Part shown: piece by piece, positions 1 to 48,661 of the stretch | Numbering within the stretch: position 1 is the first letter of the stretch | Layout of the letters: each line of letters opens with the position of its first letter | The notes under the pieces: model-generated | What the model was told of the DNA's origin: nothing | Seen by the model: the letters and a program-made list of their open reading frames with translations, nothing else | The model's database searches: none | Assembly: GCA_045047115.1 (NCBI GenBank) | Contig: JASFYR010000025.1 | Coordinates: 1 to 48,661 of the forward strand | Direction: 5' to 3' | Length of the DNA: 48,661 nucleotides | Source of the DNA: Sulfurospirillum sp. | GTDB lineage: Bacteria > Campylobacterota > Campylobacteria > Campylobacterales > Sulfurospirillaceae | Position numbers and translations under genes: made by a program

Positions 1-287
1 GTTCTGCTCATCTTTCTACCCTCATAATTATTGTCCTTATTTTATCGTATTTAGAATAAGGTTTGTTGAAATGTTGTTTAGTTTTCTTGGGGTAGTATAG
101 AGGAACCGAAGTAGTCTTCTAGCACTTACCGGAGCTGTTTTATTTTTGAGCTCTACTATTTTAGTTATATCGCTATTTTTATATTTTCAATATTTATCTT
201 TTTAAAGTATGGTACTGTATCATTTGCTTATAGAGAGTGATTTTATGGGTTTTGTGGGTTATTTAAGATTTGTTTAGATTATAAAGA

Positions 288-378
288 TGGCGGACAGGGA
301 GGGATTCGAACCCTCGGTACCGTTACCAGTACGCATCCTTAGCAGGGATGTGGTTTCAGCCAACTCACCCACCTGTCC
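288..378 (-). tRNA. tRNA-Ser (anticodon GCT)
   Basis: Reverse complement GGACAGG...CCTGTCCGCCA. Anticodon arm CATCC-CTGCTAA-GGATG, long variable arm, T-loop GGTTCGAATCC, encoded CCA. Confidence 0.97.
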
Positions 379-401
379 AACCTCGTAAAAAGTAGAACGC
401 A

Positions 402-410
402 ATTATACCA
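402..410 (-). promoter_or_regulatory. Extended -10 promoter of tRNA-Ser
   Basis: TGGTATAAT on the minus strand, about 25 nt upstream of the mature tRNA 5' end. Confidence 0.7.
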
Positions 411-439
411 TTTGAAGATAATACAATACTTAAATTCAC

Positions 440-1816
440 CTACTCTAGCACCCAAACTGAAAAATTTTTGCCCTTTATCTTTCCTATCTTTAGTTGATTG
501 TACGCTTTTTTGATAAAATCTTTTTGTATCGCCACATAACTTTGTCTCTCAAAAATATCTATCTTACCTATATAAAAGCTTTCTATCTTGGCATTTTTGG
601 TTAATGCACCCAAAATATCTCCCGGTCGGATTTTATTTTTCTTGCCTCCCTCTATAACAAGTGTCATATTTTCGGGTGACATTAAAAAGCTTTTACACTC
701 TTTTAGACCATCTTTGTCTTTAAAGATATGATTTTTACCCTCGTACTCGTTGAGTTTTTCAATATCATATTCATCGCATAGTGTTACAGCCAAACCTTTT
801 TTGCCGGCTCTTGCCGTTCTTCCTATGCGGTGAGTATAAACTTCAAATGTATTAGGAAGATCATAATTAACGACCATATCAAGCTCTTTTATATCAAGGC
901 CTCTGGCGGCTACATCAGTTGCAACTAAAATTCTACAACTTTTATTTATAAACTGCACTAAAACATCTACTCTCTCATACTGTTCTAGATCGCCATTAAT
1001 AGCAAGTGCATCTATACCTCTAGTTCTTAACTCTTTTGCTACCTCATCAGTCTCTATCTTTGTGTTGCAAAATAGGATAACATTTTGGGGGTTATAGAGA
1101 TTCAAAATTTTAATCAAAGTTGAAAATTTCTCTCTTTTTGGAGTCTTGTAAAAATATTCCGTTACATCATTCGCAGGTTCACTTGAAATCGTCTTTATAT
1201 TTACAGGGTGAGTTTGTATGGATTTAACCAAATCTTCTATTTCATCTGGAAAAGTTGCCGAAAAGAGCAGCGTTTGTCTTTTATTTGGAATATAAGATAT
1301 GACTTTTTGCATCTCCTCAATAAATCCCATATCTAGCATACGATCAGCCTCATCTAACACCAAAGTAGCAATATTATCTAGTTTTAGTGATTCTTTTTCC
1401 AAATGCCTCAACAAGCGGCCCGGAGTGCCGACCACTATATGCGCACCATGTCTCAAGGAGCCTAGTTGGGGGCCAAAAGCAACCCCCCCACAGAGTGTCA
1501 AAATCTTTATATTGTGTTTGAATTTTGCTATATTTCTAAGTTCCGATGCAACCTGTTCGCAGAGTTCTCTAGTTGGACATATCACTAAAGATTGGACTTT
1601 AAAATTTTTAACATTCAGTTTTGATAGTAATCCTATACCAAAAGCTGCCGTCTTGCCACTACCTGTTTTTGCCTGTGCCATAACATCCAAACCCTCTAGT
1701 ACAAAAGGTAAAGTCTGCGCCTGAACAGGTGTCATCTTGCCAAAACCCATATTGTCCAAAGTTTTTAGCATCTCTTTTTGGATCGGCAGTATTGAAAAAT
1801 TCTCTAGTTTAGACAT
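440..1816 (-). CDS. dbpA: ATP-dependent DEAD-box RNA helicase DbpA
   Basis: Q motif, AKTGSGKT, PTREL, DEAD, SAT, HRIGRTAR, and C-terminal DbpA RNA-binding domain (GGKKNKIRPGDILGAL). ATG at 1816 chosen over TTG at 1819. Confidence 0.93.
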   Translation of the reverse strand: MSKLENFSILPIQKEMLKTLDNMGFGKMTPVQAQTLPFVLEGLDVMAQAKTGSGKTAAFGIGLLSKLNVKNFKVQSLVICPTRELCEQVASELRNIAKFKHNIKILTLCGGVAFGPQLGSLRHGAHIVVGTPGRLLRHLEKESLKLDNIATLVLDEADRMLDMGFIEEMQKVISYIPNKRQTLLFSATFPDEIEDLVKSIQTHPVNIKTISSEPANDVTEYFYKTPKREKFSTLIKILNLYNPQNVILFCNTKIETDEVAKELRTRGIDALAINGDLEQYERVDVLVQFINKSCRILVATDVAARGLDIKELDMVVNYDLPNTFEVYTHRIGRTARAGKKGLAVTLCDEYDIEKLNEYEGKNHIFKDKDGLKECKSFLMSPENMTLVIEGGKKNKIRPGDILGALTKNAKIESFYIGKIDIFERQSYVAIQKDFIKKAYNQLKIGKIKGKNFSVWVLE

Positions 1817-2009
1817 CAAATATCTTTTTCACTCGTCCTACTTGTCCGTCTTGAAGTCTCACTTTTATACCATGAGGGTGTTTGGGGGATTTGGTGAGGA
1901 TATCTCGCACAATACCCTCGGTTAAAATTCCACTTCTTTGGTCTTGCTTCAAAACTACAGCTACGCTCAAGCCACTTTTTATATTTTTTCTTATTTTGCC
2001 ATCTGTCAT
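1809..2009 (-). CDS. YwbE/DUF2196 family small protein
   Basis: VLKQDQRSG..TEG.V.DILTKS..HPHGIKVRL..GQVGRV signature; overlaps neighbours in an operon. Confidence 0.85.
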   Translation of the reverse strand: MTDGKIRKNIKSGLSVAVVLKQDQRSGILTEGIVRDILTKSPKHPHGIKVRLQDGQVGRVKKIFDV

Positions 2010-3469
2010 TTTGGTTGTTTCACTATGCCATTATAGAAAACTTTACATTTTCCACTTTTTTTCTTTGCAATTTTTGGAGTTTTTACACCAAAACTTCCCA
2101 GAAGTGAAGAAACCATATTTACTGTACTTTCTATCGATGAAGCATCTACTTTTACCTTTGGCTTAGTAAAGGTACCTTGTATAGTCTGAGAAAATTTTGC
2201 ACAATTTTTGGCATCAAGTACACCAAATTTCATATCCAAAAATCTCTCTCTTACGATATCTAATTTTCCTTTTAGTGCGACTCTGTTTTTTCCGGTTGCT
2301 ATAGCCACATCGCTTAGATTTGCTATCCCTTTTGCAATATTAATTTTTATGTATACTCTTTTTAGCAAAGTTGTTCCGTCACTACCTGTTCCAAAAACAC
2401 CACTTAGATTTCCACCTTTTGCAAAACCAGAAGCGAGTGACATACCAAGATCAGCCGGATTCATTTTCTTCGTATTAGTGTATTTGCTTAGTATCTTATC
2501 AAGATCAAAACCTTTTACACCAACATCTTGTCCATCTATAAGAGCAGTGCCGTTTAGAGTTTTTTTGATAGTTTTTATATCGCCCAAGCCAAGAGTAAAT
2601 TTTTTATGAACTTTTACTGTGCCGCTAAGCATATCTTTCTTGAAGTACTCTTTGGAAAAATTTGCCAATTTAAACTTTGGAATATCTACTTCTATATTCA
2701 AAAGCGGTATCTTTTTGTTTAAATTTAACTTTGCTTTTGCATCGGCTAATGAATCATACATACTAAGCTTCATATTGTTCAAGCTCACAATAGCATCTTT
2801 CATATTTACATCAATTTTTATATCTTTTATACTGAATTTATCAAATTTGACTTTCTTTATCTTTGTTTTTGCATCAAAAGATATGGCTTGTATCATCTTC
2901 TTTGCCGGATCAAAACCGATATTGTCAACCGCTACATTTATATTTTTCACTTTTGCAACAGATTTGTTTTTTAGGTTTTCAAAATTTATATTTGCATTTT
3001 TAATTCTGACCTCTTTTATATTTATCATTGGCAATTTTGTTTTTTTATTCTTTTCTTTCTTCTTTTGTGCCTTTTGTTTTGAAGTTTTTGCAACTTCAAA
3101 GTTAAACTTTCCGTTTTTTAACTTTTTTATATCCAAAGTCAAATCATTCAGTACGATATATTTTACTTTAATCTTCTTGCTTAAAAGCGGAATCACTTCA
3201 ACAGCAACTCCAAGTTTTCCCATTTGAAAAAACTTTTGGTTTGATTTGATTTGAGGATTTTTAATCTCTACATTGGAGATGTTTATACCAACAGGAGAGA
3301 AAGATGCAGATATATCACCGTTTATCTTCATCTCATATCCGGAATTTGTTCTTACAGCTTTTTCGATTTGTGGTTTATATTTGTTTAGATTTACCATAGA
3401 AATTGCGATAACAAGCCCTACGATAATCAATGCAAAAACTGCTACTGTCCCTATAAGAAACTTTTTCAT
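2006..3469 (-). CDS. AsmA family protein
   Basis: N-terminal TM anchor followed by NLNKYKPQIEKAV..GYEMKINGDI, and a beta-rich repetitive body. Confidence 0.8.
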   Translation of the reverse strand: MKKFLIGTVAVFALIIVGLVIAISMVNLNKYKPQIEKAVRTNSGYEMKINGDISASFSPVGINISNVEIKNPQIKSNQKFFQMGKLGVAVEVIPLLSKKIKVKYIVLNDLTLDIKKLKNGKFNFEVAKTSKQKAQKKKEKNKKTKLPMINIKEVRIKNANINFENLKNKSVAKVKNINVAVDNIGFDPAKKMIQAISFDAKTKIKKVKFDKFSIKDIKIDVNMKDAIVSLNNMKLSMYDSLADAKAKLNLNKKIPLLNIEVDIPKFKLANFSKEYFKKDMLSGTVKVHKKFTLGLGDIKTIKKTLNGTALIDGQDVGVKGFDLDKILSKYTNTKKMNPADLGMSLASGFAKGGNLSGVFGTGSDGTTLLKRVYIKINIAKGIANLSDVAIATGKNRVALKGKLDIVRERFLDMKFGVLDAKNCAKFSQTIQGTFTKPKVKVDASSIESTVNMVSSLLGSFGVKTPKIAKKKSGKCKVFYNGIVKQPK

Positions 3470-4152
3470 CTTTCTATCCTTTGTATGATTTCTTTAACTA
3501 CATGTAGAGGATTTTTTGCATTATATACCGGTCTTCCAACTACAATAATATCTGATTTCTCTTGTTTTGCAAACTCAACTGTTGCAACTCTTTTTTGGTC
3601 ATCGCTACTCTCTTTCATCCTGATTCCAGGTGTTAAAGTTATAAAATTTTTATCCGTATTTGATTTTATCAGGCTACTCTCATAGGCCGAGCAGACGACA
3701 CCATTTAATCCACTCTCATAAGCATCTTTTGCAAATTGTGTCGCTTTTGCCTCCAAGGGCACTCCATAAACCGATTTAAAACTGGCATCATCAAATGAAG
3801 TAAGCGCAGTCACTGCTAAAACAAGAGGTGGATTCTTAAAATCCAAAACTCTTATCATTACTTCCCTCATTGCTTCTTTTCCACTGCTGGCATGGACATT
3901 GAACATATCAACTCCAAGATTTGCCATAGACTCTGCTGCATCGGCCATTGTATTTGGTATATCATAGATTTTTAAATCCAAAAATACCTTGAAGTTTGGA
4001 TTGAGATTTTTTATATCTTTTATAATTTTTTCTCCATCTCTAATATATGAACGCAAACCGACTTTCAGCCATATATCCTTGTCTTTGAGCTTTTTTGCCA
4101 ACTCTATATTTGAGTCAAATGTAGGCAGATCAAGAGCAACACAGAGTTTCAT
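3466..4152 (-). CDS. pyrF: Orotidine-5'-phosphate decarboxylase
   Basis: LCVALD, FLDLKIYDIPNT, TPGIR, DQKR, VVGRP motifs. Confidence 0.97.
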   Translation of the reverse strand: MKLCVALDLPTFDSNIELAKKLKDKDIWLKVGLRSYIRDGEKIIKDIKNLNPNFKVFLDLKIYDIPNTMADAAESMANLGVDMFNVHASSGKEAMREVMIRVLDFKNPPLVLAVTALTSFDDASFKSVYGVPLEAKATQFAKDAYESGLNGVVCSAYESSLIKSNTDKNFITLTPGIRMKESSDDQKRVATVEFAKQEKSDIIVVGRPVYNAKNPLHVVKEIIQRIER

Positions 4153-4556
4153 CTAGCCACCTTTGCCTTGTGTACAGCATCCAATACACCATTTATGAAC
4201 TTTGGACCTGTATCGTTGCAGAGCTTTTTTGCCAACTCTATGGCTTCATTTATCACAACTGCACTATCTAGCTTGGTAAACAGAAGCTCATAAGTTCCGA
4301 GTCTCAAAATCGCCCTCTCTACATTACCGATATTTTGTAAATCCCACTCTTTCAAGTGCTCATCTATCATGGCATCTATATGCTCAAGATTTTCTTCAAC
4401 GCCATTGTATAGTGATAGTGCAAAATCTTTTTGCCTGTTTCTTATCTTTTTCTCTTCAAAAATCTCGTCAATAAACTTATCTATACCATTATTGCCAATG
4501 TCTTCAGCGTACAGCAGTCCGACTATACTCTCTCTTACTTGATGTCTTGTTGCCAA
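4149..4556 (-). CDS. nusB: Transcription antitermination factor NusB
   Basis: ATRHQVRE, ERAILRLG, VINEAIELAK, FINGVLD; follows ribH. TTG start. Confidence 0.96.
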   Translation of the reverse strand: MATRHQVRESIVGLLYAEDIGNNGIDKFIDEIFEEKKIRNRQKDFALSLYNGVEENLEHIDAMIDEHLKEWDLQNIGNVERAILRLGTYELLFTKLDSAVVINEAIELAKKLCNDTGPKFINGVLDAVHKAKVAR

Positions 4557-4565
4557 AGAAAATCC

Positions 4566-5030
4566 TTATAAATTTTTATACAAACTGACAAGTTCAATCA
4601 AACCAGTCATAGACTCAAAGCCTTTATTTCCTGCTTTGCTTCCTGCGCGCTCTATCGCCTGCTCAATCGTATCGGTTGTCAAAACACCGAATGTTACAGG
4701 TTTTTGGTATTTTAGTGTGGTATTTGCTATACCTTTGGTCGCCTCAGCAGAGATATAATCAAAATGAGGCGTACTCCCTCTTATCACAGCACCAACACAA
4801 CATATACCATCATATACATTTTTTGCCAACAATTTATCCAAAACAAATGGAATCTCATAAGCACCCGGTACTAAAATTAAATCCAAATTTTCTTTATTTC
4901 CCCCATGTCTCAAAAAAGCATCTTTTGCGCCCTCGACCAATCTATCCGTAATTATATGATTAAATCTGGCATTTATAATCGCTATCTTTTCATCACCATT
5001 AAGAGATAAGTTTCCTTCTATCACTCTCAT
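4566..5030 (-). CDS. ribH: 6,7-dimethyl-8-ribityllumazine synthase
   Basis: [37 protein letters not shown]. Confidence 0.97.
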
Positions 5031-5057
5031 ATCGATCCTTATGTATATTTTTCAGAC

Positions 5058-5063
5058 ATTATA
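5058..5063 (-). promoter_or_regulatory. -10 box of the ribH-nusB-pyrF-asmA-ywbE-dbpA operon
   Basis: TATAAT on the minus strand upstream of the AAGGA SD (5036-5040). Confidence 0.55.
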
Positions 5064-5090
5064 CTATATTTTAGATGTTTTTAGTTTTAA

Positions 5091-5099
5091 TGATATAAT
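5091..5099 (+). promoter_or_regulatory. Extended -10 promoter of the TauE gene (probably leaderless)
   Basis: TGATATAAT followed by 6 nt and then the ATG; no SD. Confidence 0.65.
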
Positions 5100-5105
5100 T
5101 ACAAG

Positions 5106-5843
5106 ATGTATGATTATATATTTTTTAGCGCTATAACTTTGATTTTATCTATCATTTTTTCTATGGGCGGGGCGGGGGCTGGTATAGCCTTGATACCTAT
5201 TTTAAATTTTTTTGGTATAGATTTTACAGTGGCCCGTGCTATAGGACTTTTTGCAGGAGCATCCACTACTATAACTTCCAGTATCATGAATATCAAGAGA
5301 AAAATTGTAGATTACTATTTTATGGCGCCAATTGCTGTCATGATGCTGTTTTTTGCACCAATCGGCGCATATAGCAGTAAGTTTATAGATGAAAATATTA
5401 TAAAATTTCTCTTTATGCTATTGCTTTTTTACAGTGCGTCCATGATGATGTTTGGAAAAAAGAAGAGCTTAGTACAATTTAAAGGAAAATTTGTGCTGTT
5501 TGTTGTAGGCGCAAGTTTTGGTTTTATAGCAGGAATCCTCGGAGTTGGCGGAGGCAATATACTTATACCACTACTCATACTGCTTGGTTTTGAGCCAAAA
5601 AAAGTGGCAGTTACAGTTAGTTTTGTTGTGCCGTTTTCGGCTCTGAGTTCTTTTTTCACCTATGCAAGTTATGTAAATATAGACTGGGTACTACTCTTTT
5701 GCATCTCATTCTCAGCGATAATCGGAGGCTATATAGGTAATTATTTTATGCACTTTAAACTTAAGCAGAAGCATATAAAGAAGATAATGGCGCTTATACT
5801 ATATATACTCGCTTGTAAACTGCTTTATCATTTTGTGATTTGA
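5106..5843 (+). CDS. Sulfite exporter TauE/SafE family membrane protein
   Basis: About 8 TM helices with duplicated GxGGG motifs (MGGAGAG, LGVGGG). Confidence 0.85.
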   Translation: MYDYIFFSAITLILSIIFSMGGAGAGIALIPILNFFGIDFTVARAIGLFAGASTTITSSIMNIKRKIVDYYFMAPIAVMMLFFAPIGAYSSKFIDENIIKFLFMLLLFYSASMMMFGKKKSLVQFKGKFVLFVVGASFGFIAGILGVGGGNILIPLLILLGFEPKKVAVTVSFVVPFSALSSFFTYASYVNIDWVLLFCISFSAIIGGYIGNYFMHFKLKQKHIKKIMALILYILACKLLYHFVI

Positions 5844-6864
5844 CCTCTCTTTCTATCCAAGGCATTAGTTTGGTTAAAATTTCATAGGTTATAGTGTTAA
5901 AGTATCTTGATATTCTGTCTACATCATCAAAGAGGCATATCTCATCCTCATCTCCCTCTACACAAAGGCTGTCCATAGATACCCTGCCTAGTATCTTTTG
6001 TCCATTGGCTATGGCTAAATTACCTAGTCCGTCATACCTGAAAAAACCGTCTCCATAACCTATGTCATAGGTCGATATAGTTTTATCATTTTTGGCAATA
6101 TATACACCGCCATAACCAACTTTTTCTCCTTTTTTTAGAACTCTTGTGCTCAATCTGTTTGCATACAGAGACATCACCGGCTTTAGATCAAAAGTTGCTA
6201 TGTTTTTATCTATGTGTGTGTATCCGTATGTAGCTATCCCACACCTTGCAAAATCATCATCTATACCACCCTTGCTTCTAAGAAGCGCTGAAGAGTTATA
6301 AGAGTGAAAAAGTGGTCTTTTCATCTTCAAATCGTCTAGGACTTCAATCACCTCACTTTTAGTTTTTCTCCAGTTTTCTTGCTGCCAAAAGAGTTCACCA
6401 CTCATATCGTCTGCACTTCTAAAGTGGGTAAAGACTCCTTTTAAATTTAATGTTGCTCTTTTTACATACTCCAAAGCCTCTCTTATCACACTCATCGATA
6501 TACCGTTTCTGTGCATGCCGGTATCTATGTTTAGATGGATATTTGAGTTTTTTGGAAACTTTTTTAAAAATTCCAAAGAGTGTACAGCATAAGAGATATT
6601 CTCCTTTGGTGGATAGGAGGATGGATGGTCTGCTAAAATCAGAGTCTCTTCAAAAAGCATTTCTACACACAAAGCCTCTTGCATGTTTTTAACTGCGGCT
6701 TTTTTTATACCAAACTCATTTGCAAGTTTTGCCATAATTTTCAGACCATGGCCATAAGCATTGTCCTTAATAACCGCCATAAGTTTTTGGACTCCACCTG
6801 CTTTTTTTGACAATAAATCCAAGTTATGAAAATAAAAATCCCTATTTATAACTATCTTTGCCAT
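5794..6864 (-). CDS. alr: Alanine racemase
   Basis: AVIKDNAYGHG (PLP lysine), DTGMHRNG, VGYG, GYGDG, GRVSMD, TITYE. Confidence 0.96.
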   Translation of the reverse strand: MAKIVINRDFYFHNLDLLSKKAGGVQKLMAVIKDNAYGHGLKIMAKLANEFGIKKAAVKNMQEALCVEMLFEETLILADHPSSYPPKENISYAVHSLEFLKKFPKNSNIHLNIDTGMHRNGISMSVIREALEYVKRATLNLKGVFTHFRSADDMSGELFWQQENWRKTKSEVIEVLDDLKMKRPLFHSYNSSALLRSKGGIDDDFARCGIATYGYTHIDKNIATFDLKPVMSLYANRLSTRVLKKGEKVGYGGVYIAKNDKTISTYDIGYGDGFFRYDGLGNLAIANGQKILGRVSMDSLCVEGDEDEICLFDDVDRISRYFNTITYEILTKLMPWIEREVKSQNDKAVYKRVYIV

Positions 6865-7101
6865 CTACTCAGCTTTTAAACTATAAGCTTTTACTAAAAA
6901 TCCCCTTAATTTTCTTGCTTGATAATCAAGCTTATGAAAGTGGTTATATACACTTTTTGCATCCAAAGTCGGATTTGAAGAGAAATCATAAGCGATACCT
7001 TTTTTATCTTTTGGAATATTTGTATCTAAAAAATTGTAAAAATCAGTCCTAATCTTGATGAGATCTTCAAGCTCTTTTTCTATATCATATCTCTTTTCCA
7101 T
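6865..7101 (-). CDS. Small conserved hypothetical protein (loosely CmeU-like)
   Basis: 78-aa ORF with AAGGT SD and TGCTAAAAT extended -10 (7121-7129), abutting alr. Family resemblance is from memory only. Confidence 0.65.
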   Translation of the reverse strand: MEKRYDIEKELEDLIKIRTDFYNFLDTNIPKDKKGIAYDFSSNPTLDAKSVYNHFHKLDYQARKLRGFLVKAYSLKAE

Positions 7102-7144
7102 TACATACCTTTTTTATAGAATTTTAGCAAATATGGCATAAGGA

Positions 7145-7789
7145 TTACCTTTTCATACCATAAGTTTTGAATTTTTCTAAAATTTTATCCATCTCTTTGT
7201 CATCAAGTATAACAGGCTCGCCTATATGTTTTGCCATAATATACTGCTTTGCCAGGTTTTCAACCTCTATAGCTATCCAAAGAGCCTTTTTTAGGGTCAG
7301 TGCCGTAGTTATAACACCGTGATTTGCAAGCAAACAGGCACTATATCCGTTTAATTCTTTTATGATATTTTCTGAGAGCTCTTTTGTTCCAAATGTCGCA
7401 TACTCCGCACAGGGTATCTTTTTGCCACCTGCAACTGCTACCATATAGTGGTGAGATGGTATATCCATCCTGCATATCGCCATAGAAGTTGCATAAGTTG
7501 AATGGTTATGAAGCACACAGTTGATTTGCGGTTTTGCCCTCAATATATCAAAATGAAAATCCAACTCACTTGATGGCGGATACTCACCGATATATTCCTC
7601 TTTTGCATCAAATGGCACAAAAACTATATCTCTTGGTTTTAGCAAATCATAACTCACTCCACTTGGAGTTATGAGAATTCCATCCTTAAATCTATGACTG
7701 ACATTTCCTGATGTTCCTTGGTTTATGCCCAATTCTTCCATTTTTAGGCATGTTAAGATTATCTCTTTTCTTATACTTAATTCACTCAC
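7145..7789 (-). CDS. Class II aldolase, FucA-like (likely 5-deoxyribulose-1-P / methylthioribulose-1-P aldolase, Ald2/DrdA)
   Basis: GTSGNVS, ITPSG, PSSE..FH, HNHS, HYMVAVAGG, LLANHG; context with mtnK and mtnA. Confidence 0.85.
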   Translation of the reverse strand: MSELSIRKEIILTCLKMEELGINQGTSGNVSHRFKDGILITPSGVSYDLLKPRDIVFVPFDAKEEYIGEYPPSSELDFHFDILRAKPQINCVLHNHSTYATSMAICRMDIPSHHYMVAVAGGKKIPCAEYATFGTKELSENIIKELNGYSACLLANHGVITTALTLKKALWIAIEVENLAKQYIMAKHIGEPVILDDKEMDKILEKFKTYGMKR

Positions 7790-7791
7790 TT

Positions 7792-8544
7792 TTACCTACT
7801 TATATTTAAATTAAATACAAATCTGTTTGCCAGATAATATCCTATGCTGTATGCTATCTTTGTCCCGTCCTCATCATGTATCAGCATCTTTCTTATCAAA
7901 ACCGGTGTCTTGTCATCTTCTATAATCAAATGTTTTTTTATCTCATCTGAGGGCATAGAAGCTGAAATCTCCTCTTGTGAAAAGACTATCTTTATCTTTA
8001 ATCTCTCCTCTAAAAATTTATAGAGCTGAGTGATATTTCCATCCTTTAACTCTTGGATATCAAGATTCAGATCAGTATGAAAAAAACTTTCTACATAGAG
8101 TTCCGGTTCCAAATAACCCTTGATTCTTAAAAGTCGTATTATTTTTTTGTTTGGCTTGGCATGAAGCTTCTCATATATCTCATTTTTCGGCCTACATATA
8201 GAGATGCTGTGTTCAAAAAGCTTGAAATCTCTGTTTTGCTTCTTCATATCTTCATTGAAACTATACCAGTTATTTAGTGTTGTTCTTATGCGGCTGTCGT
8301 CTATGTTCTTAAAAGTTCCGCGATTCTTTTTGCGAACGATAAGATTTTTGCTTATAAGACCATACATCGCTTTTCTGACAGTGTTTCTACTAACACCTAA
8401 CTCTTTTGAGATTTCAAGTTCATTTGGCAATTTTTCACCCAAACTGTAAGGCTCTTTCAGTAAAAGTTCACCTATTATCTCTTCAACCTGAAGGTATAAA
8501 GGAGTCTTGGTCTCTTTATCTATATAGTACTGTGATAAAACCAA
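7792..8544 (-). CDS. GntR family regulator (HutC/UTRA type)
   Basis: PLYLQV..., LPNE.E....GVSRNTVRKA, RGTF winged HTH plus UTRA-length C-terminus. Confidence 0.9.
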   Translation of the reverse strand: MVLSQYYIDKETKTPLYLQVEEIIGELLLKEPYSLGEKLPNELEISKELGVSRNTVRKAMYGLISKNLIVRKKNRGTFKNIDDSRIRTTLNNWYSFNEDMKKQNRDFKLFEHSISICRPKNEIYEKLHAKPNKKIIRLLRIKGYLEPELYVESFFHTDLNLDIQELKDGNITQLYKFLEERLKIKIVFSQEEISASMPSDEIKKHLIIEDDKTPVLIRKMLIHDEDGTKIAYSIGYYLANRFVFNLNISR

Positions 8545-8562
8545 CTCAAACTCCCTTGTAGA

Positions 8563-9618
8563 TTATTTTGAAAAATTATATGGCGGTCGTATTATACCTT
8601 TTTCTGTGATAAAACCCGATATAAGTGAGTTATCAGTCACATCAAAAGCAGGATTGAAAACCTTTATATCTTTTGGTGCTATCTGTTGTCTCTTTATATA
8701 TATCAACTCATCTTTGCCTCTCTCCTCTACCACTATATCAGCCCCGCTTTTTGAACTTGTATCTATGGTTGAGTATGGACAGGCTATATAAAACGGCACT
8801 CCATAAAATTTTGCATTGATAGCAAGTGATAATGTGCCTATCTTGTTTGCCGTATCTCCGTTGTTTGCAACTCTATCGGCTCCGACTACTATCATGTCAA
8901 CTCGTCCAAGTTTCATCAAGTATGAAGAGACACTGTCTGCTATCATGGTAGTATCGACACCAAATTTATTTAACTCCCAGCAAGTTATCCTGGCACCTTG
9001 CAAAAGAGGTCTCGTTTCACTTGAATATGCCCTAAACCTCACCCCTTTACTCCAGGCTATATACATTGGAGCCAAAGCTGTACCCATGCCACCCGTCGCC
9101 AAAGCTCCGGCATTGCAAAGGGTAAGAACACCGATACTCTCTTTTATCAACTCCGCACCGTGTTCGCCTATGAGTCTACAAGTTTCTATGTCGCTTCCAT
9201 GTATATCTCTTGCCTCTTTTTTAAGTATACCGTATAGCTCTTTTACGGTTGCGTTTTTTGAAAAAACCTCAGCAACTTTTGAGAGCCTGTTGAGTGCCCA
9301 GCTAAGGTTTACTGCTGTCGGTCTTGAGCTGTTTAGATAGTCGGCATTTTTATAAACCAACCTTAAAAATGAATCAATATCCAAATCCAATGAGTTTTTA
9401 AGACTTATCACCAAACCATAAGCACCTGCAATTCCAATAGCTGGCGCTCCTCTTACTTTGAGTTGATAAATAGAATCATAAACCTGCTTTATATCCTTTT
9501 GCTCCTCCACTATCTCATCTGTTGGAAGTTTTGTCTGATCTAGGATAAAAAACCTATCCTGCTCATCAAAATATAGAGCTTTTGGTATGGAATTCAAAAG
9601 TTTTTCACTATCACTCAT
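8563..9618 (-). CDS. mtnA: S-methyl-5-thioribose-1-phosphate isomerase
   Basis: DQTKLP, VRGAPAIG, RPTAVNL, CNAGALAT, ETRPLLQGAR, GADR, NKIGT, NPAFDVT. Confidence 0.95.
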   Translation of the reverse strand: MSDSEKLLNSIPKALYFDEQDRFFILDQTKLPTDEIVEEQKDIKQVYDSIYQLKVRGAPAIGIAGAYGLVISLKNSLDLDIDSFLRLVYKNADYLNSSRPTAVNLSWALNRLSKVAEVFSKNATVKELYGILKKEARDIHGSDIETCRLIGEHGAELIKESIGVLTLCNAGALATGGMGTALAPMYIAWSKGVRFRAYSSETRPLLQGARITCWELNKFGVDTTMIADSVSSYLMKLGRVDMIVVGADRVANNGDTANKIGTLSLAINAKFYGVPFYIACPYSTIDTSSKSGADIVVEERGKDELIYIKRQQIAPKDIKVFNPAFDVTDNSLISGFITEKGIIRPPYNFSK

Positions 9619-9620
9619 CT

Positions 9621-10679
9621 CTAAAACAGTCCTTTCTTGTCAACGGGTATCCAAGAATAGTTTAGCAAATCAACACTATTGAACTTGGGAAATTTAGCTC
9701 TGAGTTGCTTCATGTTTTTGATTTTCATTTTTCTCAACTCTTTGGCGGTAAAAAGCATAGGTGGTATCAGGATATTGTGTGGTATCTTTATGCCGGCAAT
9801 TTCCAGTGCAATTGCTCTAAGAGAAACCGCACCGATGGAAGCTGGATTTGTAGCAGCTGTCGCAGCCCATGGACTATCTGGCTTTATCATTTCCCTTATA
9901 TCTTGAGTTGAAATGTCCGCTGTATAGACTTTTACTTTATCTTGCTTTCTAGCTTCTCTAAGAGCCTGGACTACACCTTTTCCAAGCTCATCATAAGGTG
10001 CAAAAAATGCATTTATCTCAGGATGCGCAAGCAGTACAGCTTTAACTTGATCTGCATTTTTTGCAGCTATCGGAGATTCAAGAGTTCCTGTTTTTACTAT
10101 CTCTTTTATGCCAGGATACTCTTTTTTGATTTTTCTCCAACTTCTGTCTCTCTTATCCAGCGGTAAAATTCCTGCTATACTGACATATCCAACATTTGCT
10201 TTGCCGTTAAAATCTTTCACCATAGCTTTAAGGGCTAACATTCCTAGCAACTCATCATCTTGTGCGATTTGAGTAATTTTTGGATTTTTCAAATCAACAT
10301 CAAACGCAACAACAGGAATTCCTGCTTTAATAGCATCGGCCGCAGGTTTCATCATAGTCTCGCTTAAACCATGATCGATGATAATTCCATCTACTTTCAT
10401 ATTTATCGCTTGATAGACAAAGTTCGCCTCTGCTTGATTGTCCATACTCTTGCCAAAAACAGTAAGTTTTATACCTAATAAATTTGCCTGTATCTGAGCA
10501 CCTGCTCTATATGTCTGCATAAATTCGCCCTCTGTCATCTGTCTAATTAGAGCAACATGTATCTTTTTTGAACCATTAAATGGAGGCGGAGCCCCTTTTA
10601 AGCCTTTGGCAAGTGCACTATTTGCACCTAAAAACATTCCTAGTACTATAGAAAGTACTACTAAAAACTTTAACTTCAT
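9621..10679 (-). CDS. Sugar ABC transporter substrate-binding protein (probably methylthioribose/5-deoxyribose)
   Basis: Signal peptide; RbsB-like fold motifs (VDGIII, AGIPVVAFD). Substrate inferred from context. Confidence 0.85.
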   Translation of the reverse strand: MKLKFLVVLSIVLGMFLGANSALAKGLKGAPPPFNGSKKIHVALIRQMTEGEFMQTYRAGAQIQANLLGIKLTVFGKSMDNQAEANFVYQAINMKVDGIIIDHGLSETMMKPAADAIKAGIPVVAFDVDLKNPKITQIAQDDELLGMLALKAMVKDFNGKANVGYVSIAGILPLDKRDRSWRKIKKEYPGIKEIVKTGTLESPIAAKNADQVKAVLLAHPEINAFFAPYDELGKGVVQALREARKQDKVKVYTADISTQDIREMIKPDSPWAATAATNPASIGAVSLRAIALEIAGIKIPHNILIPPMLFTAKELRKMKIKNMKQLRAKFPKFNSVDLLNYSWIPVDKKGLF

Positions 10680-10693
10680 TTTTTCTCCTTTTG

Positions 10694-11677
10694 CTAGATT
10701 TCTGATTTTGACAGACCGAATGTAAATATCAAAGCCGCTACCAGCACAATACCCTTTATAAAATCCTGTGTATAATATGGCAAAGATAACATAGTTAAAC
10801 CATTTAGGAGCATACCGATAAATATGACTCCTACAACACTGCCAAACGCATTTGGTTTTTTTACTCCCAATACCGCATACCCTATAAGTGCTGCGGCTAC
10901 TGCATCCAGCAAGAGTCCACCTCCGCTTGTCACATCTCCTCTGCCGATTCTTGCTGCTAGCAATATACCGGCTATCGATGAGATTGTTCCGGATATTACA
11001 TAGGCTGCTATCTTATATCTTTCAACATTTACGCCTGCTAATTTTACTGCTTTTTCATTTCCTCCTATCGCGTATAAAATTCTTCCCCACTTTGTATATT
11101 GAAGTATAAAGTATGTAACTATCGCTAAAATTGCAAAGGCTACGACAGGCACGGGAATTATATTGAACAGTCTTCCTTGACCCAAAAACAAAAACTGTTG
11201 CGCAAACTCTCCCTCAGCCTCACTTCCATTTGCAAGCATCATACCCGTTCCTATAGACATGCCAGCTGATGGTATCAGCTGCAAGCCTTGAATCAAAAAC
11301 ATCATTCCCAAAGTTGCCAAGAGATCCGGAATTTTTGCTTTCACTATCAATAAGCCATTTACCAATCCTATAGTAACACCGAGTAAAATAGAGAGTAAAA
11401 TCGCATATATATAATTCAGATTCAACACAACCATAACATAAGATGATATCATCACACAGATGGCAGCAGTTGAACCGATAGACAGGTCAAAACCATCCAC
11501 TATAAGGGTAAATGTAACTCCCAATGCCAAAATCCCGACTATGGTGACTCCCAGTAAGATAGAAAACATATTTGACCAGCTCCAAAAAGATGGCTCAAGC
11601 AATCCAAAACCCAAAAATGAACCTGCCATAACTATCAAAAAACCATATTTGATGGCAAATACTACAAATTTTTCCAA
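10694..11677 (-). CDS. Sugar ABC transporter permease (RbsC-like)
   Basis: GFDLSIG, GR.LYAIGGNE.A..LAG, LDAVAAALIG. Confidence 0.92.
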   Translation of the reverse strand: MEKFVVFAIKYGFLIVMAGSFLGFGLLEPSFWSWSNMFSILLGVTIVGILALGVTFTLIVDGFDLSIGSTAAICVMISSYVMVVLNLNYIYAILLSILLGVTIGLVNGLLIVKAKIPDLLATLGMMFLIQGLQLIPSAGMSIGTGMMLANGSEAEGEFAQQFLFLGQGRLFNIIPVPVVAFAILAIVTYFILQYTKWGRILYAIGGNEKAVKLAGVNVERYKIAAYVISGTISSIAGILLAARIGRGDVTSGGGLLLDAVAAALIGYAVLGVKKPNAFGSVVGVIFIGMLLNGLTMLSLPYYTQDFIKGIVLVAALIFTFGLSKSEI

Positions 11678-11681
11678 ACCT

Positions 11682-13187
11682 CTATCCTTCCTGTGTAATC
11701 AAACTCAAAAGCTTATCTCTGTCTATCTTGAAAGTTCTCTCGTTTGAGAGAATTCTACCCCTGTTCATAACCATAATTTTATCCGTCATATCCACCAACT
11801 CATCTATATCACTTGATATCATCAAAACCGAGCTCTCTTTGGTACTCTCTTGTAGATATTGACTTATGTCTCTTCTTGATTTTATGTCAACTCCTTGAAA
11901 AGGCTCATCAAGTATCACTACCCTATGTTTCATCAAAAGCCATCTTGCTACGACAACTTTTTGTTGATTTCCACCTGAAAGTGACTCTATTTTTGCATCA
12001 AACCCTTCACACTTTATGCCCATGTCGCTTATCATTCTTTTTGATGCTTTTATCTCATTTTTCTTTTTTAGCACTCCGTTTTTAGAAAAAAAATCCAAAA
12101 ATGGAAGTGTAATGTTATTTTTTATGGATTCTTCGGGAATAACAGCATTTACTGTTCTGTTTTCAGGCACCATATGAATCCCGTGTTTTATGGCCTGATG
12201 TATATCTTTAAAATTTACGCTTCTGCCCTCTACCAATATCTCTCCACTTACTGGCTTTCTGATGCCAAAAAGAGTCTCAGCAAGTTCTGTTTTTCCAGCA
12301 CCATTCAATCCTATAAGCCCTACTATTTCACCAGAGTAAATCTTCATATTTATTGGCACATTACTGCCTTCGACTACTAGGTTTTTTAGCTCAAGCACTA
12401 CTCTCTTTGCACTCTTCTCATCATAAGTTCGCTCAAATACACTCTCTAAATCTCCAACCATAGCCTTAACAATCTGCGAAATCTCCAAAGGCTGATTCAA
12501 AAGACCACCGTATTTACCGTCTCTTATAACCCCTACTCTGTTTGAGATTTTTTTTACCTCTGCAAGATAGTGCGATATAAAAAGTATGGAGACACCCTCA
12601 TCTCTTAGTCTATAAAGAGTATCAAAAAGCATCGCGGTTTCTCTATCAGATATAGATGAAGTCGGTTCATCCAAAATCAAAAGTTTTGGTTTTGTAGCAA
12701 GCGCCCTTGCAATGATAATCATCTGTTTTTCACTCTGGGTAACATCTTGGATATTTTTCTCCATTTCAAGATATCCCAGATCCATCTTTTTTGCTATCTC
12801 TTTTGCTCGTGCGGTTATCTTTTTTTTGTCATAAACAAAAGAGGCATCAGGAGAAACTATCATCTCAAGAGCGAGATTTTCAGCCACGCTCATATTTTGT
12901 ACGATTCCCTGCTCTATACTTTGGTGCACCACTTGGATACCGGCTTCATAGGCATCTCTTGGGGATTCAAACTTTATCAACTTTCCATCTATATATATCT
13001 CACCCTCATAATCGGCATAATACCCGCAAAGTATCTTTATAAAAGTTGATTTTCCAGCACCATTTACACCAACTATCGAAAATATTTCACCCTCATAAAA
13101 ATCAAAACTGACTTTACTAAGAGCCTTTGTTGCCCCAAATGTTTTACTTATGTCTATAGTTTTGATTATGGGCCGTCTATCCTTCAT
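11682..13187 (-). CDS. Sugar ABC transporter ATP-binding protein (RbsA-like, two NBDs)
   Basis: GVNGAGKS, LILDEPT, ISH, LSGGNQQK, LDEP.QGVD. Confidence 0.93.
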   Translation of the reverse strand: MKDRRPIIKTIDISKTFGATKALSKVSFDFYEGEIFSIVGVNGAGKSTFIKILCGYYADYEGEIYIDGKLIKFESPRDAYEAGIQVVHQSIEQGIVQNMSVAENLALEMIVSPDASFVYDKKKITARAKEIAKKMDLGYLEMEKNIQDVTQSEKQMIIIARALATKPKLLILDEPTSSISDRETAMLFDTLYRLRDEGVSILFISHYLAEVKKISNRVGVIRDGKYGGLLNQPLEISQIVKAMVGDLESVFERTYDEKSAKRVVLELKNLVVEGSNVPINMKIYSGEIVGLIGLNGAGKTELAETLFGIRKPVSGEILVEGRSVNFKDIHQAIKHGIHMVPENRTVNAVIPEESIKNNITLPFLDFFSKNGVLKKKNEIKASKRMISDMGIKCEGFDAKIESLSGGNQQKVVVARWLLMKHRVVILDEPFQGVDIKSRRDISQYLQESTKESSVLMISSDIDELVDMTDKIMVMNRGRILSNERTFKIDRDKLLSLITQEG

Positions 13188-14401
13188 GGTCTGTCTATCT
13201 CTTCTAGAACTTCATCCATGCTGTTATATTCTGAAGTGATAAGTTTGCTCGCACACTCTAGTATCTTCGTCTCTATTTTAGCTCTTCTGTCCAAATCCTC
13301 AATACCCGCAACATCAGCAACTTTTGCAAGTCCAACAGTTCGTCTAAACATCTCACAAGCCATAAAGCCTACAGTGTCATCAAAAATATCTTTTATAAAA
13401 CTGTCCGCGTAGTATTCAAAATGTTCCATTCCATCAGGATAATCCCACTGCAAGGAAGCTCTTTTTTTCTCATTTTCCAGCATATTTGTCTTAAATTTTA
13501 AAGCAAACATCTCCCAGGTATTTTTTATCATATCTCGCACATAATCTCTATATCCATCTTCATCAACTCTAAGTGAAAGATACGACATAACAAGGTTTGC
13601 AATATAAATCCCCACATCAAAACCGATAGGTCCATAAAAAGCAAATTCCGGATCTATAACATAGGTCTCTTCTTTGTTTAACATGATGCTTCCAGTATGC
13701 AAATCCCCGTGTAAAAGAGCCTGGGCATTACTCATAAACTTGTACCTCATCTTTGCAACTGCTGCTTTTACATCTCTATCTTCTCTAAACTTTGTGACCA
13801 CTGACACATCAAGTTTTGGATTGTACTCATTTGTTTCATTCTTTTCATAAGGGTGAGTAAAGATAAAATCCTCAGTTATCTTGCAAAGTTCTTTGTTTAT
13901 AAATTTTTTAACACTCTCTTTCTTTTCCGCACTATCAAGATAAAAATCGCTCGTATAAAAGAGTGTATCGGCTAAAAAAGTAGATATATGCTCACATAAA
14001 AGTGGAAAAACTTCCCTGTTTATCATCTCACTTCTTAAAATCTTGTGAGAAGAGAGATTTTGCATAACAACAAGTGACATATCGACAGAATCATAGTAAA
14101 TCTCAGGCACAAAAAGCGGGCATATCTTTCTTTCTCTCTTCAGTGCCTCTATCTCAAAAACCATTCTAATCCGACTAAGAGGATACTCTTCGCCAACACA
14201 TCTCAAAAATGGTACTGCCTGCTTTAAAATGAGACTTTTTTTGTCACTCTTAATGATATAGACAAAGTTTAAATTTCCATCACCAATCTCACTAACTTCA
14301 AGTTTTTCGATTAGTTCATCATCCTTTAAAAGCAGAGTTCTAATTTCCAAAGTTTTATCAATATACTCTCTAATCAAATCATTGTTCAGTACTCTATACA
14401 T
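13184..14401 (-). CDS. mtnK: S-methyl-5-thioribose kinase
   Basis: EIGDGNLNFV, KQA.P, LLHGDLHTGS, IDPEFAFYGP.GFDVG, RR.VGLA.V.D. Confidence 0.95.
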   Translation of the reverse strand: MYRVLNNDLIREYIDKTLEIRTLLLKDDELIEKLEVSEIGDGNLNFVYIIKSDKKSLILKQAVPFLRCVGEEYPLSRIRMVFEIEALKRERKICPLFVPEIYYDSVDMSLVVMQNLSSHKILRSEMINREVFPLLCEHISTFLADTLFYTSDFYLDSAEKKESVKKFINKELCKITEDFIFTHPYEKNETNEYNPKLDVSVVTKFREDRDVKAAVAKMRYKFMSNAQALLHGDLHTGSIMLNKEETYVIDPEFAFYGPIGFDVGIYIANLVMSYLSLRVDEDGYRDYVRDMIKNTWEMFALKFKTNMLENEKKRASLQWDYPDGMEHFEYYADSFIKDIFDDTVGFMACEMFRRTVGLAKVADVAGIEDLDRRAKIETKILECASKLITSEYNSMDEVLEEIDRP

Positions 14402-14416
14402 TGTGTCACCTTATAA

Positions 14417-14458
14417 GAGTTATATAGGTACATATCTATTTATGTTCCTATATAACTC
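14417..14458. promoter_or_regulatory. 18-bp inverted repeat; candidate GntR operator of the mtnK operon
   Basis: GAGTTATATAGGTACATA-tctatt-TATGTTCCTATATAACTC (17/18 match), lying between a minus-strand TATGAT -10 (14459-14464) and the mtnK SD. Confidence 0.7.
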
Positions 14459-14657
14459 ATCATACAACTTGCAACATTAAACAAGACTAAAATCACCATT
14501 TAAGTTTAAATTTCTACCATAATATGTAACATTTTTACACAATATTAAATAATCATCCCTCCAGTAAACTGGGTATATTTTTTTACTTTTGTTTTAAATT
14601 AGTTTAGCTATCATATCTTAAATTTTATAGACTCCAAACTATCAGAAGGATTAAGTT

Positions 14658-15020
14658 ATGTCATCACAGGTTTTTCTAGCATCTTCTATCGTAGCTGTGT
14701 TAGTTATCTCTATACCTATGCTTTTTTTGGCGACAAGCAAATTAGGGCCTAGAAACAAGAAGCAAAAAGAGAAAAATATATCTTATGAAAGCGGTGTTAC
14801 AAAATCCATAGGCAATAGCAACAATCCATTTAGTGTGAAGTTTTATCTAGTTGCACTCTTGTTTGTGCTTTTTGATGTTGAGATTATATTTATGTTCCCT
14901 TGGGCGGTAAATGTCAGAGAGTTAGGCTGGTTTGGGATTGCAGAGATGTTTACATTTATGGCTCTCCTTTTAGCAGGCCTCATATATGTGTATAAAGCAA
15001 AGGCATTAACATGGCAATAA
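14658..15020 (+). CDS. nuoA: NADH-quinone oxidoreductase subunit A
   Basis: YESG, FYLVALLFVLFDVE..F.FPWA. Confidence 0.95.
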   Translation: MSSQVFLASSIVAVLVISIPMLFLATSKLGPRNKKQKEKNISYESGVTKSIGNSNNPFSVKFYLVALLFVLFDVEIIFMFPWAVNVRELGWFGIAEMFTFMALLLAGLIYVYKAKALTWQ

Positions 15021-15547
15021 AAATGACAGACCATGGCGAAGAGGCGATATTTGGCGATAGCGTAATCACTACAAAACTTGATCACGCAATATCATGGGCA
15101 AGAGAGTCTTCAATGTGGCCATATATATTTGGTACGGCTTGTTGTGCTATCGAATTTATGAGTGTTGCTTCAAGTAAATTTGATATATCAAGATTTGGAG
15201 CTGAAGTAGTCAGATTTTCCCCAAGACAAGCAGATCTTATGATAATAGCGGGAACCATAAGCAACAAACAAGCACCAATACTTAAAAGGATATACGACCA
15301 AATGACAGAACCCAAATGGGTTATGAGTGCGGGAGCATGTGCCTGTAGCGGTGGATTTTACGACAACTATACTACCTTGCAGGGGGTAGATGAAATCATC
15401 CCGGTTGATATATATATCTCAGGTTGTCCACCTCGTCCAGAGGCTTTTTTGGACGGCTTAATGCAGATACAAAAACTTCAGGCTAAACCTAGCAAATACT
15501 TACAAAATAGAGCAAAAAGAGAGTTTAAAGGTAGATTGGATGCTTAA
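15011..15547 (+). CDS. nuoB: NADH-quinone oxidoreductase subunit B
   Basis: GTACCAIE, SPRQADL, GACAC.GG, GCPPRPE. Confidence 0.96.
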   Translation: MAIKMTDHGEEAIFGDSVITTKLDHAISWARESSMWPYIFGTACCAIEFMSVASSKFDISRFGAEVVRFSPRQADLMIIAGTISNKQAPILKRIYDQMTEPKWVMSAGACACSGGFYDNYTTLQGVDEIIPVDIYISGCPPRPEAFLDGLMQIQKLQAKPSKYLQNRAKREFKGRLDA

Positions 15548-17204
15548 AGCGTGTGATGAAAAGCTAGATTTCAGCAAAGAAAAAAATAACAGATATGTAG
15601 TAAAATTAGAAGATTTAAAAAAAGTCATAAAGTATCTGAAAGAGAAGTTGAGATACGATTTTTTAGTAGATATAACTGCGGTTGATTACTCTACATGTAA
15701 AGATATAAAACCAAAAAGATTTGCCATCATATATATACTAAGAGATAATAACTTTGACAATCTTATCGTACTAAAAGCATACCTAAATGAAGAAGAGATC
15801 ATAGAGTCTATCACTGATCTCTATAAATCTGCAAATTGGAGCGAAAGAGAGGTGTGGGATCAGTATGGTCTAAAATTTAAAAACCATCCAAATCTAAAAA
15901 GAATACTCAACCATAAAGAGTTCAAAGGACATCCTCTAAGAAAAGACTACCCTATCACCAAAAATCAAATTTGCACAAAAACAGATGATTTGCTAGATGA
16001 GATGACACCAAAATTAAAAGCAAAGGGATATGAAAGCCATGATGAGGTGATGTTTCTAAATCTAGGACCTGCACACCCTGCCAGCCATGGAACTATCAGG
16101 ACATTTGTCGCACTTGAGGGTGAAACCATAGTGAGTGCAGTCAGTGAAATAGGATATCTTCATCGAGGATTTGAAAAATCGTGCGAAAACCATACATACA
16201 ACCAGATAATCCCCTATACAGACAGACTAAACTACTGTTCAGCCATACTGAACAATATAGCCTTTGCACACACGGTCGAAGGTATGCTAGGTGTTGAACT
16301 GCCAGAGCGTGGTCAATTTATAAGGGTAATAATCGGTGAGCTCTCAAGAGTGATAGACCACCTTGTATGTTTAGCCGCAAATCTTGTAGATATGGGAGCT
16401 TTGACAAACTACTGGTATCTGTACAATCCCAGAGAGACAGCTTATCACTTGCTTTCAAAATTAACGGGTGCCAGGCTTACCAACTCTTACATGAGGATTG
16501 GCGGTATGACTCATGATCTCTATGATGGTTTCGAGGCTGACCTAAAAGGGTGCATAAAAGATGTACAAAAAGGAATGGACGACTCATTAAGCCTGATAGA
16601 ACATAATAGAATTTTTCAAGACAGAGCCCAAAATATAGGTGTAGTGAGCAAAGAAGATGCTATCAACAGAGGTTGGAGCGGTCCAAATCTGAGAGCCAGT
16701 GGAGTAAATTATGATATACGAAAACAGCACCCTTACTACTTTTACGATACATTTGATTTTGATGTAGCTCTTGGGAGTGTCGGTGATGTATATGACAGGA
16801 TGATGGTGAGATTTGAAGAGATAAGGCAAAGCATCAGAATTATAGAACAAGCCATGAAGAGACTGCCAAAGGGTGATATAAATGTACCTGAGCACTCAAT
16901 CACATTTCCTAAAAAACAAAAAGTCTATACAAGCATCGAGGGTTTAATGAATCAATTTAAACTAGTTATGGACGGTGTAAAAGTACCTAATGGAGAGCAC
17001 TATAGTGCTATAGAGGCTGCAAATGGGGAGTTGGGATTTTATATAGTGAGTGATGGCAGCGGTACACCATATAGAGTCAAGGTGAGACCACCATGCTTTT
17101 TTGCCATGAGCTCTTTGCCTGATATGATAGAAGGAGAGATGGTAGCAGATGCTGTACTTAATCTTGGAAGTTTAAATATAATAGCAGGAGAGTTAGATAG
17201 ATGA
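15540..17204 (+). CDS. nuoCD: NADH-quinone oxidoreductase fused subunit C/D
   Basis: ERE.WD.YG, GHPLRKDYP (C part); NLGP.HP..HG, GYLHRGFEK, DRLNY, C-terminal GELDR (D part). Confidence 0.95.
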   Translation: MLKACDEKLDFSKEKNNRYVVKLEDLKKVIKYLKEKLRYDFLVDITAVDYSTCKDIKPKRFAIIYILRDNNFDNLIVLKAYLNEEEIIESITDLYKSANWSEREVWDQYGLKFKNHPNLKRILNHKEFKGHPLRKDYPITKNQICTKTDDLLDEMTPKLKAKGYESHDEVMFLNLGPAHPASHGTIRTFVALEGETIVSAVSEIGYLHRGFEKSCENHTYNQIIPYTDRLNYCSAILNNIAFAHTVEGMLGVELPERGQFIRVIIGELSRVIDHLVCLAANLVDMGALTNYWYLYNPRETAYHLLSKLTGARLTNSYMRIGGMTHDLYDGFEADLKGCIKDVQKGMDDSLSLIEHNRIFQDRAQNIGVVSKEDAINRGWSGPNLRASGVNYDIRKQHPYYFYDTFDFDVALGSVGDVYDRMMVRFEEIRQSIRIIEQAMKRLPKGDINVPEHSITFPKKQKVYTSIEGLMNQFKLVMDGVKVPNGEHYSAIEAANGELGFYIVSDGSGTPYRVKVRPPCFFAMSSLPDMIEGEMVADAVLNLGSLNIIAGELDR

Positions 17205-17674
17205 GTTGGAAATTTACTGAGAAAAATGAGAAAAAATTTCAAGATTTGCTAAAAAGATATCCGAAAAAAGATTCTTTGACACTTCCATCACTCTGGATGA
17301 TACAGTATCAAGATGGCTGGATTTGCGAAGATGCCATGAAATATCTCTCCAGCAGACTCGATATGTCTCCTATGGATATATACTCTATTGCATCATTTTA
17401 CTCTATGTTTCACCTTGAACCCGTAGGAAAATACAATATACAGATATGCAAAACACTTTCATGCAAACTTCGAGGAAGTGCAGAGATCAAAAAACATATA
17501 GAAAACAGACTTGGGATCAAGGCAGGAGAGACTACAAAAAATATGAAGTTTACTATAACAGAAGCTGAGTGCCTAGGCTCTTGCGGAACAGCACCTTGTG
17601 TATGTATAAATGACGACTATATACAAAATTCTACACCACAAATACTAGATAAAATAATAGGCGAACTAAAATGA
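17201..17674 (+). CDS. nuoE: NADH-quinone oxidoreductase subunit E
   Basis: ASFYSMF, CKTLSC and CLGSC 2Fe-2S ligands. Confidence 0.93.
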   Translation: MSWKFTEKNEKKFQDLLKRYPKKDSLTLPSLWMIQYQDGWICEDAMKYLSSRLDMSPMDIYSIASFYSMFHLEPVGKYNIQICKTLSCKLRGSAEIKKHIENRLGIKAGETTKNMKFTITEAECLGSCGTAPCVCINDDYIQNSTPQILDKIIGELK

Positions 17675-18915
17675 TACAAAAAATAGTAAGTAAAAACTTT
17701 GAGATAAAAGACTCACATCGCCTACATGTAGCAAAACAAAATGATAGATACTCATCCATAAAAAGGCTATTTTCCATAAGTAGCGAAGATGTCCTTGCAG
17801 AGGTGGACAAAAGTGGTCTAAGAGGAAAAGGTGGTGGTGGAGCAGCAACTGGCGGGAAGTGGAAGCTAATCCCAAATCCAAGCGAAAAACCAACATATCT
17901 CATAGTAAATGCTGACGAGAGTGAGCCCGGAACATTTAAAGACAGACAAATTTTGGAGTACGATCCACATCTTTTGATAGAGGGGATTATCTGCTCATCA
18001 TATGCCATTAAATCACATCATGCCTATATATATATAAGAGGAGAGTATGTTTTTTGGGCAAAAAGACTTCAAATTGCGATAGATGAAGCATATAGTGCCG
18101 GAATTATCGGAAAAAGTGTAATGGGGTATGATTATGAGCTGGAGATTACACTTCACAGGGGTGCGGGAGCTTATATATGTGGTGAAAAAAGTGCATTGGT
18201 AGAATCGCTGGAAGGCAAAAGAGGTCATCCCAGACTTAAACCACAACAAAAAGAACCAGAGTGGTTTTTTGGAAATCCTGCAGTCGTAAACAATGTCGAG
18301 ACGATAGCAAGTGTGCCATTTATCATCAAAGAGGGTTTTGAAACCTACAGGACATACGGCACAAAAGAAAGTCCGGGAAGCATGCTCTTTGGCATGAGTG
18401 GACATGTACAAAATCCAGGCATTTATGAATTAGAATTTGGTGAAAGTATGAGTGAATTTATACAAAAGATTGGCGGAGGCACAAATAGTGGCAAAAAGCT
18501 GAAAGCCATCATCCCCGGAGGTTCTTCTACACATGTTTTAAAAGCTGATGAGATAGAAGATATAACACTAGACTACGAATCCCTGAAAGCTCATGGCTCA
18601 AGCCTGGGTACAGGAGGAATGATACTGATGGATGAGAGCGTTTTTATGCCAGATGTCGTCAAAAATCTATTTGAATTTTATCACCATGAAAGCTGTGGTC
18701 AATGCACTCCTTGCCGCGAGGGCGTAGGCTGGAGCAACAAACTAATGGGTAAGATACTAGACGGAAACGGAACAAAAAAAGACTTAGATACTCTCATGGA
18801 TCTAAGCTTTATATTAAATGGAAAGACTATCTGCGTCTTTGCACCATCCGTCGCATACATCATAGATAGCTACATAGGAAAGTTCAGGGATGAGTTCTAC
18901 TCTTTAGTAAAATAA
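17671..18915 (+). CDS. nuoF: NADH-quinone oxidoreductase subunit F (divergent nucleotide site)
   Basis: NADESEPGTFKDR, GAGAYICGE, NNVET, ESCGQCTPCREG...C. Confidence 0.93.
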   Translation: MIQKIVSKNFEIKDSHRLHVAKQNDRYSSIKRLFSISSEDVLAEVDKSGLRGKGGGGAATGGKWKLIPNPSEKPTYLIVNADESEPGTFKDRQILEYDPHLLIEGIICSSYAIKSHHAYIYIRGEYVFWAKRLQIAIDEAYSAGIIGKSVMGYDYELEITLHRGAGAYICGEKSALVESLEGKRGHPRLKPQQKEPEWFFGNPAVVNNVETIASVPFIIKEGFETYRTYGTKESPGSMLFGMSGHVQNPGIYELEFGESMSEFIQKIGGGTNSGKKLKAIIPGGSSTHVLKADEIEDITLDYESLKAHGSSLGTGGMILMDESVFMPDVVKNLFEFYHHESCGQCTPCREGVGWSNKLMGKILDGNGTKKDLDTLMDLSFILNGKTICVFAPSVAYIIDSYIGKFRDEFYSLVK

Positions 18916-18935
18916 ATCATCATACCTGATACTTT

Positions 18936-20438
18936 TTACCCCATAAATAAAGATTGGTAGGCAAATTTTGCAGTATCTATCAGAAAATCAATTCCAGGAA
19001 AATATGAGATGAGGGTATTTCCTATTCCTCCCCATATGACAAGTATAGCCATAACAGCAATGACCAGAGGAGGGATTCCTCTTAGTGGTGGAATCTTACC
19101 TTTCATCTCCGAACTTGGGTAAAAGTACATCAAAGCAATAAGCTTAAAGTAGTAATAAACAGATACAAATGTTGCCAGTATCCCAACAACTGCCAAAAGC
19201 GTATAGCCTGATTCTATCGCACCTATAAAGATGTAAAACTTTCCTATGAAGCCTATAGTTGAAGGAATTCCTGCCAAAGAGAGCATAAAGATACTCATCA
19301 TAGCAGCCATATATGGTCTTATATGTGAAAAACCTCTAAAATCCTCATATGTGACTCTTAAGTGATCATCCGATGCTATATAAGAAAGCATACCAAAAGC
19401 ACCCATGGAAGATAAAAAGTATGCGATTAAATAAAAGATGATAGATGTAGCCGCACTCTCACCGATGCTGTTTATTGATACAAATGCTATAAGTAAATAA
19501 CCGGTATGAACTATACTTGAAGCAGCAAGCATCCTCTTTAAACTTGTTTGGAATATCGCTAAAAAACTACCATACAACATTGTCAAAATAGCTATATAAA
19601 AGAGTATATCACTCCAAACATTTTTAAGCTCATGAAAATCAACCAATACAAATCTTAACGCAAAACCAAATATAGCCACTTTAAATGTGGAAGCCATAAA
19701 TGCTGTAATCGGCAAAGGTGCGCCATCATACACATCCATGGACCAATTTTGAAATGGAAATGCTGCAATTTTAAACAAAAATGTTATCAGTATAAGTGTT
19801 CCGCCTGTTATAACCAGAGTCATATCCTCTGTTTTATGTGCACCTAAATAATTTGCTATCTCTAAAATATTTGTGCTTTTTGTTCCGGCATATATAAGTG
19901 CAACTCCAAGTAAAAACATCATACTGGCCATCGAACCCAATATCAAATACCTGAAACTTCCCTCAACTCTTCTTATATAATTTTTTTGAAAACCAATCAA
20001 AACATATAATGATATAGAAGCTATCTCAAGAGCTATAAAAGAGGTAAAAAGCTCTTTGGTCTGAACCAACAAAAGCATACCAAATATAGAAAAAAGAAGA
20101 AGAGAAAAAACTTCACCTCTTAGCATATTTGACTTATCAAAATAGTGAGTTCCTGCCAGAACCGTAACAATTCCACCTGCGATAATTATAGAACTGAAGT
20201 ACCCCGCAAATGTATCTGAAACAATCATCGAAGAGAAAAGCTTGGCATATGGAGTCACAGAGTAAACGGCACCGAAATTCAAAGCATTTGTTCCAAAAGC
20301 AAAAACCAGAAAAAAGAGTGTAACCCAGGAGAGTTTATCTATACTGAACTTCTTAAATGGACTCAACAACATCAACACAACCGCACCTAGACCAATAGAC
20401 AAAAGTGGTAACAGATAGACTATATCATAATATTTCAT
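18936..20438 (-). CDS. nuoN: NADH-quinone oxidoreductase subunit N
   Basis: FKIAAFPFQ.W..DVY.GAP, KRMLA.SSI.H.GY, SLAGIP...GF.GK. Confidence 0.93.
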   Translation of the reverse strand: MKYYDIVYLLPLLSIGLGAVVLMLLSPFKKFSIDKLSWVTLFFLVFAFGTNALNFGAVYSVTPYAKLFSSMIVSDTFAGYFSSIIIAGGIVTVLAGTHYFDKSNMLRGEVFSLLLFSIFGMLLLVQTKELFTSFIALEIASISLYVLIGFQKNYIRRVEGSFRYLILGSMASMMFLLGVALIYAGTKSTNILEIANYLGAHKTEDMTLVITGGTLILITFLFKIAAFPFQNWSMDVYDGAPLPITAFMASTFKVAIFGFALRFVLVDFHELKNVWSDILFYIAILTMLYGSFLAIFQTSLKRMLAASSIVHTGYLLIAFVSINSIGESAATSIIFYLIAYFLSSMGAFGMLSYIASDDHLRVTYEDFRGFSHIRPYMAAMMSIFMLSLAGIPSTIGFIGKFYIFIGAIESGYTLLAVVGILATFVSVYYYFKLIALMYFYPSSEMKGKIPPLRGIPPLVIAVMAILVIWGGIGNTLISYFPGIDFLIDTAKFAYQSLFMG

Positions 20439-21919
20439 GATCCAACCCCCACTTTTAAAATATCCACCAGATAGTGTGTGATAGTCGGCTCAATCTTATA
20501 CAAAAACCAGTGTGGATAGATACCCATAGCAAAAATAACCGCTGCGAGACCAAATATACCCACCATCTCTTTTATATCCAAATCTTTCATTTTACTCACA
20601 TCATTATCCGTATCAACCAAAATCGCTCTTTGAAACAACCAAAACATAAAACTGGCAGCCACCAAAACCGTCAATGCAGATATTACGCCTACATAGTGAT
20701 TAAATTGAAATAATCCAAATACTATCAAAAGCTCAGAAACAAAACCATTTGTTCCAGGAAGCCCGACTATACAAAGAAGCATCAATGCAAATGCAACAGT
20801 CAAAAACGGAGCTTTTTTAGCTATACCTCCCAGTCCGGAAATAGTTCTTATGCCCAAGTCATACTCGATGGTTCCCACAAGCAAAAAGAGCCCTCCGGTC
20901 GCCATAGCATGCGCTACTATCAAAAATGCAGCCCCTGTCATACCATATATGTTTAAGGAGAAGATTCCGGCGGTTATAAGAGCTAGATGTGATGCAGAAG
21001 AGTAGGCAAACATTTTTTTGATATTTTGCTGCATCACTGCCGCAATTCCAAAGTAAAACAGTCCAAAAACACCAAGTCCAACAAAATATGGCGCAAACTC
21101 AACATATTGATGAGGAAATAAAGGAAGTACAAATCTGACTATCCCGTAAATTCCTAATTTTGCCATGATGGCTGAGAGTATAAAAACACCCCCGGTTGGT
21201 GAGTTTGAGTAAGTCTGCATAAGCCAGGTATGAAATGGAAAGATAGGAATCTTTATGGCAAATGCTATCATAAAACCAAAAAACAGAAGTGTTCTTTGAA
21301 GATTTGTTAGAGTTGTAATCTGCACCAAATCACTAAGCTGGAAACTCCAGACACCAAATTCATTGTAAAAAGCAACACCCAAATAGAGTATGGAAACAAG
21401 CATAAACAAAGAACCCATGATAGTATATATGGTGATTTTCAAAGTGGAAAATATCCTGTTTCCAGTTCCATAAATCCCTATAATCATAAATACAGGCAAA
21501 AGCATAGACTCCCAAAAAAAGTAAAAAAGAATCATATCCAGTGAGAGTAGTGCCCCCGTGACACCAGTCTGTATCAAAAGCATACTAGCCCAGTAACCCT
21601 TGGCTTTTTTTGTTTTCCACAAAAAGAGATACCCCAAAGGTATAAGAGTAGTGATAAGCATCAAAATAATCATGGAAAAACCATCAACTCCCAAACTATA
21701 ATATATACCATAACTCGTAATCCATGGATAAAACTCACGAAATTGCATATAATCAGTCAATCGAAACTGAAAAAATATACTCAAAGAGAGTAAAAAAACT
21801 ACAATAGTTGTGGCAAATGCAATATTTCTAGTCACCTTTATACCAATAGGGAGTATCAGCAAAACAAAAGAGACAACAAGAGGCAAGAAAATGATAAAAG
21901 ATAAAAGTCCTATATCCAT
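20435..21919 (-). CDS. nuoM: NADH-quinone oxidoreductase subunit M
   Basis: FYFFWE, AFAIK.P.FPFHTWL, K.G.YG, GLPG..GF.SE. Confidence 0.94.
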   Translation of the reverse strand: MDIGLLSFIIFLPLVVSFVLLILPIGIKVTRNIAFATTIVVFLLSLSIFFQFRLTDYMQFREFYPWITSYGIYYSLGVDGFSMIILMLITTLIPLGYLFLWKTKKAKGYWASMLLIQTGVTGALLSLDMILFYFFWESMLLPVFMIIGIYGTGNRIFSTLKITIYTIMGSLFMLVSILYLGVAFYNEFGVWSFQLSDLVQITTLTNLQRTLLFFGFMIAFAIKIPIFPFHTWLMQTYSNSPTGGVFILSAIMAKLGIYGIVRFVLPLFPHQYVEFAPYFVGLGVFGLFYFGIAAVMQQNIKKMFAYSSASHLALITAGIFSLNIYGMTGAAFLIVAHAMATGGLFLLVGTIEYDLGIRTISGLGGIAKKAPFLTVAFALMLLCIVGLPGTNGFVSELLIVFGLFQFNHYVGVISALTVLVAASFMFWLFQRAILVDTDNDVSKMKDLDIKEMVGIFGLAAVIFAMGIYPHWFLYKIEPTITHYLVDILKVGVGS

Positions 21920-21923
21920 AAAA

Positions 21924-23807
21924 CTATCCTAGCTTCAATATCAAATAGAGGCTAAAAGAGCTAATTCCAACCAACATAAAAAAGGCATAAGCCCTTGTAT
22001 TTGCACACTGCATCCGTCCAACCCTTCTTCCTAAATTTACAAAACCGTTTGAGATAGACATAACAGCTCTATCGATAATCTCATCATCAACTACTGCAGA
22101 GATAAAAACACTCAGTTTTTGAAGTCCTTTTACAAAAATAAAATCATACATCTCATCAATATAGAATTTATTATAAATGACACCGCCTATTTTCATCTCT
22201 TGATTAAAATCATATCTATAAAATTTCACAAACGCTACAGCTATACCGATGAGTCCTGCTACTACACTTATAAACATAAGTGATATCTCCTGCGCATGCT
22301 CTACATGTAGAGCTTTTCCACTCCACATTTCAAGCCACCCATCTATCAGGTTATGAGTACCAAAAACTTCGGGTAAACCTATAAATCCACCAAATGCCGC
22401 TCCAAAAGCCAGCAGAATCAAAGGAACTTTCATACTCCAAGAAACTGTATTCGTCTTTTTATCATCGTAATTTTTACCTTCAAATGTAACAAAAAAGAGT
22501 CTAAACATATAGTATGCTGTCAAAGATGCCGTAAAGAGTCCTATAGTATATATCAGGTATTCGTGATGTATATATGCTTTAAGCAGAATTTCATCTTTAC
22601 TGAAAAAGCCTGAAAAAGGAGGTATGCCGCTTATCGCTAGAGTTGCTATAAGCATCACTGCATACACAAGAGGTAGTTTTTTCCTAAGGCCGCCCATCTT
22701 GAAAATATTTTGTTCGTGGTGCAAAGCTATGATTACTGCACCGGCTCCCATAAACAAAAGCGCTTTGAAAAAAGCATGTGTAAACACATGAAAAAGACCC
22801 GTAGAGTAAGCACCTAGTCCCACCGCTATAAACATATATCCTAATTGAGATATAGTGGAATATGCCAGTATCTTTTTGATGTCCGTCTGTCTCATCGCAA
22901 TGATAGCGGCAAAAAGCGCAGAAAACGCTCCGATATAAGCTATAAATACTCCAACATCCGGAATCAAATCATATAAAAAGTGAAATCTTGCCACCATATA
23001 AACACCGGCTGTCACCATAGTAGCAGCATGTATAAGAGCAGATACCGGGGTCGGTCCTGCCATGGCATCTGGCAACCATACATAAAGAGGTATTTGGGCT
23101 GATTTTCCCATAGCTCCCACAAACAGTGCGACACCTATAAAAGTAAGGACGGGCACAGGAACCAAAGAGACATACTCTTCAAGCGCATAGTAGTCAAACC
23201 CTAGTTTACCCATATAAAAAAACATGGTAACAAGTCCAACAATAAAACCAAAATCACCTACACGATTTACTATAAAAGCTTTGTTTCCTGCTACTACATT
23301 TAATGGATCGGTAAAATAAAAACTTATCAAAAGATATGAGCACAGACCTACACCTTCCCAACCTATAAACATGATAAGCGGGCTGTTTGCCAAAACCAAA
23401 AGCAGCATGGATGCCATAAAAAGGTTAAAGTATGAGAAAAATTTGCCATATCCCTCATCGCCTTTCATATAGCCTGCTGCATATATATGTATCAAGGAGC
23501 CTACAAAAGTGATAAAAAGAGTCATAAATATAGATAATCTATCGCCCAAGAAACCCATACTTATAATATAGCCATTGACTTTCAACCAAGTATAGGGCTC
23601 ATATATATATTCGCTCACTCCATTGCTTAGACCTATAAAAAACAGCACACCTAAAACAAAACTTGCCATTGGAGCAAAAAGGGCTAAAGTTGTAAATATA
23701 AAATCTGGAATTTTCTTCACCCTAATAGAGTAAAGATACATCATACCCAAAACAAGGGAGCTAACAAGTGGAATCAAAACAATCCATGCCAAGAAAAAGT
23801 TACTCAT
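21924..23807 (-). CDS. nuoL: NADH-quinone oxidoreductase subunit L
   Basis: GWEGVG.CSY, GKSAQ.PL..WLPDAMAGPTPVSALIHAATMV, HAFFKALLF. Confidence 0.96.
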   Translation of the reverse strand: MSNFFLAWIVLIPLVSSLVLGMMYLYSIRVKKIPDFIFTTLALFAPMASFVLGVLFFIGLSNGVSEYIYEPYTWLKVNGYIISMGFLGDRLSIFMTLFITFVGSLIHIYAAGYMKGDEGYGKFFSYFNLFMASMLLLVLANSPLIMFIGWEGVGLCSYLLISFYFTDPLNVVAGNKAFIVNRVGDFGFIVGLVTMFFYMGKLGFDYYALEEYVSLVPVPVLTFIGVALFVGAMGKSAQIPLYVWLPDAMAGPTPVSALIHAATMVTAGVYMVARFHFLYDLIPDVGVFIAYIGAFSALFAAIIAMRQTDIKKILAYSTISQLGYMFIAVGLGAYSTGLFHVFTHAFFKALLFMGAGAVIIALHHEQNIFKMGGLRKKLPLVYAVMLIATLAISGIPPFSGFFSKDEILLKAYIHHEYLIYTIGLFTASLTAYYMFRLFFVTFEGKNYDDKKTNTVSWSMKVPLILLAFGAAFGGFIGLPEVFGTHNLIDGWLEMWSGKALHVEHAQEISLMFISVVAGLIGIAVAFVKFYRYDFNQEMKIGGVIYNKFYIDEMYDFIFVKGLQKLSVFISAVVDDEIIDRAVMSISNGFVNLGRRVGRMQCANTRAYAFFMLVGISSFSLYLILKLG

Positions 23808-24124
23808 AGTGTGTCTTTCTGTTTCAATGTATTGTAATCATCGATATTTAAAGAGCGTTTTAGTCTAAACATAGCAACTATCAACGATAAAAATACTGCA
23901 GCTTCACAAGCAGCTATTGCCATCACCATCATAGCTATAATTTGTCCATCCATTGAACTAAAGTATTTACTCAAAGTCACTAACATTAGATTTACAGCAT
24001 TTAGCATTAATTCTATAGACATGTAAATCACAAATATATTTTTTCTACTAACCAAACCGATGATGCCTATACTAAAAAGCAGAATTGAGAGCGATATATA
24101 GGACATAAAAGATGCTTCTATCAT
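23804..24124 (-). CDS. nuoK: NADH-quinone oxidoreductase subunit K
   Basis: MSIELMLNA.N, AACEAAV. Confidence 0.94.
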   Translation of the reverse strand: MIEASFMSYISLSILLFSIGIIGLVSRKNIFVIYMSIELMLNAVNLMLVTLSKYFSSMDGQIIAMMVMAIAACEAAVFLSLIVAMFRLKRSLNIDDYNTLKQKDTL

Positions 24125-24627
24125 TTTCTCTCCTTTTTTCTGGCCAACACTATTGAGCCTATCAATGCCACCAAAAGCAAGATAGATATAGCTTCAAACG
24201 GCAATAACCAGCCTCTAAAAAGTTTATCACCCAACATCTTTATATCCCCAAAATTCTCTATTTTAGTGCTAAAATCTCCGATATGAGGCATCCTTAAAAA
24301 TGCTTCAAAAAGAAGATAGTCAACAGGAATCAAAACAATAGTAACTACGAGCATATTTATATATTTATTTGGCTCTTTTGGAGCATGGTCTTCTCTTATG
24401 TTTAAAAACATGATGATAAAAAGCAAAAGTGTGATTATCGCACCTGCATAGATGATAATTTGCACCATAAACAAAAATGAGGCACTCAAAAGCGCATAGA
24501 GTCCTGCCAACGCCATCACTGTAACCACAAAACTAAGAGCACTGTGCATGGTGTTTGAAAATATCACCATACCGATCGCACCCATAAGTGCAAATAGCAA
24601 TAAAATTAAAAATAAAATATCTATCAT
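24121..24627 (-). CDS. nuoJ: NADH-quinone oxidoreductase subunit J
   Basis: QIIIYAGAI..L.LF..M, PFE..S.LLLVA.IG. Confidence 0.94.
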   Translation of the reverse strand: MIDILFLILLLFALMGAIGMVIFSNTMHSALSFVVTVMALAGLYALLSASFLFMVQIIIYAGAIITLLLFIIMFLNIREDHAPKEPNKYINMLVVTIVLIPVDYLLFEAFLRMPHIGDFSTKIENFGDIKMLGDKLFRGWLLPFEAISILLLVALIGSIVLARKKERK

Positions 24628-25124
24628 TTTTCGCCCTCAAAAGATTTATGCGCCAATAACTGCTCTTTGTCCAAGACAAAATCCTTTCTTCTTTTTGCAA
24701 CAAAACTAAAAATTCCCGTATCCATCCTTATAGCATCACAAGGACAAGCCTCTACGCATCCGCCACAAAATACACACTCTAACAAATCTATCTTAAAAAT
24801 TGAGGGCATCTTCTCATCTATGCCGTCTTTTCGCTCTTGCGCCTCTATAAAGATACAATCAGCCGGACATGCGGTAGCACACATAAAACATGCCACACAT
24901 CTGACGCTTCCGTCATCTCTGTGAGTGAGTCTGTGTACACCTCTGTAACGCTGAGTTATATCCTCGGGTTGCATCTCCGGATAGCACTCTGTTTTTATGT
25001 TTGAAGTATCTTTTAGATTTTTGGCAAAGTGCGACATCGTCACTTTCATTCCTGCAAATATAGCAGGCAAATAGAGTCTATCTTTGAAGCTCTTGCCGTA
25101 TCTTGGTACTATTTTTGTGCCCAT
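24624..25124 (-). CDS. nuoI: NADH-quinone oxidoreductase subunit I
   Basis: Two CxxCxxCxxxCP motifs and YRG.H.L. Start moved to ATG 25124, just after the nuoH stop. Confidence 0.94.
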   Translation of the reverse strand: MGTKIVPRYGKSFKDRLYLPAIFAGMKVTMSHFAKNLKDTSNIKTECYPEMQPEDITQRYRGVHRLTHRDDGSVRCVACFMCATACPADCIFIEAQERKDGIDEKMPSIFKIDLLECVFCGGCVEACPCDAIRMDTGIFSFVAKRRKDFVLDKEQLLAHKSFEGEK

Positions 25125-25125
25125 A

Positions 25126-26409
25126 TCACACCCCAAATCCGACAACTACAAGTGCAGTTATAAAGATATTTGCGATAGACAGAGGCAAAAGCACCTTCCA
25201 TCCCAGATTTTGAAGTTGATCATATCTAAATCTAGGAAGGGTCCATCTGACCCAGACAAAGACAAAATTCATCAATAAAAGTTTTATGGCAAATGTCGCT
25301 ACCTGTATAATAGCCACTGCGATATTTGTGCCTATTGTTCCGATACCACTATATAAAAAATAAGCTAAAACAGCTAGAACCACCACATTTATCATCACCA
25401 AAACACGCAATAACCATTTAGTCTCTGTGTTCCTTATATCACCAGCTTTTGGCCAAACATTGTTTCTTATCATCCATCTTCCAAAGAAGAAACTCAAAAT
25501 CGGAAGTGCTGCAAAAATAACCCACATTATAACACTAAAATACTCTTTTAATATATCAGTTCCCAGCCAAGGCAGATTGTATCCGCCAAAAAACAGAGTC
25601 ACTATCAAAGCACTAGAAGCACTCATAGCAACATACTCACCAACAAAAAAGAGTCCAAATTTCATGGCACTGTACTCTGTGTGATAACCACCGACTATCT
25701 CGCTCTCGCCCTCAGCTATGTCAAAAGGTGTCCTGTTTGCCTCTGCAAAAGCTGTGACTATAAAGATAACAGCGGCTAAAGGTTGCATAACAATTCCCCA
25801 CGCCGGTATGAAACCAAAAAGGAGTTTGCTTTGAAAATTTACAATATCTACCAAATTTATAGAGCCATAAGTAACAAGTAAAGAGATGAGAGCCAAAGTC
25901 ATAGAGGCTTCATAGCTTACTACCTGTGCACCTGCTCTGACAGAGCCCAAAAGTGAATATTTGTTGTTACTCGCCCAGCCGCCCAGGATGATACCGTATA
26001 TGCTAAGTCCTGCAAATGCCAAAAACCATAGAACCCCAAGATTTATAGGCAATCCTTGCATTATAAAAGTTTGGGAGCCTATGACTAAATCATCAGCAAA
26101 GGGCATCACCATATATGACAAAAATGCCGAAGCAAATACGATAACCGGGGCTATCAAAAAGACAAATTTCTCCTTTATGGCTCTTGCTCTAAAATCCTCT
26201 TTAAACACCAATTTAAGCATATCCGCGAAAGACTGTATCAATCCACCCAAACGAAATCCTGCTATATTGCATCTGTTTGGTCCTAGCCTGTCTTGAATGA
26301 AACCTGCTACCCTTCTCTCAACCCACACCAAAATAGGTGCTGCCCCCAATGAGAAAAGAAGAGCTATGATAATGTTGATCACTATAACTACTATAAGTAT
26401 TATATTCAT
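25126..26409 (-). CDS. nuoH: NADH-quinone oxidoreductase subunit H (long form)
   Basis: ERR....QDR.GP, Q..SYE, AE.NR.PFD..E.ESE, RWTLPRFRYDQL. Confidence 0.95.
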   Translation of the reverse strand: MNIILIVVIVINIIIALLFSLGAAPILVWVERRVAGFIQDRLGPNRCNIAGFRLGGLIQSFADMLKLVFKEDFRARAIKEKFVFLIAPVIVFASAFLSYMVMPFADDLVIGSQTFIMQGLPINLGVLWFLAFAGLSIYGIILGGWASNNKYSLLGSVRAGAQVVSYEASMTLALISLLVTYGSINLVDIVNFQSKLLFGFIPAWGIVMQPLAAVIFIVTAFAEANRTPFDIAEGESEIVGGYHTEYSAMKFGLFFVGEYVAMSASSALIVTLFFGGYNLPWLGTDILKEYFSVIMWVIFAALPILSFFFGRWMIRNNVWPKAGDIRNTETKWLLRVLVMINVVVLAVLAYFLYSGIGTIGTNIAVAIIQVATFAIKLLLMNFVFVWVRWTLPRFRYDQLQNLGWKVLLPLSIANIFITALVVVGFGV

Positions 26410-27920
26410 TTCCCAATCTTAACGCTATTTGATTTTACATGTGTGAATTTTATATCACCCAAAAACTCTTCATTTTCCAAACCGCTTTTCCAAACATCTT
26501 CACATGTAGCTTTGCCATCACTCAAAACAGTCTCTACAAAATCAAGCACCTTTATGGCCTGTATATTTTTTTGTATCTCACAAGAGCTAAACTGTATATA
26601 ATTGTCACAATTGATAAAAGTCCCTTGTCTGCTGGTGTGAGATACGACAGGTATGACGATATCAAGCTTATCTTTCTCTTTGAAATCTCTATAGTTCATC
26701 ACGCCGATTGAACCATCATAACCCATCTTTTTTACAGTTTGGACATCATCTCTGCCAACTAGCAAAACAAACTCTTTATCTTTCAAATCTCTTAGCAACT
26801 CCTCTTTTGAGTCACTAATATCTAAAAATCCCAAAGCTTTTCTATTTGGAGTTTTATCACTTTGTCTTAGCATATCATCTTTGAAATCTTCATCAAAATT
26901 GTCATCAAATCCATCTATCCTGGCACCCAACTCTTTTGCCAGAACTTTCAATCTGTATATCTCTTCAAGACTCAGAGTTGGTGAAATTAAAAGTAGAGTC
27001 TTAGAACTATATCTTTTTAACAGTCTTTCTATCTTTAAAAGTGTATATTCAAATTCACTCTCCATGCCTCTTATGTAGGCATTTAAGAGTCTGTTTTCAT
27101 TCTCTTTTTTATAACTTAGTCTACCATAATCACAAATAAAATATCCATTTACATCTTTGTTAAATTTTGGCCTGTATCTATAAACGACATCATCTTTATA
27201 CTTTTCTTTATTGTGGTCAACCAACAAGGAACAACCTTTTGAACATCCATCGCATATCGCCTCTTCGGGCTTTAAAAACCAAACCCTTTTATGAAATCTA
27301 AAATCTTTACTGGTTAAAGCTCCCACAGGACACAAATCTATAACATTCATAGCATATGGGTTTGATAGTTTAGTTCCGGGAAACGTAGATATATACGAGT
27401 GGTCATTTCTCACAACAACACCTAATTCATGGGTTTTTGTGATATTTTTGGTAAATCTGACGCATCTTGTACACAAAACACATCTCTCCTGGTCAAGCAT
27501 GACATTTGCACCCAAATCAACATGTTTTCTTTTATGATTTTTTGAAGTATCGAGCCTGCTGTCATAGAGTCCAACATCCATATAGTAGTTTTGTAAAGAG
27601 CACTCGCCGGCCTGGTCACATATAGGACAGTCAACAGGGTGATTTATAAGCTCAAGCTCCAAAATCTGTCTTTTGACTCTGGCGATATTTTCACCTTTTG
27701 TTCGCACAATCATACCATCGCTTACAGGAGTATCACAGGCTATCTGAGGCCTCTTTTTACCCTCGATTTCCACCATACACATACGACAATTTCCATCTTT
27801 GCCCAAAGAAGGATGATAGCAAAAATGTGGAATGTTTATCCCGTTTGCTAAAAGCTCTTCGATAAGAAGTGCATTATCCTTTGCATATATCTCTTTACCA
27901 TCAACCGTTATCGTTGCCAT
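26406..27920 (-). CDS. nuoG: NADH-quinone oxidoreductase subunit G (short form)
   Basis: CYH....GNCRMC..C, HPVDCPICDQAGEC, CVLCTRC...CPVGAL, CDGCSKGC...C. Confidence 0.9.
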   Translation of the reverse strand: MATITVDGKEIYAKDNALLIEELLANGINIPHFCYHPSLGKDGNCRMCMVEIEGKKRPQIACDTPVSDGMIVRTKGENIARVKRQILELELINHPVDCPICDQAGECSLQNYYMDVGLYDSRLDTSKNHKRKHVDLGANVMLDQERCVLCTRCVRFTKNITKTHELGVVVRNDHSYISTFPGTKLSNPYAMNVIDLCPVGALTSKDFRFHKRVWFLKPEEAICDGCSKGCSLLVDHNKEKYKDDVVYRYRPKFNKDVNGYFICDYGRLSYKKENENRLLNAYIRGMESEFEYTLLKIERLLKRYSSKTLLLISPTLSLEEIYRLKVLAKELGARIDGFDDNFDEDFKDDMLRQSDKTPNRKALGFLDISDSKEELLRDLKDKEFVLLVGRDDVQTVKKMGYDGSIGVMNYRDFKEKDKLDIVIPVVSHTSRQGTFINCDNYIQFSSCEIQKNIQAIKVLDFVETVLSDGKATCEDVWKSGLENEEFLGDIKFTHVKSNSVKIGK

Positions 27921-28029
27921 TAACTTTAAAGCCTTAATTATTTTGTGTTATTTTATCTACCTCAAACTTTAAACAAGCTGTCAAAATGATGATAAAAATT
28001 TATATTGGTTATGTTTAAAATTATATTAT

Positions 28030-28662
28030 TTAGATTATATACTCCACTATCTCATCAAAACTGAGCCTTGTTTTTTGTGGTTGAGGTTTCACCCTGTATC
28101 CGAAAGGAAGCATAAGTGAAGTTTGAAACTCTTTTGTATCTAGTTTTAAAATCTCATCGACTCTGTTTTTCTCAAACCCCTCTATCGGGCAAGAGTCTAT
28201 ACCTATGGCGGCGGCGGCACTCATCATATTTGCAACAGCTATATATGTCTGTCTTGCACTCCATGCAAAGATGTTTTTATCATCTCCTATAGCTTGTATA
28301 TAGTTTTCATAAACACCTATATATCCATCTATCATCTCTTGTGGCAAATCTCGTCTTTGAAATCTTTTTTGAGGTATGCCACTCTCAATCTTAAGTGGGT
28401 ACAAAGCTGCTAAAACAACAACCAAATGTGAACATGTAGTAATTTGGGGCTGATTCCAGCAAACCTCTCTTAGTTTCTGCTTTAACTCATCATTTGTTAT
28501 AACTAAAAACCTCCATCCCTCCATCCCAAATGAAGACGGCGAAAGTCTGCCGGCTTCAAGTATATACCTTATATCCTCATCCTCAATCTTTTTATTTTCA
28601 TCAAAAAGTTTACAAGCATGCCTAAACTCCATCACCTCTTTAAACAAATCTTTTTTTTTCAT
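28030..28662 (-). CDS. NAD(P)H nitroreductase family protein
   Basis: RHACK.F, LSPSSFG.E.W.F, NQPQI, GIDSCPIEGF. Confidence 0.92.
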   Translation of the reverse strand: MKKKDLFKEVMEFRHACKLFDENKKIEDEDIRYILEAGRLSPSSFGMEGWRFLVITNDELKQKLREVCWNQPQITTCSHLVVVLAALYPLKIESGIPQKRFQRRDLPQEMIDGYIGVYENYIQAIGDDKNIFAWSARQTYIAVANMMSAAAAIGIDSCPIEGFEKNRVDEILKLDTKEFQTSLMLPFGYRVKPQPQKTRLSFDEIVEYII

Positions 28663-28763
28663 ATTTTTTCCTTATATGCATCATACCAAAAGGAAACTTA
28701 CAAAATTAAACATGCTGGAGCAAATTTAATGATTTTTTAACTATCAAATGCTAAACTAACACA

Positions 28764-29243
28764 ATGAAAACCAAAAAATTTTTTAAACTGCTTGTTCTGG
28801 AGATATTTGTCCTTATTTTAGTTGTTGCATATTTTCTTATAGATTCTAGTGATATATACAGATGGTATGTAGGAGATACAAACTTTGTCAAACAAGACAA
28901 GAGTTGCGATTTGCATAAAAAAGCATGTAGTATTACACTGGGAGATGGGAGCGTGATAACTCTGGACATAACTCCACGCCCAATCCCTTTAATGAAACCT
29001 ATAAGAATCCATATTACAACAAAAAATATCAATCTTGACAAACTTGATTTAAAAGTATTTGCAACAAACATGAATATGGGGCTGATTGAAAAATCTCTAA
29101 AAAGGGTAAAAAAAGATACTTATGAGGGAGAGATAACACTCCCAATGTGCATAGTTGGAAATATGATTTGGGATGTAAACATCATAGCAAATGAACCTTC
29201 AAGCAGTCTGGGGGCTGTATTTGAATTTCAAACGAGAAAATAG
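28764..29243 (+). CDS. Membrane-anchored periplasmic protein with Cys/Met motifs
   Basis: N-terminal TM helix, CDLHKKAC, NMNMG, LPMC...M.W; extended -10 immediately upstream. Confidence 0.75.
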   Translation: MKTKKFFKLLVLEIFVLILVVAYFLIDSSDIYRWYVGDTNFVKQDKSCDLHKKACSITLGDGSVITLDITPRPIPLMKPIRIHITTKNINLDKLDLKVFATNMNMGLIEKSLKRVKKDTYEGEITLPMCIVGNMIWDVNIIANEPSSSLGAVFEFQTRK

Positions 29244-29317
29244 ATAAGTACCTATCCGCAAAGAACCCCAACTACCAGTGGCAATAGATGTATAATTTGA
29301 AGCCATTGAGTATTTTA

Positions 29318-29680
29318 CTAAACACTGGCAAGTGTTATGGAAAATGTCCCTTTTGCAATTACAGTGTCGTTTTTAAAAATTTCAAACGAAAGAGATTTGA
29401 AATTTTCTATCTTTTGGTTTAGTTTTATACTTGCTATATATTCCCTGGAGTCTATAATTTCAAGTAGTTTTATATTTTTCAGAGTCACTAAAAAACCCAT
29501 CTTTCCATCATTTTCATCATCATCTATGCCGGAAGAACTTTGTGCTGCTGCCTCTATAAACATTGGCAGAGTTGGAATCTTCTCAAAAGCTATCTTTACC
29601 GATGCACTCTTTTCATCTGCATTTAAGAGTGATTTTACAAATCTAACGGGTGCAAGATGCGGAATGGAAAAATCGGACAT
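29318..29680 (-). CDS. Hotdog-fold 3-hydroxyacyl-ACP dehydratase
   Basis: IPH..P.RFV, IEAAAQ, GFL motifs. Confidence 0.8.
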   Translation of the reverse strand: MSDFSIPHLAPVRFVKSLLNADEKSASVKIAFEKIPTLPMFIEAAAQSSSGIDDDENDGKMGFLVTLKNIKLLEIIDSREYIASIKLNQKIENFKSLSFEIFKNDTVIAKGTFSITLASV

Positions 29681-29683
29681 ATA

Positions 29684-29947
29684 CTAGCTGTCTGCTTTTA
29701 GCTCAGAATTTATATAAGTCACCAAAGTCTTTGGAGTAGAAAAGATGTTTTCACTCTCGCCCATATCTTTTATCTTTACTCCAAACTCTTTTTCGATAAT
29801 AAGTGTTAATTCGATCGCATCAACACTATCAAGCCCTAAACCATCTTCTCCAAAAAGAGGCATATCATCTTCAATCTCATCTATGCCTATATCTTCAAGC
29901 CCAAGCCCTGCTATTATCTTCTCTTTTAAATCATCTGTTGTTATCAA
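29684..29947 (-). CDS. Acyl carrier protein (ApeE-like)
   Basis: PLFGEDGLGLDSVDAIEL phosphopantetheine site. Confidence 0.92.
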   Translation of the reverse strand: MITTDDLKEKIIAGLGLEDIGIDEIEDDMPLFGEDGLGLDSVDAIELTLIIEKEFGVKIKDMGESENIFSTPKTLVTYINSELKADS

Positions 29948-29983
29948 AACATTCTCCGTTAAATTTTTTTTTGAATTATATCT

Positions 29984-31135
29984 TTATATCTCTTTAAAAC
30001 CAATTTTTTTGCCTACTGAACTTCTTGTGATCTTTACATCATTAAAAATCTTAAAAGCTATATTCATAGCTCCAAAATGCTCTTTTAGGGTTTTTCTCAA
30101 CAGCTTTGCGTCAAGTCCCTTTTTAGATTCTACATATATATCCAAAATCTCATCCTTAAGTGCTCGCTCATCTCTTCTTATCTTTATAAGAGCACAGTCA
30201 ATTCCCTCCATTGCCTCTATGATACCTTCTATCTGCTGGGTTGAGATCCTCTTTCCTGCTATTTTTGCAAGGTTTGAGCTTCGCCCTAAAAGCCTAAACT
30301 CGGTGTCGCTCAAGATTTCAACTATATCTTCAGTCTGAAATGGCGGATTAACATCTTCTACTACTCCGTTGTTTATAATCTTTTTTGCAACAAATGGAGA
30401 TGAGACTCTTAACATATTGTATTTCACATCAATCTCTACGCCATCATAAGCCTTTAGTATCTGTTCATCATCTATCTTGTGCCCCATCAAGCCTGTTTCA
30501 GTAGATGCAAAAAGCTGAGAAACAGATGTATTGTAAAGCTCGTGAAACTCTCTACCATCCTCTTTTGGGACGGGGGCCGTTGAAGTCAAGAAGTATGAAC
30601 CACTAAAATCAGCATCTTTTTTTATCCTGTTTAACGCTTTGATAAATACCGGCGTAGTCACTATCAAAGTACCCTCTTTCTCAGCTTCTCTTGCTAACTC
30701 TTCAGGTAAAAAATTCTCTTTTGTCCAAATATCAACATCCAACATCCAAGGCACAACCGCACCTATATCTACACCATAAATGTGCACAAAAGGGACTGTT
30801 GTGACGACTCTGTTAAACTTCTTGCCTTCCAAAGTTCTCAAAAGTGCCTCTGCCTGTTTTATGGAGTTTTCTTTTGTCTTGAAAACACCTGTAGGCAAAC
30901 CGGTTGTACCTGATGTAAAATAGAGAAATTGAAAGCCGTCTTGTTTGAGTATATTCTGCTCCAATGAGTTTATATACTTAACCAAAGCCGGTTGTGATTT
31001 GTCGTATATAACTTCAAATATATCATTTGCAAAGCAGTGTAGAGCATGAGAGAGCTGTTCTACCTTTGTAGCAGGATTTTTTATCTCTTTTATATTTACA
31101 TAACATCTATTGTCCATATCATAAATTTTCATCAA
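29984..31135 (-). CDS. AMP-dependent acyl-ACP/CoA ligase (ApeH-like)
   Basis: FTSGTTG.P, VP..H.YG, TTP, STETG, D...GR....KIAGKR. Confidence 0.87.
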   Translation of the reverse strand: MMKIYDMDNRCYVNIKEIKNPATKVEQLSHALHCFANDIFEVIYDKSQPALVKYINSLEQNILKQDGFQFLYFTSGTTGLPTGVFKTKENSIKQAEALLRTLEGKKFNRVVTTVPFVHIYGVDIGAVVPWMLDVDIWTKENFLPEELAREAEKEGTLIVTTPVFIKALNRIKKDADFSGSYFLTSTAPVPKEDGREFHELYNTSVSQLFASTETGLMGHKIDDEQILKAYDGVEIDVKYNMLRVSSPFVAKKIINNGVVEDVNPPFQTEDIVEILSDTEFRLLGRSSNLAKIAGKRISTQQIEGIIEAMEGIDCALIKIRRDERALKDEILDIYVESKKGLDAKLLRKTLKEHFGAMNIAFKIFNDVKITRSSVGKKIGFKEI

Positions 31136-31153
31136 ATATCTCCTTTGAGATAG

Positions 31154-33244
31154 CTATTTTTTCAAAGGTACTATTTTACCATAAAGCAGAAAAAATATCG
31201 ACCCGATTCCGACTGTGATTACAAAGCCTATAGAGTGCATGGCTGCTGTTTTGCTAAATATTAAAACACCAAAACCAAAAAAAGTACTCAAAAGCGCATA
31301 TCTTATGGCCAATCTCGTCTCTTTTAGAGTCTTGGTTTTATGCAGATATATACCGTAGTCTATACTTATGGCTATCAAAATAACAAGTGCGAATATGTGC
31401 ATGATATTTATTTTGCCAAAAAAAGATATAGAAAAAAGCACCACACTAAGCGGAAAGAGAAGATATGCAAGCGGATAGAGCATCTCTTTGCCAAATGTAA
31501 AAAAAAGCACTCCTATGATAAAAACAACAGATAAAATCATATATATTTCAAGCCTGTCCTTCATGTCTTTGGTATCTTTTGCCAATGTTTTGCCCAGATC
31601 AACTATCTCATAAAGAGTACTTGGCTTCAATAGACTCTTTTGTATAAGTGCCATCGTATAGCAACTACCCTTATCATTTATAATTTTAAACTTTGTTCCA
31701 TCCACAATGTTACTCTGACACTTTGTCTTATCTACTCCATAGTAAGCATTTTTAAAAGTCTTTTTGCTAAAACCCATCTTTTTTGCCAGCTCATTTATAG
31801 AGTCTTTTACTTTTTTGAAATTCTGTTTTTTTAGCTCACCTATCCTCATTTGACACTTTTTATGACTCAAAATAAACTTGCCGATTCCAAGCATCTTGGG
31901 GTAAATATCCTCTATCTTTTCATACTTTTGCAAAAGTTTTTCTCTACTTCTTGCCTCTATGATAATGGCTCTGTATCTATCGTTTTGCAATCCATCACGA
32001 AAGATTTTGGATAGTTTTAAAAGTTTTGTGTTGTGGTAATCAAGATTTTTAAGGTTACTATCAAAACTCAGATTAAAATAAGCAAATCCAAATAAAATCA
32101 GTGAAACTATCATCACAAACAGAGGATTAAAGCTTCTCTTTCTGCTCTGCTCTGCTTTGATAATCGGCGCTTTGATATCCAAATAGACAAATGCCCAGGT
32201 AAAGAGCATATAAGCAACACTTAGTGATATCACGCTAAAGATAGCAAGTTGAGCAAAAAGCTCAATATCTATAAAGCTGAAAATCACAAAGACTCCGACA
32301 GTAGTCAAAAAACCAAAAAACACTCTTTTTTGAAATTTTCTTTTTTTAGCAGAAAAATAGCCGTGAAAATAGTAATGAAACATATAATCTATAGAGATAC
32401 TAGTGATACTGACTCCAAATACAACTGCCAGAATACTGATACTTTTAAAAAACAGAGATGTAAGTAAAATTGCACTCAAAATCGAACTTCCGATAGCAAG
32501 CACAGCATTAAAAAAAAGTTTGTGGTTTTTTAATATCACAAAATAGAGCAACAAAAGCAACATAGATGAAATCAGCATTATCTTTTGAGCATCCCCTCTT
32601 ATATAAGCCGAGTTTTCTACAAGAAAATAGAATGGGGCAAACGAAATAGCATCGGGATAGTTTTTAAGTATAGAGTTAATCTTATCGTAAATAACTCTGG
32701 CCGATTCAGCATCTGCTGTATCTACACTGGTTTCTGCTCGCAAAAGATATCCATAATTTTTCACTCTTTGATATCCGTCACCATCGCCAAAATTTAAACT
32801 AAAAAGTCCTAAAGGATCATAAGTGTTCACAGGTTGGTACAGTACTGAACTATATATATCGTCATGTATCTTTTGGAGTCTCTTTTTTATATCATTTTTT
32901 GTAATTTTAGAATTGTTGAAATCTGCCAAAAGATAGTAGTTTTTTCTAAAATACTCCTTCATATCTTTTGATGTTCCATGAGATAGTTCAACTTTTGAAA
33001 TCAGCGGTGTTTTCTTCAGTATTTTTGCTATTTTATTTAACTCATTTAGTGATTTCTCATCAAAACCTTTTGTGCTGATAAGTATCTCATTTGAGAGTCC
33101 TAATTTTTTAGCTACGCTAAAGAGTTGCAGACTTTTTTTGGAAAAAAATATCTCGATAAAATTTGTAGAAAAGCTGATATGAGAAGCAAATATCAGATAT
33201 AAAAAACATAAAATACCAAAAATAGCTATATTTACATACTTCAT
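31154..33244 (-). CDS. MMPL/RND-like lipid exporter
   Basis: Two 1+5 TM repeats, each with a S(I)SIDY motif, and large periplasmic loops. Confidence 0.8.
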   Translation of the reverse strand: MKYVNIAIFGILCFLYLIFASHISFSTNFIEIFFSKKSLQLFSVAKKLGLSNEILISTKGFDEKSLNELNKIAKILKKTPLISKVELSHGTSKDMKEYFRKNYYLLADFNNSKITKNDIKKRLQKIHDDIYSSVLYQPVNTYDPLGLFSLNFGDGDGYQRVKNYGYLLRAETSVDTADAESARVIYDKINSILKNYPDAISFAPFYFLVENSAYIRGDAQKIMLISSMLLLLLYFVILKNHKLFFNAVLAIGSSILSAILLTSLFFKSISILAVVFGVSITSISIDYMFHYYFHGYFSAKKRKFQKRVFFGFLTTVGVFVIFSFIDIELFAQLAIFSVISLSVAYMLFTWAFVYLDIKAPIIKAEQSRKRSFNPLFVMIVSLILFGFAYFNLSFDSNLKNLDYHNTKLLKLSKIFRDGLQNDRYRAIIIEARSREKLLQKYEKIEDIYPKMLGIGKFILSHKKCQMRIGELKKQNFKKVKDSINELAKKMGFSKKTFKNAYYGVDKTKCQSNIVDGTKFKIINDKGSCYTMALIQKSLLKPSTLYEIVDLGKTLAKDTKDMKDRLEIYMILSVVFIIGVLFFTFGKEMLYPLAYLLFPLSVVLFSISFFGKINIMHIFALVILIAISIDYGIYLHKTKTLKETRLAIRYALLSTFFGFGVLIFSKTAAMHSIGFVITVGIGSIFFLLYGKIVPLKK

Positions 33245-33717
33245 TTTTTAACAATTTTTATCGTATCTTCATTTGGCATAAACATCTTAAAGCTTTGAAC
33301 TTTAGAGTTTTTTATATAGACCTCAGCCTTATCTATTCTCTCTCCTATATCTCCTTTAAAAGTTATATAGTAGGTATCTCCTTCTTTTTGCACATCAAAA
33401 TCCCGATTTGATTTTAGTTTTTTAAAATTACCAAGCCTTGTCATAATGTCTATAAAAGATTTAGCATACAAATTTGCTTTTCCCTTTAGATGATATAGTT
33501 TTCCCTGCAAATCTTCTATAGTAACATTTGTATCTGTTTTTATGATTTTTTTATATGAGGGCTCCTTATATATGATAACTGTTCTGTTTTTCTTAACATC
33601 TATATGTCCACTTTTTTGAAACTCGCTCGATACAGCTTTGATATACTTATACTCGTCAAAATTATATGAGTTGGCAAAAAGTACAATATGCAGAAACAAA
33701 ATCAAGATAAAGCGCAT
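33241..33717 (-). CDS. LolA-like periplasmic carrier
   Basis: Signal peptide, F.E.K......SG, P..K, terminal D...I pattern; typical position in aryl-polyene clusters. Confidence 0.65.
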   Translation of the reverse strand: MRFILILFLHIVLFANSYNFDEYKYIKAVSSEFQKSGHIDVKKNRTVIIYKEPSYKKIIKTDTNVTIEDLQGKLYHLKGKANLYAKSFIDIMTRLGNFKKLKSNRDFDVQKEGDTYYITFKGDIGERIDKAEVYIKNSKVQSFKMFMPNEDTIKIVKK

Positions 33718-34442
33718 AATCTATCCTTTTCCTCTTGCATTATAGCTTGAGCATACCTCATCAATTCTATCTCATTTTTAAAATCTTTTGGATATAGGGG
33801 TGAGAGTATCTTTAGATACATTTTTTCTCTCCTTGAAGTCTTAAAACACCAGCTTTTTCTCGGTAAAAATTTATATGCACCCTCTACTACCATTGGGACA
33901 ACAGGTCTGTTTTTCTTCATAGCTAATTTAAATGCCCCTCTTTTAAAAGGCAAGAGTCTATCGCCTCTATGTCTTGTACCTTCCGGAAAATATATGACAT
34001 TTTTTCCGATATCCAAGTGATTTTCAAGCTCTCTTTGCATATGTGCTATCTCGCTTAGAGATTTTCCTTTGATATATCTCACTCCGACAGCATGAGTAAT
34101 TTTCTTTACAAAAGGATATTTTCCAAGATTTACATTTGCAAAAATCAGATAATTTTTGACATACATTGCAAATGCCGGAAAATCTAAAATAGACTGATGC
34201 GTAGAGATATAAACTGCTCCTTCAGGCATAGTCTTGGGCACATCTGCTTTTAAGATGATACAAGGAACAAGCGCGTAAAAAAGTCTATATGAAAGAGCAG
34301 AAGCCCACTGAAAATAGTGTTGTGAATCCTTTATGAACGGTCTAAAAATAAAATATATCAAAAACCCCGGAATCATCATACCAATAAGCAGACCGAAAAA
34401 TATAAAATGTCCGATACTACCTAGTATGCACTTTAACACCAT
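33702..34442 (-). CDS. Lysophospholipid acyltransferase (PlsC-like)
   Basis: THQSILD (HxxxxD), FPEGTR, FKRGAF. Start moved to ATG 34442 with AAAGGT SD. Confidence 0.88.
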   Translation of the reverse strand: MVLKCILGSIGHFIFFGLLIGMMIPGFLIYFIFRPFIKDSQHYFQWASALSYRLFYALVPCIILKADVPKTMPEGAVYISTHQSILDFPAFAMYVKNYLIFANVNLGKYPFVKKITHAVGVRYIKGKSLSEIAHMQRELENHLDIGKNVIYFPEGTRHRGDRLLPFKRGAFKLAMKKNRPVVPMVVEGAYKFLPRKSWCFKTSRREKMYLKILSPLYPKDFKNEIELMRYAQAIMQEEKDRLCALS

Positions 34443-34959
34443 AAACCTTTCCATAAACAATTTGTGTGATTAGAGCCACAAAAAAGAGGATATACCAACC
34501 AATTGATGAGTAAAAAGCCCAGACAATATCGCTGGTAAAATTTACTACATAGAGGTGTATGAGCGTATTTATAAGCATCACTATCACCCAGTACCCATCA
34601 CCTTTTTTTAAAAATTCTATCTCCCTAGCACTAAGTTCTTTCTTGTAAAACTCTCTTGTAAAGCCCAAAACCATATACTTTTTATTGAAATGGGCATCTA
34701 TAAACAGAAGTGTAAATATAATCGAGAGGGTCACTGGTATATACTTTACAGTTTGAAATGATGAAAAGTAGTAAGCGATGCCAAGAATCAAAACAAAAAC
34801 AGACGGAATCACGATATCCTTATAGCTCTTCATCTTAAAAAATTGATATACAAAATACAAAAGAGCCATCACAAGATAGCCCAGTACTACTTCTGTAAAC
34901 TTGAAATAGTGTATGAGAAGTACAAACATCGGAGCCAAAATGATGTTTGCATACTTCAT
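34417..34959 (-). CDS. Membrane protein of aryl-polyene-type clusters (ApeG-like)
   Basis: Multi-TM protein with K..P and W..Y...GWY pattern; context. Confidence 0.65.
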   Translation of the reverse strand: MKYANIILAPMFVLLIHYFKFTEVVLGYLVMALLYFVYQFFKMKSYKDIVIPSVFVLILGIAYYFSSFQTVKYIPVTLSIIFTLLFIDAHFNKKYMVLGFTREFYKKELSAREIEFLKKGDGYWVIVMLINTLIHLYVVNFTSDIVWAFYSSIGWYILFFVALITQIVYGKVYGVKVHTR

Positions 34960-35652
34960 CTATCTTACCATACCACCGCTTATATTTAAGATCTCACCTG
35001 TTACATATGTTGCCTTGTCTCCAAGGAAAAAGACACATTCTGCCACTTCCTCAGGTTTTCCTATTCTCTTTAGGGGTATATCTTTTTTGATGTTCTTTAT
35101 ATCCAAATCTTTTGTCATCTCAGACTTTATGAGTCCTGGAGCCACTGCATTTACACGAATTTTATAGCGGGCAAGTTCTATACTGAGTGCTTTGGTAAAA
35201 GCTATCATAGCGCCTTTTGCGGCAGAGTAGTTTGTTTGACCCATATTTCCCACCAAACCAGATACGGAAGCCACATTGACTATGGAGCAGTTTTTGCGGC
35301 TTATCATATTTTTTAGCACTGCTTTTGTAACATTGTAAGTACCATTTACTGAAGTGTTTATCACTTCACTCCACTCCTCTTTTTCCATCCAAAAAAAGAG
35401 CTTATCTTTTGTAATACCGACATTATTAACCAAAACATCAAGTTCTAAATCTTCTAGTTTTGCAAAAACCTCATCTGTATCCAAAATGTCAAAACGGATA
35501 ATTTGGGAGTTTTTGAGCTCTTCTTGAAGCTCGTTTGCTTTTTGTTCATTACCTCTATAGTGCAGATAGACAAAGTATCCATTTTTATAAAAATACCTGC
35601 TTATCGCTTCACCTATAGCTCCGGTTGAGCCAGTAACTAAAACTTTTTTCAT
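34960..35652 (-). CDS. 3-oxoacyl-ACP reductase (FabG-like)
   Basis: VTGSTGAIG, LVNN.GI..D, GQTNYSAAK, VNAVAPG. Confidence 0.93.
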   Translation of the reverse strand: MKKVLVTGSTGAIGEAISRYFYKNGYFVYLHYRGNEQKANELQEELKNSQIIRFDILDTDEVFAKLEDLELDVLVNNVGITKDKLFFWMEKEEWSEVINTSVNGTYNVTKAVLKNMISRKNCSIVNVASVSGLVGNMGQTNYSAAKGAMIAFTKALSIELARYKIRVNAVAPGLIKSEMTKDLDIKNIKKDIPLKRIGKPEEVAECVFFLGDKATYVTGEILNISGGMVR

Positions 35653-37163
35653 ACAAATTTACCCTCAAGCAACATTCTATTTACTGCTTTTATATCTATA
35701 TCCATTCTTCTATCATTTCTCAGGGTTGCTACCTCTTTTCTTATCTCATTGTAACAATTTTGAAGATGAGCAGAGCACTTCTCATATCCCCTGATATCAA
35801 CCGCTTGGGCAATTCCCAAAAATCCGATACTTAGCATATTTGCCAAATCTGGAAGCTGTTTTGCAAAGTTTCTTGCACTTGTTGTTCCCATACTTACTTT
35901 GTCTTGGTTTAGTGATTCAGTAGAGCGAGAGTACAGGGATGCTGCATTTGTATTCATCAATATATCAGCACTTAGAGAACTTAGTGTTATTTGTATGAGT
36001 TTAAAAGCGTGATGAGTAGGACTCTTGTTGATCTTGAGATTTTCCCCCAACCCTTTGTTAAACTTATGATCAATTAGCAATGCAAACTCTTTATCTAGCA
36101 AATCAGCTATATTTCCCACACAAATCCTCATCGTATCCATCGCATGTGCTATATATCCGCCATAAAAATTTCCCGAAGTGTAGATTCTTTTCCCTATGTG
36201 ATCTATTAGAGGATTATCATTTACTCCATTTATCTCAGTCTCTATCCACTTTTTTGCAATCTCGAGATTATCTCTTACTACACCTAAAACTTGAGGAGCA
36301 CACCTGATTGAGTATCTGTCTTGTATATTTTGTTCTTTTTCCTGCTGAAAATTTTCACATCTGCTAAATGCCGCTTGAGTCAGTTTTGATCCTTCGCATT
36401 TTGCCAAGATATTTGCTGCTGCTTTTATCTGTCCGTCAAATGGTTTGCTTTCATGCACAAATGGCTCCAAAGCAGTCGTATCGCAAATCAAAACTTCATA
36501 AATACCCGATACAAAACTCTCAATACTCCTAAGTAAAATCTCAAATCTACTTATAGCGTCTATTGCGATAGCACTCATGGTAGCTGTCCCATTTATGACG
36601 CCAAGTGCCTCTTTCGCCTTGAATTGATATGGCTTTATACCCAGCTCTTCATAAACATCCTGTGCCTTTCTCTGCTCATCTTTATATATAACTTCTCTCT
36701 CACCGGCAATCACAGCAGCAATATAGGACAAAGGAGCCAAATCTCCACTTGCTCCGACAGAGCCTTGAGATGGGATAAGTGGATATATCTCTAACTCTAA
36801 CAACAACTCAAATCTCTTCAAAAGATCATAACTGACACCGCTTTTACCTTTAGATAGGCTAATCAACCGTACAATCAACATAAGCCTGGAGACTTCAACA
36901 CTCAGATACTCTCCTACACCCACACCACAAAACCTGTATAGATTTTTCTGTAACTCTTGGGCTTCTTGCATGATGATAGCATTACAACCTGACTCACCAT
37001 AGCCTGTAGTTATCCCATATATCGGCTGACCACTTTGAATCTGCTCTACAAGATAATTGTGCCCTGCATTTATAAAATCCTTAAATTCTTTTTTATCACT
37101 TAATTTTATCTTTTGATTCAACCTAAAATCTTCATAATCCACCATACTGCTATCTATAATCAT
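35649..37163 (-). CDS. MIO-dependent aromatic amino acid ammonia-lyase (PAL-like)
   Basis: YGITTGYG, GSVGASGDLAPL (MIO), QDRYSIRCAPQ, DNP, GNF, NQDKVSMG. Confidence 0.9.
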   Translation of the reverse strand: MIIDSSMVDYEDFRLNQKIKLSDKKEFKDFINAGHNYLVEQIQSGQPIYGITTGYGESGCNAIIMQEAQELQKNLYRFCGVGVGEYLSVEVSRLMLIVRLISLSKGKSGVSYDLLKRFELLLELEIYPLIPSQGSVGASGDLAPLSYIAAVIAGEREVIYKDEQRKAQDVYEELGIKPYQFKAKEALGVINGTATMSAIAIDAISRFEILLRSIESFVSGIYEVLICDTTALEPFVHESKPFDGQIKAAANILAKCEGSKLTQAAFSRCENFQQEKEQNIQDRYSIRCAPQVLGVVRDNLEIAKKWIETEINGVNDNPLIDHIGKRIYTSGNFYGGYIAHAMDTMRICVGNIADLLDKEFALLIDHKFNKGLGENLKINKSPTHHAFKLIQITLSSLSADILMNTNAASLYSRSTESLNQDKVSMGTTSARNFAKQLPDLANMLSIGFLGIAQAVDIRGYEKCSAHLQNCYNEIRKEVATLRNDRRMDIDIKAVNRMLLEGKFV

Positions 37164-37165
37164 CT

Positions 37166-37813
37166 CTAAAGCTCCACCAAAATTTTATTTTTCCCATTTT
37201 CGCTCATCTTTACTATACTCATCAAATCAGACAAAGAGTCTATGATGCCTCTTATTTTTGTCTGTTCTATCACTACTGCTCCGGTTTTATCATCGCTAAC
37301 TTCCAGCATAACAGCAGCCCCGGCCTCGAGATAATTAGCACAACTGTTTATCTCATTTATATTTTTTATATTTATACACTCAACACAGACGCACAAAACT
37401 CTCTGTTTGGATACTAATGCCTGCAAAGCCGCCGTCTTGAGTGTCTCTAGTGAAGTCTTCATACCAGCCGATATAGTGATGATTTCATCTGTGTCTTTAT
37501 TTATGATAGAAAAGTACGATGGTGCTGTGTTGTAAACGCTGTTTTGAAAAGATGTAGGAGAAAGAAGCCTCTCTTCAAGAACTGCATTTGCTATCTTTGC
37601 CGTCTCTTCAAGCTCACTAAAACAAGTACCATATACTATCTTTCCACCCTCAAAGCCACACTTATCGCTTAAGTAAAGCATCACTTTTGCATTTCTTGTG
37701 AGTCGTCGTCGCATCATCATCTTTGGTACCAATCTTTTGTCTTCAAGGTCTTCAATCTTCTCTTTTGCATATATTTTTGCAAAACTGATTACATTTATAG
37801 CGATTGATTTCAT
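37166..37813 (-). CDS. Ketosynthase chain-length factor (non-catalytic)
   Basis: M.RRRL, LSPTSFQNSVYNTAP; no catalytic triad. Confidence 0.8.
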   Translation of the reverse strand: MKSIAINVISFAKIYAKEKIEDLEDKRLVPKMMMRRRLTRNAKVMLYLSDKCGFEGGKIVYGTCFSELEETAKIANAVLEERLLSPTSFQNSVYNTAPSYFSIINKDTDEIITISAGMKTSLETLKTAALQALVSKQRVLCVCVECINIKNINEINSCANYLEAGAAVMLEVSDDKTGAVVIEQTKIRGIIDSLSDLMSIVKMSENGKNKILVEL

Positions 37814-38907
37814 TGTGTTGCTCCAAACACCAAAGAGGCATTGTTTCCACCAAATGCAAATGAGTTACTTATAATGTTTCTTATATTTTTTTTTGCAGAT
37901 ATCATCGGAACATCTATATTTGGATTTTCCAACTTACTCAAGTTTGCCTGCGGTGGAATTAATGAGCGTTTTATACTCTCGCAGGAGATGATAGCCTCTA
38001 CTGCTCCGGCAGCTCCTAGCGTATGTCCCGTGATGGCCTTGGTGGAACTTACAGGCACACCTTTTTTTCCAAAAAGTATCTCTATGGCTTTTGCTTCAAC
38101 TCTGTCATTTGCAACAGTTGCTGTTCCATGAGCATTTACATAATCTATATCTTTGGGCTTCAAACCTGCATCATTTAGGGCATCTCTCATGGAGCTTACA
38201 GCGCCTGTCGCCTCCGGATCAGGATTTGTCATATGATAAGCATCACTACTTGCTCCTGCACCCTTTAGTTCTATCGAATTTTTATTTTTACTGTTTTGCA
38301 ATAAAAGTGCTGCTACCGCTTCGGCTACATTCATACCGTCTCTGTTTGCATCAAAAGGTCTGCACTGCGAACCAGAGAGAACGCTGAGTGCGTAAAATCC
38401 CAAGACTGTTGATTTACATAAACCGTCAGCTCCCACCACCAAGACATTTTCATAAGCATCAACATTTATGAGTCTTTTTGCCAAAAGAAGAGCATTCGCA
38501 CTAGATGTACAAGCGGTCGAGATAGCACGAGAGCCGCAAAAACCAAACTCTTTATCAAGAAAATCAGTCAATGCATTCATGGAATACCTGTTCGGGTCTA
38601 TATTTTTATAACTTTTTTGAGAGTAAAATATAGCCTCGCACTCTTGCATACCGCCCACGGAAGAGCCTAGTATCAAAAGAGTGCTGTGAAAATTCTCAAG
38701 ATTTGATTCTTTCAAAACTGTGCCTACTACCTCTTTCAAAAGAGTATAGATATCATCATACTGCATGATACCCAATCCCGCAGTAGCATCTTTGACATAG
38801 GAGTCATCAACTGTGATAGCAGACTCTTTATCATACACTGCGTCCATCAGATTTTTTGTATCTCCTGCATCACAAAGAAGCGCATAGTTGTTTATATAAC
38901 ATTTCAT
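37810..38907 (-). CDS. Beta-ketoacyl-ACP synthase (active)
   Basis: TACTSS (Cys), NAHGTAT (His), KAITGHTLGA (His), NSFAFGGNN. Confidence 0.93.
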   Translation of the reverse strand: MKCYINNYALLCDAGDTKNLMDAVYDKESAITVDDSYVKDATAGLGIMQYDDIYTLLKEVVGTVLKESNLENFHSTLLILGSSVGGMQECEAIFYSQKSYKNIDPNRYSMNALTDFLDKEFGFCGSRAISTACTSSANALLLAKRLINVDAYENVLVVGADGLCKSTVLGFYALSVLSGSQCRPFDANRDGMNVAEAVAALLLQNSKNKNSIELKGAGASSDAYHMTNPDPEATGAVSSMRDALNDAGLKPKDIDYVNAHGTATVANDRVEAKAIEILFGKKGVPVSSTKAITGHTLGAAGAVEAIISCESIKRSLIPPQANLSKLENPNIDVPMISAKKNIRNIISNSFAFGGNNASLVFGATQ

Positions 38908-39707
38908 TTTAATATCTTTAATTTTAATATCTTATATCTCTCTTCAAAACAATCCACATAAATTATCTCCTCTTTTTTTTCAACCGCTTTATTGATTTCA
39001 TAGCTTGCAATCGTCTCAAAAAACTTTAAATCTTTTTCACATCTTAACTCTTGGCACCTAAGAGAAGAGACTGCTTTGACATTGTTTCTTCTTATGATAT
39101 TTTTAACTTCATCTGGTGTATAACTTTTCGCATCAAATTCAATCATCGCCACAGCATCATCATCTCTAAGTGATAATTTTTGAAAATTTACACTGCTCGC
39201 AAACTCAATGCACTCGCTGAGACCTGAAACTCTTTTTGTTATCTCTTTTGGATAACTTAGCAGATCAACAGCACATATTATAGCATTTTTTCCTGAATTT
39301 CTTAGCGATGAATATACGCTGATGAGAGTATTTATATATGTAAAATTGTCTGAAATTTGAAATATATTTTTACCTTTCATTCCCAAAGATTTTGCTATAT
39401 AGTAGCTTGTTGTATTTCCCAAAAGATTTATAAAATCAAAAAGCTTAAGAGGTTCGTTGTCTTCATACATGTAGGTATTTATCTTTTGAACTATATCTAT
39501 ATTTCCAACGCCACTCGTAACATAGAGCTCATCATCAATCTCAATTTTTACCCTCTGTTTGAGCAGTTGAGCTCCATAAACCGACAGATGCATAAATCTG
39601 TCTTGCCTTCTTGTATCCAGTTTATACTTTTGTTTCAACTCTTTTTTGAAATCTATCTGCTCCAAATCATCTCTGTATGAGCTAAAATTTTGTATATACA
39701 GCTTCAA
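38904..39707 (-). CDS. Ketosynthase-like, non-catalytic (second CLF candidate)
   Basis: D.RR.DRF..L, P.L.DFINLLGN..; no Cys/His/His; directly follows a KS gene. Confidence 0.65.
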   Translation of the reverse strand: MKLYIQNFSSYRDDLEQIDFKKELKQKYKLDTRRQDRFMHLSVYGAQLLKQRVKIEIDDELYVTSGVGNIDIVQKINTYMYEDNEPLKLFDFINLLGNTTSYYIAKSLGMKGKNIFQISDNFTYINTLISVYSSLRNSGKNAIICAVDLLSYPKEITKRVSGLSECIEFASSVNFQKLSLRDDDAVAMIEFDAKSYTPDEVKNIIRRNNVKAVSSLRCQELRCEKDLKFFETIASYEINKAVEKKEEIIYVDCFEERYKILKLKILK

Positions 39708-40819
39708 ATCTTTGCCTTTTTGATGATAAGCGATGTGTTATTGCCGCCAAAACCAAAGTAGTTGCACATAAAAGTACCGCTGTCACACTCTTTATGCTCA
39801 TAAATCGGCTGAAAATCTAAATCCATAGGCTTGTTGCAATAGAGTGTCTTTGGTAAAAATCCATCATCTATGGCACTCATCAAAACAGCAATCTCTAAAA
39901 CCCCGCTAGCCCCTATCGTATGCCCGACATATGGTTTTAGTGCCGTAAAGTCAAGACTTGGTTTGAAGAGTTTTTTGATAGCATTTATCTCTGCTTCGTC
40001 ATTGCTTAATGAACCAGTAGCATGTGCTTTCAGGGCTGTGATATCCTCTACATGCAAAACAGAATCTTCCAGTGCTTTTTGCATCACCTCCACACACTCT
40101 TCACCGCTTTGACTTACAGAAGTAATAGTTTGTGAGTTGCAGTTGCTAAAACCTCCCAAAAAAGACCAGCTTGAATCATCTCTGCCCAAAACGATACCGG
40201 CTATCGCCTCTCCTAAAACCAATCCGTCCCTATCACTATCAAAAGGTTTTGGCTTGGAATACGAGAGGAGCTCCATAGAAAAAAAGCCACTACTCATCAC
40301 AGGCGAAAATATCTCCAAACCTATGACAATAGCCTGCTTGAATACTCCTGCATTTATAAGATTTTTTGCCTCAAGCAAAGCATTTGCACTTGATGTACAG
40401 GCTGTATTTATACTCATAGTAAACTCATTTAGACCAAATTCCAGAGCCAAATCTTTTGCATAAGAGTCTATACTTCTTTTTCTTGAGTGGAATGGAGTTC
40501 TCTTATGCTCGTAGGCACAACCGTTTATCGCATCAACCAAATGCCAGTCAATGAGCGATGTGCCAATGATAAGAGCAGTAGAGTTTAGAGAAGATTTATC
40601 AATATTTTGTAAAAGTTTTAAAAGTATCTTTCTTAGAGCAATATATATCTCATTTTGATTTTGTCCAATCTTGTTTTTAAGCAGAAAACAGGGTATATCA
40701 TTTTGTTTTATCGTTATTGAAGATATCTTGGTTTTTGAGTTTTTTATCGCACCAAGTGTCTCTTCTTTGTCGCCTTGCGAGGAGAGAAGCTGAAAATCGA
40801 GTATATTTATACTAGCCAT
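39704..40819 (-). CDS. Beta-ketoacyl-ACP synthase (active)
   Basis: TACTSS, KAHATG, KPYVGHTIGA, FGFGGNN. Confidence 0.92.
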   Translation of the reverse strand: MASINILDFQLLSSQGDKEETLGAIKNSKTKISSITIKQNDIPCFLLKNKIGQNQNEIYIALRKILLKLLQNIDKSSLNSTALIIGTSLIDWHLVDAINGCAYEHKRTPFHSRKRSIDSYAKDLALEFGLNEFTMSINTACTSSANALLEAKNLINAGVFKQAIVIGLEIFSPVMSSGFFSMELLSYSKPKPFDSDRDGLVLGEAIAGIVLGRDDSSWSFLGGFSNCNSQTITSVSQSGEECVEVMQKALEDSVLHVEDITALKAHATGSLSNDEAEINAIKKLFKPSLDFTALKPYVGHTIGASGVLEIAVLMSAIDDGFLPKTLYCNKPMDLDFQPIYEHKECDSGTFMCNYFGFGGNNTSLIIKKAKI

Positions 40820-41081
40820 TTTGCTCGCTTACTATATAGTTTGCGAGTTTTTCTATCGTAGTGACTGTTCTTCTAAACTCTTTAGAATCCCCTAATCTCA
40901 CGCCATAAATCTTTTGCAAACCCATAGAAATAGCGAGTGCATCAAGCGAATCCAGGTCCAACCCACTCTTTGGCGAAAAAAGCTCAACATCATCCTTGAT
41001 ATCTTCAGGCTCAAATTCATCTTTTTCACACTCTTGTATAATCATCAGTTTTATATCATATTTTATCTTGTCAATACCCAT
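40812..41081 (-). CDS. Acyl carrier protein
   Basis: LF...GLDLDSLDAL; AAGGTGA SD 7 nt before ATG 41081. Confidence 0.9.
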   Translation of the reverse strand: MGIDKIKYDIKLMIIQECEKDEFEPEDIKDDVELFSPKSGLDLDSLDALAISMGLQKIYGVRLGDSKEFRRTVTTIEKLANYIVSEQNG

Positions 41082-41107
41082 CAAAACATCACCTTTTAAA
41101 AAATAAG

Positions 41108-41116
41108 ATTATACCA
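41108..41116 (-). promoter_or_regulatory. Extended -10 promoter of the PKS operon
   Basis: TGGTATAAT upstream of the first ACP SD. Confidence 0.7.
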
Positions 41117-41158
41117 AAAAGTAATTTAAAATAGTTGTTTTGAATAAAAATCGGGCAT

Positions 41159-41192
41159 AAAAAAAGCGTTCGAGGTGGGCATCTCGAACGCT
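41159..41192 (-). terminator. Rho-independent terminator
   Basis: AGCGTTCGAG-atgcccac-CTCGAACGCT 10-bp stem followed by a T run on the minus strand. Confidence 0.85.
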
Positions 41193-41241
41193 GATTTTAA
41201 AAAATATATTCATTTTCTAAAAAGGAGGGTTGCGTCTTGGT
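41159..41241 (-). ncRNA. Candidate small RNA with anti-SD (CCCUCCUUUU) motif
   Basis: TATAAT at 41248-41253, then an ~83-nt ORF-less stretch ending in a perfect hairpin and U-tract. Confidence 0.6.
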
Positions 41242-41343
41242 AATGAAATTATATGATTAAAATCTAAATATAAAGTAACCTTTTATAAATAAAATGTAAA
41301 TATGATACTTTAAACAATATGTAAAGACTATACGAGGCTACTT

Positions 41344-43587
41344 TTAATACTCACCGGGCATTTTAGATGGTTTTGAAAAGTAGTAGCCTTGAGAATACTC
41401 GATATCCAACTCTTCGATAACTTTTTGAACAGAAGCATTATGTACAAATTCTGCAATACAAGGGATTCCGCTTTGTTTGGCAAAAAATACAATGCTTTTG
41501 GTTACATTGTAACTGCGTTGATTGACATCAATATCTTTAATATATTTGGCATCAATTTTTAAATAGTCGATATTTAGCTCTAATGTTCGCTCAAAATTAG
41601 AGTACTCTGCGCCAAAGTCATCGATAGCCAATGCATATCCTTCACTTTTGATCAGTTTTAGCTGCTGCAAGTTGTTTTTTTGCCCTATCGTGCTTATGCC
41701 TTCAAGAATTTCTATTATAACTCGTTCGGGTTTGATGCCATACTGCAAGGACTTTTCATTTAGATAATCACATAAATAATTTCGGTTTAAGTCATCTTCA
41801 GTGATGTTGATTGAAAAAATATAGTTATTATTAGCCATGATTTTAAAACTTTTATCAATCATTGCTTTAGTGATATTTGAGATAAATCCTGAGAGACGCG
41901 CTGTTTCTAAAAAAACATAAGGAGAGATAATTTTACCATCTTGTTCTATACGGGCGAGTACCTCAAACTTTGTGAGTGTTTTTGTTTTGTTATCTCGAAT
42001 CCCTTGGAAATAGGGGACAATTTTATCCTCTTGAAGAGCTTTATGCAGTAGATTATGTGATGCAATAAAAGATTCTCGCTTTGCATAGTCAATCTTATCT
42101 CGTTCTTGATCAAAAATACGAAATTGGTCTTTGCCGTTTTCCTTTGCCTGTTTGAGTGCCAGTGCACTGTTGCTGATTATTTTTTTTCGATCATATGCTG
42201 CGCCATACGAAAAGGAAATATGAAGCACCAAAGTATCGATTTGAATGGTATTTGTATGAAAATAGTTTTGAATTTCTTTTATTTGTGCTTCAAGGTCAAT
42301 TTTTTCATCAAACAGAAGAGCAAATTCATCAGAGTTTAGACGGTAAGCGGAGTGGGCACTAAAATTTCCTTTTAAAATCTCTGCTACTCTTATCAGCAGT
42401 TTGTCTCCTGTCTCAAACCCGTACGCCATATTGATATAGCTTAAGTTGTTGATATTAAGTAAAATAAGAGAAAATTGATCTTCTGTTTGAGTTATTTTTT
42501 CCAGATGTGTACGGTTTAAAAGATGAGTAAGCGTGTCATGATAAACCTGATAATTTATCTGCTCTAACAGTGCTTCTTTTTTCTTTTTTTCTCGGCGTAA
42601 TTTTCTATTGATATGATATTCACGAGCAAGAAAAAGAAAGAGTGCAATTATAACAAGAAGTATAATAATCTCTTTATGCTCTTCTAGCAACTCTTTTATT
42701 ATTTGAGATTTTGTATTTGCATAATTACTAATTCCCAATCTTCTTATAAGATCATATACACTTTTGTAAATATCAGGTGCAGTCCACTGAAAATATCTGG
42801 CACTTTTTGCCACATTGCTGTCACCAGGAAGGCCAAGCAGTTCTACAACAATCTTTCTGGATAGTTCATCAGAGGCATTTATTGTTTTGGCAAAACACCA
42901 CTGCGGATAAAGCTTGCTACTGCAGACATAGGGAAAATATGCATGGTTTTGTTTATTGAGTATGTTAAGTTTTTGCATATCAAACTTTTTCTCTCTTTGC
43001 CACTGCTCTAAGAGTCCTGTGCGGATGATACCGACATCTGCTCTACTATCAATAATGCTTTGCACAACTCTCTTTTGTTCACCCAAAAAGATAACTTTAT
43101 TACCATTCTTTAAAGGATCTATATGGTGTGCCATGAGTGTATCATAACCAATTAGCCAACCTCCGGTTCCCAAAGGAGCAACAGCTGCGATACGGTGATT
43201 TTTTTTGATTTGGGATAGAGTTGTGATGTTTGATTTTTTATTGGATATAATAACTGATCCAAATCGTCCTATCCGGTTTTTATCTAAAAGTGTGAGTAGT
43301 TTTGATGCACCGACACTCATTTGCAAATCAACATACATAACAGGAGGTAGAATTACATAATCGATCTTCCCGGCTTTTATCTTCTCTTTTAATTGAGGAA
43401 ATTCTGCTGGAAGAAAAGGAACAAGCTTGAAAGTATGTTCTGGAATTTTTTATTGAAGATAGTTAATCGTAGGCATCCACTCTTTTTGTGCCTCTGCTTT
43501 TCCGTTCATGGCATTTATGGCAATTTCTACAGTATTTGCATAAATTATAACTGGTAAAAGCAAAATAATTAAGCGTATAAAATACAT
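41344..43587 (-). pseudogene. PhnD-like periplasmic sensor / degenerate GGDEF / EAL phosphodiesterase, interrupted by an in-frame TAA at codon 46
   Basis: AAAGGA SD and ATG 43587 (MYFIRLIILLLPVIIYAN signal peptide) are in frame with ORF 41344..43338; stop at 43450-43452. Motifs RLNSDEF, EVLAR, DDFGAEYSN, KID, AEFV, QGYY. Confidence 0.8.
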
Positions 43588-43596
43588 GATTATCCT

Positions 43597-43971
43597 TTAC
43601 AAAAACAACATTCCAAAGAAAATAATAACACCAAATACCGCAACAAGAAAACATATGGTATAAAAAAGGTGTTCATTGTCTTGTGTTTTATTCTCTTTAA
43701 GCAACAGTAGTTGCTTCTTGTAATAAAATATTGTGTAAATACCCAGCACTATGCCTATAAATGTTGTAAATAATCCTAAATAATGGTAGAGTGACTCACT
43801 TTGGACAAATTTATCCGGCGATATTTTAAGTAATTTCAATGATATTTCTTTTAGAAAAAAGTCAAATTTCTCTATAACAAATCCTAATACAATTATGGAT
43901 ATAGATGTTCTTGCAAGTGCTAAAATAGAACGATTAAGTGCCCACAAATCTTTAGGATCCAATTTTTCCAT
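43597..43971 (-). CDS. DUF202/YidH family membrane protein
   Basis: D..A..R..LA..RT......GF.IEKF pattern, 3 TM helices; TATAAT at 44000-44005. Confidence 0.8.
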   Translation of the reverse strand: MEKLDPKDLWALNRSILALARTSISIIVLGFVIEKFDFFLKEISLKLLKISPDKFVQSESLYHYLGLFTTFIGIVLGIYTIFYYKKQLLLLKENKTQDNEHLFYTICFLVAVFGVIIFFGMLFL

Positions 43972-44061
43972 TATCTTTTTGCTCCTTTAAATAGGATAGA
44001 TTATACTATTTTATTTAAAATACAGCTTAATTTGAAAAAGAGTTAAAGCAGACAGGCTGTT

Positions 44062-44409
44062 TTATAAAAACTCTCCATCGACATACAGCCATCTATCTTT
44101 TGCTTTTATAAATCTGCTCTTTTCAATAAAGCTATTGTCGATCTTTTCACAAAAAACAGTAGCTTTAAATGTCACAAAAGCCTCTTTTTCCCCATCGCTA
44201 AACTCTTTTAGTTCACTCTCGTCTAAATCTTTGTTTGAAGAGGTTTTGATGAGATACTTTATGTCTCCTGTTGCATAGGCGCTATACCTACTCTTCATCA
44301 GTTCCAATGCACTTTTTGGCAAAGCTCCCTTATGAAATATGGCACAACATTTTTTGTACTTTTTTCCACTTCCACAAGGGCATAGAGAGTTGATGGTAAA
44401 TTTTTTCAA
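44062..44409 (-). CDS. ychJ: YchJ family SEC-C motif protein (short)
   Basis: CPCGSGKKYKKCC, LMKSRYSAY, FVTF.A, E.S.F....W.YVDG. Confidence 0.85.
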   Translation of the reverse strand: MKKFTINSLCPCGSGKKYKKCCAIFHKGALPKSALELMKSRYSAYATGDIKYLIKTSSNKDLDESELKEFSDGEKEAFVTFKATVFCEKIDNSFIEKSRFIKAKDRWLYVDGEFL

Positions 44410-44411
44410 TT

Positions 44412-45680
44412 TTACTCTTTTAGAGCTTTGGCAATCAACTCTAAAGGATTTTTAAAGATAGTATCTTCATTTCCATCGACAAAGAGTGAATTTGTTATCT
44501 GCATTCTACATGCACTACATTCCGCACTGACTATATCAGCTCCGCTCTCTTTTATCATGGCTGCTTTTGGCATACCGGCTGATTTCGCAAGATGGTACTT
44601 TTCGGTCTGTATCGTAACTCCACCAAAACCGCAACAACGATTTGAATCACTCATCTCTTTTATCTCATAGTTTTGGGCTAAAAGTTCTCTGGGTTCTCTA
44701 TACACACCTTGCATCTTTCTGGCATGACAAGGGTCGTGATAAGTCACTACATCACTCATTTTGCATTTTTTAGAAGCTAAAATCTCTTTTAGATTTGTAC
44801 ACTTTTCAAGATACTCTGTTGCCATGTATATCTTTGGCGCAAGCTTTTGGGCTCTTTGCTTCCACTGGGGTTTGTCATGAAAAAAATGAGCATAATCAAC
44901 CTTTATCATGGCACTACATGTTGCCTCGGGGATGATCACAGCATCAAGCTCATCCATAAAGCTCTCCATATACTCGATATTGTGTTTAGCCAGGTAATCC
45001 ACCGTATCAAAATCCCCTGTAAAGTACGCGGGCGCACCGCAACACAACTGCTGCTTTATAAGATAAGCATCGATCTGTAAAACTTCGAGTATCTCAAGAA
45101 GTGCTTTTCCTATATCAGTATATGTGTAGTTTGCCAAACAACCTATGAAAATCCCTACTTTTCCTTTTCCGCCGTTTTTTATAATATCCGGGTGTGAATT
45201 TAGAAAGCTCTTAGCCTTGGCACTGGGAAGAAGTCTGTCTTTCTTGATGATAGGCATAGAAAACCTAGGTTCCATAGAGCTCTGTTTTTCGCGTATCTTA
45301 AATCCGCAAGTTTGAAAGACACAACCCAGTTTTGCAAGTAAATCCATCACTTTTCGGTGTCTTAAAAGCCAAAAGAAAAGTTTTTTATACCAGGCAAGTC
45401 CATACTTTTGCCTGATATCATCCCTGACCTGCTCTATGAGCATATCAACCGGCAGATCATTTGGACAAATGTCGACACAGTTTGTACACAAAAAACAACT
45501 CTCAAATATATCTTTTGCGTTCTTGTCTAGCTCTAAATCACCTCTTTGATAAGCTCCTAAAAGATCTAAAAAACCCCTGGGAGAGGTGACTTCATCCATA
45601 TTTACATTGTGGATAGTGCATACCGGTATGCACTTTCCACACTTTATGCACTCATCAGTGCTAGTGTTAAACTCAAACAT
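44412..45680 (-). CDS. Fe-S oxidoreductase, GlcF/GlpC-like (2x4Fe-4S plus two CCG domains)
   Basis: CIKCGKC...C, CFLCTNC...CP, CCG, YHDPCH, CCGFGG. Confidence 0.9.
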   Translation of the reverse strand: MFEFNTSTDECIKCGKCIPVCTIHNVNMDEVTSPRGFLDLLGAYQRGDLELDKNAKDIFESCFLCTNCVDICPNDLPVDMLIEQVRDDIRQKYGLAWYKKLFFWLLRHRKVMDLLAKLGCVFQTCGFKIREKQSSMEPRFSMPIIKKDRLLPSAKAKSFLNSHPDIIKNGGKGKVGIFIGCLANYTYTDIGKALLEILEVLQIDAYLIKQQLCCGAPAYFTGDFDTVDYLAKHNIEYMESFMDELDAVIIPEATCSAMIKVDYAHFFHDKPQWKQRAQKLAPKIYMATEYLEKCTNLKEILASKKCKMSDVVTYHDPCHARKMQGVYREPRELLAQNYEIKEMSDSNRCCGFGGVTIQTEKYHLAKSAGMPKAAMIKESGADIVSAECSACRMQITNSLFVDGNEDTIFKNPLELIAKALKE

Positions 45681-47054
45681 CTAAACAGTCTTTGAAAATC
45701 TTCTTTTGCTCTCGGGTATCTTTTTAAGATAAGCATCAAAAGGCATAGAGATGTTTCTTATAAGTAGAGTTCCTGTTGGATTGACTGTTATCTTTTTACA
45801 CTCCTTGTCTATCTCTACAAGCCCCTCAGCCACAAAAGATCTCAAGTCCTCTATGGCATCGCTAAAATAGTCAAAAAAATCAATCCCAAACTCCCTCTCG
45901 ACTCTTGCGATGTCAAGCTTGAAGTTACTCATTAGTTCCATAATCACAGCTTTTCTAAGCACATCATCATCATTCAATTTCAAACCCCTGTGCACAGGTA
46001 AAATTCCATTGTCTATGGCATTTTCATACATCTTCATATCTTTAAAATTTTGCACATAGTGAGCTACGCCTTCACCGATACTGGTCAAGCCAATTCCCAC
46101 TAGGTCAGCTCCGCCTTTTGTAGTATATCCTTGAAAGTTTCTATGCAATTCACCCTTTTCTATCGCCAAAAAAAGCTCATCATCAGGTTTTGCAAAGTGG
46201 TCCATTCCTATCATCCTAAGACCATTTGAGCTTAGATAATCTATGGTATATTTTAAAATTTCCAATTTCTCACTAGGCCTTGGGAGTGTTGTCTCATCTA
46301 TCTTTCTCATAGTCTTTTTCATCCACGGAACATGAGCATAGTTAAAAACGGCAAATCTGTCAGTATCTAGCAAAAGAGCCTTCTGCAGTGTCTTTTTAAA
46401 AGTCTCGAGGTTTTGATACGGCAATCCATATATAAGATCCATATTTACAGACTCTACTCCTGCATCTCTTGCCATTTTTACAGCATTTTGAGTAACTTCA
46501 AAGGGTTGAATCCTGTGTATTGCTTTTTGCACGGTATCATTAAAATCCTGCACACCAAAACTGACACGATTAAATCCACCTCCGACTAAAACATCGACCT
46601 GCCCTTTTGTCAAAAATCTAGGATCAATCTCACAACTAATCTCGGCTTCATCTGCAAAATTTTTAAAATATTTTCTTATGAGCTTTATGATTATATCTAA
46701 CTGCTCTGCACTAAAAAAAGTAGGAGTTCCACCACCAAAATGCATCTGTATAACCTCTCTGCTTGTATCGAGATGTTTTGAGAGAATTTCGAGTTCTTTT
46801 TCAAGATAGCCTATATACCTCTCTTTTTTATCATCTTTACTCGTAAAAACAACATTGCATCCACAAAAATAACAGGCGCTTCTACAAAATGGCAAATGAA
46901 AATACAGAGATAATGGTCTCTTTTTGTCTTGGTTTTCCAAGATATCAATATAAGAACTTGCATCAAAACTCTCATTGAACTCTGGTGCTGTCGGATAGCT
47001 TGTATATCTTGGTCCCGGTTTTGAATACTTTGAAAAAAGTTCGAAATTTATCAT
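45681..47054 (-). CDS. hemN: Oxygen-independent coproporphyrinogen III oxidase
   Basis: GPRYTSYPTA, CRSACYFCGC, HFGGGTPT, IGMDHF, RNFQGY. Confidence 0.97.
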   Translation of the reverse strand: MINFELFSKYSKPGPRYTSYPTAPEFNESFDASSYIDILENQDKKRPLSLYFHLPFCRSACYFCGCNVVFTSKDDKKERYIGYLEKELEILSKHLDTSREVIQMHFGGGTPTFFSAEQLDIIIKLIRKYFKNFADEAEISCEIDPRFLTKGQVDVLVGGGFNRVSFGVQDFNDTVQKAIHRIQPFEVTQNAVKMARDAGVESVNMDLIYGLPYQNLETFKKTLQKALLLDTDRFAVFNYAHVPWMKKTMRKIDETTLPRPSEKLEILKYTIDYLSSNGLRMIGMDHFAKPDDELFLAIEKGELHRNFQGYTTKGGADLVGIGLTSIGEGVAHYVQNFKDMKMYENAIDNGILPVHRGLKLNDDDVLRKAVIMELMSNFKLDIARVEREFGIDFFDYFSDAIEDLRSFVAEGLVEIDKECKKITVNPTGTLLIRNISMPFDAYLKKIPESKRRFSKTV

Positions 47055-47138
47055 TTAACTGTCTCCTTAAACTTGAGCAAAGCCCAAGTTAAATTCCTCT
47101 CACTAAAGCTTATGCTTTGCATAGAATTTATCATTTAA
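47045..47138 (-). repeat. Structured ~80-bp intergenic element, copy 1, with 14-bp direct repeats
   Basis: AATTTATCATTTAA at 47045-47058 and 47125-47138; two hairpins; homologous to 48559-48661. Confidence 0.8.
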
Positions 47139-47636
47139 TTACCTTATTATTTGTTGTGTGGATTGGTTGGCAAATAGATCTTTCAGGTTTAAAAAGAGGT
47201 TGGGGTGCTCTTTCTTTATCTTTCTTAGAAGTTTTTCTAAGTCTATATTGACTGTTTTTGAGTTATTTTTTTTAAGTGCTAGTTTTTTTATCTCATCCAT
47301 AGCTACCGTCCAAACATCCTGATAGTCTATAGGCACATGCTGCAAGATAGTCTTTTCTAATTTCAAATCAAAATTATTTTGTTGCAACTCCCTAAAATTT
47401 TCTATCAACTTGTTCATAGTATCGATAGAAACCATTGCACGCAACTTTTGGTTTTCATCTATAACAAACCATGGCTCCTTGTTGTCCCAACTTCCACTTT
47501 TTAGACTAAGCATTTTTACATCAGGATTATCAGTATCTTCAATCTCTATAACAGTCTCGTACTTTTTTTTATTACTTCCAAAGTACTCATCTATACTGTC
47601 TAATTTATCAAATACACTTATATCTTTTTTATCCAT
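47139..47636 (-). CDS. DUF2603-like conserved Campylobacterota protein
   Basis: L..GSW...EPW, KLEK.I.Q..PID..DVW.VAM, K.EHPNLF; lies between argF and hemN. Start at 47654 is also possible. Confidence 0.8.
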   Translation of the reverse strand: MDKKDISVFDKLDSIDEYFGSNKKKYETVIEIEDTDNPDVKMLSLKSGSWDNKEPWFVIDENQKLRAMVSIDTMNKLIENFRELQQNNFDLKLEKTILQHVPIDYQDVWTVAMDEIKKLALKKNNSKTVNIDLEKLLRKIKKEHPNLFLNLKDLFANQSTQQIIR

Positions 47637-47637
47637 T

Positions 47638-48561
47638 TTACTCTCTCTTTTCATCTAGCCAAACCATCAGGCCTTTTTGTGCATGCAGCCTGTTTTCAGC
47701 CTCGTCAAAGACTATATTCGAATATCGCTCAAGTATCTCCTCGCTTACTTCATATCCTCTATATGCAGGCAAACAGTGTAAGAAAATAGCATCTTTTTTA
47801 GCGTATGAGATCAAAGCATTATCAACTATAAAACCCTCAAAATCCTTAACTCTTTGCTCTTTTTCATCCTCTTGTCCCATAGATATCCAAGTATCTGTCG
47901 TGACAACATCTGCACCATTGACTGCAACTTTAGGGTCATTTGTATATATCACGGCTCCACCACTTTGCTCACATAGCATCTTTGCATCTTCAATGATCTC
48001 ATCCATCGGCTCATACCCTTTTGGTGTAGCAACTCTGAGCTCGAAGCCTAGTTTGGCAGCTAACATCATCCATGAGTGCGTCATATTGTTGCCGTCACCA
48101 ACATAAGCAACTACCGGGTTTTTGTCTTTACCATATTCTATCATAGTCAAATAATCTGCCAAAAGCTGTACCGGATGATACTTGTCGGTCAAACCATTGA
48201 TGATAGGCACTTTTGAGTAAGCTGCAAACTCATCTAAAACGCTTTGTGAATATGTCCTGATCATCACCATATCAACCATGCGACTTATCACTCTTGCGGA
48301 GTCTTTCATCGGCTCACCACGACCCAACTGCAAGTCATTTGAAGACAAAAACAGTCCTTGACCTCCAAGCTGATGGATACCCACCTCAAAACTGATCCTG
48401 GTTCTTGTACTGCTTTTTTCAAAAAGCATACCTAAAGACTGCTTTTGGAGATATGGTATATAGTTTTTAACTTTAGCCTCTTTTTTAATCTTGATACCTA
48501 AATCAATAATCTCCAGTATTTCTTCTTTTGTAAAATCATACAGTGATAAAAAATGCCTCAT
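47638..48561 (-). CDS. argF: Ornithine carbamoyltransferase
   Basis: [40 protein letters not shown]. Confidence 0.97.
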
Positions 48562-48661
48562 ATTATTGTCCCCTTTAAAAGGAGCAAAGCCCCTTTTAAA
48601 TTCCTCGCGACTGAAGCTGCGCCGTTGGCGAGAAGATTACTATTTATTGTCCCCTTTAAAA
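48559..48661 (-). repeat. Structured ~80-bp intergenic element, copy 2 (tandem, truncated by window edge)
   Basis: TTATTGTCCCCTTTAAAA at 48563-48580 and 48644-48661 (81-bp period); two hairpins; shares GAGCAAAGCCC and TTAAATTCCTC with copy 1. Confidence 0.8.

Follow-up and report, generated by a model that had tools for sequence, protein, structure and literature searches.

The short element at the start of hemN in a Sulfurospirillum genome is one copy of a genome-wide repeat family. This family is real and probably undescribed. With a probability of about 60%, we favour the reading that its members are non-autonomous mobile cassettes of ~80 nt, made of a hairpin, a linker, a second hairpin and a tail ending in ATG, which would integrate at A-rich ATGA(AA) sequences. 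ATGA(AA) is the commonest start context and also the sequence at which stop and start codons overlap. At orthologous junctions, units are present in some genomes and absent from others, or swapped for different units; they enter just 3' of ATG(A), bring their own Shine-Dalgarno sequence (SD) and ATG, are bounded by short repeats of variable length and grow in tandem.

The hemN unit and the anatomy of the family

The genome under study (G000) is the 2.14 Mb Sulfurospirillum sp. assembly GCA_045047115.1, and the window, i.e. the whole stretch of DNA analysed, is its contig JASFYR010000025.1 (48,661 nt). The genes argF, DUF2603 and hemN follow each other in this order on the minus strand, on which the features of the window described below also lie. 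A tRNA gene is found at 291-378 on the same strand. hemN (45681..47054) encodes a protein of 457 aa with a radical SAM domain plus HemN_C, and its upstream neighbour, the DUF2603 gene (47139..47654), one of 171 aa. The initial annotation had described an exact 14-nt direct repeat around a 66-nt insert, and this is what the junction contains: the copies lie at 47138-47125 and 47058-47045, with a period of 80 nt. The upstream copy holds the kept old ATG (47134-47132) and the 5' spacer of the unit, and the downstream copy spans the hemN start. The plausible original SD noted ahead of the upstream copy is AAGGT (47145-47141); it overlaps the DUF2603 stop codon and is the same as the SD of a relative's empty allele (L008). 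A 27-aa mini-ORF (47134-47051) translates as had been claimed, and its TGA overlaps the hemN ATG (ATGA). The two hairpins and the new SD of the insert were also correctly seen. Hairpin 1 (47111..47123) has 5 bp, an AAA loop and a C-G closing pair; it is followed by the conserved linker and core AGCTTTAGT-GAGAGGAA (47094..47110), by hairpin 2 (47067..47093), with an 11-bp register, a CTTTG loop and one T.T mismatch in this copy, and by the tail (47052..47068), i.e. the new SD AAGGAGA (47068-47062), a conserved GACA, a spacer and the hemN ATG (47054-47052). The core had been written with a 2-base gap. Written so, it finds no match in the window even when 3 mismatches are allowed, the real gap being 3 nt in the hemN unit and 4 nt at argF.

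A second member of the family occupies the argF start (48553..48643), with the tail GGGGACA. Its upstream junction reads as stop codons, and there is no mini-ORF. It is preceded by the tail of another tandem unit, cut by the contig end (48644..48661; 18-nt repeat, period 81). A covariance model run on the window returned just the hemN and argF units at E below 1e-17, both of which belonged to its training alignment, and the next match had an E of 0.58. Taken alone, the 116-nt hemN stretch folds no better than chance, whether as RNA (z of -0.91, 34/200 shuffles as good) or as DNA (-1.84 and 9/200). The case against chance is made at the level of the family. A single folding model predicts low accessibility of the SD at hemN, which we do not count as evidence. 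A promoter scan of the hemN copy, which may miss the promoters of this phylum, gave two sigma-70-like sites in 46900-47300, neither within the unit, against 1.1 in shuffles.

A nhmmer profile built from 45 seeds gave 82 matches in the genome at E<=0.01; the reversed genome gave none at that cut and one at E 0.076. The covariance-model search that the initial annotation had proposed, with a model built from 46 of 56 listed copies, found 79 matches in this genome, 93 in its closest relative (G003) and 24 in the closed genome G013. Anatomy was taken from 82 parsed units. Each runs from an A/T spacer of 7-9 nt through hairpin 1, an AGCTTYAGT linker with a purine-rich core, and hairpin 2 to the tail. 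Hairpin 1 has 4-5 bp in 74/80 units, with a C-G closing pair in 67. Hairpin 2 keeps a fixed register of 11 bp, at least nine of which pair in 64/77 units. It covaries strongly: 97.4% of 505 cells are paired, and there are 125 double changes vs a mean of 40 in shuffles and 8-37 in slid registers. This covariation speaks against chance, as do the 82 vs 0 nhmmer matches in the real and reversed genomes.

Tails fall into classes. Nearly all those beginning with GG have an ATG 11-12 nt past the hairpin, and GAT tails (16/64 units) have neither ATG nor ribosome-binding site and are placed before the native SD. Core and tail types covary by subfamily. In some arrays (L004, L003, L199, L212, L188), full units are separated by truncated ones and by palindromic modules of other kinds, making mosaics like BIMEs.

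Dispersal, empty sites and turnover

The 87 matches at E<=0.05 correspond to 70 sites in the genome according to a simple gene caller, some of these sites being one array split by a contig break. Where a downstream gene was called it lies on the strand of the unit at 59/60 sites, the exception being inside rnpB, and none of the 60 is convergent (length-weighted chance roughly 5e-4). The upstream gene is co-directional at 55/59 sites where one was called. The link to translation starts proposed from the hemN copy extends to dozens of unrelated genes, ahead of which units carry their own SD and ATG. Of the 45 downstream proteins with references, 24 were scanned and 20 named, and the named genes, which include secY, rplM, rplK, rplL, rpoC, dnaK, clpB, guaA, purE, glmM, nadC, pdxA, nfo and flgG, have no common pathway. 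We also considered that units might leave SD scars genome-wide, which we reject since the strict tail occurs at only 3/1640 non-element starts of the genome. No accessory gene recurs beside units among 555 ORFs.

Across the order, the exact core pattern matches 104/401 genomes, many of them with a single match that may be due to chance; the reversed pattern, used as a control, matches 8 genomes, once or twice each. Counts of core matches are 4-69 in the genus itself, high in two neighbouring genera, 0-1 in the 20 genomes of a third genus and patchy elsewhere. Within one family they range from 0 to about 70 per genome. The strict pattern was found in 0/53 and 0/60 of the genomes searched in two large families of the order, viral contigs have no exact core match, and plasmids and phages no blastn match. 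Five genomes of five other families, chosen because they matched, have 4, 48, 17, 13 and 8 model matches, and their units retain the architecture and the position. In one genome of another family (G091), near-identical units of ~130 nt stand ahead of unrelated genes at 7/7 loci fetched, which is the best sign of a recent burst.

Relatives do have empty orthologous sites at the DUF2603-hemN junction, as the initial annotation had suggested checking. Among 13 genomes of the genus, 8 are filled, with 1-3 copies of differing hairpin variants, and 5 are empty, one of them with another upstream gene. Outside the genus, 1/17 loci is filled. Filled and empty states interleave on the hemN tree (23 of 30 loci), with an empty row sister to a filled one at 99/94. 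Unit sites are not conserved between close relatives. When 48 sites of the genome were compared with ~1.1 Mb, about half, of the closest relative, 22 had no orthologue there, 19 were filled and 7 empty; in the reverse comparison, 48 sites of the relative gave 8 without orthologue, 21 filled and 19 empty, in classes that are not all clean, as at least one 'filled' site is a neighbouring opposite-strand unit and two units of the relative are partial. Where the pair is clean, the unit follows the native SD and ATG(A), which stay in place upstream, and the coding sequence of the gene continues behind the ATG(A) that the unit brings. At two sites, the start is GTG in the empty allele and ATG once filled. 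For units with a GAT tail, the point of entry is A-rich sequence that precedes the native SD. At most junctions, the difference may reflect either gain or loss of a unit.

Turnover is also visible among strains. Contigs ~98% identical to the window show five changes in the hemN unit, of which one restores a pair, one gives a G.T and two match the linker variant of other copies. One such run has a different unit at argF. Contigs of four runs, which can show presence only, include no element-free joined form.

Genes behind ATG-ending units start with ATGA in 29/31 cases and ATGAAA in 20/31, vs 56% and 18% of 1601 genes. The corresponding values are 32/33 and 18/33 in the closest relative and 79/85 and 48/85 in metagenome loci, and other families agree. 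The 14-nt repeat, which had been taken as a signature of the element, is in fact peculiar to the hemN site; the closest relative, with the same unit and junction, shares only ATGA. Nor is it a target-site duplication of fixed length: in 52 single units the end repeats vary between 3 and 18 nt; a length of 14 is seen in 3 of these units and is no mode, which makes hemN an upper-tail case. Matching bases are in clear excess 5' of the ATG (187 vs 93), partly where the upstream SD already resembles the element tail, and in small excess 3' of it (257 vs 240, p=0.007).

Relay frames, mobility and alternative explanations

We examined 96 distinct units that keep an SD-preceded upstream ATG. The resulting ORF stops within 4 nt before the new ATG, or overlaps it, in 77 of them; 3 others share the frame of the gene, 13 terminate early and 3 overrun. 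The 80/96 coupled or in-frame cases compare with a mean of 15.7 and a maximum of 27 in 1000 sets of shuffled interiors, and with 42 or 16 when the register is shifted by one base, these counts being of non-independent events as units are kin and orthologues may be numerous among the metagenome loci. Of the 96 units, 66 have a period of 83 or 80 nt; these periods are reached by differing lengths of spacer, loop and core, and the encoded peptides differ. This indicates that the frame is kept, not the product. A conserved peptide can be rejected, for frames differ between subfamilies and strain changes are mostly non-synonymous; in the ~98%-identical contigs the mini-ORF of hemN is still open with 3/4 changed codons non-synonymous. 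In a longer variant from another family there is an in-frame ATG, and the ORF ends 1 nt before the gene in 6/6 loci. The gene behind a unit should thus stay translatable via the new SD and ATG and the relay ORF. The earlier proposal that a rebuilt SD and translational coupling avoid polarity holds as regards the unit's own SD and ATG and the strong bias towards coupled mini-ORFs; avoidance of polarity would be their presumed consequence.

Some copies lie away from such starts. SD-less variants precede the native SDs of rplK, rplL, dnaK, flgG and purE. Helix P12 of RNase P RNA contains a whole unit in three divergent rnpB genes (G000:C9:162528-162927; the second rnpB of G003, L182; and L427 in G023, of another genus), all with an SD-less GAAGA tail, and the other 9 rnpB genes found in the genus have no unit in P12. 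Other members of the genus have long but unrelated P12 extensions (L176, L177, L181), and the contig that bears the second, divergent rnpB of G003 measures about 2.5 kb and could derive from a different organism. The closest relative has a hairpin-2 module in place of a plain stem in the leader of rpsJ, the closed genome has four tandem units between rplA and the rplJ leader, and both have a degenerate antisense copy between two tRNA genes; these gene identities are presumed, having been recognised by eye. The copies in P12, the rpsJ leader and the tRNA spacer suggest that the target is a short sequence, not translation itself, with selection acting later.

Under the mobile-cassette reading, each insertion would regenerate the target at the 3' end of the unit, so that arrays could grow in tandem, and units could be deleted or converted when their repeated ends recombine. 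Selection would then spare copies only if the downstream gene can still be translated. Survival might come from a relay ORF that stays free of stops up to the new start and ends there, from loss of the old start or from an SD-less variant placed ahead of the native SD. The weakest step is the movement itself: an unlinked enzyme, of the HUH (Y1) type most plausibly, might act in trans on folded single-stranded DNA. Insertion geometry and loop types make us prefer HUH-type single-strand movement, and we regard this enzyme step as doubtful. Among 139 distinct hairpin-1 loops there are 42 GNYA, 43 triloops and 16 GNRA. Loops of the GNYA and triloop types are stable in DNA rather than RNA. One might go further and speculate that the element is translation-transparent by design, i.e. 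enzyme-driven towards ATGA(AA), with frame, length (80 or 83 nt, both 2 modulo 3) and tail built to turn the host start into a coupled relay ORF. This we hold tentatively, at odds well short of even. If true, an unlinked protein acting in trans would mobilise such an element, to which essential operons (secY, rpoC, guaA, hemN) as well as RNase P RNA could then be open.

In the genome there are an IS200-type Y1 gene, two RAYT-like ones whose core domains score below the NF047646 cut-off and a single IS110, and no match to the reverse transcriptase domain PF00078 (RVT_1). The initial annotation had suggested looking for a co-occurring Y1/RAYT or other transposase. Y1 genes do exist, but units flank not one of the 32 Y1 loci examined, three of which have a single unit before a nearby gene; this counts against the mobile-cassette reading. 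The ORFs of 150 element loci include a single Y1 or IS110 match, a gyrA-linked gene. The closed genome has no mobile gene within 1.5 kb of its 24 matches, and its only Y1 is IS200-type. Distribution also counts against it: there are 26 core matches in a genome without a Y1 match (G072, 90% complete), and a genus (g3) with Y1 genes has 0-1 core matches. Since Y1 loci are unflanked and their distribution does not track copy number, we assign no mobilising enzyme. Units show no significant replication-strand bias (36/50 leading vs 1046/1700 genes, p=0.14).

Several of these mobile genes have features of their own. Both RAYT-like genes bear inverted repeats of the GGGGWSAS type known from TIRYT (PMC3733652, PMC6006769). 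A TIRYT-like Y1 gene (G000:C3:14312-14959) sits between inverted arrays of the word GGGGACAG, near short gene pairs that by eye resemble toxin-antitoxin modules. Another (G000:C7:19779-20543) has inverted repeats of GGGGTCAG, and its kin of 253-269 aa lie just upstream of a gyrA-like gene in many members of the family (L151-L169), a position that suggests a long-kept, domesticated gene. The single IS110 (G000:C9:125473-126669) has a long upstream non-coding stretch and is inserted at the SD-type word of a neighbouring gene. In the IS200/IS605 element (G000:C20:18120-19951), the tnpB-like ORF is apparently split after 58 codons.

Might the units instead be mainly RNA-level modules, such as mRNA stabilisers, processing sites or protein-binding leaders, positively selected and copied by ordinary recombination or gene conversion without a dedicated mobility enzyme? 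We consider this unlikely. Hairpin-2 mismatches read on the sense strand are 52 G.T, 5 A.C and 14 others, the G.T excess recurs in metagenome loci (134 vs 23 A.C), in the closest relative and in other families, and the sense strand is thus the folded one. This excess and the near-strict sense orientation fit an RNA role equally well, and the absence of convergent sites, the covariation of core with tail and the SD-less variants before rplK, rplL, dnaK, flgG and purE, in the rplA-rplJ spacer, the rpsJ leader and P12 also speak for it. Yet, the sites are not conserved between close relatives, the downstream genes share no pathway, genomes of a single family have anything between 0 and about 70 core matches, loops are mostly neither GNRA nor UNCG, and a degenerate but conserved copy runs antisense to a cluster of tRNA genes.

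The resident enzymes offer more specific alternatives. It seems quite improbable that the repeat derives from the terminal inverted repeats of TIRYT (subclass 2.1 Y1) and is mobilised by that gene. The arrays around G000:C3:14312-14959 do consist of a 10-11-nt word that ends the commonest subfamily, and this word fits the GGGGWSAS motif in the TIRYT repeats described in PMC3733652 and PMC6006769. But the resemblance stops at that word, which also serves as an SD; the tails of other subfamilies finish with GGAGAC, GATGAC or GAAGAC, no hairpin or core match occurs near these genes, and gene presence and element number do not track across genomes. Movement of units in trans by the IS110 bridge recombinase has very little to commend it beyond the presence of one such gene at an SD-type word, and we give it hardly any credence: its ends share a CTCCT-type core, whereas the unit crossover is at ATG(A), beyond the native SD and spacer, and no IS110 match lies beside the 150 element loci or the 13 sites of the closed genome.

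As mobile cassettes, these units represent a route by which selfish DNA can live inside compact, essential operons. In this genome, about 30 genes have had their SD and start codon reset by units, which thus could tune expression between close species. They also cause false N-terminal extensions in gene calls and break assemblies, as 19/82 contig ends of this one carry a unit.

Comparison with known systems

The initial annotation recognised no named family, and Rfam has no match to units in the window at gathering score, in 8 of the genome's own loci at E<=1 or in 8 loci of relatives at gathering score. A literature search, conducted mostly outside subscription journals and figures, returned no published description of the repeat. 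The suggested classification as a MITE- or REP-like mobile element is right insofar as units are dispersed and non-autonomous; their anatomy is neither that of MITEs nor that of REPs, with no terminal inverted repeats, GTAG foot or flanked transposase. Unlike MITEs, units have only internal hairpins and no target-site duplication of fixed length. Unlike GTAG REPs and REPINs, they lack GTAG at the 5' foot of the hairpin and flank no RAYT gene. Nevertheless, they resemble GTAG, CGTC and TGTC REPs, REPINs and BIMEs, as portrayed in the relevant parts of PMC3733652, in their short hairpins with variable stems and conserved feet, their clusters and their patchy copy number, and CGTC families have no linked transposase either in that account. 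The reverse complement of the unit tail starts with TGTC, as in TGTC-tagged REPs. Yet, the tag of CGTC and TGTC REPs is at the foot of an 8-9-bp stem starting with AT, with a CCA tail, whereas the antisense TGTC of the unit is 3 nt from an 11-bp stem starting with TT. According to PMC3733652, REPs are located towards the 3' end of the gene upstream, in many cases where two genes converge, and most CGTC elements are head-to-head dimers, whereas our units are fixed to the downstream start and form direct tandem arrays. Identity with MITEs, GTAG REPs or CGTC REPs is thus rejected on their defining features.

Insertion 3' of a short target and hairpins near the ends would fit HUH chemistry, as with IS200/IS605 ends and TIRYT in the description of PMC6006769, whose motif is matched by one tail word. 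Unlike these, units have no associated gene and no significant replication bias. The stop of the mini-ORF overlaps or abuts the downstream start, as in the termination-reinitiation coupling at ATGA overlaps outlined in PMC6728339; here, in contrast with coupled gene pairs, the overlap is made by a dispersed repeat. The copies in P12 also have a parallel. Rickettsia palindromic elements occur in rnpB/tmRNA, so that there too a palindromic repeat is tolerated in RNase P RNA; these elements are known for inserting in frame inside proteins, not for targeting start codons.

Judged by architecture, and likened from descriptions rather than sequences, the closest known kind appears to be Neisseria REP2 and Borrelia IR-A. 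REP2 and the Borrelia plasmid repeats IR-A/IR-B are dispersed, have two internal stem-loops without terminal inverted repeats, and finish at the 3' end with a ribosome-binding site plus an ATG that immediately precede unrelated genes (PMC3184786, in its treatment of these repeats), as does our G-rich-tail class, the GAT-tail class having neither. REP2 is given there as 120-150 bp long, in 23-26 copies, carrying a promoter and marking co-regulated genes; our unit has ~80 nt and 79-93 copies. Unlike REP2, it is found mostly between co-directional genes and retains the old start within a coupled mini-ORF. Tandem arrays, subfamilies that lack an SD and copies within RNase P RNA are further differences. 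What is new here is the empty-site geometry, the ATGA targeting, the relay-frame statistics and the RNase P copies. The same source gives the mechanism of spread of REP2/IR-A-type repeats as unknown and leaves their origin open. To the question of how REP2-like repeats spread, the present family brings many empty/filled pairs, a target word, turnover at the level of strains and a measurable survival rule.

Follow-up and report, generated by a model that had tools for sequence, protein, structure and literature searches.

A hairpin-bearing repeat stands immediately in front of argF at the end of a 48,661-nt stretch of Sulfurospirillum DNA (the window), and a second copy stands in front of hemN. 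What is this element, and what has been kept in it: a fold, a strand, a reading frame or a peptide? The preliminary description of the window had proposed selection on structure, strand and frame, and tandem units appended to the upstream gene as a C-terminal tail. The window is the entire contig C25 (JASFYR010000025.1) of a genome (G000) of 2.14 Mb in 41 contigs, 100% complete by markers. The two copies belong to a real, undescribed, MIRU-like repeat family, and no description of it was found in the text of open-access papers; repeat consensus sequences for an epsilonproteobacterium are given in supplements of PMC3733652.

The copies in front of argF and hemN

The minus strand from 48661 to 48558 contains the tail of one repeat unit, followed by a complete unit before argF. 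The terminal unit (48558..48644, minus strand) matches the covariance model with 92 bits, its sequence being within the model's own alignment. The 3' end of the preceding unit (48643..48661, minus strand), composed of the hairpin-2 foot, Shine–Dalgarno sequence (SD) and spacer, is cut by the contig end. Hairpin 1 (CGCC-AAC-GGCG; 48620..48630, minus strand) varies in sequence among copies, with two-sided changes at 4 of 4 pairs. The conserved core GCTTCAGTCGCGAGGAATTT (48598..48617, minus strand) is mostly unpaired in the consensus fold and harbors an internal SD-like GAGGA. Hairpin 2 (48574..48600, minus strand; 27 nt) has 12 base pairs, a TTT loop and one G-T pair, and ends at the SD; in the alignment of copies, 93.5% of its cells are paired and 10 of its 12 pairs show two-sided changes. 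The AAGGGG SD (48570..48575, minus strand) is supplied by the element, as indicated by its sequence and by the element-derived right junction in filled/empty gene pairs (see below). The ATGA at 48558..48561 (minus strand) joins the argF start (ATG at 48561-48559) with the stop of an upstream reading frame (uORF), and argF itself (47638..48561, minus strand) encodes ornithine carbamoyltransferase (TIGR00658, 393 bits, over the cut-off). Both hairpins, including the TTT loop and the single wobble, the terminal SD and the frame LKGTINSN...LKGTII*, which is open to the window edge and ends on the argF ATGA, are present as the preliminary description gave them.

The second copy (47051..47136, minus strand; 79 bits), which likewise has the hairpins claimed for it, lies between a DUF2603 gene (47139..47654, minus strand; PF10788, 157 bits) and hemN (45681..47054, minus strand; oxygen-independent coproporphyrinogen III oxidase, TIGR00538, 651 bits). 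Its uORF of 27 codons (47051..47134, minus strand) begins 4 nt after the DUF2603 stop, at the retained native start, ends on the hemN ATGA with a start-to-start distance of 80, and has no Pfam match. The hemN site is empty in four other genomes (G001, G007, G011 and G013). The two copies had been said to carry the same frame, which holds relative to the ATGA stop but not for the core, read as ASVARN at argF and SFSER at hemN. Each window copy folded alone does little better than shuffles (z of -1.24 and -1.92), so the structural support comes from covariation within the family. A search of Rfam (E≤5) gave no match on the element and two chance matches inside argF; a consensus scan found no promoter-like site within either window copy, and a terminator scan found none in them. 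Elsewhere in the window, runs X1 and X2 have a 33-nt in-frame insertion with a 9-nt duplication at 44198-44206, inside an ORF at 44062-44409, and diverge from the window left of 44051.

The window edge is the contig end, and the sequence beyond it was reached on contig C35, which starts with hemB. The array of the argF copy continues toward hemB there, and a contig from a strain about 98% identical bridges the window end, running directly into the C35-type unit to give two units; counted from the last bases of the window, the G000 array probably holds at least three. hemB ends in ...KRGQ*, and a separate ATG one base later opens the unit frame. The proposed tail on the upstream protein thus fails at argF. 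The repeat before argF is real, although it is not specific to argF: it is the last unit of a hemB-argF array and one member of a genome-wide family. Among 15 hemB-argF loci, four are empty (G001, G010, G011 and G013) and ten are filled. Four filled loci have a left ATG, and their uORFs, of 82 codons across three units in G003 and of 41, 28 and 28 codons in G007, L064 and L075, all end on the ATGA of argF. In G015, G017, G071, G086 and G100 the unit directly follows the hemB stop and there is no uORF.

A sense-strand repeat family at start codons

A profile search of G000 identified 90 units in 70 arrays (E≤0.1), where arrays split by contig ends count twice and gene calls were made within the analysis. 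The downstream gene lies on the same strand in 59 of the 60 scored arrays, and the 60th array is in sense orientation within P12 of the RNase P RNA. Copy orientation is therefore not random, and the proposed selection on strand is borne out here and in the pairing bias given below. In the 59 arrays with a scored upstream gene, this gene is co-directional in 55 and divergent in 4, and no array lies between convergent genes; the only opposed pair of units points apart, at two genes. A replication-strand rule was considered and rejected: 30 arrays are leading and 8 lagging, against 710 and 507 genes (p=0.011; 32 arrays undetermined), so orientation follows the gene, with a mild bias to the leading strand. 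Many arrays are partly decayed, and arrays vary in copy number and hairpin variant. A unit lies within 130 nt of 19 of the 82 contig ends. At least three other palindromic repeat families also break the assembly (ends of C2, C9 and C40; C10/C30; C13/C35; L139:22-102, 822-864).

The exact core occurs in at least 109 stretches of the genome collection and, among the matches listed, mostly in Sulfurospirillum-like Campylobacterota. It is found in 37 of 251 genomes of the order (reversed control, 1), and the covariance model matches 41 of 141 genomes of the order, in 10 of 25 families. The model gave no match in 108 genomes of two large families, and two core matches in Acidobacteria fail it. The phage and plasmid collections searched gave no match; viral contigs gave 0 and 2 core matches, and both of the two fail the model. 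The downstream genes from relatives are unrelated, with 36 of 40 having Pfam hits to about 30 different families.

Both hairpins covary. In 76 aligned copies, which share a near-invariant core, 90.9% of cells pair (67.1% when shuffled), two-sided changes occur at 14 of 16 pairs, and the covariation score is 0.647, compared with 0.223 in shuffled (0 of 500) and at most 0.175 in slid alignments (76 sequences, relatedness uncorrected). This agrees with the earlier proposal of selection on structure. The pairing is also strand-specific. With equal scores for G-U and A-C, 126 distinct hairpin-2 sequences contain 102 G-U and 19 A-C on the mRNA strand (hairpin filter passed by 189 of 206 core matches); the corresponding counts are 30 and 5 for hairpin 2 in G000 alone, and 15 and 4 for hairpin 1. 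The strand composition (G*T/A*C of 0.78-0.98) does not account for the G-U excess, which therefore argues that the fold matters on the sense strand, as RNA or single-stranded DNA. Computed accessibility of the SD and start behind hairpin 2 is 0.62 and 0.68, against 0.50 and 0.52 for other genes (31 and 250 starts), and hairpin 2 is thus predicted to leave the element SD open. In some G003 units (L175:5909-5925, 7029-7129), the core and the 3' arm of hairpin 1 can form a stem before the U-run, a weak terminator-like alternative fold, and in other units the 5' flank can pair with the core.

The unit of about 80-83 bp is composed of ATG, hairpin 1, core, hairpin 2, SD and spacer, and is present or absent at orthologous gene starts. 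In 18 genes that have the unit in a relative but not in G000 (pairs between species), the left junction resembles the empty site upstream of the ATG (0.48-0.53 against a null of 0.35-0.41, p≤0.008) and not after it, and the right junction resembles it after the ATG (0.78-0.85 against 0.32-0.56) and hardly before. These matches place the crossover at the start codon, so that the native SD-spacer-ATG is left in front of the insertion and the gene receives a new SD-spacer-ATG from the unit. The empty orthologue already starts with ATGA in 15 of the 18, compared with 54% of ATG genes (p=0.009; this and the preceding p-value are overstated, since units share ancestry and some genomes contribute more than one locus). 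At hemN and a few other loci, 13-15 bp around the start are duplicated, and there is an excess of left-right identity; a general long target-site duplication suggested by these was not upheld in the 18 pairs, where the general duplication is the start codon alone. Of 25 arrays in G003 (about 0.8 Mb, about 85% nucleotide identity to G000), 10 are shared with G000, 10 are empty there and 5 are without an orthologue; conversely, 11 of the 70 G000 arrays are shared with G003 and 5 are empty, the remaining 54 being outside the comparison. Shared sites often carry different variants. In the two contig sets searched from sequencing runs, no joint skips the unit, a result that weighs neither for nor against mobility.

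Among 116 distinct terminal units of the SD type, 54 keep a left start with an SD and 62 are without a left start, so a relay from uORF to gene is not universal. In a larger set in which each left part and each gene counts once (60 of 67 uORFs), 42 of 60 end on ATGA, against 22.2±3.3 when left and right halves are recombined (0 of 3000 permutations reach 42, a contrast inflated by shared ancestry). A further 12 stop at most 8 nt before the start (null 13.2), 6 end early (19.8) and none continues in frame (3.8). The frames are thus not random, in line with the proposed selection on frame. The commonest start-to-start distances are 80 and 83, reached through several combinations of left and right parts, and the 81-bp period previously described is true of the argF array without being usual. 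Of the 42 coupled uORFs, 24 read the core in one frame and 18 in another. The peptide is therefore not the thing kept, and the motif 'SVARNL..ALL..KG', earlier put forward as a conserved tail, does not stand.

The SD-like core and the terminal SD with its start go together: among 142 terminal units, 121 have both, 15 have neither and 6 are mixed. The SD-less units are located slightly upstream of a native SD, often directly after the upstream stop, or in RNase P RNA. Among 27 RNase P genes from 26 genomes, four contain a unit in P12 (G000, G015, G016 and the second copy of G003), and two further P12 units occur in G071 and G086. These units (G000:C9:162528-162927, L133 and L219; others in L212, L216, L229, L292 and L293) thus come from six genomes and three genera; all are in sense orientation and without terminal SD, and form the top of the helix. 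Most members of the genus have a short P12. Repeat insertions are known from the P12 of cyanobacteria and from RNAs of Rickettsia. The P12 of G017 and that of G021 hold long insertions of another kind, made of several hairpins, among them a similar one with a TTT loop. The unit-bearing second RNase P RNA gene of G003 (G003:C1:2061-2497, L229) is divergent and lies on a short contig; it is either a duplication or a binning contamination. In G013 and G037 the sense rule is broken by degenerate copies that run antisense in the spacer between tRNA-Cys and tRNA-Ser (L281:1490-1583; L296) and end at the tRNA-Cys 3' end; the same spacer in G000 has no copy. Around the copies, Rfam gave only RNase P and tRNA matches.

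How the repeat may spread

The repeat is probably a non-autonomous, MIRU-like mobile repeat. Its insertion at start codons is polymorphic, the SD and start are rebuilt, the stems are those of the sense strand and the frame is biased. Mobility is read from filled/empty comparisons between species; neither a transposition event nor a circle or transcript was seen, and no mobilising enzyme was identified. The host would tolerate insertions that keep the target gene translated, with bad frames being purged. Ribosomes may then start at the old SD, read a uORF of about 27 codons whose sequence is not fixed, and begin again at the ATGA; alternatively, the old start would decay and the unit's own SD be used. 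SD-like motifs would be lost from copies that give the gene no start, whether they lie ahead of a native SD or in P12 of RNase P.

For the movement itself, the weakest inferred part, we tentatively favor units looping out of tandem arrays and integrating by short SD-spacer-ATGA homology without a dedicated enzyme, a route to which we give a little less than an even chance. In its favor, the junction between units has the form of a consensus SD-spacer-ATGA, which would explain both position and orientation without such an enzyme. Campylobacterota have weak mismatch repair and natural competence, which would help short-homology integration. A simple crossover at ATG does not predict the 13-15-bp duplications at a few loci.

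A domesticated cis-acting RNA module, such as an RBS insulator, a 5'-stabilising double hairpin or a protein-binding site, selected by the host and spread by gene conversion, is an unlikely account of the family. It would fit the G-U bias on the mRNA strand beyond base composition, the near-invariant core, the computed accessibility of the SD behind hairpin 2, and the copies at argF (G015, G071, G086, G100 and G017) and in rnpB P12, which are kept across genera and fit either long retention or a host function. However, the target genes have no common function, close species differ in which sites are filled, many arrays are in partial decay, and the copies in RNase P RNA and antisense between tRNAs would be useless to an RBS module. 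Such a role is compatible with a mobile repeat as a secondary one.

The next most likely means of movement, after looping-out and short homology, is a class-2.1 (TIRYT) Y1 nuclease that recognises GGGGACAG at the unit end and moves the unit as a REP/TIR-like element of single-stranded DNA; we also regard this as improbable. On contig C3, inverted repeats on either side of a Y1 gene contain the TTAAAGGGGACA motif of the unit end, and this motif matches the GGGGWSAS consensus as described in PMC6006769 and PMC3733652. By a hand tally, such Y1 genes are found in 22 of 41 element-positive and 29 of 100 element-negative genomes (Fisher test; kin are not independent) and in 10 of the 12 genomes with at least 10 model matches. 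Unit end and Y1 repeats share an 11-13-nt motif, but no full unit flanks the Y1 genes or lies beside them; the motif is also a plain SD, and other families end in AAGGAGA. Moreover, close orthologues of the C3 gene occur in 3 of 31 genomes, a complete genome with 23 model matches (G013) has no match to it, and of the 9 genomes of family f14, 8 have the Y1 and none has the element. A search for an IS608-type guide/cleavage match gave nothing. In the genomes sampled, a TIRYT-type Y1 is neither necessary nor sufficient, and the association is a loose co-occurrence.

Several related observations were made on these loci. Two TIRYT-type Y1 genes (L022:1140-2010 and L023:1410-2270) have GGGGACAG or GGGGTCAG inverted repeats, and orphan remnants of Y1-repeat ends lie at several places, including the starts of C10 and C31 (12 motif matches). 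The C3 gene is located among toxin-antitoxin pairs including a YoeB-like gene, and one other palindromic family also occurs near the Y1 orthologue in G011. The IS608-type guide rule, as described in PMC3201880, was tried and rejected, since the foot bases of hairpin 2 do not predict the unit end without post-hoc choice. The IS200/IS605 element on C20 (L021:68-1899), whose tnpB has an internal stop, was likewise rejected as a mover: its ends are unlike the unit and have no other copies.

Rather doubtful, too, is a self-targeting, transposase-free repeat whose sense RNA or single-stranded DNA fold is the mobile form, with P12 of RNase P as a possible origin or feeder. Here the unit junction would mimic a consensus translation start, so gene starts would be its best homology partners, and each insertion would rebuild the target. 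In P12 the unit sits as a three-way junction; a PF00078 search found no reverse transcriptase in G000.

Two further readings are very improbable. Tandem units selected as a C-terminal peptide on the upstream protein would suit the frame that is open across the window, and read-through does occur in four arrays, three at frdC orthologues and one in a frame continuous with the downstream gene. True read-through is confined to one orthologous site, frdC-frdA, in three genomes (G000, G003 and L084): on contig C5 of G000 (L260:192-1100), the frame of FrdC, the fumarate reductase cytochrome b, continues across a decayed unit, which lengthens the protein by a real tail of about 25 residues. In other genomes, however, the frdC stop precedes the unit, and across the family the long upstream ORF has ended by the junction in 112 of 121 arrays, as hemB has, with the core read in two frames; of the tail claim, FrdC alone is left. 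SD sequences are also the insertion sites of the IS110 bridge-RNA recombinase, of which G000 has one copy, sitting in an SD, but the repeat as its passenger is at odds with a crossover inside the SD, antisense to the gene and with the native spacer left on the gene side, where the repeat crosses at ATG, with the lack of a model match at the IS110 locus and with a junction that by eye is unlike that of the unit. This single IS110 (L137:740-2200) lies antisense in the SD of a response-regulator gene and restores an SD at its end.

Relation to known repeats

In this repeat, the MIRU strategy recurs independently in a different phylum, where natural variants and empty alleles number in the hundreds. 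Within one genus, the translation starts of dozens of housekeeping genes have been rewritten and no genes split, although a protein occasionally gains a tail (FrdC) and the repeat has also entered a ribozyme. Two questions become testable: by what route RBS-bearing repeats such as MIRU and REP2 spread, and whether delivery of ribosomes is the sole reason for keeping a uORF whose sequence is not fixed. The repeat also breaks assemblies, and could serve as a typing marker.

Among known systems, compared by description, REP/BIME and TIR repeats are likewise short hairpins with covarying stems and tandem arrays, as far as described in PMC3733652, PMC6006769 and PMC8266576, and a GGGGACA motif is common to our unit and one TIRYT locus. 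Unlike REP/BIME, the unit has no GTAG/CGTC tag at the hairpin foot and forms no inverted dimers; unlike REP and TIR repeats, it is absent between convergent genes, is tied to start codons and, as a full unit, does not flank the Y1 genes, whose repeats share an 11-13-nt motif with it. A MITE was rejected, as the unit ends are not complementary and there is no fixed target-site duplication beyond the start codon. Pneumococcal BOX elements, in the account of PMC3049150, consist of modular tandem units that vary in number between strains and can form ORFs, as here. They have terminal inverted repeats with boxA/boxC ends, and pneumococcal repeats are enriched between convergent genes (PMC3049150), whereas the Sulfurospirillum repeat supplies translation starts. 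Neisseria REP2 and Borrelia IR-A/IR-B are dispersed repeats upstream of genes whose mode of spread is described as unknown (PMC3184786). They share with our repeat, as described there, two stem-loops, an RBS, an ATG and the absence of terminal inverted repeats. REP2 is 120-150 bp long, with a promoter and contact regulation (PMC3184786); in contrast, our unit is about 81 bp, lies mostly inside operons, forms tandem arrays with a coupled uORF, and has no promoter-like site in either window copy by consensus scan.

The closest known system is MIRU, as described in PMC12548453 and PMC3914561. MIRUs are mobile units that insert at start codons with an internal ORF coupled at -4 (PMC12548453), measure 46-101 bp with tandem copy-number variation at dozens of loci (PMC3914561), and have no known enzyme of their own in either account. 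The Sulfurospirillum repeat resembles them in start-codon insertion in one orientation (with rare antisense exceptions between tRNAs), in an ORF coupled to its target at -4 through ATGA in 42 of 60 copies keeping the left start, in a unit size within the 46-101 bp range and in variable tandem copy number at many loci. It differs in its host, AT-rich Campylobacterota instead of mycobacteria, in its two covarying hairpins with a strand-specific G-U bias, in the absence of a uORF start from about half of the SD-type copies, in an SD-less subtype, and in copies inside RNase P RNA and between tRNAs. The repeat works like a MIRU but is not a MIRU.
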